Origin: Methanothrix sp.
GTDB taxonomy: Archaea > Halobacteriota > Methanosarcinia > Methanotrichales > Methanotrichaceae
Reading direction: 5' to 3'
Assembly: GCA_040770465.1 (NCBI GenBank)
Contig: JAXGJB010000008.1
Span: 15,275-79,274 of the forward strand
DNA length: 64,000 bases
A program made the position numbers and the translations under genes. The notes under the pieces were generated by a model. The model made no database searches. It was given only the letters and a program-made list of their open reading frames with translations, and was not told where the DNA came from. Shown in pieces: positions 1 through 64,000 of this stretch (position 1 is its first letter; every line of letters starts with the position of its first letter).

Positions 1-212
1 ACCTCCCGCGTCGAGTGAACGTTCTCAGCCTCCTCGGAGATGTGTATACCGAGAGCGTCAGAGAAGGCGTCGGCCACGGCTATCGTCAGTATGCCGCCGA
101 TCACCGCAAGCTTCGAGCCCGTGCCCGAGTTGAGCCCCACCATCAGACCCAGGGTGGTGATGATCCCCGAGGTCAGCCCGAAGCAGAACCCCGTCTTCAA
201 CGACTCCTTCAT
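1..212 (-). CDS. VIT1/CCC1-like membrane protein, 3' end outside window
   Basis: Manual translation from ATG at 212: MKESLKTGFCFGLTSGIITTLGLMVGL...IAVADAFSDALGIHISEEAE, resembling the VIT1 N-terminal helices; not in ORF track. Confidence 0.7.
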   Translation of the reverse strand, partial: MKESLKTGFCFGLTSGIITTLGLMVGLNSGTGSKLAVIGGILTIAVADAFSDALGIHISEEAENVHSTRE

Positions 213-412
213 GGACCTCGCCGAACACCTAGGATTTGGAGAATAATTATAGCTGTCGCAAGAACTCGATCTCCAAACGCAAATCCCTGAATGTTGGAGG
301 AACTCCACCAATCTTTGGTCTTTTCCAGCGGGATCCCGAAAGCTACTTCTACTATTAAATGATAATATGTTGTCGTGCAGGCTTTAAGGCCAGGAATAGG
401 AGGAGGATTTTG

Positions 413-700
413 ATGAAGAATTACATAATGTTGACCACCCTCACCGAAGAGGGGAGCAGAACTGTGAAAAATCAACCGGAGAGGATCTTGCAGGTGAACA
501 AGGCGGTGGAAAGCTGGGGCGCGAAGATCGTCGGTCAGTTCGCCCTCTTCGGACCCTACGACTTCCTGACCCTTCTCCAGGCAGACGACGATATGACGAT
601 CCTCAAGATCGCAGCAGAGCTCGGCTCGAGGGGAACCCTCAAGACCATGACCCTGCCAGCCGTCCCCATCGACGAGTTCGTCAAGGGAATTTCAGAGTGA
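413..700 (+). CDS. GYD domain-containing protein
   Basis: MKNYIMLTTLTEEG...LFGPYDFL...GTLKTMTLPA; GGAGGAGG RBS before ATG 413. Confidence 0.85.
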   Translation: MKNYIMLTTLTEEGSRTVKNQPERILQVNKAVESWGAKIVGQFALFGPYDFLTLLQADDDMTILKIAAELGSRGTLKTMTLPAVPIDEFVKGISE

Positions 701-940
701 TCTCCAACAAAAGCCAAAAATTCGGCATTATCTGGGCGAGCCGGCAGAGGTCCATGCAGTGGCCGCCCAGATCGGATAAACGGAAAAGGCGGATGCAGGA
801 CGTCGCCGTCATGCCGTCGGAGTGCCTTTCTCTCCTTCCCGACGTTAAGATCTTTTCTTAGTATTTCATACCATTTGTGAAAGTATCTCAAACAGATACA
901 AATCGTCTCGCTCCAAAATAAGCCTTCGAGGTGTTGAGAC

Positions 941-1267
941 GTGGAAGTTTTAGAGACGAGACTTTATAAAGGGGCTTCGGAGATCGACGAGGTCTTCGGC
1001 GTCGTATCGAACATGATCTTCGGCCCCAGCTTCGACTGGGAGATATCCGACTCGGCCGAAGATAAGCTGGTGATGAAGATCACCGGATGCCCCCTTCTGA
1101 AGGAGGCAAACGGGAAGGGACGAGACCCCGAAGAGCTTTCCGAAGCTTGTCAGGCCTACTGCAGATCTGCCGTGAAGAACCTAAATCCCAGGTGCAGTCA
1201 GGTGTACACCAAGAGGATGTGCACCGGGGACGGCTACTGCGAAAACGTGATCTCCATCCGAGGATAG
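941..1267 (+). CDS. V4R-like / methanogen output-domain-like small protein
   Basis: GAGGTG RBS 7 nt before GTG; Cys pattern ITGCPLL..CQAYC..LNP..KRMCTGDGYCE. Confidence 0.6.
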   Translation: MEVLETRLYKGASEIDEVFGVVSNMIFGPSFDWEISDSAEDKLVMKITGCPLLKEANGKGRDPEELSEACQAYCRSAVKNLNPRCSQVYTKRMCTGDGYCENVISIRG

Positions 1268-1307
1268 ACGGCTCATTCGCACCCAAAAACCGCCAAAATG
1301 AAGGGAT

Positions 1308-1335
1308 GGCCGGGAGACCCAACGGGTCTCCGGCC
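1308..1335. terminator. GC-rich hairpin between convergent genes
   Basis: ggccgggagaccc-aac-gggtctccggcc inverted repeat with a one-nt bulge. Confidence 0.4.
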
Positions 1336-1358
1336 GCGCATTTTCTTACAAATTTTGA

Positions 1359-2147
1359 CTATCGCGGGCGGCTGTATATGTACCAGTAGATAGCGCCCAC
1401 GAACAGACCGCCGCCGACGATGTTACCCAAGGTCACCGGGATCAGGTTGACGGTGAAGAACTGAGCCCATGTGACGTCGGCTCCGTACATTATCCCCGAG
1501 GGGATGAAGAACATGTTGGCGATGCTGTGCTCAAACCCGATGGCCACGAAGGCCATAATCGGAAACCAGATCCCCAGAACTTTGCTTACCACGTCGTCGG
1601 AGGCGATGGCGAGCCAGACCGAGAGGCAGACCAGCCAATTGCAGCCAACTCCCTTGAAGAAGAGGGGCCAAAAGCCCTGGGAGACCTTCGCCTCGGCTAT
1701 TCCGGTTATGGTGCCAAGCCAGGGATCAGAGGCCAAAAGGCCTGTGATATAGGTCAGGAAGAAGACCACAAATATCGAGCCTATGAAGTTTCCGACGTAA
1801 GATACCGTCCAGTTTCGAGCAAGCCCCGCCCACGAAGCCTTCCTGGAGAGGACCGCCGGAATGCAGCAGGCTGTATTGCCCGTAAAGAGCTCCGCTCCGG
1901 CCACCACCACCAGGATCAAACCCACGGGGAAGACCGCTCCGAAGATGAACTTCTGCAGTCCGGGGTTGTCAACCCGAAGGCCGGGAACTCCACCGCCGAC
2001 GATGACCGCCAAAAGCCCGCCGAAGGCGATGAAGGCTCCGGCCAGAAAGCCGAGAGCCAGAAGTGGTCCAAAGGCCATCTCGATCTTGTTACATCCGATG
2101 TTGTCGACCGAGCAGGTCGTATCTTTTGGTGATTTGAATCCCATCAA
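1359..2147 (-). CDS. fdhC: formate/nitrite transporter (FNT family)
   Basis: FLAGAFIAFG, GAELFTGN, GNFIG, CNWLVC, GFEHSIANMF, TLGNIVGG motifs. Confidence 0.93.
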   Translation of the reverse strand: MMGFKSPKDTTCSVDNIGCNKIEMAFGPLLALGFLAGAFIAFGGLLAVIVGGGVPGLRVDNPGLQKFIFGAVFPVGLILVVVAGAELFTGNTACCIPAVLSRKASWAGLARNWTVSYVGNFIGSIFVVFFLTYITGLLASDPWLGTITGIAEAKVSQGFWPLFFKGVGCNWLVCLSVWLAIASDDVVSKVLGIWFPIMAFVAIGFEHSIANMFFIPSGIMYGADVTWAQFFTVNLIPVTLGNIVGGGLFVGAIYWYIYSRPR

Positions 2148-2274
2148 TCATTCTCCCTAAAGTCTCTGATAAAAATGAATCAATGGCGGCCTCCCCGCAT
2201 TTTGAGAGGGCCAGAGGAGCCCAGATACGAGCCCTTGGCCAGGAACGTGCAGAGAACGCCAGCCAGGTGGGGCC

Positions 2275-3708
2275 TCAGCGGTTCCAAGACCCGTCCTCTC
2301 GGAGCCAACGATCGATATCTTCTGCAGACGTCTTCCCCGCCCCCATGGCGCTGATGACGGTGGCCCCGCCGGTGGTGATGTCCCCTCCGGCCCAGACGCC
2401 CTCCCGGGTGGTTCTGCCGTTCTCGTCCACCACCAGGGTGCCCCACTTTGTGATATCGAGACCCGGGGTGTTGGCAGGTACCAGGGGATTGGGGATCGTG
2501 CCCACGGCGATGATGACGGTGTCGACGTCCACCACGTGCTCGGACCCCTTCTCGGCCACGGGCCTTCGCCTGCCGCTGGCGTCCGGCTCGCCCAGAACCA
2601 TCTTCACCACCTCCATGCCAGCGACCCTTCCGCGGTCGTCTCCCAAAAATCGGGTGGGGTTAGTCAAAAAGTCGAAGATGACGCCCTCCTCTTTGGCGTT
2701 CTCGATCTCCTCGAGCCTTGCGGGCATCTCCGCTTCGGATCGGCGGTAGACGACGTGAACCTCATCTGCTCCGAGCCTCACGGCACACCGAGCCGCGTCC
2801 ATGGCTACGTTTCCGCCTCCGACCACCGCCACCTTATTCCCCTGCCTGATGGGGGTGTCGTACTCGGGAAACTTGTAGGCCTTCATGAGGTTGACCCGGG
2901 TCAGATACTCGTTGGCGGAGTAGACCCCGTTGAGGTTCTCGCCGGGGACGTTGAGAAAACGCGGCGCTCCAGCGCCGATCCCGAGGAATACCGCGTCAAA
3001 ATCGTTCTTCAGCAGCTCGTCGACCTGGACCAGCCTTCCTACCACCGAGTCCAGCTCGAACTCGACGCCCAGGCTCTTGACGTAATCGACCTCGGACCGA
3101 ACGATATCTTTTGGGAGCCGAAACTCGGGAATCCCGTATATCAGAACCCCCCCGGCGTCGTGGAGCGCCTCGAAGACAGTGACATTGTGGCCCCTCTTGG
3201 CGAGATCGGCGGCGCAGGTGAGGCCAGCGGGTCCCGCCCCCACCACGGCCACCTTTTTTCCGGTGGGTGGCAAAGCTTCCGCCACCTGGCCTGACCCGCC
3301 CTCTTCCGGCGCATTTCTTGACTCCCAGTCGGCCACAAACCTCTCCAGACGGCCGATGGCGATGGGGGCCCCTTTCTTCCCCAGGACGCACAGGCTCTCG
3401 CACTGGACCTCCTGGGGGCAGACCCTTCCGCATATGCCTGGCAGGCTGTTTTTGGCCTTGATCGTCCTGACCGCATCTTCCATCTCGCCGTCCCGGACGG
3501 CCTTGATGAAAGCCGGGATGTCAATTCCCACGGGGCAGCCTTCCATGCATTTGGGCTTCTTACACTCTAGGCACCTATCGGCCTCTTCGATGGCCTGCTC
3601 TTCGGAATAACCACGAGCCACCTCGAGGAAGTTTCGACTTCTCACCTCGGGAGACTGCTTGGGCATGGAAACCCGATTCAATTTCAGCTTCTTTTCCTTA
3701 CCAGACAT
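2275..3708 (-). CDS. gltA: NADPH-dependent glutamate synthase small-subunit-like / Nfn large subunit (SudA/NfnB)
   Basis: EADRCLEC..CMEGCPV, CGRVCPQEVQCE, GAGPAGL, YGIPEFRLPK, GGGNVAMDAAR, YRRS, GGDITTG motifs. Confidence 0.92.
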   Translation of the reverse strand: MSGKEKKLKLNRVSMPKQSPEVRSRNFLEVARGYSEEQAIEEADRCLECKKPKCMEGCPVGIDIPAFIKAVRDGEMEDAVRTIKAKNSLPGICGRVCPQEVQCESLCVLGKKGAPIAIGRLERFVADWESRNAPEEGGSGQVAEALPPTGKKVAVVGAGPAGLTCAADLAKRGHNVTVFEALHDAGGVLIYGIPEFRLPKDIVRSEVDYVKSLGVEFELDSVVGRLVQVDELLKNDFDAVFLGIGAGAPRFLNVPGENLNGVYSANEYLTRVNLMKAYKFPEYDTPIRQGNKVAVVGGGNVAMDAARCAVRLGADEVHVVYRRSEAEMPARLEEIENAKEEGVIFDFLTNPTRFLGDDRGRVAGMEVVKMVLGEPDASGRRRPVAEKGSEHVVDVDTVIIAVGTIPNPLVPANTPGLDITKWGTLVVDENGRTTREGVWAGGDITTGGATVISAMGAGKTSAEDIDRWLREDGSWNR

Positions 3709-4226
3709 CGTATCCCGCTTCGATATTGTGGCTCAGTCGGCGTTTCAGATGACCCCGCGCTCCGACGTCAATTTCATGATGGCGCTTCAGTTCAGGGAGC
3801 CGGCATATCGCCGACCTTCAATCCATCCGCCCCTCTGACGGAGACTGCCGCCATCGATATTTCTTCGTAAGGGCTGATGGATTCAACCTATGCCTCGATA
3901 TTTAAATCTTTTCGGTTTGCTCTTCCGCCGGCATAACCCGATCCTTCAGCATGCTTTTGGCCGTCCGATCCATCTTTAATCGGACTGGACTGGCGTGATG
4001 GTTGCTTTCTTGAGGTTGTTGCATAAATATCGATATCGTTTGTCACATTTAGATAATTCATTTGCCGTTTGCCGGACGGCTTTTTCCTATTCATTTATAC
4101 ATAAACTTTCGCATCCTGCTGCACGGACCGCTCCATTTCTTCCAAATATGCCACCAATAAATCTCATTTCAGCTCTAAATTAGGAGCAACTTAGAAATAT
4201 GACCTGCAATCTCCTAAAATAACGCG

Positions 4227-6986
4227 GTGGTGAAAGTGGACGAGATCACCCTAACCATTGATGGAAAAAAGGTCAGGACTCGGGAGGGTTCCACGGTTCT
4301 AGAAGCGGCCCGAAAGGCCGGGATATATATACCCGCCCTCTGCGACCATCCAGACTTGAAGCCTATCGGCTCATGTAAGCTCTGCATCGTCGAGATAGAT
4401 GGGAAAGATGTCTATCCCACCTCCTGCACAGCCCTCGCCGAAGAGGGGATGGTGGTGAGGACGAAGACCGACGAGCTCCAGAAGATGCGGCGCCACACCC
4501 TCGAGATGCTCCTGGCCCTGACAAACCACCCCACCAGCTGCCTCTTCTGCGACCGGAAGGACGAATGCACCGAGATGCGGGAGTGCATGAGAAAGTTCCC
4601 CATGGCGGTGGGGTGTAAATACTGTCCCAACGACGGCCGGTGCGAGCTTCAGACGGCTGTGGAGTATGTAGGGCTTGAGAGGATAAGATACGCCACCGAA
4701 TATCGCAACCTTCCGGTTCTGAGGGAGCCCTTCTTCGACCGGGATTACAACCTCTGCATCCTCTGCAGCCGCTGCGTCAGGACCTGCCAGGAGGTGAGAG
4801 GGGAGGGGGTCCTCGTCTTCGATGTGAACTACCACCAGCAACATTCCATAGGACCGATATCCCTGACCGAGTCCGAATGCAAGTTCTGCGGAGCCTGTGT
4901 CGACGTCTGTCCCACCGGAGCCCTCTTCGCCAGGTCCGAGAGGTGGGGGAAGCCCGAAGAGTTCGTCACCACCACCTGCCCCTTCTGCGGCGTGGGCTGC
5001 ATGATGGAGATCGGGGTACAGGACGGTCACATCGCCCAGATTAGGGGCAAGAGAGGGGAGACGCCGAACAACGGTCAGCTATGCGTCAAAGGGAGGTTCG
5101 GCCTCGACTTCGTAGAGAGCCCCGAACGGCTGAAGACGCCTCTGATCCGCAAAGATGGCAAGCTCGTCCCCGCCACCTGGGAGGAGGCGATGGACCTCAT
5201 CGTCGAGAGGTTCTCCCGATCCAAAGGCGACCGTTTTGCCCTCCTCTCCTCTGCCAAATGCACCAACGAGGAGAACTACCTCGCCCAGAAGCTCTCGCGT
5301 CTGGTGATGGAGACAAACAACGTCGACCACTGCGCCCGGCTCTGTCACGCCTCCACCGTCGCGGCCTTGGCGACGGCCTTCGGGAGCGGGGCCATGACCA
5401 ACTCCATCGAGGAGCTGAAGGACCCAGGCTGCATATTGATAATCGGATCCAACACCACCGAGCAGCATCCGGTGATCGCCCTCAAGATCAAAGAGGCGAA
5501 GAAGAGGGGCGCGAAGATCATCGTTGCCAACCCCCGATGGATCGAGCTCTGCAAGTTCGCCGACATCTGGCTGAGGCAGGAGCCCGGAACTGACGTCCCC
5601 CTGACCATGGGCATCTGCAAGGTCATCCTGGATGGAGGGCTCATCGACGAGGAGTTCATCAAGGAGCGGTGTGAGGGGTTCGAAGAGTTCAGAGACTCTC
5701 TCGCCGACGTATCTCTGGAAGAGGTCGGAAGGATCACCGGCGTTGAGGTGGAGCTGCTGAGGAAGGCGGCCCGGATGTACGCCGAGAACGGCCCCTCTTC
5801 TATAGTCTACTCCATGGGCATAACCCAGCACTCTCACGGCACCGAGAACATCCTCGCCCTCGCCGACCTCGCGATGATGACCGGAAACCTCGGCAAGCCC
5901 GCCAGCGGGATAAATCCTCTCCGGGGCCAGAACAACGTCCAGGGAGCATGCGACATGGGCGCCCTTCCCAACGTCTTCCCCGGATATCAGGCGGTGAACA
6001 ACGACGATCTCAGAGCGAAGTTTGAGGGAAGGTGGGGCAAAAAGCTCCAGAAGAAGCCAGGTCTTACTCTGATGGAGATCTTCAACGCAATCCACGACGA
6101 CGAGATCGACGTCCTGTACATCATCGGCGAGAACCCCAGGATCAGCGATCCCGACTCGACCCACGTCACCGAGGCCCTGGAGAAGGTGGACTTTCTGGTG
6201 GTCCAGGAGATATTCCTCTCGGAGACCGCAAGCCTTGCCGACGTGGTATTGCCCGCGACATCCTTCGCCGAAAAGGATGGGACCTTCACAAATACGGAAC
6301 GAAGGGTCCAGCGGGTCAGAAAGGTGCTGGATCCTCCAGGAGAGGCCTGGCCCGACTGGATGATCATTTCGGAGATCGGGAGGAGGATGGGCTACGGAGA
6401 AGAGTTCTCCTATTCGGACCCCTCGGAGATCATGGACGAGATCGCCTCCCTCACCCCCAGCTACGGCGGGATAAATTATGGGAGGATCGACGAGGTCGGC
6501 CTCCAGTGGCCCTGCCCCACCCCTGACCATCCCGGCACCCCTTACCTTCACAAAGCCGGATTCACGAGAGGAAAGGGTCTCTTTTCGGTGGTCGGTTACC
6601 GCCCCTCAACGGAGCTTCCCGACGAGGAGTACCCGTTCATCCTCACCACCGGAAGGGTCCTGTGCCACTTCCACACCGGCACCATGACCCGGAAGGTGCC
6701 GGGGCTGAACTATCTCCGCAACGAAGAGCTGGTGGAGATCAACCCCGCGGATGGGAAGGCTCTGGGGATAGAGGACGGCGATCTGGTGGAGGTGACCTCG
6801 AGGAGGGGGACGGTAAGGGCGAAGGCGAAGATGACGGAGAAGTCGTCGGAAGGCGTAGCCTTCATGACCTTCCACTTTGCCGAGACGCCCACCAACGTCC
6901 TCACCAACCCCGCCCTCGACCCCGTGGCCAAGATACCCGAGCTGAAAGTGTGTGCCGTAAAGCTCTCTAAAGCGGTTGGTGATTGA
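4227..6986 (+). CDS. fdhF: formate dehydrogenase alpha subunit (Mo/W-bisPGD) with N-terminal [2Fe-2S]/[4Fe-4S] domains
   Basis: TTCPFCGVGC, LCVKGRFG, DHCARLCHAST (Cys ligand), LRGQNNVQGACDMG, AEKDGTFTNTERR, C-terminal PELKVCAV. Confidence 0.95.
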   Translation: MVKVDEITLTIDGKKVRTREGSTVLEAARKAGIYIPALCDHPDLKPIGSCKLCIVEIDGKDVYPTSCTALAEEGMVVRTKTDELQKMRRHTLEMLLALTNHPTSCLFCDRKDECTEMRECMRKFPMAVGCKYCPNDGRCELQTAVEYVGLERIRYATEYRNLPVLREPFFDRDYNLCILCSRCVRTCQEVRGEGVLVFDVNYHQQHSIGPISLTESECKFCGACVDVCPTGALFARSERWGKPEEFVTTTCPFCGVGCMMEIGVQDGHIAQIRGKRGETPNNGQLCVKGRFGLDFVESPERLKTPLIRKDGKLVPATWEEAMDLIVERFSRSKGDRFALLSSAKCTNEENYLAQKLSRLVMETNNVDHCARLCHASTVAALATAFGSGAMTNSIEELKDPGCILIIGSNTTEQHPVIALKIKEAKKRGAKIIVANPRWIELCKFADIWLRQEPGTDVPLTMGICKVILDGGLIDEEFIKERCEGFEEFRDSLADVSLEEVGRITGVEVELLRKAARMYAENGPSSIVYSMGITQHSHGTENILALADLAMMTGNLGKPASGINPLRGQNNVQGACDMGALPNVFPGYQAVNNDDLRAKFEGRWGKKLQKKPGLTLMEIFNAIHDDEIDVLYIIGENPRISDPDSTHVTEALEKVDFLVVQEIFLSETASLADVVLPATSFAEKDGTFTNTERRVQRVRKVLDPPGEAWPDWMIISEIGRRMGYGEEFSYSDPSEIMDEIASLTPSYGGINYGRIDEVGLQWPCPTPDHPGTPYLHKAGFTRGKGLFSVVGYRPSTELPDEEYPFILTTGRVLCHFHTGTMTRKVPGLNYLRNEELVEINPADGKALGIEDGDLVEVTSRRGTVRAKAKMTEKSSEGVAFMTFHFAETPTNVLTNPALDPVAKIPELKVCAVKLSKAVGD

Positions 6987-7906
6987 ATATGTACCAGATA
7001 GTGGAGAAGGAGGTTCTCGTCCCCAACATAATCCGCCTCAAGATAAAGGCCCCGAAGATCGCCCGAGCTGCCCGCCCCGGCCAGTTTGTGATCATCAGGG
7101 TGGACGAGACCGGCGAGAGGATGCCCATGGGCCTCGCGGGCTGGGACGAGGAGGAAGGTACCATCGAGATCGTATTCTACGTCCTCGGGACCAGCACCAT
7201 GAAGCTCGGCACTCTGAGGGAGGGCGACTCCATAATGAACCTCGCAGGTCCTCTGGGCAAACCAACAGAGATCGAGAACTTCGGCACCGTGATCTGCGCC
7301 TGCGGCTGCTTCGGCATCGGACCCACCATGCCTCTGCTAAAGGCCCTCAAGGAGGCCGGAAACCGCGTCATAACCGCGGTGGAGGGGCGGAGCCGGGAGT
7401 TCATCTTCTGGGAGGATAAGTTGAGGGCCGAAAGCGACGAGCTCTACGTCCTTGCGGGAAGCGGCGGCTGTGGCGAGGATGGGTGGACAAACGACTTCAT
7501 AAGAAGGCGGCTTGAAGGGGGAGAGAAGGTCGACAGGATCTTCGTCCACGGCTGTCCCTTCATGATGATGGAGGTCTCCAAGGCCAGCGAGCCCTACGGC
7601 GTTAAGACGATCGTCAGCCTCACCCCCCTGATGGTGGACGGGACGGGGATGTGCGGAGCCTGCCGAGTCGAGGTCGGGGGCGAGACAAAGTTCGCCTGTG
7701 TCGACGGCCCCGACTTCGACGGCCACCAGGTCAACTGGGAGACCCTCGCCCTAAGGCTTCGCCAGTTCATCCCCGAGGAGGATCGATCTGCCATGCTCTG
7801 GGAGCGGGATAACTGGCACAAGCTGGTGGAGGCGGCCCCCCAGGCTCTGAACCCCACCCTGGGCAGAAAAGAAGGGGAGAAGAAGAAAGCTGCCTTTTCA
7901 ATCTAG
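6983..7906 (+). CDS. sulfide/dihydroorotate dehydrogenase-like FAD/NAD-binding protein (SudB/NfnA)
   Basis: ARPGQFVIIR..GERMP, GPLG, MVDGTGMCGACRV..ACVDGPDFDGH [2Fe-2S] motif; overlaps the fdh stop. Confidence 0.92.
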   Translation: MNMYQIVEKEVLVPNIIRLKIKAPKIARAARPGQFVIIRVDETGERMPMGLAGWDEEEGTIEIVFYVLGTSTMKLGTLREGDSIMNLAGPLGKPTEIENFGTVICACGCFGIGPTMPLLKALKEAGNRVITAVEGRSREFIFWEDKLRAESDELYVLAGSGGCGEDGWTNDFIRRRLEGGEKVDRIFVHGCPFMMMEVSKASEPYGVKTIVSLTPLMVDGTGMCGACRVEVGGETKFACVDGPDFDGHQVNWETLALRLRQFIPEEDRSAMLWERDNWHKLVEAAPQALNPTLGRKEGEKKKAAFSI

Positions 7907-8015
7907 GTGCCCCGGGCGGTCCCCCATTACGGGGATGATTCGGGCAGAAGATGCCTCATATTTGCTTCATCGACACCCAGGGGTTATGTGACCCGGCCGC
8001 CTGATATTAGATATT

Positions 8016-8249
8016 CTATCTGACGAGCTCGATCATCGAGGCGAACTTGTGGGGCGAAGCCGTGGCGGCCTCCACGTCGGCCATGATCCCCCTGCTTTCG
8101 GCATCGTTCAGGTAAAACCATGCCGCTTCCTCCAGGTTGTCTATCGCCTCTTCGGGAGTGGCACCAAAACTTGAGATTCCCAGCTCGGGGCATTTCGAGA
8201 TGTAAGCTCGATCCCCTTCCCACACTTCAGCCGTCAGGTTAAGTCTCAT
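8016..8249 (-). CDS. HicB-family antitoxin (orphan)
   Basis: YISKCPELGISSFGATPEEAIDNLEEA HicB signature. Confidence 0.8.
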   Translation of the reverse strand: MRLNLTAEVWEGDRAYISKCPELGISSFGATPEEAIDNLEEAAWFYLNDAESRGIMADVEAATASPHKFASMIELVR

Positions 8250-8596
8250 CTCTTCATTCCTCCAAATCGAACTTCAGCAATTATATGATGTGATTGTTTC
8301 GTTTATATATCCATTATCCATTTGATGGCAGTCTTTGACCTCTCCGGTGCAATTTGGAGGGAAAAGGATATATTCACCCCATCAGGCACGAACTTTCCTT
8401 CGCGCCGATCGGCGCGAAGCCTGGCTGCTGGGCGAGAAGAGAGGTTTCGCCGTAGAAAACGCATGATCCCAAAAGATTGGCTATGCTGCGCCGCAAATTG
8501 CCTTGAAAAAAGAGGTTATTGAGGGAGGAAGGATAGATCCTCCCCGGCCATATGCAAGGCCTTTCAGGATCGACTAAATGGACGAGATGGACGGAT

Positions 8597-9853
8597 CTAG
8601 GTCATCTTGATCCAGCCGCGGATCTTCATCGCCTCGACGACACGGTTTACGGCGACCACGTAAGCTGCCTGACGCATGTTTATGTCGTAAGCCTTGGATG
8701 TGTCGAGGACGTTGTGATAAGCTCTGGTCATCCTGTCGTCCAGGCGCTTGTAGACGTCTTCAACGTCCCAGCAGTACCGATCGATGTTCTGGACCATCTC
8801 GAAGTAGGAGACGGTGACGCCGCCGGCGTTGCAGAGGAAGTCGGGGATGACGTGCACGCCATTTTTGTGGAGGATATCGTCCGCCTCGGGGGTGGTCGGT
8901 CCGTTGGCCAGCTCTGCGACGATCTTCGCCTTGACGTTCGGCGCATTATCCTTGGTGATGACGTTCTCGAGGGCTGCGGTGATCAGGATATCCACGTCCA
9001 GCTCTATCAGCTCCTCGTTGGATATCTTCTGAATTCCCGGAGCGTTTACAACCGACTTGGTATCCGCCTTGACGCTGCAGGCGAGCTCGAGGTCCAGGCC
9101 GTCCTTGTTGTATATGCCGCCCTTGGAATCGCTGATGGCCACCACTTTGGAGCCGAAGAGGTTTCTGACGAGGAATCCTGCATGGCATCCGGCGTTTCCG
9201 TAGCCCTGGATGGCAACGGTCGCCTTGGAGAGGTCTATTCCGAGCTCCTTTGCCGCCTCCCGGATGGTGTACATGCCGCCGCGGGCCGTCGCATCGTCAC
9301 GGCCGCAGGAGCCACCGATGCAGACCGGCTTTCCGGTGATGCAGCCGAACTCGTTGCTCCCGGTGAGCTTCGAGTACTCGTCCATCATCCAGGCCATCGT
9401 CTGGGGGGTGGTGTAAACGTCGGGGGCGGGGACGTCCTTGTTGGGACCTATGAACTGCCAGATCTTGTCGATGTAACCTCGGCTCAGACGTTCCAGCTCA
9501 TTTTCTGAGAGCTCCTTGGGGTTGCAGATCACTCCGCCCTTTCCGCCGCCGAGGGGGAGATCAAGGAGAGAGCATTTCCAGGTCATCCATGCGGAAAGAG
9601 CTCTCACGGTGTCGATCGTCTCTTCGGGGTGGAACCTGATGCCGCCCTTGGTCGGTCCCTTGGCGTCGTTGTACTGGACCCTGAACCCCTTGAAGACCTT
9701 CGTGCTGCCGTCGTCCATCCTGACCGGAATGGAGACGTGGAGTTCACGCATGGGGTTTCGAAGTACCTCACGGACGTCGTCGTTCAACTTCAATATTTTT
9801 GCACAGTTGTCCAGCTGCTGTTGAGCTATTGCAAATGGGTTGAGTTCTGCCAT
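8597..9853 (-). CDS. gdhA: glutamate dehydrogenase (Glu/Leu/Phe/Val family)
   Basis: GPTKGGIRFHP, MTWKC, GGGKGG, DVPAPDV, QGYGNAG, ELANGP, NAGGVTVSYFE. Confidence 0.96.
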   Translation of the reverse strand: MAELNPFAIAQQQLDNCAKILKLNDDVREVLRNPMRELHVSIPVRMDDGSTKVFKGFRVQYNDAKGPTKGGIRFHPEETIDTVRALSAWMTWKCSLLDLPLGGGKGGVICNPKELSENELERLSRGYIDKIWQFIGPNKDVPAPDVYTTPQTMAWMMDEYSKLTGSNEFGCITGKPVCIGGSCGRDDATARGGMYTIREAAKELGIDLSKATVAIQGYGNAGCHAGFLVRNLFGSKVVAISDSKGGIYNKDGLDLELACSVKADTKSVVNAPGIQKISNEELIELDVDILITAALENVITKDNAPNVKAKIVAELANGPTTPEADDILHKNGVHVIPDFLCNAGGVTVSYFEMVQNIDRYCWDVEDVYKRLDDRMTRAYHNVLDTSKAYDINMRQAAYVVAVNRVVEAMKIRGWIKMT

Positions 9854-9991
9854 CCCTTTATCACCCTTTTAGGCTTCCGCCAAACACTAGATCACAACGG
9901 GTTAGGAGGAAGGCCATGTCAGCATCCAATAGTTAAATCTTATGAGTTACATTTATTTATGATCAATTGGACCATGCCGGCCGGACATTGA

Positions 9992-10006
9992 TATATAAAG
10001 GTTTCT
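9992..10006 (-). promoter_or_regulatory. putative BRE/TATA box for gdhA
   Basis: Minus strand AGAAACC-TTTATATA about 140 nt upstream of the start codon. Confidence 0.4.
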
Positions 10007-10438
10007 GAACTCCGGCTCGCGACCTATCGGTGCAAAAACTACCACAGAATTTTCGTATGTTTTTGTTACATCTATGCCAGATACTAGGAGAGATCGACCC
10101 CAAATTTCGGCAGAGATCCGGCGTGGATTCTTTCTCAAATTTTCGGCTGGATGTTGTCCCCTGAAAAGTTCAATTCGAGGATGTTAAAGCTCTGATATTG
10201 AAGAAAGGCCGCTGAAATTGTCGGATACTAAATTTATATATGGCAGTCAAAGATGATGAAACTGTCCCCTCTCACGTCGAGAGGAGGTCCAAAAATTATG
10301 TTATTTTCCGTGGTCGGAACGAGCCCTCAATGTTGTTTATTGGTGTATGTGCCATCTCATCGCACATACACCTCTATTGGCGGGCTCTCAGAGCAGAAGC
10401 TTCCAACGCTTCAAAACCACTCCGGCTCAACCCCGGCC

Positions 10439-12028
10439 TCAGCCGTCTAGGATATCCTCGGCGACGTCCCGATAGGCGTCCATGACGTAAGGGATCCCGG
10501 AGACCTTGGCCGCCTCTTCGGTGAGGGCCATAACGTCGTTTCTGGATATGGTCTTCAGGCTGAAGTTCCTGCTTCCGGCCATCAGCTGCTGCAGGCCGAT
10601 CGTGAACCTCTGGGTGTAGGTGTAGATGCCCATGGCCCCAAGGGGTATCTTCTCCGCCTCTCTTCCATACTTATCGGCCAGCTCCTCATAGGTTACGAAG
10701 AGCTGCTTTGCCGTGGTTCCGTACTTGGAGACGGACTTTGGAAGCTCTCCCGCCTCGATCCACTTCTGGATGTTCTTTCCGACCATCCCCGGGATCATCA
10801 GGGCTCTGCCCATGCAGACAGCCTTGAAGTAGGGGGCGCCCATGGCCATGGCTTTGAAGACGCCGTCCTCGGAGGAGAAGCCGCCTGCCATGGCGAGGTC
10901 TGGCACCCTCATACCCTTCTTGCTGAGCTTCTCGGCGAATTCGTACGCCAGGGCCTGGAGATAGAAGGTGGGGATTCCCCACTCGTTCATCATGGGCCAG
11001 GGGCTCATCCCCGTCCCGCCCGGGGCGCCGTCGATGGTGAGAAGGTCGATCTTCGCCTCGGACCCGTAGCGGAGGGCCATGGCAAGCTCCGTCATGGAGT
11101 AAGCGCCGGTCTTGAGGGTGATCCTCTTGAACCCCAGGCCTCTGAGCCTGTCGACCTCCTCGAGGAATCCCTCTTTGGTGACGAAGCCGAGCCGGGAGTG
11201 CCTCTCGAACTCCTTGATGGCGCCGTCCTTGAAGGCCATCTGGACGTCCTTCTTGGAGGGGTCGGGCCTCACTATGTAGCCCCTCTTCTGCAGCTCCAGG
11301 GCCCTTTCCAGGGATCGAACCTTGATCTCGCCTCCGATGCACTTTGCGCCCTGACCCCACTTCAGCTCCAGGGTGTCCAGCTCGTGCTTGGCGGAGACGT
11401 ACTCGGCGGTGCCAAGCCTGGTGTCCTCGACGTTCATCTGGACCAGGATCTCGCCGTAACCCTCGTTGAACTGCTTGTAGGTCTCGATCCTTCTGTCCAT
11501 CTCCGGAGACTTGGAGATCTTGCCCTTGCCGTCCAAAACAAGACCGGGGTCGACTCCGCAGACGTTCTCGCCGCAGACCAGGGTGATGCCGGATATGGCG
11601 GCACCGATGGCGAAGTGCTCCCAGTTGGCGCCGGCGATATCTGTGGAGCCGAGGGCTCCGGTGAAGATGGGGACCTTCATCTTGACCTTTCGATCCCATC
11701 CGTACTCGGTCTCGGTATCCACCTCGTTGAATACGGCGGTGTCAGGGTTTCCATCGACCCCTTCGGGCAGGCCCTTGGCGCCGACGGCGTAACCCTGGAT
11801 GTTTATGTGGGAATAGTCAAGGGGATAGTCCTTGTCTGCCCCCGCAGTGATCTCGCCGAAGGGACCGGGGTAAAGCACTTCCCGACCCCTGAACGAGGAT
11901 AACCATATATCACAACCGCCCCTGCAGCCGTCGACACAGCGGGTGCAGATCCCTGACATGGGGGCGACGTTTCTCGACCGGTTGTAAGTCCCGATCGCTT
12001 CGTTGGCGTTTGGCTGTCGGAGATTCAT
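10439..12028 (-). CDS. FMN-binding glutamate synthase family protein (GltB2-like)
   Basis: SGICTRCVDGC, ELKWGQGAKCIGGE, TIDGAPGGTGMSP, AGGFSSED. Confidence 0.9.
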   Translation of the reverse strand: MNLRQPNANEAIGTYNRSRNVAPMSGICTRCVDGCRGGCDIWLSSFRGREVLYPGPFGEITAGADKDYPLDYSHINIQGYAVGAKGLPEGVDGNPDTAVFNEVDTETEYGWDRKVKMKVPIFTGALGSTDIAGANWEHFAIGAAISGITLVCGENVCGVDPGLVLDGKGKISKSPEMDRRIETYKQFNEGYGEILVQMNVEDTRLGTAEYVSAKHELDTLELKWGQGAKCIGGEIKVRSLERALELQKRGYIVRPDPSKKDVQMAFKDGAIKEFERHSRLGFVTKEGFLEEVDRLRGLGFKRITLKTGAYSMTELAMALRYGSEAKIDLLTIDGAPGGTGMSPWPMMNEWGIPTFYLQALAYEFAEKLSKKGMRVPDLAMAGGFSSEDGVFKAMAMGAPYFKAVCMGRALMIPGMVGKNIQKWIEAGELPKSVSKYGTTAKQLFVTYEELADKYGREAEKIPLGAMGIYTYTQRFTIGLQQLMAGSRNFSLKTISRNDVMALTEEAAKVSGIPYVMDAYRDVAEDILDG

Positions 12029-12096
12029 AAAATGCCTCTTTATTATTTTAAATCATCCTCCACCCAGGCGGGATGCGCCCGGACGGCTTACCCTTC

Positions 12097-12110
12097 GGAC
12101 GTGCTCTTCC
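12097..12110 (-). promoter_or_regulatory. possible NrpR operator (one mismatch)
   Basis: GGAA-GAGCAC-GTCC versus consensus GGAA-N6-TTCC, just downstream of a TATA-like CATATAAT upstream of the glutamate synthase gene. Confidence 0.35.
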
Positions 12111-12393
12111 GGCACTCTATTATATGAATTTTATCCCAGCAAGATATTGCCGACCTCATCATATAAATAGACACCGCAGGTTATGCTTCAGAGAGCAATA
12201 CTTAGAATAATCTGAAAATAGTTAAAGTTTTTGATCAGTCGGTCCCGATAAATTGAACGAGGCAGATACCTCCCCACCAGGATGGTCGTCGGAGGGCCTG
12301 CCAAAAATCCGGCACTGACCAAGAGCCCAATGGTACCGACGAAGACGAGGCCGACCCGGCCCGGCCCGCCGACTTCCGCCTTCCACTAAAGGG

Positions 12394-12885
12394 TCAATGG
12401 AGATCCCCGTCCTTCAGCCCCACGATCTTCTGGACATCAACGAGCTTCCATACCAGGGACCTCTCCTCCCGGGCGATGGAGTCGAGGGGGTCATCGGGGG
12501 AATGGCCCAGGGCCGAGAGGACGTTTCTTGAAAGGCTCTTTCTTCGGATCAGATCGACGAACCTCTCCTTCACAGCCCTCTTCTCCTCGGCGTCTGATAC
12601 CTCGACGAGGCGGCCCCGCAACGTGACGAACCTGTAGCTGGAAAGGTCGGGAGCGAACCGTTCTACCTCCACCGAGACGTGAGGGTCCTCCCGAAAGAGC
12701 TCGATCTTCTTGCCGTACTTTGTGGATAGGAAGTACATGAAGTTCCCATCGAAGATGTAGATGAAGGGCGCCACGTAAGGGTACCTGTCCCCCTTGAAGG
12801 CGATCCTGCAGACGTGCTCGTCATCGATCAGACGGTCGTACTCCCTCTTTTTCATGCTGGGGATCTTGACGGGTTCCAAGGCCAT
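12394..12885 (-). CDS. pyridoxamine 5'-phosphate oxidase / flavin-nucleotide-binding family protein
   Basis: VCRIAF..YPYVAPF.Y..YFLS..GKKIE..DPHVSVEV..Y.FVTLRG. Confidence 0.85.
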   Translation of the reverse strand: MALEPVKIPSMKKREYDRLIDDEHVCRIAFKGDRYPYVAPFIYIFDGNFMYFLSTKYGKKIELFREDPHVSVEVERFAPDLSSYRFVTLRGRLVEVSDAEEKRAVKERFVDLIRRKSLSRNVLSALGHSPDDPLDSIAREERSLVWKLVDVQKIVGLKDGDLH

Positions 12886-12915
12886 CTCCTCACGAAAAAT
12901 TTGATCAGCTGAAGA

Positions 12916-13167
12916 TCAGAGGCCCGATATCTTCTCATTTATCAGGGCTTTTAGGGCCTCTTCGGCCACTGGGCTCTCCTTCGGCTTGTGATACATGGTG
13001 CACCTTGAGGGCATGGGTATCAGCCCCTCGTCCAGCAGGGAATAGTGGAGCTCCTCCAAGTCCATCCCGCCAAGGGCGTACCTTTTCAGCATTGCGACCG
13101 CCTCGGTCCGCTCCCCCTCTTTCAGGCTCTCAAACCTCTCCACCAGCTTCTCGATCTGTTCCATCAT
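12916..13167 (-). CDS. hypothetical protein
   Basis: 83-aa ORF with host-like codon usage, co-oriented with the downstream gene. Confidence 0.7.
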   Translation of the reverse strand: MMEQIEKLVERFESLKEGERTEAVAMLKRYALGGMDLEELHYSLLDEGLIPMPSRCTMYHKPKESPVAEEALKALINEKISGL

Positions 13168-13295
13168 CGTCGACGCCTCGGAGAAGAGACGGCCGGATGA
13201 GATATAGATCTTGCCGGATGACGGAACTAAACCCCAGGCAATAAATACGATCGATGCGAATCACCGCGAGCCTACCAACACCCGAGGAGATCACC

Positions 13296-14681
13296 ATGAC
13301 CCAAACTCCAAAAACAGCCGTCGGTATAGATGACATCGCAGTCCATGTGCCAAAGCTATTCATATCGACCCTCGGCGAGTTCGCGAGGGAGAGAGGGATC
13401 GAGCCAGCGAAGCTCGCAAGAGGGGTCGGCGTCGAGAAGATGGCGGTCCCCGACGCCCACGAGGACGCCGCCACCATGGCTGCATCCTCCATCCTGAATC
13501 TGATGCACAAAAACGACCTTCTCCCCGAGGAGGTCGGGAGAATTTACATCGGGACCGAGTCGGGGGTCGACGAGGCGAAGGCGATCGGAACCTACGTCAT
13601 CGGGATGTTGGAGCGGATCTATGGCTCCGGGTCCTTCCAGGAGTGCGCCACCGTGGAGTTCAAGTCGGCCTGCATCGGAACGACCATCGCTCTTGAGAAC
13701 GTCGCCGACTGGCTGAGGGCGGGAGGAGACGACGATCTCAGAGAGAACGCCGGCCGACGGCGGCGAAGGGTGGGGATCGTGGTGGCGACGGACGTCGCCC
13801 GCTACGAGCTGAACTCCCCCGGCGAGTACACCCAGGGAGCGGGCTCCGTCGCCCTCCTGGTCGATCGGGACCCGAGGATTCTGGCTCTCGATCCCGTCAT
13901 GGGGGTCTATACAAGAGACGAGAACGACTTCTTCAGGCCCATCGGGACGAGGTGCGCCGTCGTCAACGGCAAGTACAGCAACCAGTGCTACCTGGCGGCG
14001 ATGGATGGAGCCTTCTCCTCTTACAGAAAACGGGCGATCGAAAGCGGGATGATCCGCCTCTCGGAGGGCGAGTGCGCAACAGACCATCTGGGCAAGATCA
14101 TATTCCATATCCCTTACCCCCGGATGGCTGAGTACGCGGCAGCCTCGATATTCCGGTCCGAGTGGCGAGATCTGCCCCGGTGGCGGGACGTCGAAGAGGA
14201 GATCGGTCCCGAGCCGAGGTCCGAGGGGAACTTTGGTGAGAAGGAGCGGCTCTCGGCCGAGGAGGGTTACAGGAGGAGGTTCTCAAAGTCCGCACAATTT
14301 TTGGAGGCTTTCGAAAAGAAGGTGAAGCCCTCTACCCTGGCATCGTCGCTGGTCGGAAACATCTACACCGGATCGATTTATTTGGGGCTTGCAAGCCTTC
14401 TGGAAAAGGGGCTCCTCGTCCCCGGAGAGCGGGTCGGCTTCGGCTCCTACGGGAGCGGATGCTCTGCAGCCTTCTTCTCGGGAGTGGTCCCGGCCGGCGT
14501 CGAGTCGGTGGCCGCAGGCTATCTATTCAAAAAGCTCGACGAGCGGGTAGAGATAGGCCTTGAGGACTATCGGCTCCTCCACGAGGGTGAGCGGCGCGAT
14601 AGCGTGGTTCCGCCGTCGGGGGAGTTCGCCCTCGCCGAGATCGACGGGGACGGGTACAGGCACTACGACTTCGTGGGCTGA
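13296..14681 (+). CDS. mvaS: hydroxymethylglutaryl-CoA synthase (long, bacterial/haloarchaeal type)
   Basis: GTESGVDEAK, EFKSACIG (catalytic Cys), GEYTQGAG, DFFRP, FHIPY, GNIYTGS, SYGSG; GAGGAG RBS before ATG 13296. Confidence 0.9.
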   Translation: MTQTPKTAVGIDDIAVHVPKLFISTLGEFARERGIEPAKLARGVGVEKMAVPDAHEDAATMAASSILNLMHKNDLLPEEVGRIYIGTESGVDEAKAIGTYVIGMLERIYGSGSFQECATVEFKSACIGTTIALENVADWLRAGGDDDLRENAGRRRRRVGIVVATDVARYELNSPGEYTQGAGSVALLVDRDPRILALDPVMGVYTRDENDFFRPIGTRCAVVNGKYSNQCYLAAMDGAFSSYRKRAIESGMIRLSEGECATDHLGKIIFHIPYPRMAEYAAASIFRSEWRDLPRWRDVEEEIGPEPRSEGNFGEKERLSAEEGYRRRFSKSAQFLEAFEKKVKPSTLASSLVGNIYTGSIYLGLASLLEKGLLVPGERVGFGSYGSGCSAAFFSGVVPAGVESVAAGYLFKKLDERVEIGLEDYRLLHEGERRDSVVPPSGEFALAEIDGDGYRHYDFVG

Positions 14682-14776
14682 GGATCTGGGGAGCTGAGGG
14701 GCGGGCCTGGGCCGATGAAAGATTGACGGCGGCCAATTTCAAATATTTTATATAGGTTGGGCGACCATCAGTATTC

Positions 14777-15400
14777 ATGGGAAAGACGCTTGAACTGCTG
14801 GCCTCTCGGGATCGAAGAGAGTTCGTCCTACCCTTATCCATAGTGATTGCTGGATTTTTGATCTTCGCCTGGACCATCTTTTCTGGGATCTCGGGGATCG
14901 GCGGAGATCTGATCCAGGCGACGGCGCCGGGGACTGTTGACCTCGACCTTCAGGATGTCGGAGAGTACACCATCTTCTACGAGAACGTGAGCTTCGTCGA
15001 CGGTCGGTTTTACTCGACGGGAGATGCGATTCCATCTGGTCTTGAGATGGAGGTGGTGGACCTATCTTCCGGGGAGAAAGCAGATCTCCACCCTTCGGTG
15101 GGAGGGTCCACCTACACCATCGGCGGCCGTTCGGGCAGGTCGATCGCGGCCTTTGTCATCGATCATCCCGGAGTCTACAGGATGACGAGCAGGTACTCGC
15201 CGGGGAGCGATGGGCCGGAGGTGGCCCTGGCGGTCGGCCATGACTTCGTAGGGAAGATGATATCGATGATGTTGGTCTCCTCCGCCGCGTTCTTTGGATC
15301 GATTATCATCGCAGCCATCATCCTGGTTTCGATCCAAAGAAAGAGGGGGAGGGAGGAGGAGCGGCTCCGGGAGGAAGCGCGGATGATTCGGGGCCGGTGA
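14777..15400 (+). CDS. hypothetical membrane protein
   Basis: N- and C-terminal TM helices flanking a beta-rich soluble domain. Confidence 0.7.
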   Translation: MGKTLELLASRDRREFVLPLSIVIAGFLIFAWTIFSGISGIGGDLIQATAPGTVDLDLQDVGEYTIFYENVSFVDGRFYSTGDAIPSGLEMEVVDLSSGEKADLHPSVGGSTYTIGGRSGRSIAAFVIDHPGVYRMTSRYSPGSDGPEVALAVGHDFVGKMISMMLVSSAAFFGSIIIAAIILVSIQRKRGREEERLREEARMIRGR

Positions 15401-15406
15401 CCTGAG

Positions 15407-16330
15407 TTGCCAGATCCAACTTGGAAGAAAAACAGGAATCGGTCCCCGAAATTCAAAGATGGGAGAAATGATGATTTGACACCACAAAAACCGCCTGCTA
15501 TCGTCCTGGTGGCTTTCGGAAGCCTCGACCCCGAGGCGAGGAAGACCTACGGGAATATCAGAGACGCCTACCAGCAAAAGTTTCCCGGCTCGACGGTCCG
15601 GATCGCCTTCACCGCCGATTTCATCCGGCGGATTCTCGCAGAAAAAGAGGGGGTCTACGTCCACGGCCCCCTTGCAGCCCTGGCAGAGCTTTCCGACGAG
15701 GGCGAGACAAATGTGGTCGTCCAGTCGCTCCACGTCGCCCCCGGCTCCGAGTTCCACGATGCTGCATCCCTCGTCTCGGCCCTCAGGTCTGTCCGGGGAA
15801 AGTTCGGATTCCGGAATCTGGAGATGGGTCCGCCGCTGCTCGCAAGCGGCCGGGATTTCGATGCCGTCTCAAAGGCCCTGGCCTCGGAGTTCGATCGGCT
15901 CACCGTCGAGGGCGAAGTGGCGATTCGCCCAAGAAACCCGGAGGAGACGGCCGTCGTCCTGATGGGCCACGGGACCGACCACCCCGCAGACTCTGCCTAC
16001 GCCCGGATGGCGCTCGTCCTCGAACGGGATCACAGGAACGTCTTTTTGGGGACGATCGACGGCTTTCCGGGGCTGGAGGAGGTGATGGCCGAGGTGAAGC
16101 TGGCGTCCGGCGTCGGGAGGGTGAGGCTCCTCCCCTTCCTCCTGGTGGCAGGAGGCCACGCCACGAAAGACCTGGCCGGGGACGACCCCACATCCTGGAA
16201 GAGCGCCTTCGAGGAGGCGGGCTTTGAGGTCGAAGTCCTTCTCCGAGGGATGGGCGAAAACCCCGGGGTGGTGGAGGTCTTCATCGAGCATTCGAAACAA
16301 GCGATCGAAGGCTTCCGGCAGACCTTATGA
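15407..16330 (+). CDS. cbiK: sirohydrochlorin cobaltochelatase CbiK
   Basis: IVLVAFGS, AFT..IRR.L, VQSLHV.PG.EF, LMGHGT.H, FLLVAGGHA.KDLAGD; exact start uncertain. Confidence 0.85.
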   Translation: MPDPTWKKNRNRSPKFKDGRNDDLTPQKPPAIVLVAFGSLDPEARKTYGNIRDAYQQKFPGSTVRIAFTADFIRRILAEKEGVYVHGPLAALAELSDEGETNVVVQSLHVAPGSEFHDAASLVSALRSVRGKFGFRNLEMGPPLLASGRDFDAVSKALASEFDRLTVEGEVAIRPRNPEETAVVLMGHGTDHPADSAYARMALVLERDHRNVFLGTIDGFPGLEEVMAEVKLASGVGRVRLLPFLLVAGGHATKDLAGDDPTSWKSAFEEAGFEVEVLLRGMGENPGVVEVFIEHSKQAIEGFRQTL

Positions 16331-16408
16331 AACGAGGGTGCCCAGGCGGCGGCGCAGAACCTGAGGCTGCCGTAGGTGGACCCGCCGGGATGGCTGACGC
16401 CCGCGCCA

Positions 16409-17053
16409 TCAATCCGATTCCTTCCAGCCCTCCAGCCCCTCCTTATAGAGGAAGGCGACGATCAGAAGCCCCACAATGGGGTCGGCCTGCCAGAGGCCGA
16501 ATAGGTAGTTTGCCCCAAGACCCACCAGCAGGGCAGCAGATAGGAGAGCGCAGGCGAGGGTCTCTTTTGAGTCGGCGATGAGGGCCCGGCTTCCGATCGC
16601 CACCCCCAGGTCCCGTTTTTTGCGGGCGATAATCGGCATTATCAATATCGAGAGGAGGGCTATCGCGATCCCCGGCGCCGATGGTTCGGAGACCTCATTG
16701 CCCGCCAGCTTTCCCATCGACTCGATGAGGACGTAAGATCCGAGGAGAAAGAAGGTCACGGCGACGAACCTCTCGGCCCTCCTCTCGATCTCCTCCTCTT
16801 CCCCCTCAGAGCCCGACCGGTGCTTTCTGAGCCGCCATATCAAAATCAGGGCCGAGAGGGACTCGACGATGCTGTCGAGCCCAAAGCCGACGAGGGCGAT
16901 GGACCCCGCGAGCCGTCCAAAGAATATGGAGGCTATCGCCTCGGCGACGTTGTAGGCTAAATTGAAGTACTCCAGCCGGAGGGCTCTTTTGTAGGGATCT
17001 TTAGAGGCGTCCGTCTCAACCATGTCTGATGCCACCACTTTCGCGTTCTCCAC
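16409..17053 (-). CDS. cation diffusion facilitator-like transporter (TM domain only)
   Basis: YNVAEA..GSIALVGFGLDS.VE, ALIADSKET, WQADP. Confidence 0.85.
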   Translation of the reverse strand: MENAKVVASDMVETDASKDPYKRALRLEYFNLAYNVAEAIASIFFGRLAGSIALVGFGLDSIVESLSALILIWRLRKHRSGSEGEEEEIERRAERFVAVTFFLLGSYVLIESMGKLAGNEVSEPSAPGIAIALLSILIMPIIARKKRDLGVAIGSRALIADSKETLACALLSAALLVGLGANYLFGLWQADPIVGLLIVAFLYKEGLEGWKESD

Positions 17054-17208
17054 TTCACCAAATCTGGATGGAAATTTTGGCTTTCAACCATTTAGAACCA
17101 TATGCTCTGGCTCTTCTCTGTTCTAGATCGTCGTGATTCCTTTCCACATTTCTTGGCTGCTTTCCAGCACCAAAGCCCCAAATACCATCCCGACAAAATA
17201 AACTCCCA

Positions 17209-17823
17209 ATGTCCCCCCAAGAGAGCGCCCTCCTCCTCGTCGTCTACCTCGCCTGCTTCGCCGCCATCCACAGCCTCATGGCCAGCCTCCCCTTCAAGAG
17301 GAGGGCAGCGAAGATCCTCGGCCGCCGGACCGACCGGTGGTACCCGGCCATCTTCTCCCTCTCGGCCCTGGTGATGGTCCTGCCGCTGGTCTACCTCGTC
17401 TACCTATTCCCCGGAAAGGTCCTCTACGTCGTCCCCTCGCCCTGGCGGTGGGCGATGGTGGCGGGGCAGGTCCTGGCGGGGCTTCTGTCCCTCAGGGCTT
17501 TTTCCGACGCGCCCCACCGGTTCCGGGTCCCGCTCCAGCTGGCGGGGGCGGGGGCCGCCGAGGCGAAGCCGCTGGCCCCGCGGGGTATCTACTGCTGGAT
17601 AAGAGATCCGTTCCTCCTATCGGGCTTTCTCCTCATCTGGCTCACCCCCTTCATGACGACGAACATCCTCATCCTCTACGCCATCGTCACCGTCTACCTA
17701 TACCTGGGGTCGCTCCACTGGGAGAAAAGGCTCCTCGCCCAGTTCGGGGGCGAGTACCGGGCGTACCAGAGAAGGGTTCCGAGGATGGTCCCCTGGCGGG
17801 GGAGGGTCTGCCCCGGCAGTTGA
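17209..17823 (+). CDS. NnrU/isoprenylcysteine carboxyl methyltransferase-like membrane protein (paralog 1)
   Basis: FAAIHSLMAS, GIYCWIRDP, EKRLLAQFG.EY..YQRRVP. Confidence 0.8.
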   Translation: MSPQESALLLVVYLACFAAIHSLMASLPFKRRAAKILGRRTDRWYPAIFSLSALVMVLPLVYLVYLFPGKVLYVVPSPWRWAMVAGQVLAGLLSLRAFSDAPHRFRVPLQLAGAGAAEAKPLAPRGIYCWIRDPFLLSGFLLIWLTPFMTTNILILYAIVTVYLYLGSLHWEKRLLAQFGGEYRAYQRRVPRMVPWRGRVCPGS

Positions 17824-17844
17824 CGGCAAACGGAGGAGAAGAAG

Positions 17845-18531
17845 ATGTTCTCGAACTCGACCCTCGTCCTCGCCCTCTACCTCATCGGCTATGCCAGCCT
17901 GCACAGCCTCCTCGCGGACAGCCGGATCAAAAGACGAGCCCGGCGAGCCCTCGGCCCGAGAAAGATGAGGTGGTACCGGCTTTTCTTTTCGATAATGGCG
18001 GCCGCCACCCTCTCCCCGCTTCTGTACCTCCTCTATCACTTCCCCGGAGAGACCCTTTACTTAGTCCCCTCCCCCTGGCGATGGGGGATGATCGCGGGGC
18101 AGCTGGCAGCGGCCCTCGCCTTCGGCAAGGCCTTCCTCGCCATGGGGCCCCTCCGATTTCTGGGGTTCCATCCCGATGACGGCGAAGGCGAGGGCGATCT
18201 GATCATCGAGGGCGTCTACTGCAGGACGAGAAACCCCCTCTTCCTCTTCGCCCTGATCTTCCTCTGGCTCTCCCCAGTCATGACCGAGAACCTCCTCGTC
18301 CTCTACCTCATCGCCACCGTCTACTTCTATCTCGGATCGATCCACGAGGAGAGGATGCTGGCCGAGAAGTTCGGAGCCGCCTACCGCGACTACCAGAGGC
18401 GAGTGCCCAGGATCGTCCCCCGCCTGCGCTGCCGCTATCCCGAAACGCGAGTCGGAGGCGGGGGTCGGGACAGGGGGTCCGGCGCTGAAACGAGACCTGA
18501 GACGGACTCCGACGAAGCTCGCAACCTCTGA
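17845..18531 (+). CDS. NnrU/ICMT-like membrane protein (paralog 2)
   Basis: YASLHSLLA, GVYCRTRNP, HEERML.EKFG..Y..YQRRVP; tandem paralog of the upstream gene. Confidence 0.8.
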   Translation: MFSNSTLVLALYLIGYASLHSLLADSRIKRRARRALGPRKMRWYRLFFSIMAAATLSPLLYLLYHFPGETLYLVPSPWRWGMIAGQLAAALAFGKAFLAMGPLRFLGFHPDDGEGEGDLIIEGVYCRTRNPLFLFALIFLWLSPVMTENLLVLYLIATVYFYLGSIHEERMLAEKFGAAYRDYQRRVPRIVPRLRCRYPETRVGGGGRDRGSGAETRPETDSDEARNL

Positions 18532-18617
18532 TGACTGATGACCTCTGACGACGAGGGAGGCGGCGACATCCGACGACTTCTGATCTTAATCTCTGATCCC
18601 GAAAGGCCGGCGAAAGT

Positions 18618-19196
18618 TCACCGGCCGTAGGTCGCCGCGGCCTCGCCCGACGAGAGAATGTTCCCCTCCATCGCCGCCTCCAGGTCGGATCTATCGGAGC
18701 CGGCCGCGAGATCGAGCTTTGAATCCAGAGCATAAACCAAGAGGACGTACCGATGAGCAGGCCCCGACGGCGGGCATGGTCCAGCGTACCCGATCTCCCC
18801 GAAGCCGTTCGTCCCCTGAACCGCTCCCACCGGATCCGAGACCTCCCCCACCCGAGGGATCGCCTCGGGGACCGACTCCGCCGGCTCGAGGTTCCAGATC
18901 AGCCAGTGGACGAATGTCCCCCGGGGAGCGTCAGGGTCCTCCAGGATCATCGCCACCGACTCCGCCGATTCGACGATGCCGCTGATCTCGACGGGGGGAG
19001 ATAGGTCCTCGCCGTCACAGGTGTACCTCTCGGGGAAGGAATCTAATCCCAGGGAGACGTTAAGGCCGGCGAGAGCGTACTCTCCATCCGATCCGCCGCC
19101 GTCGCCACCGTCGCCATCGACATCTTCAGAGCATCCCGCCGTGGCCACCGACGCCAGTATCGCAATCACGATCAAGACCGATGGGAAGATCCTCAC
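18618..19196 (-). CDS. YbhB/YbcL (PEBP) family lipoprotein
   Basis: Signal with AGC lipobox; YTCDGEDLSP, DPDAP.GTFVHW, GY.GPCPP..HRY. Confidence 0.92.
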   Translation of the reverse strand: MRIFPSVLIVIAILASVATAGCSEDVDGDGGDGGGSDGEYALAGLNVSLGLDSFPERYTCDGEDLSPPVEISGIVESAESVAMILEDPDAPRGTFVHWLIWNLEPAESVPEAIPRVGEVSDPVGAVQGTNGFGEIGYAGPCPPSGPAHRYVLLVYALDSKLDLAAGSDRSDLEAAMEGNILSSGEAAATYGR

Positions 19197-19624
19197 TCTT
19201 CCACCAGCTCGAAATCGATGCTCACCGAGGTGCTCATCGACCGGATGACCGGCACCCTCCCCGCAACGTCGGCGAACATCTCCATCAGGGTCTCGGGGTC
19301 GCCGTCCGCGGCCAGGCTGACCTTTACCTCGATCCTGGTCACCTCCCGGCCGTCCGCCGACGTCTCTAAGACCCCCTCGGCTCTGGATCGATAAGACCGG
19401 AGGACGACGTCGTACTTTCTCGCCCTGGCGAGGGTGGTGGTGAGGACGCAGGCGTTGGCGGCGGCGACGAAGAGATCCTCCGGCGACGGATAGCCCCCGA
19501 CTCCGCCGAACTCCGCCGGCAAGGCGACCTCGATATTCGTGCCGGAAGCGGAAGGAAAGGCGATCTCGCCTTTCGCCCCACCGGTCCAGGTCACAAGGTT
19601 GTTGAAGGTGAGCTCTTCTGTCAT
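19193..19624 (-). CDS. OsmC family protein
   Basis: P.EFGG....SPEDLFVAAANAC; second Cys apparently absent (RVPVIRSM). Confidence 0.8.
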   Translation of the reverse strand: MTEELTFNNLVTWTGGAKGEIAFPSASGTNIEVALPAEFGGVGGYPSPEDLFVAAANACVLTTTLARARKYDVVLRSYRSRAEGVLETSADGREVTRIEVKVSLAADGDPETLMEMFADVAGRVPVIRSMSTSVSIDFELVEE

Positions 19625-19683
19625 GGTCGGAGGTTTAGAACTTCTCGGCTATTATCACTTTCCGGAGAATGCCGATCAAGGGA

Positions 19684-20754
19684 TTAAGAGTGTGAGTGGT
19701 CGGGCAAGTCGCCGTGTCGGTGGTTTTCAACCCGATGATAAGCCTCCCCGGCGGCCCGAGGCGGATCGACGTGGACGGTGGCGTCGGAGATGTAGGGGAG
19801 GCTGTGATGGAGCATGTGGGTGACTTCCGCGGCTATCTCGTGCCCCCTCTCGACCGAGAGCTCAGGATCGACTATCACGTTGATCTCGGCGTGAAGCCTG
19901 ATCCCCATCCACCTCACCTTCACCTCCGCCACATCCTCGACGCCGGGGGTCCGGGCCGCCGCCGCCCTCACCTCGTCTGCAACCTCCGGGTCGACTCCGT
20001 CTACGAGCCTGGTCAGGACCACCAGCCCAGACTTCCAGCCGATCTGGAGTATGACGGCGGCGATCAAAAGCCCCACCAGAGGGTCCGCCCTGGGGTATCC
20101 GGCAGCGACGCCGAGGGAGCCTAGGAGGACCGCGAGGCTCGTCAGGCCGTCGGCCCGGGCGTGGCGGCCGTCGGCCACCAGGGCGGCGCTGTTGATCTCT
20201 CGGCCCACCTTCATCCGGAAGACTGCCACCGCCTCGTTTCCGGCAAATCCGATCAGCGACGCCAGAATCACCGCCCAAAGAAACTCAATGGATCGGGGCT
20301 GAAAGAGCCTCGAAAGGGACTCGTAACCGGTGAAGACGGCGCTGGCGACAATCATCAGGACGACGACCAGCCCCGCCAGGTCCTCGGCCCGGCCGTATCC
20401 GTAGGTGAACCTCCTCGTGGGAGGACGCTGGCCCAGCCTGAAGGCGACCCAGAGGGGGACGGCCGTCGCCGCGTCTCCCAGGTTGTGGACGGTGTCGGCG
20501 AGGAGGGCCATGCTCCCGGAGAAGAAGACTATCGCCACCTGAAGGAGGGCAGTTGCCAGAAGAGCGACGAAGGAGACCTTGACGGCCCAGATCCCCCTCT
20601 CTGCCGCCAGGAGCGCGGGGTCGGCGGGGGCGTGGGCGTGGAGGTGGAGATGATTTGAGCCGTGGTGATGCTGGTGATGCCTGCCATCCGTGCCGTGGTG
20701 GTCGTCGTTCTTCGAGATCATGCTCGGATCGGAATTGAATCTCTCTTCTGCCAA
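19684..20754 (-). CDS. cation diffusion facilitator transporter with His-rich termini
   Basis: LLADTVHNLGD, FTYGYGRAEDL, ADGRHARAD, His-rich N-terminus; start may be at MISKND. Confidence 0.9.
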   Translation of the reverse strand: MAEERFNSDPSMISKNDDHHGTDGRHHQHHHGSNHLHLHAHAPADPALLAAERGIWAVKVSFVALLATALLQVAIVFFSGSMALLADTVHNLGDAATAVPLWVAFRLGQRPPTRRFTYGYGRAEDLAGLVVVLMIVASAVFTGYESLSRLFQPRSIEFLWAVILASLIGFAGNEAVAVFRMKVGREINSAALVADGRHARADGLTSLAVLLGSLGVAAGYPRADPLVGLLIAAVILQIGWKSGLVVLTRLVDGVDPEVADEVRAAAARTPGVEDVAEVKVRWMGIRLHAEINVIVDPELSVERGHEIAAEVTHMLHHSLPYISDATVHVDPPRAAGEAYHRVENHRHGDLPDHSHS

Positions 20755-20780
20755 TTTAAATTTGACCCGTGCCGACCCCC

Positions 20781-20866
20781 GAAGACGAAGGAGACGGCGA
20801 AGAAGACGGCAAAGTGACGACGAAGATGACGATGAAGATGAGAATGGTGACGAGGATGATTGTGAT
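20781..20866. repeat. low-complexity (GAN)n tract
   Basis: gaagacgaag...gacgacgaagatgacgatgaagatgagaat imperfect trinucleotide run between divergent genes. Confidence 0.5.
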
Positions 20867-20924
20867 CAAGAGAACAGAGAATCCAACGTAAAGTATATCG
20901 AAGTCGAGGCCCAAAAAACCCGGC

Positions 20925-21320
20925 ATGGACCCGACCCTGTTTCTCCTCTTCGGCTTCGTCCTGGCGTCGGCCGTCATCCTTGCCGCGGTCAAGAGGTTCA
21001 TCATCGACAACTCGGACTTCTGGATGTCCATGGGCATCATCCTCGCCGACCGGGGCAGCTACGAATGGGCCGCCCGATGCTGCGGAAGGGCCGTCGGGAT
21101 ATACCCCTTCTACGTCCACGCCTGGAACAACTGGGGGCTCTCCCTCTACGAGCTGGGAAGGTACGAGGAGGCTCTCGAACGGATCGACGAGGCCCTGGCC
21201 CTGAACCCGGACCTCGGCGAGGCCTGGCATAACAGGGGTCTGATCCTGGAGAAGCTCGGCAGGAAGGCGGAGGCTGAGGAGGCTTTCGCGAGGGCCAGAG
21301 GCTTGGGTGCCGGTCTTTGA
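20925..21320 (+). CDS. membrane-anchored tetratricopeptide repeat protein
   Basis: N-terminal TM; AWNNWGLSLYELGRYEEAL, AWHNRGLILEKLGR TPRs. Confidence 0.85.
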   Translation: MDPTLFLLFGFVLASAVILAAVKRFIIDNSDFWMSMGIILADRGSYEWAARCCGRAVGIYPFYVHAWNNWGLSLYELGRYEEALERIDEALALNPDLGEAWHNRGLILEKLGRKAEAEEAFARARGLGAGL

Positions 21321-21362
21321 TGGGTGGTCAAAAGCTTTGTTAAAGGTTTAAAAAGAATAAAT

Positions 21363-21623
21363 ATGATGAATGCATATAGCCAGGCCATGACCTGGAAGAA
21401 GATCACCGACTATTGGGCAGAATGGATGATGGGAGAGAAGAAAAGGGGCAACATCGGCCTCCTCTTCGAAGACGATGGGCGGGTTCTGTACGACCTCTCC
21501 CACGAGAACTTCATCACCGTCCTGAACCTGCTCCAGGGCAAAAAACAGGTATGGTTCGACGACGCGGAAGAGAGCTTCAGGGCCAGCAACGAGGTGCCGA
21601 AGTATTCCTTGGTGGATAAATAG
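21363..21623 (+). CDS. hypothetical protein
   Basis: 86-aa ORF with host-like codon usage, after an AT-rich promoter-like stretch. Confidence 0.6.
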   Translation: MMNAYSQAMTWKKITDYWAEWMMGEKKRGNIGLLFEDDGRVLYDLSHENFITVLNLLQGKKQVWFDDAEESFRASNEVPKYSLVDK

Positions 21624-21747
21624 GGCCGATTCCGCCCTTCCTCCCGGCTGCCCAGCAGACTTTCCCACCAGCGGCGATCCGCATTTCTGGCAGGTCATCG
21701 TCCGGCAGGGAACGCCGGCCACCAGCCGCGTCTCAAGCCGCCATATT

Positions 21748-22293
21748 TCAGATGCCCACCTCCACCCCGGCCCCCTTCAGGAGGACCCGACACCGCTCGC
21801 AAAACCGGGAGCTTTTGAAGTCGGTCTCGTCGATGGAGTTTGAGAAGGCCATGACACACCCCCGGTCTGGACAGTGGGGAAGGCCGAAGACGTGGCCAAG
21901 CTCGTGGACCGCCTCCTTTTTTGCCCTCTCTCTGAAGAGCTCGGGGTTGGGGGATAAGCCATAGAACTCCTGCCGGAGCCTCGCCAGAGATATTATCGCC
22001 CGGCTCCCGCAGGCGAGGCCGAAGATGAAGTTTGTGTCGGCGACGAACATGTCCTCGTCGATCACCCCCAGGACGGCGTCCTCCTCCCCGGCCTTGGGCG
22101 CCGGAAGGGCCGCGAGGACCAACCCTCCCACCAGCTGGCCCCTCTCGGGAACGCAGGCTTTTCCTGGAACGTCGATAGCCGGCCTCAGCTCGACGACGCC
22201 GAAGATCGATCCCAGCTCGCAATCGAGAAAGGCGATGGCGTTCGGGTCGACGGCTCCGACGGGATGAAGGATTATGGTGGTCACGTCCCTCAC
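21748..22293 (-). CDS. amzA: archaemetzincin Zn metalloprotease
   Basis: NFIFGLA, KEAVHELGHVFGLPHC...CVM.FSNS...D.K...FC..C. Confidence 0.92.
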   Translation of the reverse strand: MRDVTTIILHPVGAVDPNAIAFLDCELGSIFGVVELRPAIDVPGKACVPERGQLVGGLVLAALPAPKAGEEDAVLGVIDEDMFVADTNFIFGLACGSRAIISLARLRQEFYGLSPNPELFRERAKKEAVHELGHVFGLPHCPDRGCVMAFSNSIDETDFKSSRFCERCRVLLKGAGVEVGI

Positions 22294-22399
22294 CGCGTCT
22301 TATTATTGACCAGAAAAGATGAGAACGCAGAGATGATCGCACCTCGATCTCCAATTTCTCCGAGCCTCCGAGTCTCAGATTTCTCCAGCTTTATCCCGC

Positions 22400-22540
22400 C
22401 TATTTCTCGGAGAGGGACTTCTGGTAGGCCTTCCAGCCGGGGCACCAGCCGGTGTGCCACTTCCAGATTCTGGCGATCAGGGAATCCGGCTTCGCCTCGG
22501 CCCGCCGCCTGATGGGGCATCTATCGCATGTTGATGACAT
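22400..22540 (-). CDS. small Cys/Trp-rich hypothetical protein (46 aa)
   Basis: MSSTCDRCPIRRRAEAKPDSLIARIWKWHTGWCPGWKAYQKSLSEK; CxxC...H...C potential metal site. Confidence 0.7.
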   Translation of the reverse strand: MSSTCDRCPIRRRAEAKPDSLIARIWKWHTGWCPGWKAYQKSLSEK

Positions 22541-22661
22541 GATATGATGATGGCGCAAATGGTATAAGGAATTTGCGAAGGAAGGTCTGAAAGGCAAGAG
22601 CCAGGAGGCTCGCCCTGAATAGATCGGGAGACGAATTGTCATGATAAGCGTATAAGCGGGG

Positions 22662-23075
22662 TCATGGGAAGTACTCGGCGGGAAGCCTGAGGATGCCAGA
22701 TGCAGCCAGAACCACCACGATCATTGTGTATATCACGGAGACGCAGAGGTCTTTGATCATATCGCCCTTCGAGTATCCCGTCTCCTGCTTCCCCGAGACC
22801 GCCTCCTTTACGCCCCTGTGCATCAATACGAAGCCCAGAATGTTTGTCATCCAGTAGCCTGCAACCATGGCGGGGAGAAAGAGCTCCTCGGAGACGAGGC
22901 CGAAGAGGGCCCCGAAGGCGTAGGCGAGGGGTATGTTCACGAAGAGGTCGTTCCACCAAGAGACGGGCGAGAGCAGATAGCCCACCGTGGCCATAAGGCC
23001 CCCCTTGACCCTATGCTTCCCGATCTCGCGGCCGGCGATCTCGATGGAATCGTTCTCGCTTTCCCCATCCTTCAT
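22662..23075 (-). CDS. hypothetical membrane protein
   Basis: GYLLSPVSWWNDLFVNIPLAY, GYW.TNI.G; multiple TM segments. Confidence 0.75.
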   Translation of the reverse strand: MKDGESENDSIEIAGREIGKHRVKGGLMATVGYLLSPVSWWNDLFVNIPLAYAFGALFGLVSEELFLPAMVAGYWMTNILGFVLMHRGVKEAVSGKQETGYSKGDMIKDLCVSVIYTMIVVVLAASGILRLPAEYFP

Positions 23076-23236
23076 CTCTGAGATTTAGGAGGACTTCCCA
23101 TTTATTCTTTCGTTTCAAAATGCTCGCGGATCAAGCGATCGAAAGAGTTATTGCCGAATATCCCGAAATTCGGAGGAGGTAAGGCGATCTATTCCCATTG
23201 AGACGAATGCAGCATCATCACCTGTGAGCTGAGACC

Positions 23237-23824
23237 ATGTTTGAGATCTCTAAAGTCCAGATGGTGGCCGCCGCGATCCTGGCGGCTCTACTTCTCTGGA
23301 CCCTTTACGGAGCGTTCATGTCCATGAGCGTCAAAGAGCCCCCCTACCAGGTCATCCAGACCCTCGAAGACGGCATCGAGATCAGAGAGTACTCCGACCA
23401 GATCTGGGCAATAACCCTCGCCGAAGACCAGAACCGGGGGTTTGGCCGCCTTTTCAGCTACATCACCGGCGCCAACGATGAGGAGAAGAAGATCGATATG
23501 ACCGCCCCGGTGGTCACCGGGAGCGAAGGCAAAGAGGCGTTCGTGGCCTTCATCATGCCCGAAGGCTTCGATCTTGAGGGGACTCCCCGGCCCAGCGACG
23601 AGAGGGTGAAGATAAAGCTTGTGAAAGGAAGGAGGATGGCGGTCGTCGCCTTCTCAGGATACGCCACCGATGAGAGCCGGAATAGGCACCTCGCCGCCCT
23701 CGAAGAGACCCTGGAGGTCAACGGGATAAAGACTCGAGGCGACCCGATCCTCATGCAGTACAACGACCCCTGGACCCCGCCCTTCATGCGCCGAAACGAG
23801 GTGGGGCTGGAGGTTGGCCTCTGA
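23237..23824 (+). CDS. SOUL heme-binding protein
   Basis: EPPY.V, EIREY, GFGRLFSYI.G.N....I.MTAPV, YNDPWTPPFMRRNEV. Confidence 0.93.
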   Translation: MFEISKVQMVAAAILAALLLWTLYGAFMSMSVKEPPYQVIQTLEDGIEIREYSDQIWAITLAEDQNRGFGRLFSYITGANDEEKKIDMTAPVVTGSEGKEAFVAFIMPEGFDLEGTPRPSDERVKIKLVKGRRMAVVAFSGYATDESRNRHLAALEETLEVNGIKTRGDPILMQYNDPWTPPFMRRNEVGLEVGL

Positions 23825-23883
23825 TCGTATTTTTCAACCGAAATTCGAGATTGAAGTTTGCGACCGGGCAAGAAAGATCGGGG

Positions 23884-24045
23884 TCAGGACTTTTTCAGCC
23901 CACCGAACAGGTTTCCCACCGCCGAAAAGGCCGACTTGACCGAAGAGACGACCTGGTCGTAGAGAAAGACGCCGAAGATTCCGATCAACATGGCCAGGAC
24001 CACGATTCCTATCAAGATTGCTATCACCAAGCTTATCAGGGTCAA
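23884..24045 (-). CDS. small hydrophobic pilin-like/membrane protein (53 aa)
   Basis: GAGGTG RBS then TTG: MTLISLVIAILIGIVVLAMLIGIFGVFLYDQVVSSVKSAFSAVGNLFGGLKKS; not in ORF track. Confidence 0.65.
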   Translation of the reverse strand: MTLISLVIAILIGIVVLAMLIGIFGVFLYDQVVSSVKSAFSAVGNLFGGLKKS

Positions 24046-24335
24046 CTCTTTTTCACCTCGTTGAAGCTTCGTCAGCTATGCGCTCGCGGGAGCGATCCGC
24101 CCTTCCGGGCCGAAAGGGCTTCGTCTCTTTGCCGCCCGGAAAAACGGATCACGAGATTCATAATCGCGACCATCCGAGCCAGAGCCACGGGGTTTCCTTC
24201 GCCCTTATGCCCTCATCCGATAAAAAGGTTTGATGGTACGGCAGTTATCAGCATTACGATCTGCAGTCAGACCGCGTTCTCACCAAAAGCCCGATATACG
24301 ACCTGGGTCATGCGGTCGCCCTAGGCGATAAAATC

Positions 24336-26015
24336 ATGTTGATCGGAATCGATGTCGGCGGAACCACTACAGACGCGGTTCTAATAGACAATGGAAAGGT
24401 AATAAAAACGTCAAAAGTCCCGACCGACCACGACCACCTCCTGGAGTGCCTGATGAGCGCCCTCGACGAGATCGTCCGGGGCGTCTCGCCGAAGATGATC
24501 GAACGGGTCGTTCTCAGCACCACCCTCATCACAAACCTCATCGCCGAGGGGAAGACCGACCCCGTGGCCCTGATCATCGAGCCAGGCCCCGGAATGAACC
24601 CCGAAGGCTACAACCTGGAGGGCGAGGTTCAGATCGTCCGGGGGGCCATCGACTACCGGGGACGAGAGATCCAGCCCCTGGACGAAGGCCAGGTCAAAGA
24701 CGCGGCGGCCAAGATCTCCGAGCGGGGGTACAGGAAGGTGGCGGTGGCGAGCAAGTTCGGGCAGAGAAACCACGCCCACGAGGAGAGGATGCGAGAGATC
24801 GTCCTGGAGGCGAGCCCCGGCTCTACGGTGGAGATGGGCCACCAGGCCTCAGGACGGCTGAACTTTCCAAGAAGGGCGGCGACGACGATGCTGAAGGTCG
24901 CAGCCCAGGATAGATATCGGGAGTTTGCCGACCAGATAGCCAAGGCCATCACCAGCAGGAAGATCGAGGCTCCGATCTACATCCTCAAGGCCGACGGGGG
25001 GACGCTTCCTCTGGAGACGTCCGTCGAGTACCCCGTGGAGACTATATTCTCGGGGCCTGCGGCCAGCACCATGGGAGTTCTCGCCCTCACGCCCCCCGGC
25101 CAGACCTCCGTCGTCGTCGACATCGGCGGGACGACGACCGACCTCGCCCTGATCCTGGACGGGGTTCCGTTGATGTCCTCGGAGGGGGCGAAGGTGAACA
25201 GCTACCTCACCCACATCAGGGCTTTTGCGGTCAAGTCCGTCGCCCTGGGCGGCGATAGCAGAGTGAGAGCCGCAGATGGCGAGGTCACCCTCGGGCCGGA
25301 GAGGGCGGGTCCCGCCCGCTGCCTCGGCGGGCCTGAGCCCACCCCCACCGACGCCATGAGGCTCTTGAACCTGATCTCCATAGGCGAGCGGTCTCTGGCT
25401 GAAGAGGCGATGACGAACCTTGGCAGAGACCTCGGCTGCTCCGCCGGCGAGGCGGCCCAGAAGGTGGTGGACGAGGCCGTCGATATGCTCCTCAGCGAGA
25501 TCAACGGCATGTTCCTCGCCTGGGAGGAGGAGCCCGCCTACCGGGTCTGGGAGATCCTCCAGAAGGAGAAGATCAGGCCCCAGAACGTCGTCGGGGTCGG
25601 CGGCGGGTCCCTGGGGCTCGTCCCCCTGGTGGCAGAGAAGCTCGGCGCCAGAGGGATCATCCCCGAGAACGCCACCGTCGCCAACGCCATCGGAGCCGCC
25701 GTGGCAAGGCCCACCCTCACCCTCACCTTCAGGGCCGATACCGAACGGGGCTTTTACACCGTCGCCGAGGACGGGACGACCGGAGAGGTCAAGGACCGGA
25801 AGTTCGGCCAGAAGGAGGCGGAGGCTCTGGCAAAGAAGCTGATAATCGAGCGGGCCGAAAAGATGGGGATCGGTGAGTACGCCTCGGAGGCAGAGGTGAC
25901 CGCCAGCGAGGTCTTCAACATGGTCCGGGGCTGGTCAACCAGCGGCCGGATCCTGGACGTGGGCATGCAGATTCCGGCGGGGCTCATCCCCGAGTGGACG
26001 GGAGGTGGACGTTGA
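24336..26015 (+). CDS. hydantoinase/oxoprolinase family protein (HyuA-like)
   Basis: GIDVGGTTTD, SGPAAS, DIGGTTTD, PTPTDA, ANAIGAA. Confidence 0.9.
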   Translation: MLIGIDVGGTTTDAVLIDNGKVIKTSKVPTDHDHLLECLMSALDEIVRGVSPKMIERVVLSTTLITNLIAEGKTDPVALIIEPGPGMNPEGYNLEGEVQIVRGAIDYRGREIQPLDEGQVKDAAAKISERGYRKVAVASKFGQRNHAHEERMREIVLEASPGSTVEMGHQASGRLNFPRRAATTMLKVAAQDRYREFADQIAKAITSRKIEAPIYILKADGGTLPLETSVEYPVETIFSGPAASTMGVLALTPPGQTSVVVDIGGTTTDLALILDGVPLMSSEGAKVNSYLTHIRAFAVKSVALGGDSRVRAADGEVTLGPERAGPARCLGGPEPTPTDAMRLLNLISIGERSLAEEAMTNLGRDLGCSAGEAAQKVVDEAVDMLLSEINGMFLAWEEEPAYRVWEILQKEKIRPQNVVGVGGGSLGLVPLVAEKLGARGIIPENATVANAIGAAVARPTLTLTFRADTERGFYTVAEDGTTGEVKDRKFGQKEAEALAKKLIIERAEKMGIGEYASEAEVTASEVFNMVRGWSTSGRILDVGMQIPAGLIPEWTGGGR

Positions 26016-27400
26016 TGACGACTTTGAGAGAGGAAAATAGGGATCGGGCGCGGAAGATGGGGCTGATATTCTTCCCAGCCTTCGACTGGGCGATAACCCC
26101 GACCCACCCGGAGAGGGAGGAGAGGCTCCTCTACACAAGAGACCAGATCTTCGAGGAGGGGCTGATGGACCTCCCGGAGGTCGAGGAGTTCAAGCCCCGC
26201 CTCGCGGAGCTGAAGGACATCGCTCGGGTCCACTTCTGCATACCCTCCGTCGAGTCTCTGGTCACCGAGGCTCACCTCATCGCCGCGGGGTCGACCCTCG
26301 TCCTCGCCGACGCCTACATGAAAAAAGAGATCACCAACGCCTTCGCCCTGGTGAGGCCGCCGGGCCATCACTCCATGAGGGTCGCCCACGGGAACCGCGG
26401 GTTCTGCAACGTCAACAACGAGGCGATAATGGTCGAGTACATCCGCCGAAAGTACGGGATCAGGCGGGTGGCGATCATCGACACCGACGTCCACCACGGC
26501 GACGGGACCCAGGAGATCTTCTACCACGACCCCGACGTCCTCTTCATATCCTTCCACCAGGACGGAAGGACCCTCTATCCGGGGTCGGGGTTCGTCGACG
26601 AGCAGGGCGGCCCCAAGGCGATCGGAAGGACGATCAACATACCCCTCCCCCCCGAGACCCCCGACGAGGGGATCCACTACGTCCTGGAGGAGCTTGTCCT
26701 ACCGATCCTGAAGGAGTTTCGGCCCCAGCTGGTCGTCAACTCCGCAGGCCAGGACAACCACTACACCGACCCCCTGGCCAACATGCGGTTTTCAGCCCAG
26801 GGGTACGCGAAGCTGAACGAGATGCTCGCCCCCGACATCGCCGTCCTGGAGGGGGGGTACGCCATCGAGTCGGCCCTCCCCTACGTCAACTGCGGGATAA
26901 TCCTGGCCATGGCCGGTCTCGACTACTCGAACGTGAGGGAGCCCGACTACGTCCCCGGAAGGTTTTCGATGTCGAGGACCATGGAGGCGAATATCACGGG
27001 GACGGTCGAGTACCTCCAGGGGATCTGGGATGCAAGAGAAGAATTGACTGCGACGGCCGTCGAGAGGGCGGGGCCCTTCTTCCGGAGGCGGAAGAACATC
27101 TTCTACGACACCGACGGGATCCGGGAGAAGCAGACCGAGTCGGTGAAGATGTGCCCCGACAAGAGCTGTCCCGGCTACATGACCATCGACACCGACGCCG
27201 TCAGGGGTTACGGGTCGTCAGATAGCGGGTTTGGGGTCTTTGTTCCCCTATTCGCCTGCAAGCGGTGTCGCGAGGAGGCGAGGGAGGAGTACGAGGCCCA
27301 CAAGACCGACTCCCGGTACAACTACATCTACTTCCAGGACAAGAACACCGACAACTTCCGGCTCTACAGTACCAGGATGCACAACGAGCGGGTCTATTGA
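26015..27400 (+). CDS. histone deacetylase family protein with Cys-rich C-terminal extension
   Basis: HPER, RPPGHH, GFC..NN, DTDVHHGDGTQ, SAGQD, LEGGY; TGATG overlap with the upstream gene. Confidence 0.9.
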   Translation: MTTLREENRDRARKMGLIFFPAFDWAITPTHPEREERLLYTRDQIFEEGLMDLPEVEEFKPRLAELKDIARVHFCIPSVESLVTEAHLIAAGSTLVLADAYMKKEITNAFALVRPPGHHSMRVAHGNRGFCNVNNEAIMVEYIRRKYGIRRVAIIDTDVHHGDGTQEIFYHDPDVLFISFHQDGRTLYPGSGFVDEQGGPKAIGRTINIPLPPETPDEGIHYVLEELVLPILKEFRPQLVVNSAGQDNHYTDPLANMRFSAQGYAKLNEMLAPDIAVLEGGYAIESALPYVNCGIILAMAGLDYSNVREPDYVPGRFSMSRTMEANITGTVEYLQGIWDAREELTATAVERAGPFFRRRKNIFYDTDGIREKQTESVKMCPDKSCPGYMTIDTDAVRGYGSSDSGFGVFVPLFACKRCREEAREEYEAHKTDSRYNYIYFQDKNTDNFRLYSTRMHNERVY

Positions 27401-27695
27401 AGTAGAGAAGTAGAGGCAGCGGGAAAAATCCCGCCCGGTCGGGGGGCGGGATGAGGTGAGGGCCACGGGCGGCGGGGCCGAGTCCGGCGCCCTTCGGCCT
27501 CACACCACCCGCCGCCAAATCTGCCAACTGCGACAAGATGCACTACGATTTAGCAGTCTTCGACCCGTCCATCTCCGTCCATCTAATTCTGATGAGATCG
27601 GATGCTCCAACTTGTTCTTCTTCGCTGAACCGCAAAGGTGGAAAACGGCCCAAAGCTCTATAATCTGCGAAGCTAAAATATATAGACTGATCAGC

Positions 27696-27968
27696 ATGGC
27701 GAAACTACAAGGCGAGGCTGGAAAGACCTCCATGAAATTCAGCCCGGAGAAGGGCTTCAAAGAGTTTAAACAGAAGTTCACCCTGACCAACTCTGAGGCG
27801 GCAGCTTTTCTCAGGGATCTCGCCAAGGAGATGGAAGCGGGAGGCGAAGTGGAGATCTCTCACCACGGCGCGTCCATTTCCGTCGATCCTGAGTCCCCCA
27901 TAAAGCTTGAAGTGGAACTGGAGGACGATGAGATTGAGATCGAGATAAAGCTCAGGGCGAGATCGTGA
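27696..27968 (+). CDS. amphi-Trp domain-like protein
   Basis: LTNSEAAAFLRDLAKEME.G...I.LEVELE..EIEIEIK. Confidence 0.75.
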   Translation: MAKLQGEAGKTSMKFSPEKGFKEFKQKFTLTNSEAAAFLRDLAKEMEAGGEVEISHHGASISVDPESPIKLEVELEDDEIEIEIKLRARS

Positions 27969-27998
27969 AGATGTGGCGCTGCAGCGAGAACGCTGACT

Positions 27999-28517
27999 AT
28001 GGCTGGTGATGATGTGAAGGAAAAAGAAGGCGAGATCAGGGAGATTCGGATCGCCTCCTGGCGGCGGAGGCTGGGGGCCTGGCTGATCGACATAATCCTG
28101 GTGGGAATTCTGTGGGACGTTCTGGCGGGCGTAGCCGGCATCGCCGGAGCATTTCACGTCTTCGGCTTTTGGCCCATGCACGGCCCCTTCTTCCACCACT
28201 GGTTCGTGAACATCGGGTCTGACGACGCCCTCGTCCTCTTCGTCTACTGGACGCTGATGGAGGGGTATCGGGGCCAGTCCATCGGGAAGATGGCTCTGGG
28301 GCTGAAGGTCACCGACAGAAAGGGAGACGAGATCGACATCCCGCGGGCCGCCATCGAGAGCTTCGGGAAGGTCTTCCTCCTGCCCCTGGACTGCCTCATC
28401 GGCTGGATTGCGGTTCCGGGGTCGGGGCAGAGGCTCTTCAACCGGCTCTCGGAGACTATCGTCGTCCTCGTCAACGAGGCGGCGCCGGAGGGGGTCCGCT
28501 ACGTGAGGCCGGAGTAG
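27999..28517 (+). CDS. RDD family protein
   Basis: ASWRRRLGAWLID, GQSIGKMALGLKV, QRLFNRLS.TIVV. Confidence 0.9.
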   Translation: MAGDDVKEKEGEIREIRIASWRRRLGAWLIDIILVGILWDVLAGVAGIAGAFHVFGFWPMHGPFFHHWFVNIGSDDALVLFVYWTLMEGYRGQSIGKMALGLKVTDRKGDEIDIPRAAIESFGKVFLLPLDCLIGWIAVPGSGQRLFNRLSETIVVLVNEAAPEGVRYVRPE

Positions 28518-28623
28518 CGGGCGTTTTCCCCTTGGCCCCACCTCGCCTTCCTCCCCCTCCATCTCGCATTTCTGTTCGTGATGCCTGGTGGGCTTCTAAT
28601 ACTATAAACGAGCAGTAATCTTC

Positions 28624-28857
28624 ATGGGAACACTGACCTACAGGATCCTTCTCAAAAAGGAGTCGGAAGGCGGCTACACCGTCACCGTCCCATCCCTTCC
28701 AGGGTGCGTCACCTATGGTGACGCCATCGAGGAGGCGGTGGAGATGGCAAGAGAGGCGATTGAGCTCTATCTTGAGAGCCTCAGAGAGCACGGTGAAGAG
28801 ATTCCGACCGAAGAGGAGACTCTGGAGCGAATCCTATCGGTAGAGGCCCATGCCTAA
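28624..28857 (+). CDS. hicB: HicB antitoxin
   Basis: GGYTVTVPSLPGCVTYGD.IEEA.EMAREAI. Confidence 0.9.
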   Translation: MGTLTYRILLKKESEGGYTVTVPSLPGCVTYGDAIEEAVEMAREAIELYLESLREHGEEIPTEEETLERILSVEAHA

Positions 28858-29074
28858 AGTGCCAGCCCTCACACCTCAGAAGATAGCGAAGGTGCTGGAG
28901 AAGAAAGGTTTCGTCCTCGACAGGACAAGCGGAAGCCACCGCATTTATTACAATCCCGAGGCGAAGTGCAGAGTTGTGGTTCCTTTCCACAAAAAAGATC
29001 TTCCAAGGGGAACCGCCCTCGCCATTCTAAAACAGGCAGGCATCAGCAGAGAAGATCTGGATGACCTGCTCTAA
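28850..29074 (+). CDS. hicA: HicA toxin
   Basis: LEKKGF...RTSGSH.IY....VVVPFH..DL..GT..AILKQAG; overlaps hicB. Confidence 0.9.
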   Translation: MPKVPALTPQKIAKVLEKKGFVLDRTSGSHRIYYNPEAKCRVVVPFHKKDLPRGTALAILKQAGISREDLDDLL

Positions 29075-29114
29075 GCGCTCAAATATTCAAAGTTGATCGC
29101 CGAGCCCCGCTTAC

Positions 29115-29534
29115 TCAGCCCAGCGTCTCCTCGATCCATGCCTCGATCGCGTCCCTCACGTCCCGGAAGGCACAGAGCCGCTCCTCCTCGGTCCCGGCGG
29201 CGGCAGCGGGGTCGGGGAAGCTCTGGTGGACCCGCTTCCCGCCGCCGGGGAAGAAGGGGCAGGCCTCCCTCGCCCGATCGCAGACCGTCACCACCAGGTC
29301 GAACTCGGCGCCCCGAAACTCATCCAGGCTCTTGGACCGGTGGCCCGAGATGTCGACGCCCCGCTCCGCCATCGCCCTGATGGCGAGGGGGTGGACCTCG
29401 GTCGGGAAGGTTCCGGCGCTGAACACCTCGTAGCGATCGCCGTGCAGGTGGCGCAGCAGCCCCTCGGCCATCTGGGAGCGGGCCGAGTTGTTGGTGCAGA
29501 CGAAGAGGACGCGGGGTTTGGTGGTGGGGGACAT
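29115..29534 (-). CDS. arsC: arsenate reductase ArsC (LMW-PTP fold)
   Basis: [35 protein letters not shown]. Confidence 0.9.
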
Positions 29535-29562
29535 AATTTGAGCCTACTGATAACGTCTCGTC

Positions 29563-29751
29563 TTAGTCTTGCTTATTCCGATTATACAACGTCTCTTCAG
29601 AAAGAGATTCGAGGCAGCCCTCTATCGCCTCGTTGATGTTCTCCAGAGCCTCCTCGGCGGTATCCCCCTGAGAATGGCAGCCCGGCAGCGCCGGACAACT
29701 GACGATGTACCCCCCTTCCTCGGCCTCTTCGAGAGTCACCTTGAGTTTCAT
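29563..29751 (-). CDS. HicB-family antitoxin (orphan)
   Basis: GGYIVSCPALPGCHSQGDTAEEALENINEAI. Confidence 0.85.
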   Translation of the reverse strand: MKLKVTLEEAEEGGYIVSCPALPGCHSQGDTAEEALENINEAIEGCLESLSEETLYNRNKQD

Positions 29752-29915
29752 GGAAGAGGGTTGGCGTCTGAGGTTGAAAACGTTTTCTTGCGGCCGCCGG
29801 GAATGGGCGCGGATGGCTACCTATACCTTTTATTCTCGAAGGGGAGGATTAGGGGTCTAGCACTGGTGGCACCAAATTTGAAGGACAAAAAGCAGTTGGG
29901 GGAAGAACGAGAATA

Positions 29916-30050
29916 CTATAGAGCTATATCCTTTTCGATCTCGGCGATGGCCTCCTCGAAAGAGATCGCCTCTTCGCAGGATGCTTTGGCAGCATCATAG
30001 GCTCGAATGGATTCAAGCTTCTCCAGCTCGATTAGAAGATAGAGTGTCAT
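29916..30050 (-). pseudogene. probable truncated RelB-like antitoxin
   Basis: Manual translation MTLYLLIELEKLESIRAYDAAKASCEEAISFEEAIAEIEKDIAL resembles an antitoxin C-terminal half; begins next to the ISL3 left end; no intact toxin downstream. Confidence 0.45.
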
Positions 30051-30073
30051 CCTGCTTAAACGTTAATTTTATT

Positions 30074-31375
30074 GGCTCTTCACTATTCCGTGTGGGTAAC
30101 AGATAGCCATTTATCATAATCATGCTACCGAATAAAAAGCATGTCAATCTCACAAGAGGATCTTTTCAAGCAGGCACTGAACTTGCAGCCGCCCTGGTTA
30201 ATCGACTCAATCGACTTCGACGTGGAAGGGAAGCGACTCGACATCCACATAGATTTCGAACGTGGTGGTAAATTTCCATGTCCTAGATGCGGCAACTCTG
30301 AATGCGATGTTCATGATACAATCGATAGGACTTGGCGTCATCTTAACTTCTTCCAATTCAAGACCTACCTTCATTGTCGCGTTCCCAGAACGAAATGCGA
30401 AACTTGCGGAGTCAAACTTGTCAAGGTGCCTTGGGCAAGAAAAGGTAGCGGTTTTTCCCTCCTAATGGATTCCTTGATAATCTTAATGGCTCAGCACATG
30501 CCCGTAAAATCTGTAGCGGACTTGATCGGAGAACATGATACTCGGATATGGCGAGTCCTGGAATACTACGTATTAGAAGCAAGATCGGAAGAGGACTTCT
30601 CAGAGGTTGAATCAGTAGGAGTTGACGAGACATCCAGAGCAAAAGGTCACAAATACGTATCAGTTTTCATAGATTTAGATAAATCCAAGGTGTTATATGT
30701 ATGTGAAGGAAAAGATGCTTCAGCAATTGAGTCGTTTAGAGATGACCTTGAGGATCATAAAGGATCTTTTAAAAATGTACGTAATTTCTGCTGTGATATG
30801 TCCCCCGCATTCATATCTGGAGTCACTAGGAACTTCCCAGAAACTTCAATAACATTCGATAAGTTCCATGTTATGAAGCTGATGAACCAAGCAGTAGATC
30901 AAGTGAGACGTGAAGAGCAATTTCATAACAGCAACCTGAAGTATACAAGATATATTTGGCTAAAAAATCCCGAGAAACTTACGAAAAAACAGAGATATGA
31001 ATTGGGATCTCTCAGAGATATGAGATTAAAAACAATGAGAGCTTACAACATCAAATTGAGCCTACGCGATTTCTGGAACTTCAAAGACCAGCTATTGGCG
31101 GAAGATTATCTAAAACGTTGGTACTTTTGGGCGACACACAGCAGATTAAAACCAGTTATTGATACCGCAAAAGCGATCAAGGGGCATTGGAAAGGAATTA
31201 TAAACTATATTAACACCAGAATAGATAACGGAATCTTAGAGGGAATAAATAGCCTCATTCAATCAGCAAAAGACGACGCAAGAGGATTCAGGACGACAAA
31301 GAATTTTGTTATAACTATATATCTTAGATTAGGAAAACTCAAGTTCAATCTACCCACATAAAACAGCGAGGAGCC
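30074..31375 (+). mobile_element. ISL3-family insertion sequence
   Basis: IRL GGCTCTTCACTATTCCGTGTGGGTA versus IRR(rc) GGCTCCTCGCTGTTTTATGTGGGTA (19/25); AT-rich; T-rich flanks with no perfect 8-bp TSD. Confidence 0.9.
30141..31361 (+). CDS. ISL3 transposase
   Basis: CPRC zinc finger, WRHLNFF, VPWA, GVDETS, CCDMSPAF, FDKFHV, EGINS. Confidence 0.95.
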   Translation: MSISQEDLFKQALNLQPPWLIDSIDFDVEGKRLDIHIDFERGGKFPCPRCGNSECDVHDTIDRTWRHLNFFQFKTYLHCRVPRTKCETCGVKLVKVPWARKGSGFSLLMDSLIILMAQHMPVKSVADLIGEHDTRIWRVLEYYVLEARSEEDFSEVESVGVDETSRAKGHKYVSVFIDLDKSKVLYVCEGKDASAIESFRDDLEDHKGSFKNVRNFCCDMSPAFISGVTRNFPETSITFDKFHVMKLMNQAVDQVRREEQFHNSNLKYTRYIWLKNPEKLTKKQRYELGSLRDMRLKTMRAYNIKLSLRDFWNFKDQLLAEDYLKRWYFWATHSRLKPVIDTAKAIKGHWKGIINYINTRIDNGILEGINSLIQSAKDDARGFRTTKNFVITIYLRLGKLKFNLPT

Positions 31376-31511
31376 TTTTTTTTGCTTTCCCAAAATGTGC
31401 GGGTTTTAGCATATGAAGGGAATTTCCCGCATTCCAGCTTCCACCGGGCATCAGCCTCGGGCTTAACTATTTTATCTCCCTCCTCCAAAGGGGGCGGAAA
31501 AGGAGGTCCTG

Positions 31512-32618
31512 ATGATGAAGTTTGCAAGCCACGTCGAGGGGATCGACATATCAGGGATAAGAAAGAGCTTCGAGGGGGCGGGTCCGGGAGCGATAAACCT
31601 GGGCCTCGGCCAGCCCGACTTCGACACTCCCGATCACATCAAGCGAGCGGCGATTGAGGCGATCGAGGAGGGGTTCACGGGGTACACCATGAACCTGGGC
31701 ACCGCCGAGCTGAGGGAGGCCCTCTCCGAGAAGTTCAGGCGGGATAACGGCCTCGATTACGCGCCGGGCGAGATCATGGTCACGAGCGGCGCAAGCGAAG
31801 CCCTATTTCTCGCCATCGCCGCCGTCGTCGAGAAGGAGGACGAGGTTCTTTTGGGCGACCCGGGTTTCGTATCCTACGCTGCCCTCACCCGGGTCGCTCA
31901 GGGAAGGCCCGTCGCCGTCCCCATGGACGAGAGGTTCCGCCTCACCCCCGAGGCCGTCGCCGAGAAGATAACGTCGAGGACTCGGGCCCTCGTCGTCAAC
32001 TCCCCCAACAACCCCACCGGCTCGGTCCAGACGAATGAGGAGCTGCGGGCCCTGGCAGAGCTTGCCGAGGATCATGGCTTCGCCCTCATTTCCGACGAGG
32101 TCTACGAGCACTTCATCTACGAGGGAGAGCATGTGAGCCCCGCCCTCTACTCCGATAACGTCATCACCATCAACGCCGTATCCAAGACCTACGCCATGAC
32201 CGGCTGGAGGCTCGGCTACCTGGCGGCTCGGGGCGAGGCCCTGGAGAACATGCTGAAGGTCCACCAGTACATCCAGGCCTGCGCTTCGTCCATCAGCCAG
32301 AGGGCGGCCCTGGCCGCCGTCAGCGGTCCTCAGGAATGCGTCGGCGAGATGAAGGCCGAGTTTCTGAGGAGAAGGGACGTTTTGGTTTCGGGGCTCCGGT
32401 CGATGGGGCTGGAGATCGAAGAGCCGCCAGGAGCGTTCTACGCATTCCCAAAAGTGGGGGATGGAAACGACGTTGCCGCCCGGCTGATCAAGGGCGGGGT
32501 GGTGACGGTTCCGGGGTCCGCCTTCGGATCGGCGGCAAAAGATCACATAAGGATATCTTACGCCGCCTCCATGGGGGATATAAAAACGGCTCTCGCGCGG
32601 ATGAGAGAAATTCTTTAA
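31512..32618 (+). CDS. PLP-dependent class I/II (aspartate) aminotransferase
   Basis: NLGLGQPDFDTP, NSPNNPTG, SDEVYE, SKTYAMTGWRLG. Confidence 0.93.
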   Translation: MMKFASHVEGIDISGIRKSFEGAGPGAINLGLGQPDFDTPDHIKRAAIEAIEEGFTGYTMNLGTAELREALSEKFRRDNGLDYAPGEIMVTSGASEALFLAIAAVVEKEDEVLLGDPGFVSYAALTRVAQGRPVAVPMDERFRLTPEAVAEKITSRTRALVVNSPNNPTGSVQTNEELRALAELAEDHGFALISDEVYEHFIYEGEHVSPALYSDNVITINAVSKTYAMTGWRLGYLAARGEALENMLKVHQYIQACASSISQRAALAAVSGPQECVGEMKAEFLRRRDVLVSGLRSMGLEIEEPPGAFYAFPKVGDGNDVAARLIKGGVVTVPGSAFGSAAKDHIRISYAASMGDIKTALARMREIL

Positions 32619-32653
32619 ATAGGAGCTGCTGCATTCGTCGGGAAGGTGACGAG

Positions 32654-33037
32654 ATGAAAGAGCAGGTGGAGACGAGAGAGCTTAAAGAGGGAAGGTACGT
32701 GATCATCGACGAAGAGCCGTGCGTCATCAAGAGCATAGCCAAGTCAAAGCCGGGTAAGCACGGCGCCGCCAAGGCGAGGGTTGACGCCGTCGGGATCTTC
32801 GACGGCCAGAAGAGGTCCATCGTCCAGCCGGTGACGGCCAAAGTCTACGTTCCGATTGTGGAGAGGAAGTCAGGCCAGGTTCTGACGATCGGCGATACCT
32901 CGGCACAGCTGATGGATCTTGGCGACTACAGCACCATCGACGTTCCCATCACCGAGGATGACCGGCCAAAGCTGGAAGAGGGGAAGGAAGTCCCCTATCT
33001 GCTCGTCATGGGCAGGACAAAGATGGATATACGTTAA
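32654..33037 (+). CDS. eif5a: translation initiation factor aIF5A
   Basis: SKPGKHGAAKAR hypusination motif; GAAGGTG RBS before ATG 32654. Confidence 0.95.
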   Translation: MKEQVETRELKEGRYVIIDEEPCVIKSIAKSKPGKHGAAKARVDAVGIFDGQKRSIVQPVTAKVYVPIVERKSGQVLTIGDTSAQLMDLGDYSTIDVPITEDDRPKLEEGKEVPYLLVMGRTKMDIR

Positions 33038-33042
33038 CCTCG

Positions 33043-34008
33043 ATGTTCAACAGATCCAATTTTGCGGACGCCGACGCCGACCCTGAGGAGGCGGAGTTTG
33101 TCATCGTGGGTGCTCCCTTCGATGCCACGACCTGCTTTCGGTCCGGGACCCGAGAGGGGCCGGGAGCCGTGCGGCGGGCGTCTTACAACTTCGAGACCTA
33201 CGTTCACCGGCACGGCATAGATTTCAGGGATATCACCGTCGCCGATCTCGGAGACCTCGATCTGGGGGCCGACCCAGCCTACGCCCGGCAGACGATCCGG
33301 GAGAGCTTTGCTTTCATCCCGGAGGTGGCGATCCCGATATTCATCGGAGGCGAGCATTCCATCACCCCGCCGATAGTCGCCGAGGTGGCCCGGCGGCACG
33401 GAAACATCGGGGCCGGAAACGGAGTCGGCGCCGGCAGCGGTGGTGGCGTTAGCAACGTTAGCAACGTTAGCAACGGCAGCAACGGCAGCAGCGGCAAGAG
33501 CGGCATCGGAGTCCTCGTCCTGGACGCACACCTGGACTTGCGGAAGGAGTACGGCGGGACGAAGCTGAGCCACGCCTGCGCCAGCCGCACCATCCTCGAG
33601 ACCGACGGGGTCGCAGGTTACGCCTCGATAGGGATCAGGTCAGGCGACCTGGAGGAGTACATCTGGGCCGAGGAGAACGGCGTCCATTACCATTCGAGCG
33701 ACGAGGTGAGAGAGAGGGGGATTGAGGCGGTCCTGAAGGACGCCCTGAAAGAGGTGGGGTGCGAGAAGATCTATCTCTCCATCGACTTCGACGCCCTCGA
33801 CCCCGCCTACGCTCCGGGGGTCGGGACCCCCGAGCCCTTCGGCCTATCGTCCTGGGACGTTCGGTACATCGTCGAGAAGGTGGCACCAAAAGCCATCGGC
33901 CTGGACGTCAACGAGATCGCGCCTCAGTTCGACGGGGGCCAGACAGCGTCCCTGGGCGCGAAACTGATCAGGGAGTTCATCGCCGCAAAAGCTGCGGCGA
34001 ACAGGTAA
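33043..34008 (+). CDS. speB: agmatinase
   Basis: GGEHSIT, DAHLD, SHAC, SIDFDALDP..APGVGTPE. Confidence 0.93.
   Translation: MFNRSNFADADADPEEAEFVIVGAPFDATTCFRSGTREGPGAVRRASYNFETYVHRHGIDFRDITVADLGDLDLGADPAYARQTIRESFAFIPEVAIPIFIGGEHSITPPIVAEVARRHGNIGAGNGVGAGSGGGVSNVSNVSNGSNGSSGKSGIGVLVLDAHLDLRKEYGGTKLSHACASRTILETDGVAGYASIGIRSGDLEEYIWAEENGVHYHSSDEVRERGIEAVLKDALKEVGCEKIYLSIDFDALDPAYAPGVGTPEPFGLSSWDVRYIVEKVAPKAIGLDVNEIAPQFDGGQTASLGAKLIREFIAAKAAANR
33447..33491 (+). repeat. in-frame 9-bp tandem repeat inside agmatinase
   Basis: (cgttagcaa)x3 then cggcagcaa and cggcagcag, encoding VSNVSNVSNGSNGSS. Confidence 0.8.
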
Positions 34009-34047
34009 ATTTCCGAGCGGGATCGATAGGCGATCCTGGTATTCTTC

Positions 34048-34270
34048 TCAAAATCTCGGTTTCTGGAGACTTGATCCTCTGATTTTCCTGGAGTCCTCTT
34101 CAAGCCCTCTCAGGAGATCTTCGTCCTTGATGGCGCCGAAGTAGTCTGCGAGGTTGGGCTTTTCCCGCTCCTCCAGCACGTCGATGGCGTTGCTGAAGCT
34201 GTCGTCCTCGTTCATCTTTTTCTTCAGCATCTCGTTGTCTCCATTATGATGGAAGGGTCTTGGTTCTCAT
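34048..34270 (-). pseudogene. degenerate VapB-like (DUF217-type) antitoxin
   Basis: MRTKTL start in one frame ends early; LKKKMNEDDSFS..L.DYFGAI continues in another frame; no VapC downstream. Confidence 0.55.
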
Positions 34271-34341
34271 GCTTCTGTGAAGTGGTATACTTCGCCTTCG
34301 AGAGTTCGAGCATCGGATCATTCTGCGATCTCGATCTCGTC

Positions 34342-35256
34342 TTACTCCTCCCCAAAGTAGTCCAGATCGACCCTCTTGACTCTGTAGGTGGCGACGTCGG
34401 CGACGCCGATGTCGTGGTCTATCATGAACTGGGCGAGCTGCTCCCCATCGATCAGGACGATCTTTGGCTGCTGGATGGATCTGACGTAATCTTTCGCGTC
34501 TTTGGAGAATTGTGAGGTTGTGATCATAACGCCTTTTCCGGCCCTGTTTCCCATCAGGCTGCCGGCGAAGGCCTGGACCGTCGGCCTCCCCACCGTTCCC
34601 TCCCATCTCTTGGCCTGGATGTAGACGGCGTCGAGGCCGAGCTTATCCTCTTTTATAATGCCGTCAATGCCACCGTCGCCGCTCCTGCCGACGGCTTCAC
34701 CAGCGTCCTTTCGGGAGCCTCCATATCCCATCGCCACAAGCAGGTCCACCACAAGTCTCTCGAAGAACTCGGGAGAGCACCCCATTATCCGGTCGAGGAG
34801 ATCCTGAGCCAGGTCTTTTCTCAGGTTCTGATAGCTGGTCTCCAAGACCTCTTCAGGGGTTTTTGTCTTGTCGGCGGTGTCATTTTCAGTATCGGTGTTG
34901 ACATCTTTGGACGCCCCATCTCGAAACTCCAGAAATTCTGGGAATTGTTCCAGAAACTTGACGTTGATCTCCGGCGGATTCTCTCTCAGGACTGCCAGAC
35001 CTCGATCGTTTATCCGGAACTTTCCTCTTCCCGTGCTCTCCAATAGTCCGGCCTTTTTCATGTACGTCCTAGCCCATGCAACTCTGTTGTCGAGCTTGGC
35101 CTGCCTGCCGCTGGGAAGTAGCTCACGCCTCTCGTCGTCGTTAAGCTCAAATTGATCCGCCAAAGTCTCTATGACCTGGTGAAGGCTGTGCTCTTCTCCA
35201 TCTCTCAATACCTTCAAGAGCGGGAGCATCAGGCTCTGGTAATCTGGAACTGTCAT
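34342..35256 (-). CDS. mrr: Mrr type IV restriction endonuclease
   Basis: VPDYQSLMLPLL, NRVAWARTYM, FFE.LVVDLL..MGYG, DGGIDGII.EDKLGLD..YIQAKRW. Confidence 0.95.
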   Translation of the reverse strand: MTVPDYQSLMLPLLKVLRDGEEHSLHQVIETLADQFELNDDERRELLPSGRQAKLDNRVAWARTYMKKAGLLESTGRGKFRINDRGLAVLRENPPEINVKFLEQFPEFLEFRDGASKDVNTDTENDTADKTKTPEEVLETSYQNLRKDLAQDLLDRIMGCSPEFFERLVVDLLVAMGYGGSRKDAGEAVGRSGDGGIDGIIKEDKLGLDAVYIQAKRWEGTVGRPTVQAFAGSLMGNRAGKGVMITTSQFSKDAKDYVRSIQQPKIVLIDGEQLAQFMIDHDIGVADVATYRVKRVDLDYFGEE

Positions 35257-35313
35257 CTCCGCCGACCTCGCCGCTTTCCTATTTCAGTCCAGATAATTAA
35301 GTCCTGTGCTCTT

Positions 35314-36207
35314 TTATCCTCTCTTTTCTCCCATCAGAGCCTCAAACCCCACCAGAACGTCCTGCATCTCCGAGGATATCGCCTCCTGACGCCTTTTCCG
35401 GTACTGGCTGGATAGCTCGCTCAGGTGCTCCTCAATGTTCCTCTCCGCCGCCTGCATCGACGAGAGCCTGCTGGCGTTCTCGCTTGCCAGAGACTCCACG
35501 AAGGCCCGGTAAAGGGAGGTGAAGATATGCTCCCGGACCAGGGAGGAGAAGAGCCGCTCCGGCTCCATGGAGAAGGTGGGCAGAGATCGGGAGGGCCATT
35601 TTCTTTCGGCGAGATCGGCCAGCCATGCGGGGTCGAGGGGAAGGAGCCGGGCCATGGATGGGCGGAAGGCCGCCAGAGGTCCCGGCACCGGCCGGTTGTA
35701 GAAGAGGACGATCCGGTCCAGGCCGCCCTCCCTCCGCCACTCCTCGATCTTGACCAGCACCTCCCCCATCACCTCGGCTATGCCCAGAAAGTCGCCGGAG
35801 AAGGAGAACCTTCCTTCGACCTCAAGGCCTCCATCTTCCAGGTGGCCGAGGACCCGATCGCCGACGGCCACGGCCCTCGTCTCCTCGGGTTTCATCTCGG
35901 CGATCTCGCCCAGGGCGTAGCTTGCGATCTGTGGGTTGAACTTTCCGCAGAGCCCCTGCTCGGAGCCGAAGATCACCGTCCCCAAAAGCTCTGGCTTCTC
36001 CGATGGAAACGGAGCCAGAACGATCTTTCCGCTCTTCATCACCACCGTAAGCCCCATCTCGATGCTCCTCGCGTACTCGCCCAGGGACTGGACCGCCCTC
36101 TCATACTCGCGAATGTTCGTCGAGCTGATGGCCTTCATTATCCTGACCACCGACTGCAGCCCCCGGGCGTTCTTGATCTTCCTTTTAACCCGCTCCAGAT
36201 CTTCCAC
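35314..36207 (-). CDS. atpG: N-ATPase gamma subunit
   Basis: SVVRIMKA, FGSEQGLCGKFN, SLASENASRL.SMQAAE.NI, RQE.I..E. Confidence 0.92.
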   Translation of the reverse strand: MEDLERVKRKIKNARGLQSVVRIMKAISSTNIREYERAVQSLGEYARSIEMGLTVVMKSGKIVLAPFPSEKPELLGTVIFGSEQGLCGKFNPQIASYALGEIAEMKPEETRAVAVGDRVLGHLEDGGLEVEGRFSFSGDFLGIAEVMGEVLVKIEEWRREGGLDRIVLFYNRPVPGPLAAFRPSMARLLPLDPAWLADLAERKWPSRSLPTFSMEPERLFSSLVREHIFTSLYRAFVESLASENASRLSSMQAAERNIEEHLSELSSQYRKRRQEAISSEMQDVLVGFEALMGEKRG

Positions 36208-36220
36208 GACCCGTCCTCCC

Positions 36221-37744
36221 TCAACCCTGAAGTGCCTCTTTGAAGATCTTCAAAAGGAGATCGCGATCTTCACTGGTCAGCTCCTCGCCCGACCCGATCC
36301 TCTGAATGATCTCCGGCTGCCTTTCCCGAAGGGCCTTTCTTATCGCCTCCTTGGCCGAGGCGACCTCTCCCAGGGGAACTTTGTCCAGAAGCCCCGAAGT
36401 CACCGCCAGGAGGACCGCGATCTGCTCGGGGGCGGGGATCGGCTCGAACTGGGGCTGCTTCAGAACCTCCCGGATCCGTTGCCCCCGCTCCAGGGTCTTT
36501 CTCGTATCCTCGTCCAGCCTGGTCCCAAACCGGGTATAGGCCTCCAGGTCCTCGAACTGCGAGTAGGTGAGGCGGAGGTCGCCTGCCACTTTGGAGTACG
36601 CCGGAAGCTGGCTTTTTCCTCCCACCCGAGAGACGGACATGCCCACGTCGACCGCCGGAAGGACCCCCTTCCCGTAAAGCTCGGGGGAGAGGTAGATCTG
36701 GCCGTCGGTGATGGAGATGAGGTTTGTGGGGATGTAGGCGGAGATGTCTTGGGCCTGGGTCTCGATGATGGGAAGGGCGGTGAGGGAGCCTCCCTCTTTG
36801 AGGTTTGTGGCCCTCTCCAGGAGCCTGGAATGGATGTAGAAGATGTCCCCCGGAAAAGCCTCCCTCCCCGGCGGGCGGCGGAGGAGGAGGGAGAGCTCCC
36901 GGTAGGATCGGGCGTGGCGGGTCAGATCGTCGTATACGATCAATACGTCCCGCCCCCCCTCCACGAAGTGCTCGGCGATGGTGGTGGCGGAGTAGGGGGC
37001 TATGTAGTTGATCCCGGGCGGATCGTCGCCGGTGGCCACTACGGCGACTGAGTTCTCCATGGCCCCGTTCTTGCGGAGATCTGCGATCGTCTTCGCCACC
37101 TCCGACTTCTCCTGGCCGATGGAGGAGTAGACGCAAACTACGTCCTTGTCCCTCTGGTTGATGATGGCGTCGACGGCGAAGGCGGTCTTCCCGGTCTGTC
37201 GGTCGCCGAGGATCAGCTCCCTCTGGCCCCGGCCGATGGGGACCATGGCGTCCACCGCCATCACCCCCGTCTCCAGGGGGACGTTCACCGGAGCCCGATC
37301 CATGATCGCCGGGGCCTCTCGCTCGACGGACCTTCTCTCCGAGGTCGAGATCGGCTCGCCCTCGTCCAAGGGATCGCCCAGAACATTCACCACCCTGCCC
37401 AGGAGCTCATCTCCCACCGGCACCTCCATCACCTTTCCGGTCCGGTGGACCACCTGCCCGGCCCTGACCTTCTCGCTCTTGTCGAGGAGGATGACCGCCA
37501 CCTCCTCGGGGTCGAGGTTGAAGGCGATCCCCAGCCGATCGCCGGGAAAGACGACCACCTCCTCAGACCGAACGTGAGGCAGCCCCCTGATCCGGGCGAT
37601 CCCCTTTCCCACGAAGGATACGACCCCGATCTCCTCGAACTTCAGCTGGAGCTTTTTTCTCTCCAGAGTATGGCTTACGGCGCTGAAGGCGTAGTTCAGG
37701 GCATCGCCGACCGCCTCGTCCCCCTTCTTCTTCCTCTCCATCAT
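36221..37744 (-). CDS. atpA: N-ATPase alpha subunit
   Basis: [53 protein letters not shown]. Confidence 0.96.
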
Positions 37745-38523
37745 CTTGCTCGCTTCTCTTTTGGAGTTCTCTCTTCGATGACCCGGGAGAAGTCGGCCTC
37801 CAGGGAGTCGAGGTATCCGGCGATGCTCCAGGAGATCTCCGCGTTTCTTGCGTAGATCTCAATCCCGGAGATCAGATCCTCGTCGATCTCGAAATGGACC
37901 CTCACCTCGGCCCCGGTCTGTTCCCGCAAGACCTCCTTGATCTTCTCCTGGACGTTTTCGGGGATCTCAAAGGCGCTTCGGACAACGATCAGCTGCTCAG
38001 GATATTTATAAAACTCCTTGAATGCCTCCTTCTCCGAATCGTCCATTCCCTCCAGCCGATCGATGAAGGTCCTGATCATCTGCCGTTCCAGCTCCTCGTC
38101 GGCCAGGTCCCGGAGGACGCGGCGGGATATGGCGTAGACCTGCCTTCCGGTCCTCTCTTTGAGATCGTCGAGGAAGGCCTTCTTCGAGCTCTCCACTGCC
38201 CCGTACCACTCGGCCTTGCTCCTCTCGACATCGGCCTCCGCCTTCTTTTCGAGGTCGGCCCTGAAGTTCTTGGCGTCCTCCTTCGCCTTTATCAGCATCT
38301 CCTCGTGCTCCGCCGAGATCTCCTGCTTCTTTTTCCGATAGGTCTCCCGCTCCTCCTCGGCTGCCCTCTTCTTCTCTTCAACCTCCTCCAGCCGGGAGGC
38401 GATCACCCGCTCCCGCTCGTCCATCAGCTTCAGGACCGGTGCGTAGAGGAGGTGCTTCAGGAGGAGCACCAGGATCAGAAAGTTCACCATCTGGGCCAGG
38501 GTGGTGAAGTAGTCGATCTGCAA
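37741..38523 (-). CDS. atpF: N-ATPase b subunit (b-delta fusion)
   Basis: [20 protein letters not shown], coiled coil, delta-like C-terminus (LISGIE..WSI..YL). Confidence 0.9.
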
Positions 38524-38525
38524 CG

Positions 38526-38801
38526 CTATCCACCCATTCCGATCACGTAGTCCCAGAACGGATTGGAGAAGATCAGGATTATCGATATCACGAAACAGTA
38601 GATGGCGGTGGACTCGATCATCGCGAGGCCCACAAAGAGGGTCCGCGTGATGGTGTTCGCCTCGTCGGGCTGCTGGGCGATGGCGCTGAGGGCGCGGGAT
38701 AGGGCCCAGCTCTCACCCACTGCGGGGCCAATCGAGCCTATGGCGATGGTCAGGCCGGCTATGATTATGGAAGCGGTGCCTATGGTATCTATCGCAGCCA
38801 T
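38526..38801 (-). CDS. atpE: N-ATPase c subunit (Na+-type)
   Basis: GPAVGE...QQPDE...AMIESTAIY with the ESTxxY motif. Confidence 0.93.
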   Translation of the reverse strand: MAAIDTIGTASIIIAGLTIAIGSIGPAVGESWALSRALSAIAQQPDEANTITRTLFVGLAMIESTAIYCFVISIILIFSNPFWDYVIGMGG

Positions 38802-38802
38802 G

Positions 38803-39546
38803 TCAGTTTTCTCCTTCAGTTCTCGCTTCGTTTTCTCCTTCAGTTTCCTCTTCTTTTTCAGTCTCCTCTTCGACCGCCTTATCGTTTGAGCTGGCCGATA
38901 CTATGTATACCGTGGCCAGAACTGCGAAGATGTAGGCCTGGACCTGGCCGATCAAGAGCCCGAAGAGGTCCATTATCACTGGCAGAAATAGGGGGGCTAG
39001 GGCGATCAGGACGGCCACCAGGAGGGTCTGGCTCATCATGTTCCCAAAGAGCCTCAGGGCCAGAGCCACCGTCCGAGAGATCTCCCCTATGACGTTGAAG
39101 GGGAGCATCAGCGGCGTCGGCTGGACGTACCGCCTGAAGTAGCCGGATGCGCCCTGCTGCAGGATCCCAAAGACCGGGACCGCAAAGAAGACGCAGGCGG
39201 CCAAAGCCGTCGTGGTGGAGAGGGAGCTGGTCGGCGACCTGTAGCCGGGCACAATCCCCAGGATGCTGGAGAGGGAGAGGAATAGGAAGAGGGTGCCGGA
39301 GAAGGGGAGGAAGGGGTCGGATTCTCTGCGGGCTATCTCCCGGATCTCCTTTCTCATGTAGCTGATTACCGTCTCCAGGGCGACCTGCCTCCTGGTGAAG
39401 GGGGGGGTCGCCGAGAGCCCCCAGGTCGATACCCAGGCAAGAATGACCAGGATTCCGATCACAACCCAGGTGAAGACGATCGTCTCGTTGATGGTGACGA
39501 CCCCCCACCTCCAGAGGACCGCCTGGTCGGGGCTCAGCTCCACCAT
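38803..39546 (-). CDS. atpB: N-ATPase a subunit
   Basis: PTSSLSTT.ALA, PFN.IGE.SRT.ALALRLFGNM, QAYIF.VL. Confidence 0.93.
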   Translation of the reverse strand: MVELSPDQAVLWRWGVVTINETIVFTWVVIGILVILAWVSTWGLSATPPFTRRQVALETVISYMRKEIREIARRESDPFLPFSGTLFLFLSLSSILGIVPGYRSPTSSLSTTTALAACVFFAVPVFGILQQGASGYFRRYVQPTPLMLPFNVIGEISRTVALALRLFGNMMSQTLLVAVLIALAPLFLPVIMDLFGLLIGQVQAYIFAVLATVYIVSASSNDKAVEEETEKEEETEGENEARTEGEN

Positions 39547-39548
39547 CT

Positions 39549-39836
39549 CTAGACCTCCCTCCTCTCAGGGTGGCGGCCGAGCCGGCCGACCATGACCATC
39601 TTAGTGATGATGAAGCCCACAAGGGCGAAGGCGAGCGCTTCAAGGCCAATCTCGACCAGTAGATAGAAGCCGAGGATGCAGATCAAAGATCGGAAGAGGA
39701 AGCTTCCCAGGGTCAGAAGCTCTGGCCTCTGAGAGCGCTGGAGCCGGTTCATGGTCAGCCAGAGGCCTCCGAAGAAGAAGACTCCAAGGCCAATCCCAAA
39801 GGTGAAGCTGAAGATAGGCAGAAGATGCTCATTCAT
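39549..39836 (-). CDS. atpR: N-ATPase AtpR subunit
   Basis: G..LG.FFFGGLWLT...SF.FR; position between atpQ and atpB. Confidence 0.85.
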   Translation of the reverse strand: MNEHLLPIFSFTFGIGLGVFFFGGLWLTMNRLQRSQRPELLTLGSFLFRSLICILGFYLLVEIGLEALAFALVGFIITKMVMVGRLGRHPERREV

Positions 39837-40201
39837 CCGGCTTTCTCCCCCTCGATCATCGGCTCTCTCTCCTCGATTTCTGTTTTTCTCTCCTCGATCA
39901 CCGGCTTTCTACCCTCGATCTCAGACTGCTCCTTTCTGACCCAATACCAGGCGTTGGCGCATCCCACGATCAGGCCGGCGGAGAGGAAGACGAGGGTCCA
40001 GGAGATGGGGCCGGGGTATCGTCTGTCGATCCAGACGCCGATAGCCACCCCGATGAGGGTGGGAACCGCCACCGACCAGCCGACAACGCCCATCATCCCC
40101 AGGCCAAACCATACGCCTCTGGCCCGCTCCCTCCGAGCCTTGATCTTCCGCTCCTCTTTTGCGCCGATCTCCTCTTCAAAATCCTCTCGACCTCTATCCA
40201 T
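39833..40201 (-). CDS. atpQ: N-ATPase AtpQ (AtpZ/I-like)
   Basis: WFGLGMMGVVGWSVAVPTL.G...G.WID, GCANAW.W; start could be GTG 40243. Confidence 0.85.
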   Translation of the reverse strand: MDRGREDFEEEIGAKEERKIKARRERARGVWFGLGMMGVVGWSVAVPTLIGVAIGVWIDRRYPGPISWTLVFLSAGLIVGCANAWYWVRKEQSEIEGRKPVIEERKTEIEEREPMIEGEKAG

Positions 40202-40253
40202 CGTCTCTTCCTTGTCTCTCGTCTCTTCCTTGTATCTCGTCACTTTTCCCGGA

Positions 40254-42001
<1,748 letters not shown>

Positions 42002-42051
42002 TCATCTCACCCCGGATCCATCCTGGTTCAAAGCCGCTACCACCTCGGGTC

Positions 42052-42402
42052 TCATCTCACCGTCGGCCTTCCGCCCTCTTTTCCCGCGGCGCCGAAGTGC
42101 TCTTCTATCTCCAGCTCCACCTCCAGCTTCTTCTTTTTCTGGTCTTCCTTGTAGCTGATCTCCAGGGTGATCGGCTCCTCGGGGTGGAGTTGGATCTTCT
42201 GCTGAGAGAGGCCCATCTCCACCGTCCCTCCCTTCTCCAGGGTATCCGCCAGCTCCCGGAGGAAGGCCGAGGTCTCGGCGAGGCTGAGGGGGTATTCCTC
42301 CTCGAAACTGCTCCCATCGGCCTTCTCCTCGGCCTCGGGCTTTCTCTCTTTCTCGGGTCCTTTCTCAGCTTCTCTTCCGGAGGCGTGCTCTATCATGGGC
42401 AT
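42052..42402 (-). CDS. amphi-Trp domain-like protein upstream of atpD
   Basis: LSLAETSAFLRELADTLE.G...LEISY.....LEVELE. Confidence 0.7.
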   Translation of the reverse strand: MPMIEHASGREAEKGPEKERKPEAEEKADGSSFEEEYPLSLAETSAFLRELADTLEKGGTVEMGLSQQKIQLHPEEPITLEISYKEDQKKKKLEVELEIEEHFGAAGKEGGRPTVR

Positions 42403-42619
42403 CAGAATCGCTCCTTTGATTAAACAGATATTTATTTAGAGCTGCATAATTAATAAATTTATCCCTCGATCGAGATCAGTTGAAAAAATTAATTTTCAAA
42501 AAGGGACGCCCAATCAATCTGGTTATTCCGTCCCTCACCGCTTCTCTCCAAGAATCTCATCCGATTGGGCAAAGGCGCTTGATGATGGAGGGATCGTTTG
42601 TCCGGATTCTTTCTGTCCA

Positions 42620-42772
42620 TTACTCTCTATCATTCGTGATCTTCTGCAGCTTTCTCCTCCGTCGATGGTTCATGATGTCCTTCATGATGTACTCTCGCCA
42701 GGTTCGGTCTCCTTTGGCCATTGAGAGCTGCTCGAACTCTTCATCGTCGAGGTTGATGGTGATGTATCTCAT
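42620..42772 (-). CDS. small ribbon-helix-helix-like protein (50 aa)
   Basis: GAGGT RBS; MRYITINLDDEEFEQLSMAKGDRTWREYIM...; not in ORF track. Confidence 0.6.
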   Translation of the reverse strand: MRYITINLDDEEFEQLSMAKGDRTWREYIMKDIMNHRRRRKLQKITNDRE

Positions 42773-42802
42773 TAATTTACCTCTTACTTTTGAGCGGAAA
42801 GC

Positions 42803-43600
42803 TCACCTGGTGGTGTAACCGCCGTCTATGATCAGCTCCGATCCGGTCACGAACTTAGCCTGGTCCGAGACCAGGTAGAGGACGCCGTAGGCGATGTCGT
42901 CCGGCTCGCCGATGTGGCCAATGGGGTGGATTCTGTCCAGCTCTCTTCTGAGATCCTCAGCGGGGACGTTCAGCTTCTTGGACTGATCGTTGAGGAAGTC
43001 TTCCACCATGGGGGTCCAGATGAAGCCGGGATGGACTGAGTTCACCCTGATGTTGTCTTTAGCGTAGAAGAGAGCCCCCGTCTTGGCCATGATCCTGTTG
43101 GCTGCCTTGGTGGCGTGGTAGGCGGGGACGTCCTGGGCTCCGACGATTCCGTATATCGAGGATATGTAGACGATGTTCCCTCCCCCGCTCTTCTTCATGT
43201 AGGGGACGACGTACTTGGTGCAGAGGAAGGCTCCGGTGACGTTGACGTCGAATACCTTCTCCCACTCCGCTTTCGAATATTCGTGGATGGGCTTGTTGGG
43301 GCCGGAGATCCCGGCGTTGTTCACCAGGATGTCCATCCTGCCGAACTTCTCGTAGACTGCTCGCACCACCTCTTCGACCCTCTTCTCGTCGGTCACGTCC
43401 AGCTGGTGGTACTCTGCAGATCCCCCGGCGGATTTGATCTCCTCGGCGACCCTTTCCCCCTCGTCCTCGGTCCTTCCGGTGATGATCGAGATCGCGCCCT
43501 CGTCGGCCAGGACCTTTGCGATCGCCTCGCCTATGCCATAAGTCGAGCCGGTGACTATCGCCGTCCTGCCCTCCAGCCGTCCTTTCTTGCCTTCTTTCAT
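42803..43600 (-). CDS. short-chain dehydrogenase/reductase
   Basis: TGSTYGIG, NNAG, SSIYG, YHATK, NSVHPG. Confidence 0.93.
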   Translation of the reverse strand: MKEGKKGRLEGRTAIVTGSTYGIGEAIAKVLADEGAISIITGRTEDEGERVAEEIKSAGGSAEYHQLDVTDEKRVEEVVRAVYEKFGRMDILVNNAGISGPNKPIHEYSKAEWEKVFDVNVTGAFLCTKYVVPYMKKSGGGNIVYISSIYGIVGAQDVPAYHATKAANRIMAKTGALFYAKDNIRVNSVHPGFIWTPMVEDFLNDQSKKLNVPAEDLRRELDRIHPIGHIGEPDDIAYGVLYLVSDQAKFVTGSELIIDGGYTTR

Positions 43601-43656
43601 CTCCTCCACCTCCGCTCATTTTCACGAATTTTCGGGGATTGCGACTTTGTTCATTA

Positions 43657-43887
43657 CTACTTCTTCTTCCATCTGCCGCTGTCCTCATCCTTCTCGTAAA
43701 CCTTCTTCACCGCGGCCCAGGCGACCTTGTGGGCGGTCTCCTCCCGGGAGGCTTCCCCTCGGCGATCTTCGGGATCGGCGTACTCGTCCCAGGCGTTGTT
43801 GAAGGCCTTCATGTAGATCTCCTGGGCGTGGTTGGGCAGGTTATCTCTGACGCTCTGGGGAAGCTCGTCCGGGCTTTCATAGGGCAT
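43657..43887 (-). CDS. chaB: ChaB family protein
   Basis: MPY....LP.SV...LP.HAQEIY..AFN.AW...AH.VAWAAVK..Y.K...W. Confidence 0.92.
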   Translation of the reverse strand: MPYESPDELPQSVRDNLPNHAQEIYMKAFNNAWDEYADPEDRRGEASREETAHKVAWAAVKKVYEKDEDSGRWKKK

Positions 43888-44090
43888 TTTTTCTCACCGG
43901 AATTATATTCTGATCCAAGATTATTTAAGCTTTCCCTTACCAAATAAATTCCATCCGAATTGCCGCCCCGAGGGCGAGCGTCCGATGGAAGGTACGGATC
44001 CGGGCCACAAGGCCTTTTATAGAAGATCGAGCGTGGACAAAAATTTAATCTGGGAAGTAAATATATTCGGCTACAAATGATGGTGAGGAT

Positions 44091-44720
44091 GTGTGGATGG
44101 TATCAGTACTTGATCTTGAAAGGCTCCTCCAAAATCTGAAGGATTCGGATTTGGACGAGCTGGTGCGGATAGCAAAGGAGATGGACTGGAATGCTCTGAT
44201 ATATTCGTCTGAAGAGCAGGAGGACTGGGAGAGGCTGAAGCAGAGTCTTGGGGAGGGTGATCTGAGAGAGACGATATCGCTGTTAAAGGGGATGGATCTG
44301 GAAGGGCTGATCGATAGCTCCAAAAGCTCAAGCCTGGACGAATTTAAGGAAAGGCTGAAGAGCCTCGACCTGAAGAAGGCGATGATAGCCCTCGGCCTGA
44401 TCTTGATGGCCAGGAAGGCTCTGGCAGAGGTCGGCGGCGAGGATGCCGGGAATGAGGGGGCCGAAGCGACCTCGGCTGAAGAGACCAAGATCAGGGTCGA
44501 AGCTAAAACCGTGGAGATGGAAGCGTTTCCCGAAGATGAAAATGAAAGAGAAGAAGAAGACAAAGATAATTTCGTCGGCTCCAATGGCTCTGACAAATAT
44601 CATCGGCCGGATTGCGGCCTGGCCAAGAGGATTTCGCCGAAAAACAGGGTCTGGTTTTCCAGTGTCGAGGATGCAAAGTCCCTGGGGTACAGGCCCTGCG
44701 CCCTCTGCAGCCCATCGTGA
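44091..44720 (+). CDS. hypothetical protein with C-terminal Ada-type metal-binding domain
   Basis: FVGS..SDKYHRPDC...I...N...F.S..DA...GYRPC..C. Confidence 0.75.
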   Translation: MWMVSVLDLERLLQNLKDSDLDELVRIAKEMDWNALIYSSEEQEDWERLKQSLGEGDLRETISLLKGMDLEGLIDSSKSSSLDEFKERLKSLDLKKAMIALGLILMARKALAEVGGEDAGNEGAEATSAEETKIRVEAKTVEMEAFPEDENEREEEDKDNFVGSNGSDKYHRPDCGLAKRISPKNRVWFSSVEDAKSLGYRPCALCSPS

Positions 44721-44751
44721 TGTTATTTTGAGCTGATGGAGAAACGGCTTT

Positions 44752-45402
44752 ATGTCTTGGATCAAGGAGCCTCTGATGACCCGCCCCGAAGATCGAGCGA
44801 GGGCAGCCGCCACCATCGACCCCGAGTCCCTGGATGAGGCCAGGAGAGCGATCGCCGCCAGCTGCCAATTGTTTCTCAAACGGCTCGACCGGCTCGAACG
44901 GGGCCTCGCAAACGTCCGGACGGCCCCGGACGCGGGCCGGTTCGCCAGGGCCCTCTCGATGTACCTTCTCGCCTCTCTCCCCCTGAGACCCGAGACCTGC
45001 CCCTTCTGCGTCCAGCATTCCGGCGGGAACCGCTGCCAGGGTTGCGGCTACGCCGAGACCCACGGCGGGAGGTGCGACGCCGAGACCAGCGCCTTCGGCC
45101 AGCTCATCGAATCGGTCTACGACCTCGCTGGACTGATCCATGCGATCCGGGAGGATCCGCCCGCCGAGGCCGTCGATCCCGAAGATGCGAAGGAGGGGCT
45201 GGGAGGATCCATCGCCCGGTCGCGGGAGGCGGCGGATCGGCTCCTGGCTGAATTGGCCGGGGCCGACGTCACCGGGCTGATGGTGGCGAAGAGGGGTTAC
45301 ATCGGAGCGATCCTGGAGGCGCTGCCCGCCGGGATCATCGGATCGCAGGAGGTCGATCGGGCCATCGAGGACGTCAAATCGAAGCTGGAGCGGTACTGGT
45401 GA
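44752..45402 (+). CDS. hypothetical protein with Cys cluster
   Basis: CPFC..H....CQGC.Y...H..RC; host-like codon usage. Confidence 0.7.
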   Translation: MSWIKEPLMTRPEDRARAAATIDPESLDEARRAIAASCQLFLKRLDRLERGLANVRTAPDAGRFARALSMYLLASLPLRPETCPFCVQHSGGNRCQGCGYAETHGGRCDAETSAFGQLIESVYDLAGLIHAIREDPPAEAVDPEDAKEGLGGSIARSREAADRLLAELAGADVTGLMVAKRGYIGAILEALPAGIIGSQEVDRAIEDVKSKLERYW

Positions 45403-45463
45403 GAAACACTCGCTTGAAAAGCTATAAATCAAACCTAAGTCAAGATATAGGGAAGGTGTTGTC

Positions 45464-45559
45464 ATGGACATAAAAGAGACCCTCCGCCAGTATCCCTGCA
45501 TCGTCGTCTTCAGCCTGTTCTTGCTGATCATGCTGATCGTGGTATTCTACACCAGATGA
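45464..45559 (+). CDS. 31-aa single-TM microprotein
   Basis: GGAAGGTG RBS; MDIKETLRQYPCIVVFSLFLLIMLIVVFYTR; TATAAA upstream. Confidence 0.55.
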   Translation: MDIKETLRQYPCIVVFSLFLLIMLIVVFYTR

Positions 45560-45615
45560 CTTCTACTTCTCTTTTCTGGCCTTCAGCCAGCTATTTAAGC
45601 TGAGACGTCGAATAT

Positions 45616-46083
45616 ATGACCATGAAATGCAGCGAGCCTTGCCGCGGATTCTGTCGCTGGATAGAGACGCTGCCCCATCACAAGAAGTTCGTCCTCAAAA
45701 AGGAGGAGCATCCGGAGCTTCCAGGCTGCTTCAAGGAGACGATCCTCGGCGAGTCGGTCCCCGGCTCGGTCCGCCAGCTCCGGGGGCCCAACGGGTCCCA
45801 CGTCCACGAGTTCCCCGACCGATGGGTCCTCCATCGGGACATCGTCGACGCCGAGTCCGACCCCCTGGGCCACCTCCTCAGCGACGCCCCCGAGTACCTC
45901 GTCTCGGCCCTGGCGGGGCTGGCGACGGGGCTGATAGCGAGAAAGCAGCGGGACGGCAACGGCAAGAACGCCCTCCTCGCCGGATGGTCGATGACCGCCT
46001 TCATGCTCCTTCTGGGGAAGATGGGAAAGACGATCGGTGAGGACGATTCTGAGAACGAGGTCAAAGCGCCCCGCCTCTCCTGA
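45616..46083 (+). CDS. hypothetical protein
   Basis: RQLRG....HVHEF...WV.H.D..D...DPLGHL..DAPE plus C-terminal hydrophobic helices. Confidence 0.7.
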   Translation: MTMKCSEPCRGFCRWIETLPHHKKFVLKKEEHPELPGCFKETILGESVPGSVRQLRGPNGSHVHEFPDRWVLHRDIVDAESDPLGHLLSDAPEYLVSALAGLATGLIARKQRDGNGKNALLAGWSMTAFMLLLGKMGKTIGEDDSENEVKAPRLS

Positions 46084-46209
46084 AGGCGACGGGTGACGGG
46101 CGACAGGCAACGTGCGGCGTCGGGGCTGGGCCACTTCCCCCTCTCAGGCGGTTATCGTCCCGGCTCAGTTTCGTTAATCGAATATGGAAAAGTTTGTGAG
46201 GGATAGTCG

Positions 46210-46860
46210 ATGGTGGAGGTCGCAGGTCTAGTCGCTTACTTCTTCTATGCCTTCGCCTCGGTCTTCATCATCGTGAACCCGGTGGAGGCGACGATGGTCT
46301 TCGTCTCCCTCACCCCGGACGCCACCGCCAGGGAGCGGGCCAGGATCTCCTTTCGGGCGGCTGCTGTCGCCTACGTCGTCGCCCTCCTCTTCGCCCTCAG
46401 CGGCGACATGGTCCTCCGGTTCTTCGGGGCGACCGTAGACTCCCTCCGGGTCGCCGGAGGCATCCTCCTCTTCATCATGGCGATCGAGATGCTGAAGGCG
46501 AAGCCCCGAAGGAAGGTGACGGCGGCCGAGCTGGCGGACGCCAGCGACCGGGAGGACGTCTCGGTCTTCCCCCTGGCGACGCCCCTCCTGACCGGCCCCG
46601 GCGCCATCACCACCGTCATCGTCCTGATGGGGTCGGCGGCGGGAGCCGTCGAGAAAGGGGCAGTCCTCGTAGCTTTGACGGCGACCTTCGTCGCCACCTA
46701 CCTGATCCTCAGGTCTTCGGAGTACGTCGGACGGATCCTGGGAGTGACCGGCATCCTGGTGATGACCAGGATCATGGGCCTCTTGCTCGGAGCCATCGCC
46801 GTCAACTTCGTCGCCGTCGGCGCCTGGAACATCTACTCCGCCATGGCGGGGCTTTCTTGA
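46210..46860 (+). CDS. MarC family membrane protein
   Basis: FIIVNP, RVAGGILL, PLATPLL.GPGAI, TRIMGLLL. Confidence 0.92.
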   Translation: MVEVAGLVAYFFYAFASVFIIVNPVEATMVFVSLTPDATARERARISFRAAAVAYVVALLFALSGDMVLRFFGATVDSLRVAGGILLFIMAIEMLKAKPRRKVTAAELADASDREDVSVFPLATPLLTGPGAITTVIVLMGSAAGAVEKGAVLVALTATFVATYLILRSSEYVGRILGVTGILVMTRIMGLLLGAIAVNFVAVGAWNIYSAMAGLS

Positions 46861-46889
46861 CGGCTTGATCTCGCGCCGAGCAGCAGTCC

Positions 46890-48098
46890 TTAATCCGTCG
46901 GTCTCTCATCCGTCTGGCTCTTATCCGTCGGGCTCTCGTATCGGGAAGACGGATCCGGGTCTGGGTCCTGCTCCAACGCTCTTCCGACCAGGTCCATCAG
47001 GTCGATCACCTCGACCTCGCTATCCGCATCCCTCAGGTTTCTGATGCAGAGGGGGCAGCAGGATACGATGGCATCTACCCCCGGCGGGACGTCTGAGAGC
47101 CTCCGTCTTGCGATCTCGAGGGATAGGTCCGGGTATCCGGCCCGGACCCCGCCCCCGCCGCCGCAGCACCGGGCGTCCTCCCGGCTGTTCTTCATCTCGA
47201 CGAGCCGGCAGATCGCCTTTATGACCTCCCTGGGGGGGTCGTAGATCCCGCAGTGCCGTCCCATGTGGCAGGGGTCGTGGTAGGTGACGGTCAGATCGAG
47301 CCGTTTCAGATCCAGCTCCGAGAGGCGCTCGGCGAGAAACTCGGGGACGCTCAAGACTTCGAGATCCGGCGGGTAGTATTTTTTGAGGGTGGAGTAGCAG
47401 CCGGCGCATCCCGTGATTACGGTCTTCGCCCCGATCCTCCTTATCTGGTCGAGGTTTCTGTCGACGAGCTTTCTCGCGTCCGATCCCGTCCTGATGAGGG
47501 GGGAGCCGCAACACTCTTCATCGGGAAGGAGGGTGACCCCGAACCGGCGGAGGATCTCGAAGGTCTTTTTTGCCACATCGGGGTAGCGGTAAGAGTCGAG
47601 GCAGCCGACGAAGTAAACGCTCTCGGCCCTCTCTTTGACGGCGCCGGGGTCCGGGAGCCAGCCGAGCCGGTCCCCCGGCTCGCCGAAGGTGTTGCCGCTG
47701 GCGTTCACCTTCCTCTTCAGCCCGGCCTGGGCCTCGGTCATGACGCCCTGGGAGACGAGCCTCGTTCGTGCCTTCTGGACGATCTCGGGGGGGTTTGCCC
47801 CGGCGGGGCATTTGGCGGCGCAGATCCCGCAGGTGGTGCAGGTGTTGAGGCTGTCGAGGACGTTGGAGTCGGGGGCGAGCCCTTGGCCGAGGGCCTTGAC
47901 GACCATCACCCGGCCCCTGGAGTTCCGAGACTCCCAGCCCAGGATCTCGAAGGCGGGGCAGACCGACCGGCAGGTCCCGCACCGAACGCAGAGCTCGATG
48001 GCTCTCGGGTCGATGGAGATCTCGGCCGAATCGGTCGTCGTCGTCTCGGCCTTTCTCTCGGTCTTCGTCTCCTTCTTCAAATCCTCCGACCCGGTCAT
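46890..48098 (-). CDS. (Fe-S)-binding CCG-domain oxidoreductase (GlcF/HdrD-like)
   Basis: CVRCGTCRSVCP, CTTCGICAAKCP, CCG, YHDPCH, CCGGGGG. Confidence 0.9.
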   Translation of the reverse strand: MTGSEDLKKETKTERKAETTTTDSAEISIDPRAIELCVRCGTCRSVCPAFEILGWESRNSRGRVMVVKALGQGLAPDSNVLDSLNTCTTCGICAAKCPAGANPPEIVQKARTRLVSQGVMTEAQAGLKRKVNASGNTFGEPGDRLGWLPDPGAVKERAESVYFVGCLDSYRYPDVAKKTFEILRRFGVTLLPDEECCGSPLIRTGSDARKLVDRNLDQIRRIGAKTVITGCAGCYSTLKKYYPPDLEVLSVPEFLAERLSELDLKRLDLTVTYHDPCHMGRHCGIYDPPREVIKAICRLVEMKNSREDARCCGGGGGVRAGYPDLSLEIARRRLSDVPPGVDAIVSCCPLCIRNLRDADSEVEVIDLMDLVGRALEQDPDPDPSSRYESPTDKSQTDERPTD

Positions 48099-49498
48099 CC
48101 CCTCTCGCCTCCTGGTGTTGGGATTTCGAGGCCGAGCTTTCCGGGGTTGAGGATCCCCTTCGGATCGAGGGCATCCTTTATCGCCCTCATCACCGACAGC
48201 GCCCCGCAGCCGAGCTGTTCGTTCATGTACGCCGCCCGGGCCGCCCCGATGCCGTGCTCGGAGCTGACCGTCCCCCCGAGCCGGATCGCCGCCCGGTGGA
48301 TGGCGTCGGCGGCGGCGAGGAGCCTCGTCCACTCCTCCGAGTCCAGAACGTCGATGAAGAGGGCGACGTGGAGGTTTCCGTCGCCGATGTGGCCGTACTT
48401 CATCGCCGGGAGACGGAACCTCTCGGTGATCGAGCATATCTCCCGGATCAGGGCCGGGATCTCCTTCATGGGGACGCCGACGTCCTCGCCGACGTAGATC
48501 CGGCTCTTGGTCGGGTCGAGGCGGGAGACGGCCGCTCCGACGAGGCGGCGGGCCGCCCAGATCTCCTCCATCTCGTCCTCGCCCGACGCGATCTCCACCC
48601 GCCGGGCCGTCGGCGAGCAGACTGAGGCGATCTCCCCGGCCAGCTCGGCGGTCGAATGATCGGTCCCGTCCACCTCGAATAAGATGACGTCGCCGTCAGG
48701 AGGCAGGGCGAGAGCGGGGTCGCACCGCCTTAAGACCGCAACCGTCGTCCGATCGAGGATCTCGCAGGCCGAAGGGACGATCCCGGCGGCGAAGGTCTTT
48801 GTTACCGCCCTCCCGGTAGCCTCGGCGTCGTTGAAGGAGGCGATGACGAGCCGGCGGGCCTTGGGCAGGGGCGCCACCCGGAGGACGGCTTTGGTGATGA
48901 TCCCCAGGGTTCCCTCCGAGCCGATGAAGAGGCGGGTCAGGTCGTAGCCCGCCGCGGACTTGAGGGTCCGGGAGCCGGTTCTGACGACGGAGCCGTCGGC
49001 CAGCACTACCTCCAGGTCCAGGACGTAGTTTCGGGTAGTCCCGTACTTGACGCAGCGCATCCCGGAGCCGTTGTTGGCGATGAGGCCGCCGATGGTACAG
49101 AAGGCTGAGCTTCCGGGGTCGGGCGGGAAGAAGAAGCCGGAGGGCTTGAGGGCCGCGTTCAGCCGGGCCTGGACGACCCCCGGCTCGACGACGACGGCCA
49201 GATTCGCCAAATCCATCTCGACGATCCGGTTCATCCCCGAGAGGTCGAGGACGATCCCACCCCGGACCGGGACCGCCCCGCCCGCTAGGCCCGTCCCCGC
49301 GCCCCGGGCGGTGACCGGCACGCCAAGCTCGGCTGCCAGGGCCACGACCTTCGAGACCTCCGCGGTCTTCAGGGGGCGGACTACGTAGTCCGGGGTGCCC
49401 CTCACCTGGGAGGCGTCGGAGGAGTAGCAGAGCCTCTCCGAGGGGGCGGCCGAGACCCTATCGCCGACGATCTCTCGGAGCTTATCGATCAGATCCAT
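48095..49498 (-). CDS. FAD-linked oxidase (GlcD / D-lactate dehydrogenase-like)
   Basis: RGAGTGLAGG, PPDPGS, GSEGTLGIIT, GHIGDGNLH, EHGIG, DPKGILNPGK. Confidence 0.92.
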   Translation of the reverse strand: MDLIDKLREIVGDRVSAAPSERLCYSSDASQVRGTPDYVVRPLKTAEVSKVVALAAELGVPVTARGAGTGLAGGAVPVRGGIVLDLSGMNRIVEMDLANLAVVVEPGVVQARLNAALKPSGFFFPPDPGSSAFCTIGGLIANNGSGMRCVKYGTTRNYVLDLEVVLADGSVVRTGSRTLKSAAGYDLTRLFIGSEGTLGIITKAVLRVAPLPKARRLVIASFNDAEATGRAVTKTFAAGIVPSACEILDRTTVAVLRRCDPALALPPDGDVILFEVDGTDHSTAELAGEIASVCSPTARRVEIASGEDEMEEIWAARRLVGAAVSRLDPTKSRIYVGEDVGVPMKEIPALIREICSITERFRLPAMKYGHIGDGNLHVALFIDVLDSEEWTRLLAAADAIHRAAIRLGGTVSSEHGIGAARAAYMNEQLGCGALSVMRAIKDALDPKGILNPGKLGLEIPTPGGERG

Positions 49499-49793
49499 GG
49501 AAGACCTCATTTTCAGGAGAATTATGCGCCAAAGCGGCGGGCGGAATCGGAGGAGGAATTCCGTCGGGGAGATATAATAGGGTGTCGATGAAACATCATT
49601 CTCCAAAATTCAATTTTAGATACTCAGTAAAAATCCAGTCATCCTATTGCGGCAGTGCAATCGCAGCATGTTGCAAAGTTTTTTAAACAAGAATGCTGGT
49701 AATGAAATCATCCTAATCGCAGTAGAATCCACATTTGCTATATGTTGAATATCATTTCGCAAACCACATATACTAATACGATAATTAGAACTT

Positions 49794-50117
49794 ATGAAGC
49801 AGCTTGTGGAATTGCCCATGGAAAGCGGGGGATCTGTCCTGGTCGAGGCTGAGATTCAGCCGGGTGGTATGCAAAAATCATCCGCTGCAGGAAATATATT
49901 GGCGGCCACTAACACCCTAGAGAATGCGCTGGAGACTATTAATCCAGCTGTATCTGCTGTTTGGAAAAAGATTCAAGAGGGTACCGCATCGCCTCAAGAA
50001 ATTACGGTTCAGTTTGGCCTAGGCCTTAGACTGAATACAGAAGGGGCTCTTAAGTTCTTTATATCAGGAGAAAGCAATGCGAGCCTAAACGTTAGCTTAT
50101 CTTGGAGGAAAGCCTAA
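49794..50117 (+). CDS. Trypco1 / CU044_2847-like small protein
   Basis: LVE.P...GGSVLVE..., LE.AL..I.P, PQEITVQFGL.L..EG....ISGE.NASL.V.L.W; directly upstream of a trypsin gene. Confidence 0.8.
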   Translation: MKQLVELPMESGGSVLVEAEIQPGGMQKSSAAGNILAATNTLENALETINPAVSAVWKKIQEGTASPQEITVQFGLGLRLNTEGALKFFISGESNASLNVSLSWRKA

Positions 50118-50145
50118 TCGTTGATATCGGTCTGGTGAAAGGTGA

Positions 50146-51381
50146 GTGGAAATGGCATTAGATCCTGAGAAGGCCGTTGTTAGAATATTTGATAAATATA
50201 GAAAAGTTGTTGGCTCTGGCGCTTATATTGGTCCGCGTTGGGTAGTGACATGTGCCCATGTTGTGCAGGCGGCCTGTGGAATATCAGGAGACGAGATCCC
50301 AAATCTTGAAGAAATCAAAGATAAAGAAATATGCCTGGATTTTCCCATGGTAGCACTTTCGCGAAAAATCAGCTCCAGGATTAAGATATGGGAGAAGGCA
50401 GAAGATATCGCCGGGCTGGAGCTTAAGGAAGATCCCCCAGAATCTGCCAAGACCGTGGTCCTTGTAAATCTGAAGAACCTCAAAGGCCATCCCTTCTCCG
50501 TTCTTGGATTCCCACCGGGCCAGGAGGATATGGGGATGAATGTAAAGGGTTTGCTTAGCGGAAGGCTCGCAGATGGCCGAATTCAAATGGACGGTACTAC
50601 TGATCCAACCTATTGGGTGAAGCCCGGATTCAGCGGAACGCCAGTTTGGGATGAGACGCTCAAGGAGGTTGTGGGGATCGTTGTAGCCTCCGAGAGAGAT
50701 GAGCGCCTTAAGGTGGCAGCCTTTATTCCCAATGAGGCCATAATCAAAGCGTGGCCGGATATAGAGGCTGAGTTGCCGAAAGTGATCAGAACATTGCCGG
50801 AGAATGAGTCTATCGGTGTTCCCTGCGATCTTGATTCCGTGGAGATCACTTTTTCCCGGCCGATGCAGAATGGACACAGCATAACTAGTCCAATTTTTAA
50901 GATCGCTGAGATCGTTCACCAACCGGAACCTAATACATTCATATTGAAAAGGGCTGCTGATAGAATTTTGCCACATGATACAAAAATAACCCTGGTTATA
51001 AACCCCTCTGATTACGGGCCTAACTTCAGGGACGAAAATGGCTTGCCGTCTCCTAGCGACCAAATGGTTGTTTTTAAGACTGGGCCATGCTCTGATACAT
51101 CTTATCCATCGGCGCTCGTTAATTCTATCGACAAAATTGCACTTCTAAATTCCATGACGAATGCTTTTGATAGGCAGGAAATTAATATAATCTGCAAGAT
51201 GGTTGAGGGAAATCTTAAAAAAGATGGAAAACAATTAAAGCTTAGTTTGGAGATAGTGAGCGGAAATAGTGCGCGTCTAGATACTCAAATCCTCGACCTG
51301 ATAGAATATCTGGGCAATAGGGGCTATTTAAGCTATCTTATAAAATCAATTCGTGAGAGATATCCAGATTTCAGTTGGTGA
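50146..51381 (+). CDS. trypsin-like serine protease + Ig-like domain + C-terminal effector-associated (EAD-like) domain
   Basis: Triad VTCAHVV / EDIAGLEL / PGFSGTPV; Big_5-like PKVIRTLP..ITFSRPM..FRDENG..FKTG; C-terminal AFDRQEI..IC..LIEYL..RGYL..L...IRERYP. Confidence 0.8.
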   Translation: MEMALDPEKAVVRIFDKYRKVVGSGAYIGPRWVVTCAHVVQAACGISGDEIPNLEEIKDKEICLDFPMVALSRKISSRIKIWEKAEDIAGLELKEDPPESAKTVVLVNLKNLKGHPFSVLGFPPGQEDMGMNVKGLLSGRLADGRIQMDGTTDPTYWVKPGFSGTPVWDETLKEVVGIVVASERDERLKVAAFIPNEAIIKAWPDIEAELPKVIRTLPENESIGVPCDLDSVEITFSRPMQNGHSITSPIFKIAEIVHQPEPNTFILKRAADRILPHDTKITLVINPSDYGPNFRDENGLPSPSDQMVVFKTGPCSDTSYPSALVNSIDKIALLNSMTNAFDRQEINIICKMVEGNLKKDGKQLKLSLEIVSGNSARLDTQILDLIEYLGNRGYLSYLIKSIRERYPDFSW

Positions 51382-51386
51382 ATAAT

Positions 51387-52766
51387 ATGTCTGTTGAGGC
51401 TTTGGCAAGGGGTTTGATGGCGCTCCAAGTCTCGGAGGAGTATGCTAGGACTCCTGGGTACTATGCTGTGACAGCCCCTAATAATGGCAGGAGAAGTTGG
51501 GAGTATCAACATGAAGGGGACTTCTGGCGAGATCTAATTCCTGATGATATTTCAGTAAGGACTCCAAAAATATGCTGTGGAGATAGCGTGAATCTGCGTA
51601 TGTTTAGGATTTCGTCATGGCTTCCAAGGGTTCCAGGTCTTTTCTGGAAGGAGGAGTCGAGAAGGATCCGAGGGGCCTCAGAAAATGAGTTTTTAAGAAG
51701 GGCGTATCATATAGATGGTCCAGCCACATTCAGACCCTCTGGCTATTGGAATGATAGTTCCAACCTGCTATCGAACGTCTTTGCTGAATCTTCGGTAGAC
51801 TTTAATAGAAATGATGTGGAGCCTGTCATATTCAATCCCTTGGGAAAGAGCTATCAAGTCCTAGGAGGCGTGGGCAATTTGCGTCTACTACCCAGCTCCA
51901 GTGACGCATTGCTCTGTGCTACATCATCAGGAACTTATTGGAGGGGTATACCTGTTCTGGTTAGGGGTGATGCATTTGAAAACCTTTCCAATATACCTGC
52001 CCATCGTTATGTTGATATCAGTGGGGTATGGGCTTCCATGCCCAGAGAATATGCCGGGCTGCTAGGTGGAGACAACGGCATCCCTAGGGGATGCATTCTA
52101 GTGGAAGAACGAAATAGCATCGTGCGGAAGATACCGAAGCTGATCAGTGATCGCTTCTGGGGAGATAGTGCTGCGTGGACCCTATTCGAGTACCGAGATG
52201 ATAGTGGTTTGATAAGAAATGCATATAGCTATGTAATTTTTCAGGCTGGCTATGGTGGTGGGCTTAGCTATCTGGACCAGCGAACTGATTACGACCCTGA
52301 TAGTGCCGGAGATAGTGCCGGAGCGGCAAGCTGGCTTCGTAGCTATGTAGATTTTTATAAAGGCAGTATCTTAACAGAGTACGATCAATACCTTCCCAGC
52401 CTTGGCGTAATGCTTCCCTTGAATGAGATGCATTCAGGCGTCAATATTCGAACACTAAAGAGCTTCATTGAGAGGGTGATTAAAAGAGCATTATCTCCAG
52501 AAACCGTCAACTATGACGCTGTTGCACCATTCCTGATGAATTACCTTAACTTGCAGGATCTCAAGATTTTGGTGTATAGATACTTAGGAATAAATATTGA
52601 ACTTATTATATCTCCGGGGGCTATTAAGTCTCAGGCAATTGAAGCCATCCTTCAATATTGTGAAGAAAATAGTCTGATGGAAAAGCTCGTCTTTGGCATC
52701 TATGATGGGGGATGGGGTGATAAGATAAGGGAACTTGTAAATCAAGGGAGATATCCAGGATTTTAG
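51387..52766 (+). CDS. uncharacterised protein with C-terminal EAD-like domain
   Basis: 459-aa ORF coupled to the protease gene; C-terminal FLMNYLNLQDLK.L....LG.NIE.I......AI..ILQYCE....MEKL. Confidence 0.7.
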   Translation: MSVEALARGLMALQVSEEYARTPGYYAVTAPNNGRRSWEYQHEGDFWRDLIPDDISVRTPKICCGDSVNLRMFRISSWLPRVPGLFWKEESRRIRGASENEFLRRAYHIDGPATFRPSGYWNDSSNLLSNVFAESSVDFNRNDVEPVIFNPLGKSYQVLGGVGNLRLLPSSSDALLCATSSGTYWRGIPVLVRGDAFENLSNIPAHRYVDISGVWASMPREYAGLLGGDNGIPRGCILVEERNSIVRKIPKLISDRFWGDSAAWTLFEYRDDSGLIRNAYSYVIFQAGYGGGLSYLDQRTDYDPDSAGDSAGAASWLRSYVDFYKGSILTEYDQYLPSLGVMLPLNEMHSGVNIRTLKSFIERVIKRALSPETVNYDAVAPFLMNYLNLQDLKILVYRYLGINIELIISPGAIKSQAIEAILQYCEENSLMEKLVFGIYDGGWGDKIRELVNQGRYPGF

Positions 52767-52845
52767 GCATTGTTTTGTGATCATCCGGTCACTTGTATGT
52801 TCTTTGGAACCGTCAATGCTCTGCAGACTCATCCTTAAATTAAAT

Positions 52846-53127
52846 CCCACATTCCGCACCTTAACGTCCTAAATCGAGTATTTTGCTAGCTAGCGATTCC
52901 GCTAATATAATTATAAATTCAGATATTCATCTACATTAATATTATGTCCGCTTATTGCCGACTCCATATTGAGCGAATATCTCAACATGTCACGTCGCAA
53001 GGATAATCAACATAATGTCAACATAAACAAATTAAAATAACTTAATAAATTATAATTATTGAATTTAATATCACATATCGATAGCAGTAAAAATACCAAT
53101 TTCAGAACTCAAGGTGCGGAATGTGGG
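52846..53127. mobile_element. 282-bp MITE (IS1634-like ends)
   Basis: Perfect 17-bp TIR CCCACATTCCGCACCTT / AAGGTGCGGAATGTGGG; 6-bp TSD TTAAAT at 52840-52845 and 53128-53133; AT-rich interior with no ORF in the track. Confidence 0.85.
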
Positions 53128-53156
53128 TTAAATGAAGCCTTAGAGTAGACAATGAA

Positions 53157-54326
53157 TTAGAAAACTCTCTTCAGCAAGGGAATCCGCCTCAGCACCAGCT
53201 CGCTCGCCACAAAGCACAGCGGCACCGCCACCGCCGCCGCCACGACGAACTTGACGAGGGGATGCCACGCGAACCCCCGCAGGGCCGCGGTGACCAGGAC
53301 CAGGATCGGCGGGTGGAAGACGTAGACTGAGAAGCTGTTATCGGACATGAACCGTGCGAACCCGCCGCCAAAGTCGAACCGCTCCCGGAATATGACGACG
53401 ATGCCGAGAATCGCCCCCAGGCCGAAGAAGGACTCCCAGAGGGCGTAAGCCGCGCTCTGCCAGTACAGGCCGCCGTAGACCTTCGAGATGTCGCCACCCG
53501 GCCCGATCCCGACGATGAAGAGGGCGAGCCAGAAGGCGGTCCCGCCGACCAGGGCGGCCTTGAGCCACGCCATCCCGAAGGAATAGGGGATGCGGAGGAG
53601 CCAGCGCCTCCGGCGGGCGCCGATCCCCACGGCGAAGAGGGCGATGTAGGAGGCGAAGAAGGAGAGCTGCATGTTCAGGACGGCGGTCCCAATGGGCTGG
53701 ACCAGGCGGATGGTGAAGGCTGCGGCTGCGATGACGAGGCCGAGTTTGATGATTTCACGGTGGCCGGGGAGCTCTCCGTCCCCTTCTCCGCGCCCTTCGC
53801 CCTCTTTTGGGTCGGGGAGAAGAAGCCTCGCCGCGGCGTAAGCGGCGGAGAAGATCAGGAGTGCCAGAGCAAACCACATCGGCCCCGAGCCGCCGATGAA
53901 GTTGAGGCCGAGGACGTATCTGAGGTAAAACCCTCCAGGAGCCGGCAGAGGGGCCTCCGCCTCCAGGGCCATCACGTAATATACGAGGGCCGGGTTGATG
54001 AAGAGCATGTAGATCAGGGCGGGGATGCCGAGCCGGACGGCCCGGTCCCTCAGGAACTTCCGGGCGCCCTTCCGGTCGAAGGAGGCGGGGACGAAGTATC
54101 CTGCAATGAGGAAGAGGAGGCCCATGGAGTAGGCCTGGGTGAAGGAGAGGATGATCCCAAAGGCGAGGCCCGTGAGGGGGCCGAGCTCCGCAGGCTCGAT
54201 GTAGTACCACTTCCCCAGGTTCGAGTAGGTCACGGCGGCGTGGAGGACGACCACCTGGACTATCACGAACCATCGGATGTTATCGGCGAAATACAGCCTT
54301 GCGGGTTTGGTCGTGCTTTCCGGCAT
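53157..54326 (-). CDS. acyltransferase 3 family (OpgC/MdoC-like)
   Basis: RLYFADNIR....VV.H...Y, MGLLFLIAGYF, F..DR..RLG.P, WF, SF.VYVFH. Confidence 0.88.
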   Translation of the reverse strand: MPESTTKPARLYFADNIRWFVIVQVVVLHAAVTYSNLGKWYYIEPAELGPLTGLAFGIILSFTQAYSMGLLFLIAGYFVPASFDRKGARKFLRDRAVRLGIPALIYMLFINPALVYYVMALEAEAPLPAPGGFYLRYVLGLNFIGGSGPMWFALALLIFSAAYAAARLLLPDPKEGEGRGEGDGELPGHREIIKLGLVIAAAAFTIRLVQPIGTAVLNMQLSFFASYIALFAVGIGARRRRWLLRIPYSFGMAWLKAALVGGTAFWLALFIVGIGPGGDISKVYGGLYWQSAAYALWESFFGLGAILGIVVIFRERFDFGGGFARFMSDNSFSVYVFHPPILVLVTAALRGFAWHPLVKFVVAAAVAVPLCFVASELVLRRIPLLKRVF

Positions 54327-54428
54327 GATTCTCCCCGAGCCTCTCACAGAGCTCTTCGGTAATCTGTCGAGTTCCGATGAACTATTATTTAATTCGCATT
54401 ATCCTGCGTTGCCTCGTGACTACTCCGA

Positions 54429-55094
54429 TCACCTTTCTGGCCCTCCCCCTCTCCTGAAATAGAGTGCCAACATCAGCATCGACCCCGGCGCTGTGACGAC
54501 CCACGGCAGGCCCAGGAGGAGGAGCCGGGTTGAGAAATGCGGATAAAAATATACTATAACAAAAAGAGGGATGATCAGGCCGTTGGCGAGGAAGAACCGC
54601 CGAACCCACCTCTCCAGCCCTTTCCTCTCGAAGAGGGGGATCGCAAACAGGGTCGCAAAACCGAGGGCTATGTATCCGAGGGCGTCCACTGTCCAGAATA
54701 GAGAGTGAGGCGTCTGGATCAGGACCGGGTCGGGATCTTCGTAGGGGAGGACGGCCGTCAGCTGAACGGCGTAGTTCAGGGTGACGTATACGACGTAGAT
54801 CACGGCAAAGATGACGGCGGCGGAGCTCCAGAACCTCCTGTCGTCTGGCGTCACCTGGTGGAGGGCGAGGAGCGCCAGCATGAAGGGCGTCGCTATCAGA
54901 AGCGAAGATCCGTAGATGAGAATCTCATCCCATGGGCGGCCGAGAAGGCCGACGATCTGGAGGATCTGGAAGACGGAGTAGCCGGCAGCGGCGACGAAGG
55001 CGACCAGCGCCGTCCAGAATCCTATTCTATATATCGATTTATCCATTTTGCTTTCTCCCTCATCTTCAACCTTTTCTTTAGCCATTTTAAGCAT
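54429..55094 (-). CDS. hypothetical multi-pass membrane protein
   Basis: About 6 TM helices; start uncertain. Confidence 0.75.
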   Translation of the reverse strand: MLKMAKEKVEDEGESKMDKSIYRIGFWTALVAFVAAAGYSVFQILQIVGLLGRPWDEILIYGSSLLIATPFMLALLALHQVTPDDRRFWSSAAVIFAVIYVVYVTLNYAVQLTAVLPYEDPDPVLIQTPHSLFWTVDALGYIALGFATLFAIPLFERKGLERWVRRFFLANGLIIPLFVIVYFYPHFSTRLLLLGLPWVVTAPGSMLMLALYFRRGGGPER

Positions 55095-55533
55095 ATGAAC
55101 TATATCAAATTATTGCCTCACCTTCTTTCTGGCTGCCCGCGGATTGCGGCGCCGCCCGAGCGGGTCGCTGTCCCAGCAGTAGGGCGTGGTCGAGTCCGGG
55201 ATCTGCTACGTGGCGATCTCCGACTTGGACGGGGAATGCCCACAGCAAAAACTGCACCATGTGGGACCCTGAGAGCCGGTTGAGCTGAGTTCTGGTTGAA
55301 GGATTCAAAATTCGTGGCTCAGGATTCTGGGAAGCGCTTCAATTTTACCCATCCGATGTTGGCCATTGATGCAGATATCTTCGTTTTCAGGACCGAACCG
55401 AAAGGTCATTGATGCTCACAATAGCTCATCTGTACACATCCGTCCATCTAATCTGATCTTAGTAACCTATATATAGTAATGCCACGTTACTTGCTGTGTA
55501 CAATTTCAGCGATCGTCGAAAACGATCCAGGAG

Positions 55534-56040
55534 ATGTATAACAAAATGGCAAGATTGGGATTGGTAACCTTGGAGCTGATGCTGGCAGAGCTGAGAAGGC
55601 CGGTCTACGCCGGGGACGTCCCCGTCAAGATGGACCTGGAAAAAGACCCTTCCGAGGCGGTATACGGCAGCGGCGAGGGGAGCTATGATTATGCAGGCGG
55701 CGCAGGCCCCGATGAAGATGACGACGGCTGCGGTTGTGGCGGCGACGGCTGTGGTGACGGTGACGGTGACGGTGGCTGCGGCGGCGGATGCGGTGGAGGC
55801 TGTGGTGGCGGCTGCGGCGCCGAGATGACTCCGGCAATGACAATTGCGCCGGAATCCGTACCCGCAGCCGGACCGGCACCGGCCCAGGGACCGACGGCCG
55901 GACCTGCAGACTTTTGGCTTGGTGCCCCTGTAGTCGCCGACCCCGTCGGGGATCGAGACAGAACCAGAGACAGATCACCTCGGCCCGACCGAAAGAAGCT
56001 CCCCTGGTCCTTCGCCCCCAGGGCGAGGATAGCGAGCTAG
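55534..56040 (+). CDS. hypothetical protein with Asp/Gly/Cys-rich repeat
   Basis: TATATATA upstream; DDGCGCGGDGCGDGDGDGGCGGGCGGGCGGGCG tract followed by a Pro/Ala-rich linker. Confidence 0.65.
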   Translation: MYNKMARLGLVTLELMLAELRRPVYAGDVPVKMDLEKDPSEAVYGSGEGSYDYAGGAGPDEDDDGCGCGGDGCGDGDGDGGCGGGCGGGCGGGCGAEMTPAMTIAPESVPAAGPAPAQGPTAGPADFWLGAPVVADPVGDRDRTRDRSPRPDRKKLPWSFAPRARIAS

Positions 56041-56151
56041 CTTTCGCCCATTTCTCCTTTTCATCGGGCAGGCATCTTTTATCCTCGATCGAGATCTCTA
56101 ATTCGAGATCTCTAATTGACAGTTTCAAGGTATTTTTTGAGTTGTCGTCCT

Positions 56152-56484
56152 TCACTCGGATCCTTCAGATCCTTCGGCCTCGGCCATCGCCTGCATGTAC
56201 TGCCGGGCCAGGTTGCACCGCAGAAGCCCTGAGATGAAGACCCCCGCGAGCAGAGCCTCCTCTTTCGACATGTCTTTCAGGGCATCCCTGAGCCGACCGA
56301 CGGCCTCCTCCTCGCTTTCGACGCCCGGATCAAAGACGCTCTTCTTGATCACTTCGCCGATCTTTATCATCTCATCTTCCGATATTCCCAGAAAGCCGCA
56401 GACGATCCCCAGGACTGCCGACTCCTCTTCAGGTTCGAACATGAACGGACTAGATCGGTGCCTGATGAAAAGGTTTGGCATCAC
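56152..56484 (-). CDS. hypothetical protein
   Basis: 110-aa helical ORF with host-like codon usage. Confidence 0.65.
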   Translation of the reverse strand: MMPNLFIRHRSSPFMFEPEEESAVLGIVCGFLGISEDEMIKIGEVIKKSVFDPGVESEEEAVGRLRDALKDMSKEEALLAGVFISGLLRCNLARQYMQAMAEAEGSEGSE

Positions 56485-56668
56485 CCAGCCTCAGGATCGA
56501 CCACCCACCTCCTCTTCCTCCTCCTCCTCCTCACCATCATCCCATCTGTCCCATCCTGCCTTCCTCGTACATCTTTGCGCCTTCCGCCTTCCGTCTCCAG
56601 CCTCCGCCATTTTTTGTCATCGCCAAATTTATATCGGCTCCAGCGTCTTGGCAGATCTGGTGAGAACA

Positions 56669-57643
56669 CTGCAGTCGTTGAACGAGCTTGGGTTAGAGGT
56701 ATTCGAGGAGATGCTGGACTACGCCGACGAGCTCCAGGTGGGGGTGGTGGAGCTGGATAACGGGACTGTGGTCGCCGACGCCGGGGTGGAGGCTCAGGGA
56801 GGGCTTGGGGCCGGTATCTACCTTTCCAGGCTCTGTATGGCCGACCTCGCCGACATCCAGCCGACTCCCATCGAGATCGACGGGACGACCATCCCCGGGG
56901 TCCAGGTGGCGACCGACCACCCCGCCATCTCCTGCATGGCCTCGCAGTGCGCCATGTGGCAGGTGAAGGCCGGCAAGTACTTCGGCATGGGCTCCGGCCC
57001 CGCCCGAGCCCTGGCTCGGAAGACGAAGGAGCTCTACGACGCCCTGGGGTTTGAGGAGTACGCCGACGTCGGGGTCCTCTTCCTGGAGTCGGACACCCTC
57101 CCCGACGAGGAGGCCGCGGGCAAGATCGCCGAAGCCTGTGGGATCGATCCCGCCGACCTCCGCCTCGCCGTCGCTCCCACCGACTCGGTGGCGGGGCTGG
57201 TCCAGGTCTCGGCCCGGGTCGTCGAGACCGGCCTTCACAAGCTCTTCACCATGGGCTTTGACATCAGGACGATCAAGACAGGCTGGGGCCGAGCCCCCAT
57301 CGCCCCGGTCGTCGGCAAGGCCACAAAGTGCATGGGAGCCTCCAACGACGCCATCATCTACGGCGGCGAGACCTACTACACCGTCGACTACGAGCCCTTC
57401 GACGAGCTCCTCGGCTACCTCAAGGCGACCCCCTCCGATACGTCCAGAGACTACGGCGCGCCCTTCTACAAGACCTTCAAGGAGTGCGGCTTTGACTTCT
57501 TCAAGGTGGACCACAACGTCTTCGCCCCCGCCAAGGTCGTCATGAACGACCTCAAGTCGAGGCGGACCCTGGTGGCCGGAAGGCTCAACCCCGAGGTCCT
57601 CAAGGAGTCCTTCGGCTTCGAGGTCGTGAACCGGGAGAGCTGA
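56669..57643 (+). CDS. mch: methenyltetrahydromethanopterin cyclohydrolase
   Basis: NG.VV.DAGV...GG..AG, TDHP.ISCM.SQ.A.W, MGSGPARAL, VQVSARVVETG.HK, DYG.PFY; start at CTG 56669 or GTG 56660. Confidence 0.93.
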   Translation: MQSLNELGLEVFEEMLDYADELQVGVVELDNGTVVADAGVEAQGGLGAGIYLSRLCMADLADIQPTPIEIDGTTIPGVQVATDHPAISCMASQCAMWQVKAGKYFGMGSGPARALARKTKELYDALGFEEYADVGVLFLESDTLPDEEAAGKIAEACGIDPADLRLAVAPTDSVAGLVQVSARVVETGLHKLFTMGFDIRTIKTGWGRAPIAPVVGKATKCMGASNDAIIYGGETYYTVDYEPFDELLGYLKATPSDTSRDYGAPFYKTFKECGFDFFKVDHNVFAPAKVVMNDLKSRRTLVAGRLNPEVLKESFGFEVVNRES

Positions 57644-57742
57644 GGGAGGGGGGATGGGAGGAAGACGATGGTGGGAAAAGGAAGACGGAATGGTGTTACC
57701 TGGCCTCTCTCCACCATTCATCCCCACCATTTTCAGCCATCC

Positions 57743-59551
57743 TCAGATCAGGGTCCCTGAAGTGATCGAGATCATCTCGGCTGGAGAGCGGAGGGCGTTG
57801 GTGGTCGCCGGGATCCAGACGGATGTGTAGTCGTCGCTGTAGAGGAAGAACTCTTTTTCCGGCTTTTCGGCGGTGATCGCCTCGATGATCATGGTGTGGG
57901 GATCGGTGATCTTCCGCCCTGATATCCTGTGGTCCCCTGGGGCCGCCGCAGCCGTGATGTCGGCATCCTCAGCGGTGCAGTTTCCATTCCACGGAAAATC
58001 GTGAAACTCGCAACCGGTGACGTATTCTCCGTCGATGAGGTACTCCTGGTCGGCGACCCCTCCGAAATAGTCCAGCTCGCACCCCAAGACTGAGAGGCGC
58101 GCCTCCTGGACGGCGCAGTTGGGGACCGCCAGCGTCAGGTCGAAGTCGGCTCCGAAGGAGTAGCTTATGGCGTGGTATATCCCGGGGTCGGTGGCGTAGT
58201 AGAGGGCGGCGTTGATGGCCTCCGACCTGTTGTAGAGGGAGACGTTCGCCCCGGCGGCCTCAATTATGTCCATCACCCTCGCGAGGTCTTCGACGAGAGC
58301 GTCTTTGGTCGAGAGGCTGAAGGGGTGGAGGCTGGCGACGACGATGGTGCCGTCGTCGGATAGGAAGGCCCAGTCCCTGGCGCAGTTGCAGCTATAATCA
58401 GAGAACCTCCAGACGATGACCGAGTCGTTCTCAATCTCCACCTGGTGGACGGGGATTATCTTCTCCTTTGCGGCGCTGAAGTTGAAGGGGATATCCAGTT
58501 TCATCGAGGCGCCGGACCGGAGCTCTGCGACGTCCAGGCGCGCCCCCTCGATGGGGATGGAGTCGACGAATCCGCTCCTCCTCTTGAAGGCGACCTCGGA
58601 TCCGGCCCCGCCCCCTCCCAGCTCGAAGACGCCCGGAGTCTGGGAGGAGACGGCAAACGAGGTCGACCAGCTCTCACCGGCCGAAATATCCCCCGCCTCC
58701 CAGGTGATGACCCTCCCCCCGTCCTCCACGGTCTCGGAACTCGGCGGGATCGAGTAGCCGGCGGCCTCGATCTCCGGAGGAAGGCGGTAGGTGACCATGA
58801 CGTCTCTACCAAGGAGGTTCGTCACCTCCTCGCCGATGGCCTGGTAGATCGACTCGAGGGCCGAGGCGTTGCAGGCGCCGAAGTATCTGCCGCCGGTCGT
58901 CTCGGCCATCTCCGTCAGGCTCCGCTCAGCGGAGGAGCCTGCGACCAGGAGCCCTATGGTGTAGATGACGATCCCCTCGTCCTTCGCCCTATCGGCCTCG
59001 GAGCCGGCCCTCCCGCTCCTGGTGTAATCCCCGTCGCCGTCGGAGAGGATGATCACAAACCTCGCCCGCTCATCGGGGCCGGCGGTCGAGTTGGCGGCCA
59101 ATAGGTCGATCGCATCTTTCAGGCCCCGGTCCAGGTTCGTTCCTCCGTCACCGTCCACCCTCCCGATCTCCTCCAGAACGCGGGCGAACTCTCCTGTCGG
59201 GGGGATTAAGATGTCGACATCGTCGTCGAAGCTGACGAGACCGACCCTGTCCCGGGCGGGGTCCATCTTGACGACGAAGCTCCTCGCGGCATCGAGCCTC
59301 ATCCCCGATGGGTCGGTCTCCGTCATGCTGCCGGAGCTGTCGATGGCCAGGATCACGTCGATGGGCATCGTCCTGTTCGCCCCCTCCCCGGCCACCGTCA
59401 GGGTCACCGTCCCGAAGTTCGGTTCCCTCGCCGAGGTCGCCGGCCAGATCTGGTCAGGAGAGACCTGATTTGAGACGGTCAGGTTCGCCTGGCAGGGGCC
59501 GGCGGCGAGGGCCAGGATCAAGGCTGCCAGGAGGATCGACTTTGTGATCAT
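57743..59551 (-). CDS. secreted VWA domain protein
   Basis: Signal peptide MITKSILLAALILALAAG; MIDAS DSSGSM, GGTN, LSDG, IYTIG. Confidence 0.85.
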   Translation of the reverse strand: MITKSILLAALILALAAGPCQANLTVSNQVSPDQIWPATSAREPNFGTVTLTVAGEGANRTMPIDVILAIDSSGSMTETDPSGMRLDAARSFVVKMDPARDRVGLVSFDDDVDILIPPTGEFARVLEEIGRVDGDGGTNLDRGLKDAIDLLAANSTAGPDERARFVIILSDGDGDYTRSGRAGSEADRAKDEGIVIYTIGLLVAGSSAERSLTEMAETTGGRYFGACNASALESIYQAIGEEVTNLLGRDVMVTYRLPPEIEAAGYSIPPSSETVEDGGRVITWEAGDISAGESWSTSFAVSSQTPGVFELGGGGAGSEVAFKRRSGFVDSIPIEGARLDVAELRSGASMKLDIPFNFSAAKEKIIPVHQVEIENDSVIVWRFSDYSCNCARDWAFLSDDGTIVVASLHPFSLSTKDALVEDLARVMDIIEAAGANVSLYNRSEAINAALYYATDPGIYHAISYSFGADFDLTLAVPNCAVQEARLSVLGCELDYFGGVADQEYLIDGEYVTGCEFHDFPWNGNCTAEDADITAAAAPGDHRISGRKITDPHTMIIEAITAEKPEKEFFLYSDDYTSVWIPATTNALRSPAEMISITSGTLI

Positions 59552-59710
59552 GGTGGTGGGTCCTCTTTCTGGTAGAGGCGACTTGATTGCGTAAAAGGGT
59601 ATTCTTGGTGTTGAGGTCAAAATATCACAGGAGGATGGCTTCGAGGAAGAGGGTCAGCTGGGTATCTGCTTGATATTTGGATGCTTTGCTCTCGATCGAC
59701 AATTTGCGGC

Positions 59711-59896
59711 TTAAAGGGGCAGCTCCACAAAATCGCCTTCATCTGCTATCTTTTTCAGATTGCAAATAAACTCAGACTGCTTTTCACTTTCCGTCATCTC
59801 TTCGAGGAGCTGGCTGAAGGTCTCTTCCGAGCTCTTGAGATCGGATAGCTCTGACCTTACGTCCTCGGGTACGTGCAAGCGATTTGTTACAGCCAT
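59711..59896 (-). CDS. orphan antitoxin-like RHH protein
   Basis: RLHVPEDV...L..LK...ETFSQLL.EM. Confidence 0.65.
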   Translation of the reverse strand: MAVTNRLHVPEDVRSELSDLKSSEETFSQLLEEMTESEKQSEFICNLKKIADEGDFVELPL

Positions 59897-60336
59897 GGTG
59901 ATTTCTTAAAGGTTGTAAAGGCGATATAATTTGTGGCTTTAATGGCGAAAAGGCGCGGCTTAACAACAAACCTACATTAAATACCATTGACCTCGGACGC
60001 CCCTCTATCCTGGAGGGGACGGGACTTACCCTCCTAGTGAACATCATTCGGACCGGCCAGCACTGGGACGCTCCGCCTTTCGCGAGGACCTGGACGAGAG
60101 GATGCGGGCTGTGGCGAGGCTCTGGGCCCCATCGTGCCCGCCGAAGAGGACGACCCCGTCCCCCTTTAAAGGAGCATGAAAAACGGGCGAGGGTCCACTT
60201 CATCCCCAATCCAAGGTTGGGATATTCGTGATCCCCTCTGCGCTCCCGAAGTAATCAATGCCGCCGGTGCTCCGTGTCGGCCCTCCTACTTGATGACCTT
60301 GTTCCCAAGAATATAGTCTTTTCAGCGCTCATCAGC

Positions 60337-62037
60337 TTAGACGATCAGTCTGTACTCACCGCTGCCGCTTTCATTGTGAGTTCCACCTGCCGGGCATCTC
60401 CCCAGGCTGTTGTTCCCTGCGAAAAACAGCCCTTGGCACTTGTTACACCACCGCCAGCCGTCCTGCCCTGCAACGATTGGTGATTTAAACGCTACACTGT
60501 AGTTCCAGCTGCCGCTGTTGCTGTGAGTTCCACCTGCTGGGCATCTCCCCAGGTTGTTGTTCCCTGCGAAAAACAGCCCTTGGCACTTGTTACACCACCG
60601 CCAATTGTCCTGGCCATGTGCAATTGCGTGATTATGAATTAGCTGGTAGTTCCAGCTGCCGCTGTTGTTTGGGTGACTGTGAGTTCCACCTGCCGGGCAA
60701 CTCCCCAGGTTGTTCCCTGCGAAAAATAGCCCTTGGCACTTGTTACACCACCGCCAATTGTCCTGAGTGTTTACGCCAGCCAGATAAAACGGATGCTCGA
60801 TAAAACGCTCATTGATTATGGCCGTGGCGTCATTAAGGGCCTGGTCTTTCATGGCCTGAGTCGTGCGCACTCCCGAATGCCAGAACCACCACAGGTAGCA
60901 AGCCTGAATTGCATAACAGCTGTTACCATCCCAACGTTGGTCCATTTTCTTTCCATTGACCACTTTGTGTTTTGTATCATCCTCGCGATTCATATGGTGT
61001 GCTTCGTGAATCAGAGTTGCTGCCCGTGCCGGGGGATTTTCATTATAGAAAAAGTTCTTGTATGTCTCCACTCTATCATCACTACCTGCACCCCAAAAGG
61101 CCTTGGCATTTACATCTTTCGGCCCATCTCTGGGTTCGCACATGGCGCGCAAATCATCAATATTTTCGCGAACATACCGTCGACCCCATTGCAGCACACT
61201 TTGTGGTGCATTCCAGTTGTCATTCCTATAATCATCGGCTGAATAAGTCAACGCATACAAACCATTGAACATGCGGGCCAGAGGAAGATTGTTGTTGAGA
61301 CAATCTTCATAACCAAATCCATGACCCCAGTATTTTTCCACTAGATGGTAGGTTTTCCAGAAGTATTCAACATATTCTTGGGGCTTTTTTCCGACCCAGG
61401 ATCTAATGTGCAGCTGTCCATCTTGACCCCGGGCAAAGATATGCAGATGATCGGGGTTCATAGAGTCGACGCCTGGCGAAGAGCCGAGCATGAACTCGCC
61501 CTCATATTGCCAGTCCGTCCAATGGTCACGATCCCAGGCCTTATGCCATAGGCGATTATCGGTACCACGGACAAATACGTGGGTAGTATCAGGGCGTCGG
61601 GAACGAACATCTGGATCGCCCTTAATCCCGCCGCAGGGCGGCACACCCAAGGGTTTCCAGGGAAGCCAACCTGTGCTTAGTTGCCAAGATCTAATGTGTA
61701 GCTGTCCATCTTGACCTCGAGCAAAGACATGCAGATGCTCAGAGTTCATAGAGTCGACACCTGGCGAAGAGCCAAGGATGAACTCGCCCTCATATTGCCA
61801 GTCCGTCCAATGGTCACGATCCCAGGCCTTATGCCACAGGCGATTATCGGTACCGCGGACAAATACGTGGGTAGTATCAGGGCGTCGGGAACGGACACCT
61901 GGATCGCCCTTAATCCCGCCGCAGGGCGGCACACCCAAGGGTATCCAGTCGATCCACTTGGCACAGATTCTCTCTGAATAATAATTGTCACCCGAAATCT
62001 CTGGATCATCGTGAGGGGGGGGACCACAGGAAGTCAT
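60337..62037 (-). CDS. multidomain protein: lectin-like beta-propeller repeats + HExxH domain + 3 Cys-rich repeats
   Basis: HVFVRGTDNRLWHKAW / HVFARGQDGQLH blades; ATLIHEAHHM; 3x WRWCNKCQGLFFAG..CPAGGTH. Confidence 0.8.
   Translation of the reverse strand: MTSCGPPPHDDPEISGDNYYSERICAKWIDWIPLGVPPCGGIKGDPGVRSRRPDTTHVFVRGTDNRLWHKAWDRDHWTDWQYEGEFILGSSPGVDSMNSEHLHVFARGQDGQLHIRSWQLSTGWLPWKPLGVPPCGGIKGDPDVRSRRPDTTHVFVRGTDNRLWHKAWDRDHWTDWQYEGEFMLGSSPGVDSMNPDHLHIFARGQDGQLHIRSWVGKKPQEYVEYFWKTYHLVEKYWGHGFGYEDCLNNNLPLARMFNGLYALTYSADDYRNDNWNAPQSVLQWGRRYVRENIDDLRAMCEPRDGPKDVNAKAFWGAGSDDRVETYKNFFYNENPPARAATLIHEAHHMNREDDTKHKVVNGKKMDQRWDGNSCYAIQACYLWWFWHSGVRTTQAMKDQALNDATAIINERFIEHPFYLAGVNTQDNWRWCNKCQGLFFAGNNLGSCPAGGTHSHPNNSGSWNYQLIHNHAIAHGQDNWRWCNKCQGLFFAGNNNLGRCPAGGTHSNSGSWNYSVAFKSPIVAGQDGWRWCNKCQGLFFAGNNSLGRCPAGGTHNESGSGEYRLIV
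60345..60765 (-). repeat. three tandem ~140-bp coding repeats
   Basis: cccttggcacttgttacaccaccgcca recurs near 60430, 60577 and 60730. Confidence 0.85.
61400..61941 (-). repeat. near-identical direct duplication, 288-bp period
   Basis: 61400-61653 is nearly identical to 61688-61941 (96-aa unit). Confidence 0.9.
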
Positions 62038-62049
62038 TGTCAAAATCTC

Positions 62050-62832
62050 CTATTTGCGTTCTATCTGAACTGTTGGACTATCTTCGGTCGAAGATCGGTT
62101 GAATAGTCGACGATCGACAAATGGAACGTGAATACCTGGTGCCAGAAAGCTTTCCGGTTCCGTAGGACCTGTACCTCCGATGATCGGCGGCAAAATGCGC
62201 ACATCGAACGGATGAATATCTAGCAGGTATCGCTCATTTACAGGCAGCGTCCGTAGCAATGTGTTTCGTGCTTTTGCTCCTCCTTGTTCAATTAGAGTGT
62301 GAACGCATGCCAATTTAACGGAAAAATTTTTATGTGTGGTATGTTTTAGCAGCATTTGCTGGGCTTCTCTCTTCCCCATGCCGCTTAGGCGGCCCAGCGC
62401 TTGGATTGCGGTTAGTCGGATGACAATTTCCTTATGCACCGTGCTGTATTCCACCCCCGAATTTCCATCATCGGACTTTGCTCTTTCAGGTGGAATCTCA
62501 CTGGAAAGGATCTCATCCAGAATCGGCAGGGATGCTGGATGTTTCAGGTCACCCAGGAGCTGAACAAGCGACCTACGTCTCAGGTAGGCTGTTTCATTTG
62601 AATCCTTGAATTCAGCCTCTATGATGCCAACCACTTCCGCAGCTCTTTTACGCAGCGGCTTAAGGCAGGACTGATAGTCCTTCTCGACATCAATGCCTGG
62701 CCTTTTCATAATTCGCATGGCTGCTTGAACCTGCTCTGCTAAAAGGTTGCCCTGAAATTTGGAAAAACTCCTCGGGGCATGTTCTAGAGAAGTCATCTTT
62801 ATCGAAAATGAGTCTGAGTCATCTTCGCTCAT
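62050..62832 (-). CDS. HEAT repeat protein
   Basis: GGAGGAGG RBS; RRSLVQLLGDL.HP.SLP.L, IRL.AIQALGRL, VKLACV.TL. Confidence 0.75.
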   Translation of the reverse strand: MSEDDSDSFSIKMTSLEHAPRSFSKFQGNLLAEQVQAAMRIMKRPGIDVEKDYQSCLKPLRKRAAEVVGIIEAEFKDSNETAYLRRRSLVQLLGDLKHPASLPILDEILSSEIPPERAKSDDGNSGVEYSTVHKEIVIRLTAIQALGRLSGMGKREAQQMLLKHTTHKNFSVKLACVHTLIEQGGAKARNTLLRTLPVNERYLLDIHPFDVRILPPIIGGTGPTEPESFLAPGIHVPFVDRRLFNRSSTEDSPTVQIERK

Positions 62833-62876
62833 TTTAACCTCCTCCAACAATACTGTTCACATATTATTTGTTCATG

Positions 62877-62893
62877 TATATAAACTTATCTTT
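62877..62893 (-). promoter_or_regulatory. BRE/TATA promoter of the HEAT cassette
   Basis: Minus strand AAAGATAAG-TTTATATA, 45 nt upstream of the ATG. Confidence 0.55.
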
Positions 62894-63066
62894 TTTTTAA
62901 AAAATTAAGTTCCAACAATTCCATCTACAAAATATATTTTGCATTTTTTTCAAAAAACTTTATAGCTTTCATTTTTCCGTCATTGACATCGATCATCTCG
63001 CGATGAATAATCTCCTTAATTCGACAATGTTCTCGATTACACTTTCCTTTGCTCCTTAGCTCGCTC

Positions 63067-64000
63067 TTACCAAACTTTCCCCGCCAGGCAGTACCTGACA
63101 AGAAGCTTCAGAAGAGGCGCGTACTTCGGCTTCGCGATCCCCGGATGCCGCAGGCCTCGCCAGATCAGCCATGGGCTCGCGGTGAACTTGAGGCCGGGGA
63201 AGACCAGGCCGTCCATGGCCGTGCCGAGCCTCGACAGCTCGTCGTTCGATAGGTTCGCCAGAACGTCTCTCGCCTTCAGGTGAAGGTCGGAGGCGACGAA
63301 GTCCCTCCTCATCCTCGCCTCGTACTCTATCCTCCTCGTCTCGCCCCGGAGGAAACGGTCGATGGCGTCGGCGGCGATCCGGGCGGACCGGGCCGCCGGG
63401 TAGAGGCCGCCGCCGGTGAAGGGGTTGGTGAGCCCCCCGGCGTCCCCGATCAGGACGGCCCGTCCTCCCTGGAGCCTCTCGGCCACGCCCAGGGGTATGG
63501 CGCCCCCGTTCTTCTCCACGATCTCGCCCTCGATTTTGTACTTCGATATGAACCTCTTCAGGGTCGGGACCGTCCCGAAGCAGCCGACGTTGGCGGTGCC
63601 AGCCTCGTTCTTTGGAAAGATCCAGCATGAGTAGGGCTCGGAGGGAAGGTCGCGGTCGATGTATGCGTATATGGCGTCGTCCTCGGGCCAGGTCATCTCC
63701 ACCTGGGCCGCGGGGACGAGCCGGTTTCTTGTGCCCATCGCCCTTCCGACCCTCGACGCCGGGCCGTCGGCCCCGACGATCGCCTCGGCCCTGATCGTCT
63801 CGCCCCCCCGGAGATGGAGGACGCCGGATTCGAGGTCGATCTCCTCTACCTTGCTCCCGAGGGCGAGTTCGGCCCCCGCCCGCTCTGCCAGCTTCAATAG
63901 ATGCTGGTCGAATCGGGGCCGATCGAGCATCAACACCTCCCCCCTCACCCTGTAGCTCGCCAGGTTCGGGAAGACGACCTGAAGGTAGCGGGCCTTGCCG
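63067..64000 (-). CDS. geranylgeranyl reductase family FAD oxidoreductase, 5' end outside window
   Basis: LDR..FD..L...A..AGA, IVGADG, WIFPK....NVG, LIGDAGG..NPFTGGG. Confidence 0.88.
   Translation of the reverse strand, partial: GKARYLQVVFPNLASYRVRGEVLMLDRPRFDQHLLKLAERAGAELALGSKVEEIDLESGVLHLRGGETIRAEAIVGADGPASRVGRAMGTRNRLVPAAQVEMTWPEDDAIYAYIDRDLPSEPYSCWIFPKNEAGTANVGCFGTVPTLKRFISKYKIEGEIVEKNGGAIPLGVAERLQGGRAVLIGDAGGLTNPFTGGGLYPAARSARIAADAIDRFLRGETRRIEYEARMRRDFVASDLHLKARDVLANLSNDELSRLGTAMDGLVFPGLKFTASPWLIWRGLRHPGIAKPKYAPLLKLLVRYCLAGKVW

Follow-up and report, generated by a model that had tools for sequence, protein, structure and literature searches.

The closest described relatives of the locus considered here are the EAD-coupled conflict systems (Kaur, Burroughs, Iyer and Aravind; eLife 2020, PMC7159879; 2021, PMC8195603). 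In the first of these accounts, an EAD is defined by the presence of one copy on the core component and of further copies on effectors encoded by adjacent genes, the same effectors being sometimes fused to the core, and its coupling is proposed to be homotypic, in the manner of death domains (PMC7159879). The cassette of three genes that we describe in a methanogenic archaeon is of a type already known, since EAD-coupled peptidase cassettes, Trypco1 and EAD7 have all been reported. Like these systems, it bears a shared EAD7 on two adjacent genes, one of them coding for a peptidase partner, and it has Trypco1 beside a trypsin gene, interchangeable effectors and a sporadic, island-like distribution. 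Unlike them, it has no MoxR-vWA, STAND, GTPase or EACC1 core, be it in the island or, at the sensitivity of the Pfam EAD7 model, in the genome, and the partner of EAD7 is an unnamed OB-fold module for which Pfam has no model. The NTPase core with its cognate EAD that belongs to the NTP-dependent ternary systems (MoxR-vWA-VMAP/iSTAND, GAP1-GTPase) was not found here.

Two further systems invite comparison. In the CARD-protease systems (Wein et al., 2023 preprint, PMC10312443; PDB 8SRZ, 8SS1), the protease carries its CARD at the N-terminus and is partnered by an NLR-like ATPase, with a gasdermin, a nuclease or a phospholipase as the effector, whereas the cassette has C-terminal adaptors and an OB-fold module as the partner, with no ATPase. 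Wein et al. solved the structure 8SS1, a CARD-like domain from a trypsin-like protease of Azospirillum, and showed that domains of this kind are indispensable for defence in related Lysobacter and Pedobacter systems (PMC10312443). The island contains neither an NLR-like ATPase partner nor a distinct gene for a cell-killing effector. The EACC1-caspase two-gene system has EACC1 as the proposed sensor that activates the protease (PMC7159879); like the cassette, it unites a constant non-enzymatic component and a caspase-family protease with variable partners. EACC1 is a small single-pass membrane domain, whereas our module is a soluble 375-residue OB-based fold.

The window, that is, the whole stretch of 64,000 nucleotides analysed, belongs to a methanogenic archaeon, as witnessed by an archaeal RNase P RNA (209.6 bits) and by McrA. 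Within a chromosome of GC 0.62-0.72 it contains a 3.5-kb island of GC 0.32-0.52 (49610..53150), made of three genes on the same strand, none of which codes for an NTPase. Gene 1 (49794..50117, + strand) specifies the 107-aa Trypco1 (trypsin-co-occurring domain 1; PF19493, E 1.1e-17; NCBIfam CU044_2847 family, E 8e-13). Directly downstream, in the Trypsin-Trypco pairing, gene 2 (50146..51381, + strand) codes for a trypsin-like serine protease of 411 aa (PF13365, E 1.1e-10; Big_5, E 0.01), whose Trypsin_2 head (residues ~20-200) is joined through an Ig-like middle part (~211-315) to an EAD7 tail (326-411, bases 51121-51378); its translation displays the His-containing TCAHV and the Ser-containing GFSGTPV. 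Gene 3, which carries the module, comes last, after a gap of 5 nt. The closest relatives of the protease are Trypsin_2+EAD7 proteins, 37-43% identical over the protease domain, and the next-nearest are fusions to EAD9, nSTAND1, TIR and VMAP-C; this company places gene 2 in the conflict-system trypsin clade of Kaur et al. (PMC7159879).

The flanks of the island, up to 49590 and from 53158-53163 onward, are syntenic in three genomes of the same genus (G001, G006 and G002), at about 81-86% identity. Between these flanks G001, which carries McrA on the chromosome concerned, has a low-GC gene for a 1046-aa Eco57I/MmeI-like type IIG restriction-modification enzyme (L034:1902-5042), and in G006 two unknown ORFs occupy the place. 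It follows that the site is a variable hotspot for defence cargo and that the cassette is foreign to its host lineage. About 200 nt of very AT-rich DNA (GC 0.32) at the island's right end is enclosed by an imperfect inverted repeat of 42 nt (52846-52887 and 53086-53127, 74% complementary); it could be the remnant of a miniature mobile element or an insertion scar.

Gene 3 (51387..52766, + strand) is the downstream portion of a single ORF, 51375..52766, and positions 51387-52500 make up its N-terminal module of about 375 residues. The product has 459 aa if read from the ATG at 51387 and 463 aa from the TTG at 51375, and residue numbers are counted here from 51375. We consider the ATG to be the likelier start, because GGTGA is found 7 nt upstream, the stop codon of the protease gene lies 5 nt before it and a database protein of 459 aa (P0001), identical to the product read from there, begins at this codon. 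The gene is single-copy in its own genome. A boundary at 52500 fits well, with the module spanning residues 1-375 (to 52499) and the death-like tail residues 379-463. A terminator-like hairpin with a T-rich tail follows 11 nt after the stop codon (52777..52802, + strand); it is a consensus match only and carries no significance alone, since the scan, which is not informative for an archaeon, gave 1 site as against a mean of 3.1 in shuffled sequences.

The original prediction had described this region as an unassigned domain matching no family, and this stands: residues 1-375 have no match in Pfam, PADLOC or NCBIfam at E ≤ 1, and the sole match in the gene is the weak EAD7 of the tail. EACC1, by contrast, has a Pfam family. 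An exhaustive HMMER scan of 1,835,955,588 representatives collected 257 at E ≤ 1e-3, 43 at E ≤ 1e-10 and 10 at E ≤ 1e-30, numbers that exceed chance; the module is thus real, conserved but rare, devoid of a curated family, and the work establishes it as a new domain family with about 257 representative clusters. In 5.8 billion clusters, a word-indexed search returned 18 proteins at E ≤ 1e-3, that of the window included, and a scan of genome contigs with the single window protein gave no match. Scarcity is also the rule among genomes: the family is seen in none of 15 of the same genus, in 1 of 40 relatives (a distant copy in G019) and, G042 itself counted, in 2 of the 401 genomes sampled from the phylum to which G042 belongs.

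An alignment of 143 sequences covers the module from about residue 20 through 375, and at least 90% conservation is reached at W51, W82, P87, G88, R99, P155, K158, G164, G165, G167, G191, P193, Y324, G330 and D337. These residues are aromatic, basic, or Gly and Pro, and they make no catalytic-looking set. All six motifs singled out beforehand as conserved-looking are present in the translation, namely EGDFW (47-51), SWLPRVPGLFW (81-91), GGVGNLRL (164-171), ATSSG..RGIPV (182-194), AAWTLFE (266-272) and LTEYDQ (333-338), and they coincide with the most conserved columns of the alignment. The window lineage has two insertions, at 111-150 and at 291-310. The former (51705..51824, + strand), placed within the OB core, is modelled with low confidence (pLDDT 45-61; occupancy 0.07-0.45) and is confined to the window protein and its closest relative group, P0008 having it as well. 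A GKS at 157-159 was considered as a P-loop and rejected, as it lacks a GxxxxGK[ST] context and is located in an OB fold, not in a P-loop fold.

With the 143-sequence alignment, AlphaFold folds residues 1-375 into one compact module (pLDDT 83.6, pTM 0.86); the full-length product, modelled with an 18-sequence alignment, has a pLDDT of 61.4. In the predicted model, residues 39-262 (51489..52160, + strand) form a five-stranded closed beta-barrel that can be superposed on known OB domains, which places this core, as modelled, in the OB-fold class. Foldseek found no match at E ≤ 1e-3 in PDB or in the viral BFVD, with OB-fold proteins as its best rows, while the best scores in the ESM Atlas (0.79-0.80) are at noise level. 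The likeness to RPA, MCM, tRNA-synthetase and SSB domains is at fold level only, with structural identities of 5-17%, and HIN rows rank level with many further OB folds. For none of the specific OB families considered (RPA/SSB, MCM-N, class IIb tRNA-synthetase N-domain, HIN, S1/CSD) was there a Pfam or NCBIfam match at E ≤ 1 or profile homology in PDB; the 143-sequence profile searched against all PDB sequences reached at best E 0.039, with an unrelated reductase. A housekeeping fold, named at the outset as what would speak against the idea, is approached only in the general architecture of the barrel and in no sequence similarity to a solved protein. An OB nuclease of the SNase type was also rejected, no such row being among the best 50 and no acidic/Arg catalytic set being conserved. 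The barrel is followed by a confidently modelled alpha/beta extension (263-375; 52161..52499, + strand) that holds the conserved Y324, G330 and D337 and consists of a predicted beta-hairpin (263-291) and helices at 312-327 and 358-373. It has no structural match, in a comparison where the aligner barely probed parts outside 39-262, and we do not claim a new fold.

The last 85 residues of gene 3 (379-463; 52509..52763, + strand) appear to be a divergent EAD7, a death-like or CARD-like helical adaptor: small, all-helical, non-enzymatic and at the terminus of the protein. Against PF19960, with its cut-off of 32 bits, the tail alone scores 20.3 bits (E 4.8e-4), the whole protein 14.9 bits and the genome search 18.2 bits. 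Among the relatives, precomputed PF19960 matches lie on the aligned tail in 6 of 18 close ones, and an HMM seeded from the PF19960 tails of relatives recovers 64 of 142 of them together with the window protein. What had been called an EAD-like tail looks like a divergent EAD7 as judged from the relatives, and that of the window itself stays below the Pfam cut-off.

Protease residues 326-411 provide the second copy of the same EAD on an adjacent-gene effector. Compared with Pfam EAD7 this tail reaches only E 0.23, and at E ≤ 1 the Pfam model picks gene 3 alone in the 2.54-Mb genome, the divergent protease tail escaping the search. The CHAT protein of locus L017 has a C-terminal half, assigned by Pfam to Big_5 plus EAD7 (E 1.2e-10), that is nevertheless 33% identical (E 1.3e-22) to residues 211-407 of the protease, and residues 326-411 of the protease match the EAD7 tails of the CHAT proteins of L006, L008, L019 and L022 in tblastn (E 1e-8 to 1e-22). 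By its sequence, then, the window protease is a trypsin head on an Ig-EAD7 chassis that elsewhere bears a CHAT head.

Direct comparison of the tails of genes 2 and 3 yielded nothing in BLASTP and a probability of 0.7% in hhalign (family alignment A2 against the protease tail), and their link passes only through the CHAT-side tails of relatives. An HMM of eight such tails gives the window protease tail 83.9 bits and 13 tails of the gene 3 family 14-25 bits; conversely, an HMM of the latter matches 7 of the 8 CHAT-side tails at 16-24 bits. These searches ran on small databases, so that bit scores are the guide, and in neither was the opposite tail of the window itself among the matches. Of the eight CHAT-side tails, two pass the 32-bit EAD7 cut-off (L006:6507-7988, 41.5 bits; L017:1608-3494, 41.4 bits), five lie at 21-28 bits and the eighth (L007:1454-2908) was outside the Pfam scan. 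Because of these cross-matches, the two tails of the cassette are taken as distinct subtypes of one EAD7 superfamily. A predicted complex of both (gene 3, 367-463; protease, 315-411) had a score of 0.02, with the mark at 0.32, and gives no answer either way. As separate observations, a 20-nt direct repeat, 80% identical, is present at the 3' ends of genes 2 and 3 (51348-51367 and 52739-52758), and their products end in the like peptides RYPDF and RYPGF after the EAD7 helices.

Scans of genome and metagenome contigs returned 4 and 8 loci with relatives of gene 3, respectively, amounting to 9 distinct ones, of which 8 have upstream sequence and one (L021) is cut short. In each of the 8 informative loci, which are bacterial, the gene directly upstream ends in EAD7. 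It codes for a CHAT (caspase-like)-EAD7 protein in five (L006, L008, L022, L023 and, as a degraded fragment, L019/L020); in L016 only the EAD7 tail is left, the gene being cut by the contig end; in the other two it is a ZnR-TPR-EAD7 or NB-ARC-TPR-EAD7 gene (L005/L017 type, L007), with CHAT genes further upstream, the NB-ARC form being restricted to L007 (1 of 8). The window is the sole cassette with Trypco1 and trypsin among those seen. The closest relative of gene 3, at 49% identity (L019:4941-6474, the same as L020), belongs to a degraded locus, in which a 196-aa CHAT fragment with EAD7 precedes a copy that lacks residues ~282-390 and changes frame. The refuting case named in the original prediction, homologues never associated with conflict domains, is not what is seen: close relatives are always linked to EAD, CHAT or trypsin genes.

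Directly before the CHAT-EAD7 gene there is often an unnamed protein of 380-410 aa (L017:572-1714, L022:4180-5412, L006:5329-6483, L007:260-1423 and L023:1-210), with 36-60% mutual identity, which holds the position that Trypco1 has beside the trypsin gene. The copies of L006, L017 and L022 have no Pfam match, and the family has no sequence match in PDB; in L008 a clostripain-type C11 peptidase stands in its place. A protein of 333-337 aa is also encoded after the relative of gene 3 in two unrelated cassettes (L022:8231-9244 and L005:5421-6422, also L018), 46% identical between them and, for the L022 copy, without a Pfam match; it may be a further cassette component. Distant relatives live in other surroundings. 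That of G233 lies between an unknown gene and one for a DUF4365 protein, beside a type I R-M system and with no protease neighbour. That of G019 (L004:8971-9945), whose host is from a related methanogen family, is tail-less, 324 aa long and in a patch of GC 0.36-0.39, directly after two nitrogenase-component-1-like genes and with no protease nearby.

Collecting homologues for their fused domains, as had been advised, was fruitful, with EAD7, EAD1, EAD11, TIR, CHAT and TPR found on relatives of the module. An iterated in-family HMM sorts the tails of 142 relatives into 64 EAD7-like, 27 shorter than 40 aa and 51 others. The Pfam scan covered 123 of 163 proteins (the window protein as first row, the identical P0001 out; 22 proteins below 300 aa and 18 others were left aside, five of these 18 being scanned separately). 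It placed EAD7 in 16 members (at E ≤ 0.01, a threshold at which the window protein itself has no match), EAD1 in 3, EAD11 in 2, and TIR_2, CHAT, SLFN_AlbA_2 and Pup in 1 each, besides 3 weak matches that are probably due to chance. C-terminal to the module we find TIR in P0137 (362-486), CHAT in P0125 (381-550), TPR in P0150 (from ~506) and EAD11 in P0104 (405-481), so that in distant relatives EAD1, EAD11, TIR, CHAT or TPR replaces the EAD7 tail; Schlafen/AlbA_2 is N-terminal to it in P0055. No fused form longer than 811 aa turned up in a word-limited search, which is a weak negative.

What, then, might the module do? Any answer has to start from what is shown: the class of its fold, an EAD7 tail on each of two neighbouring genes, the conserved linkage of the genes, output domains that are exchanged, and a foreign insert in a defence hotspot. 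The reading that we favour, tentatively and at somewhat less than an even chance, makes it the constant non-enzymatic sensor or core of a protease-based cassette of the abortive-infection type, which would recruit EAD7 proteases and activate them by proximity. We prefer it because the module stays constant while EADs and effectors are exchanged, because most cassettes have no other input and because its conserved residues are non-catalytic. The module would be the input, binding an invader-derived ligand, most simply a nucleic acid in view of the OB core and of the invariant Trp, Arg and Lys, with a protein or a small nucleotide as other candidates. Upon clustering driven by this ligand, the EAD7 tail would act as the output by pairing with that of the protease, the trypsin-like enzyme would be switched on by induced proximity, and it would go on to cleave Trypco1, encoded beside it, or targets in the cell; an NTPase would play no part. 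When the domain was first noticed it was guessed to be the payload or the adaptor of the island; this guess is supported in part, and the payload ranks below the sensor or core.

That payload version, the chief rival, which we hold to be unlikely though deserving some weight, would make the module a terminal effector or pro-effector, brought to the protease by EAD7 and freed by cleavage, for example in loop 111-150, so that the OB module stops growth. It would agree with the classing of EAD7 among effector-recruiting adaptors and with the OB-fold RNA-binding domains seen in effector positions, both as reported by Kaur et al. (PMC7159879), and with protease-activated pro-effectors proven elsewhere, such as pro-nucleases (PMC12799240) and gasdermins (PMC10312443). 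The flexible insertion of the window protein could serve as the cleavage loop, but this insertion is lineage-specific and cannot be a general cleavage site; likewise, the TPR or NB-ARC-TPR EAD7 protein of L005 and L007 could be the sensor (2 of 8 loci), but most cassettes are missing any other sensor candidate. Nor would one expect an effector to be fused directly to TIR or CHAT effectors, as the module is in some relatives, and no conserved residue set looks catalytic.

The 5-nt gap between genes 2 and 3 implies a tight translational coupling, typical of pairs resembling toxin and antitoxin, and could suggest a negative regulator or decoy whose EAD7 contact keeps the protease off until infection removes or modifies the module. 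This is quite improbable: fusions to TIR, CHAT and TPR in a single polypeptide and the stand-alone copies fit it poorly, and a large conserved fold of 375 residues exceeds what the task needs. Least probable by far is the absence of any defence role, the protein being a housekeeping or mobile-element nucleic-acid-binding protein with a protease as a chance neighbour. The fold-level resemblance of the core to RPA, MCM, tRNA-synthetase and SSB and the one distant relative after nitrogenase-like genes might be cited in its favour. It is opposed by the extreme sparseness of the family in the genomes counted above, by the constant linkage of close relatives to EAD, CHAT or trypsin genes, by the lack of sequence similarity to solved proteins and by the low-GC DNA inserted where a relative has an R-M enzyme.

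Death-fold adaptors that activate proteases are at the heart of animal inflammasomes and apoptosomes, and bacterial ones have until now been linked to sensors that are NLR-like or other NTPases. In the AIM2-like receptors of animals a PYD is joined to HIN-200, and the line runs from the HIN sensor, a tandem pair of OB folds, through a death-fold adaptor to a caspase. Returning to the sensor or core, one may imagine an NTPase-free prokaryotic counterpart of the AIM2 inflammasome, in which an OB receptor would bind invader nucleic acid and EAD7 would activate CHAT or trypsin-like proteases, a head-swapped design that would have passed between Chloroflexota, Acidobacteriota and a methanogenic archaeon. 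This bolder picture is rather doubtful. The parallel is one of layout (OB-type module, death fold, protease) and of functional analogy, with no sequence relationship; AIM2 has a tandem OB pair, whereas the cassette has one OB core with an unrelated extension, its adaptor is C-terminal and its DNA binding is putative. If true, the direct partnering of an OB module with an EAD7 protease, with no NTPase in most cassettes, would amount to a simpler input logic and would offer a testable case of receptor-driven death-fold signalling in prokaryotes, an archaeon included. In the main texts searched, neither the module nor the cassette combining OB module, EAD7 and protease is described, and the supplementary tables of PMC7159879 and PMC8195603 may list it. 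The work further documents a clean swap of heads, from CHAT to trypsin and Trypco1, on an Ig-EAD7 chassis common to both, which in a methanogen is of added interest, and identifies in the proteins of about 380-410 aa that precede CHAT-EAD7 proteases a second unnamed partner family.

Elsewhere in the window, two features are worth recording. A putative gene (ORF 55534-56040, + strand), GC-rich and overlapped in other frames, contains a long low-complexity run of Gly, Cys and Asp (GCGGG-type repeats). A second low-GC patch (30001-32000; 0.468 as compared with about 0.60) has an ORF of 406 aa (30141-31361), which may be another inserted gene.
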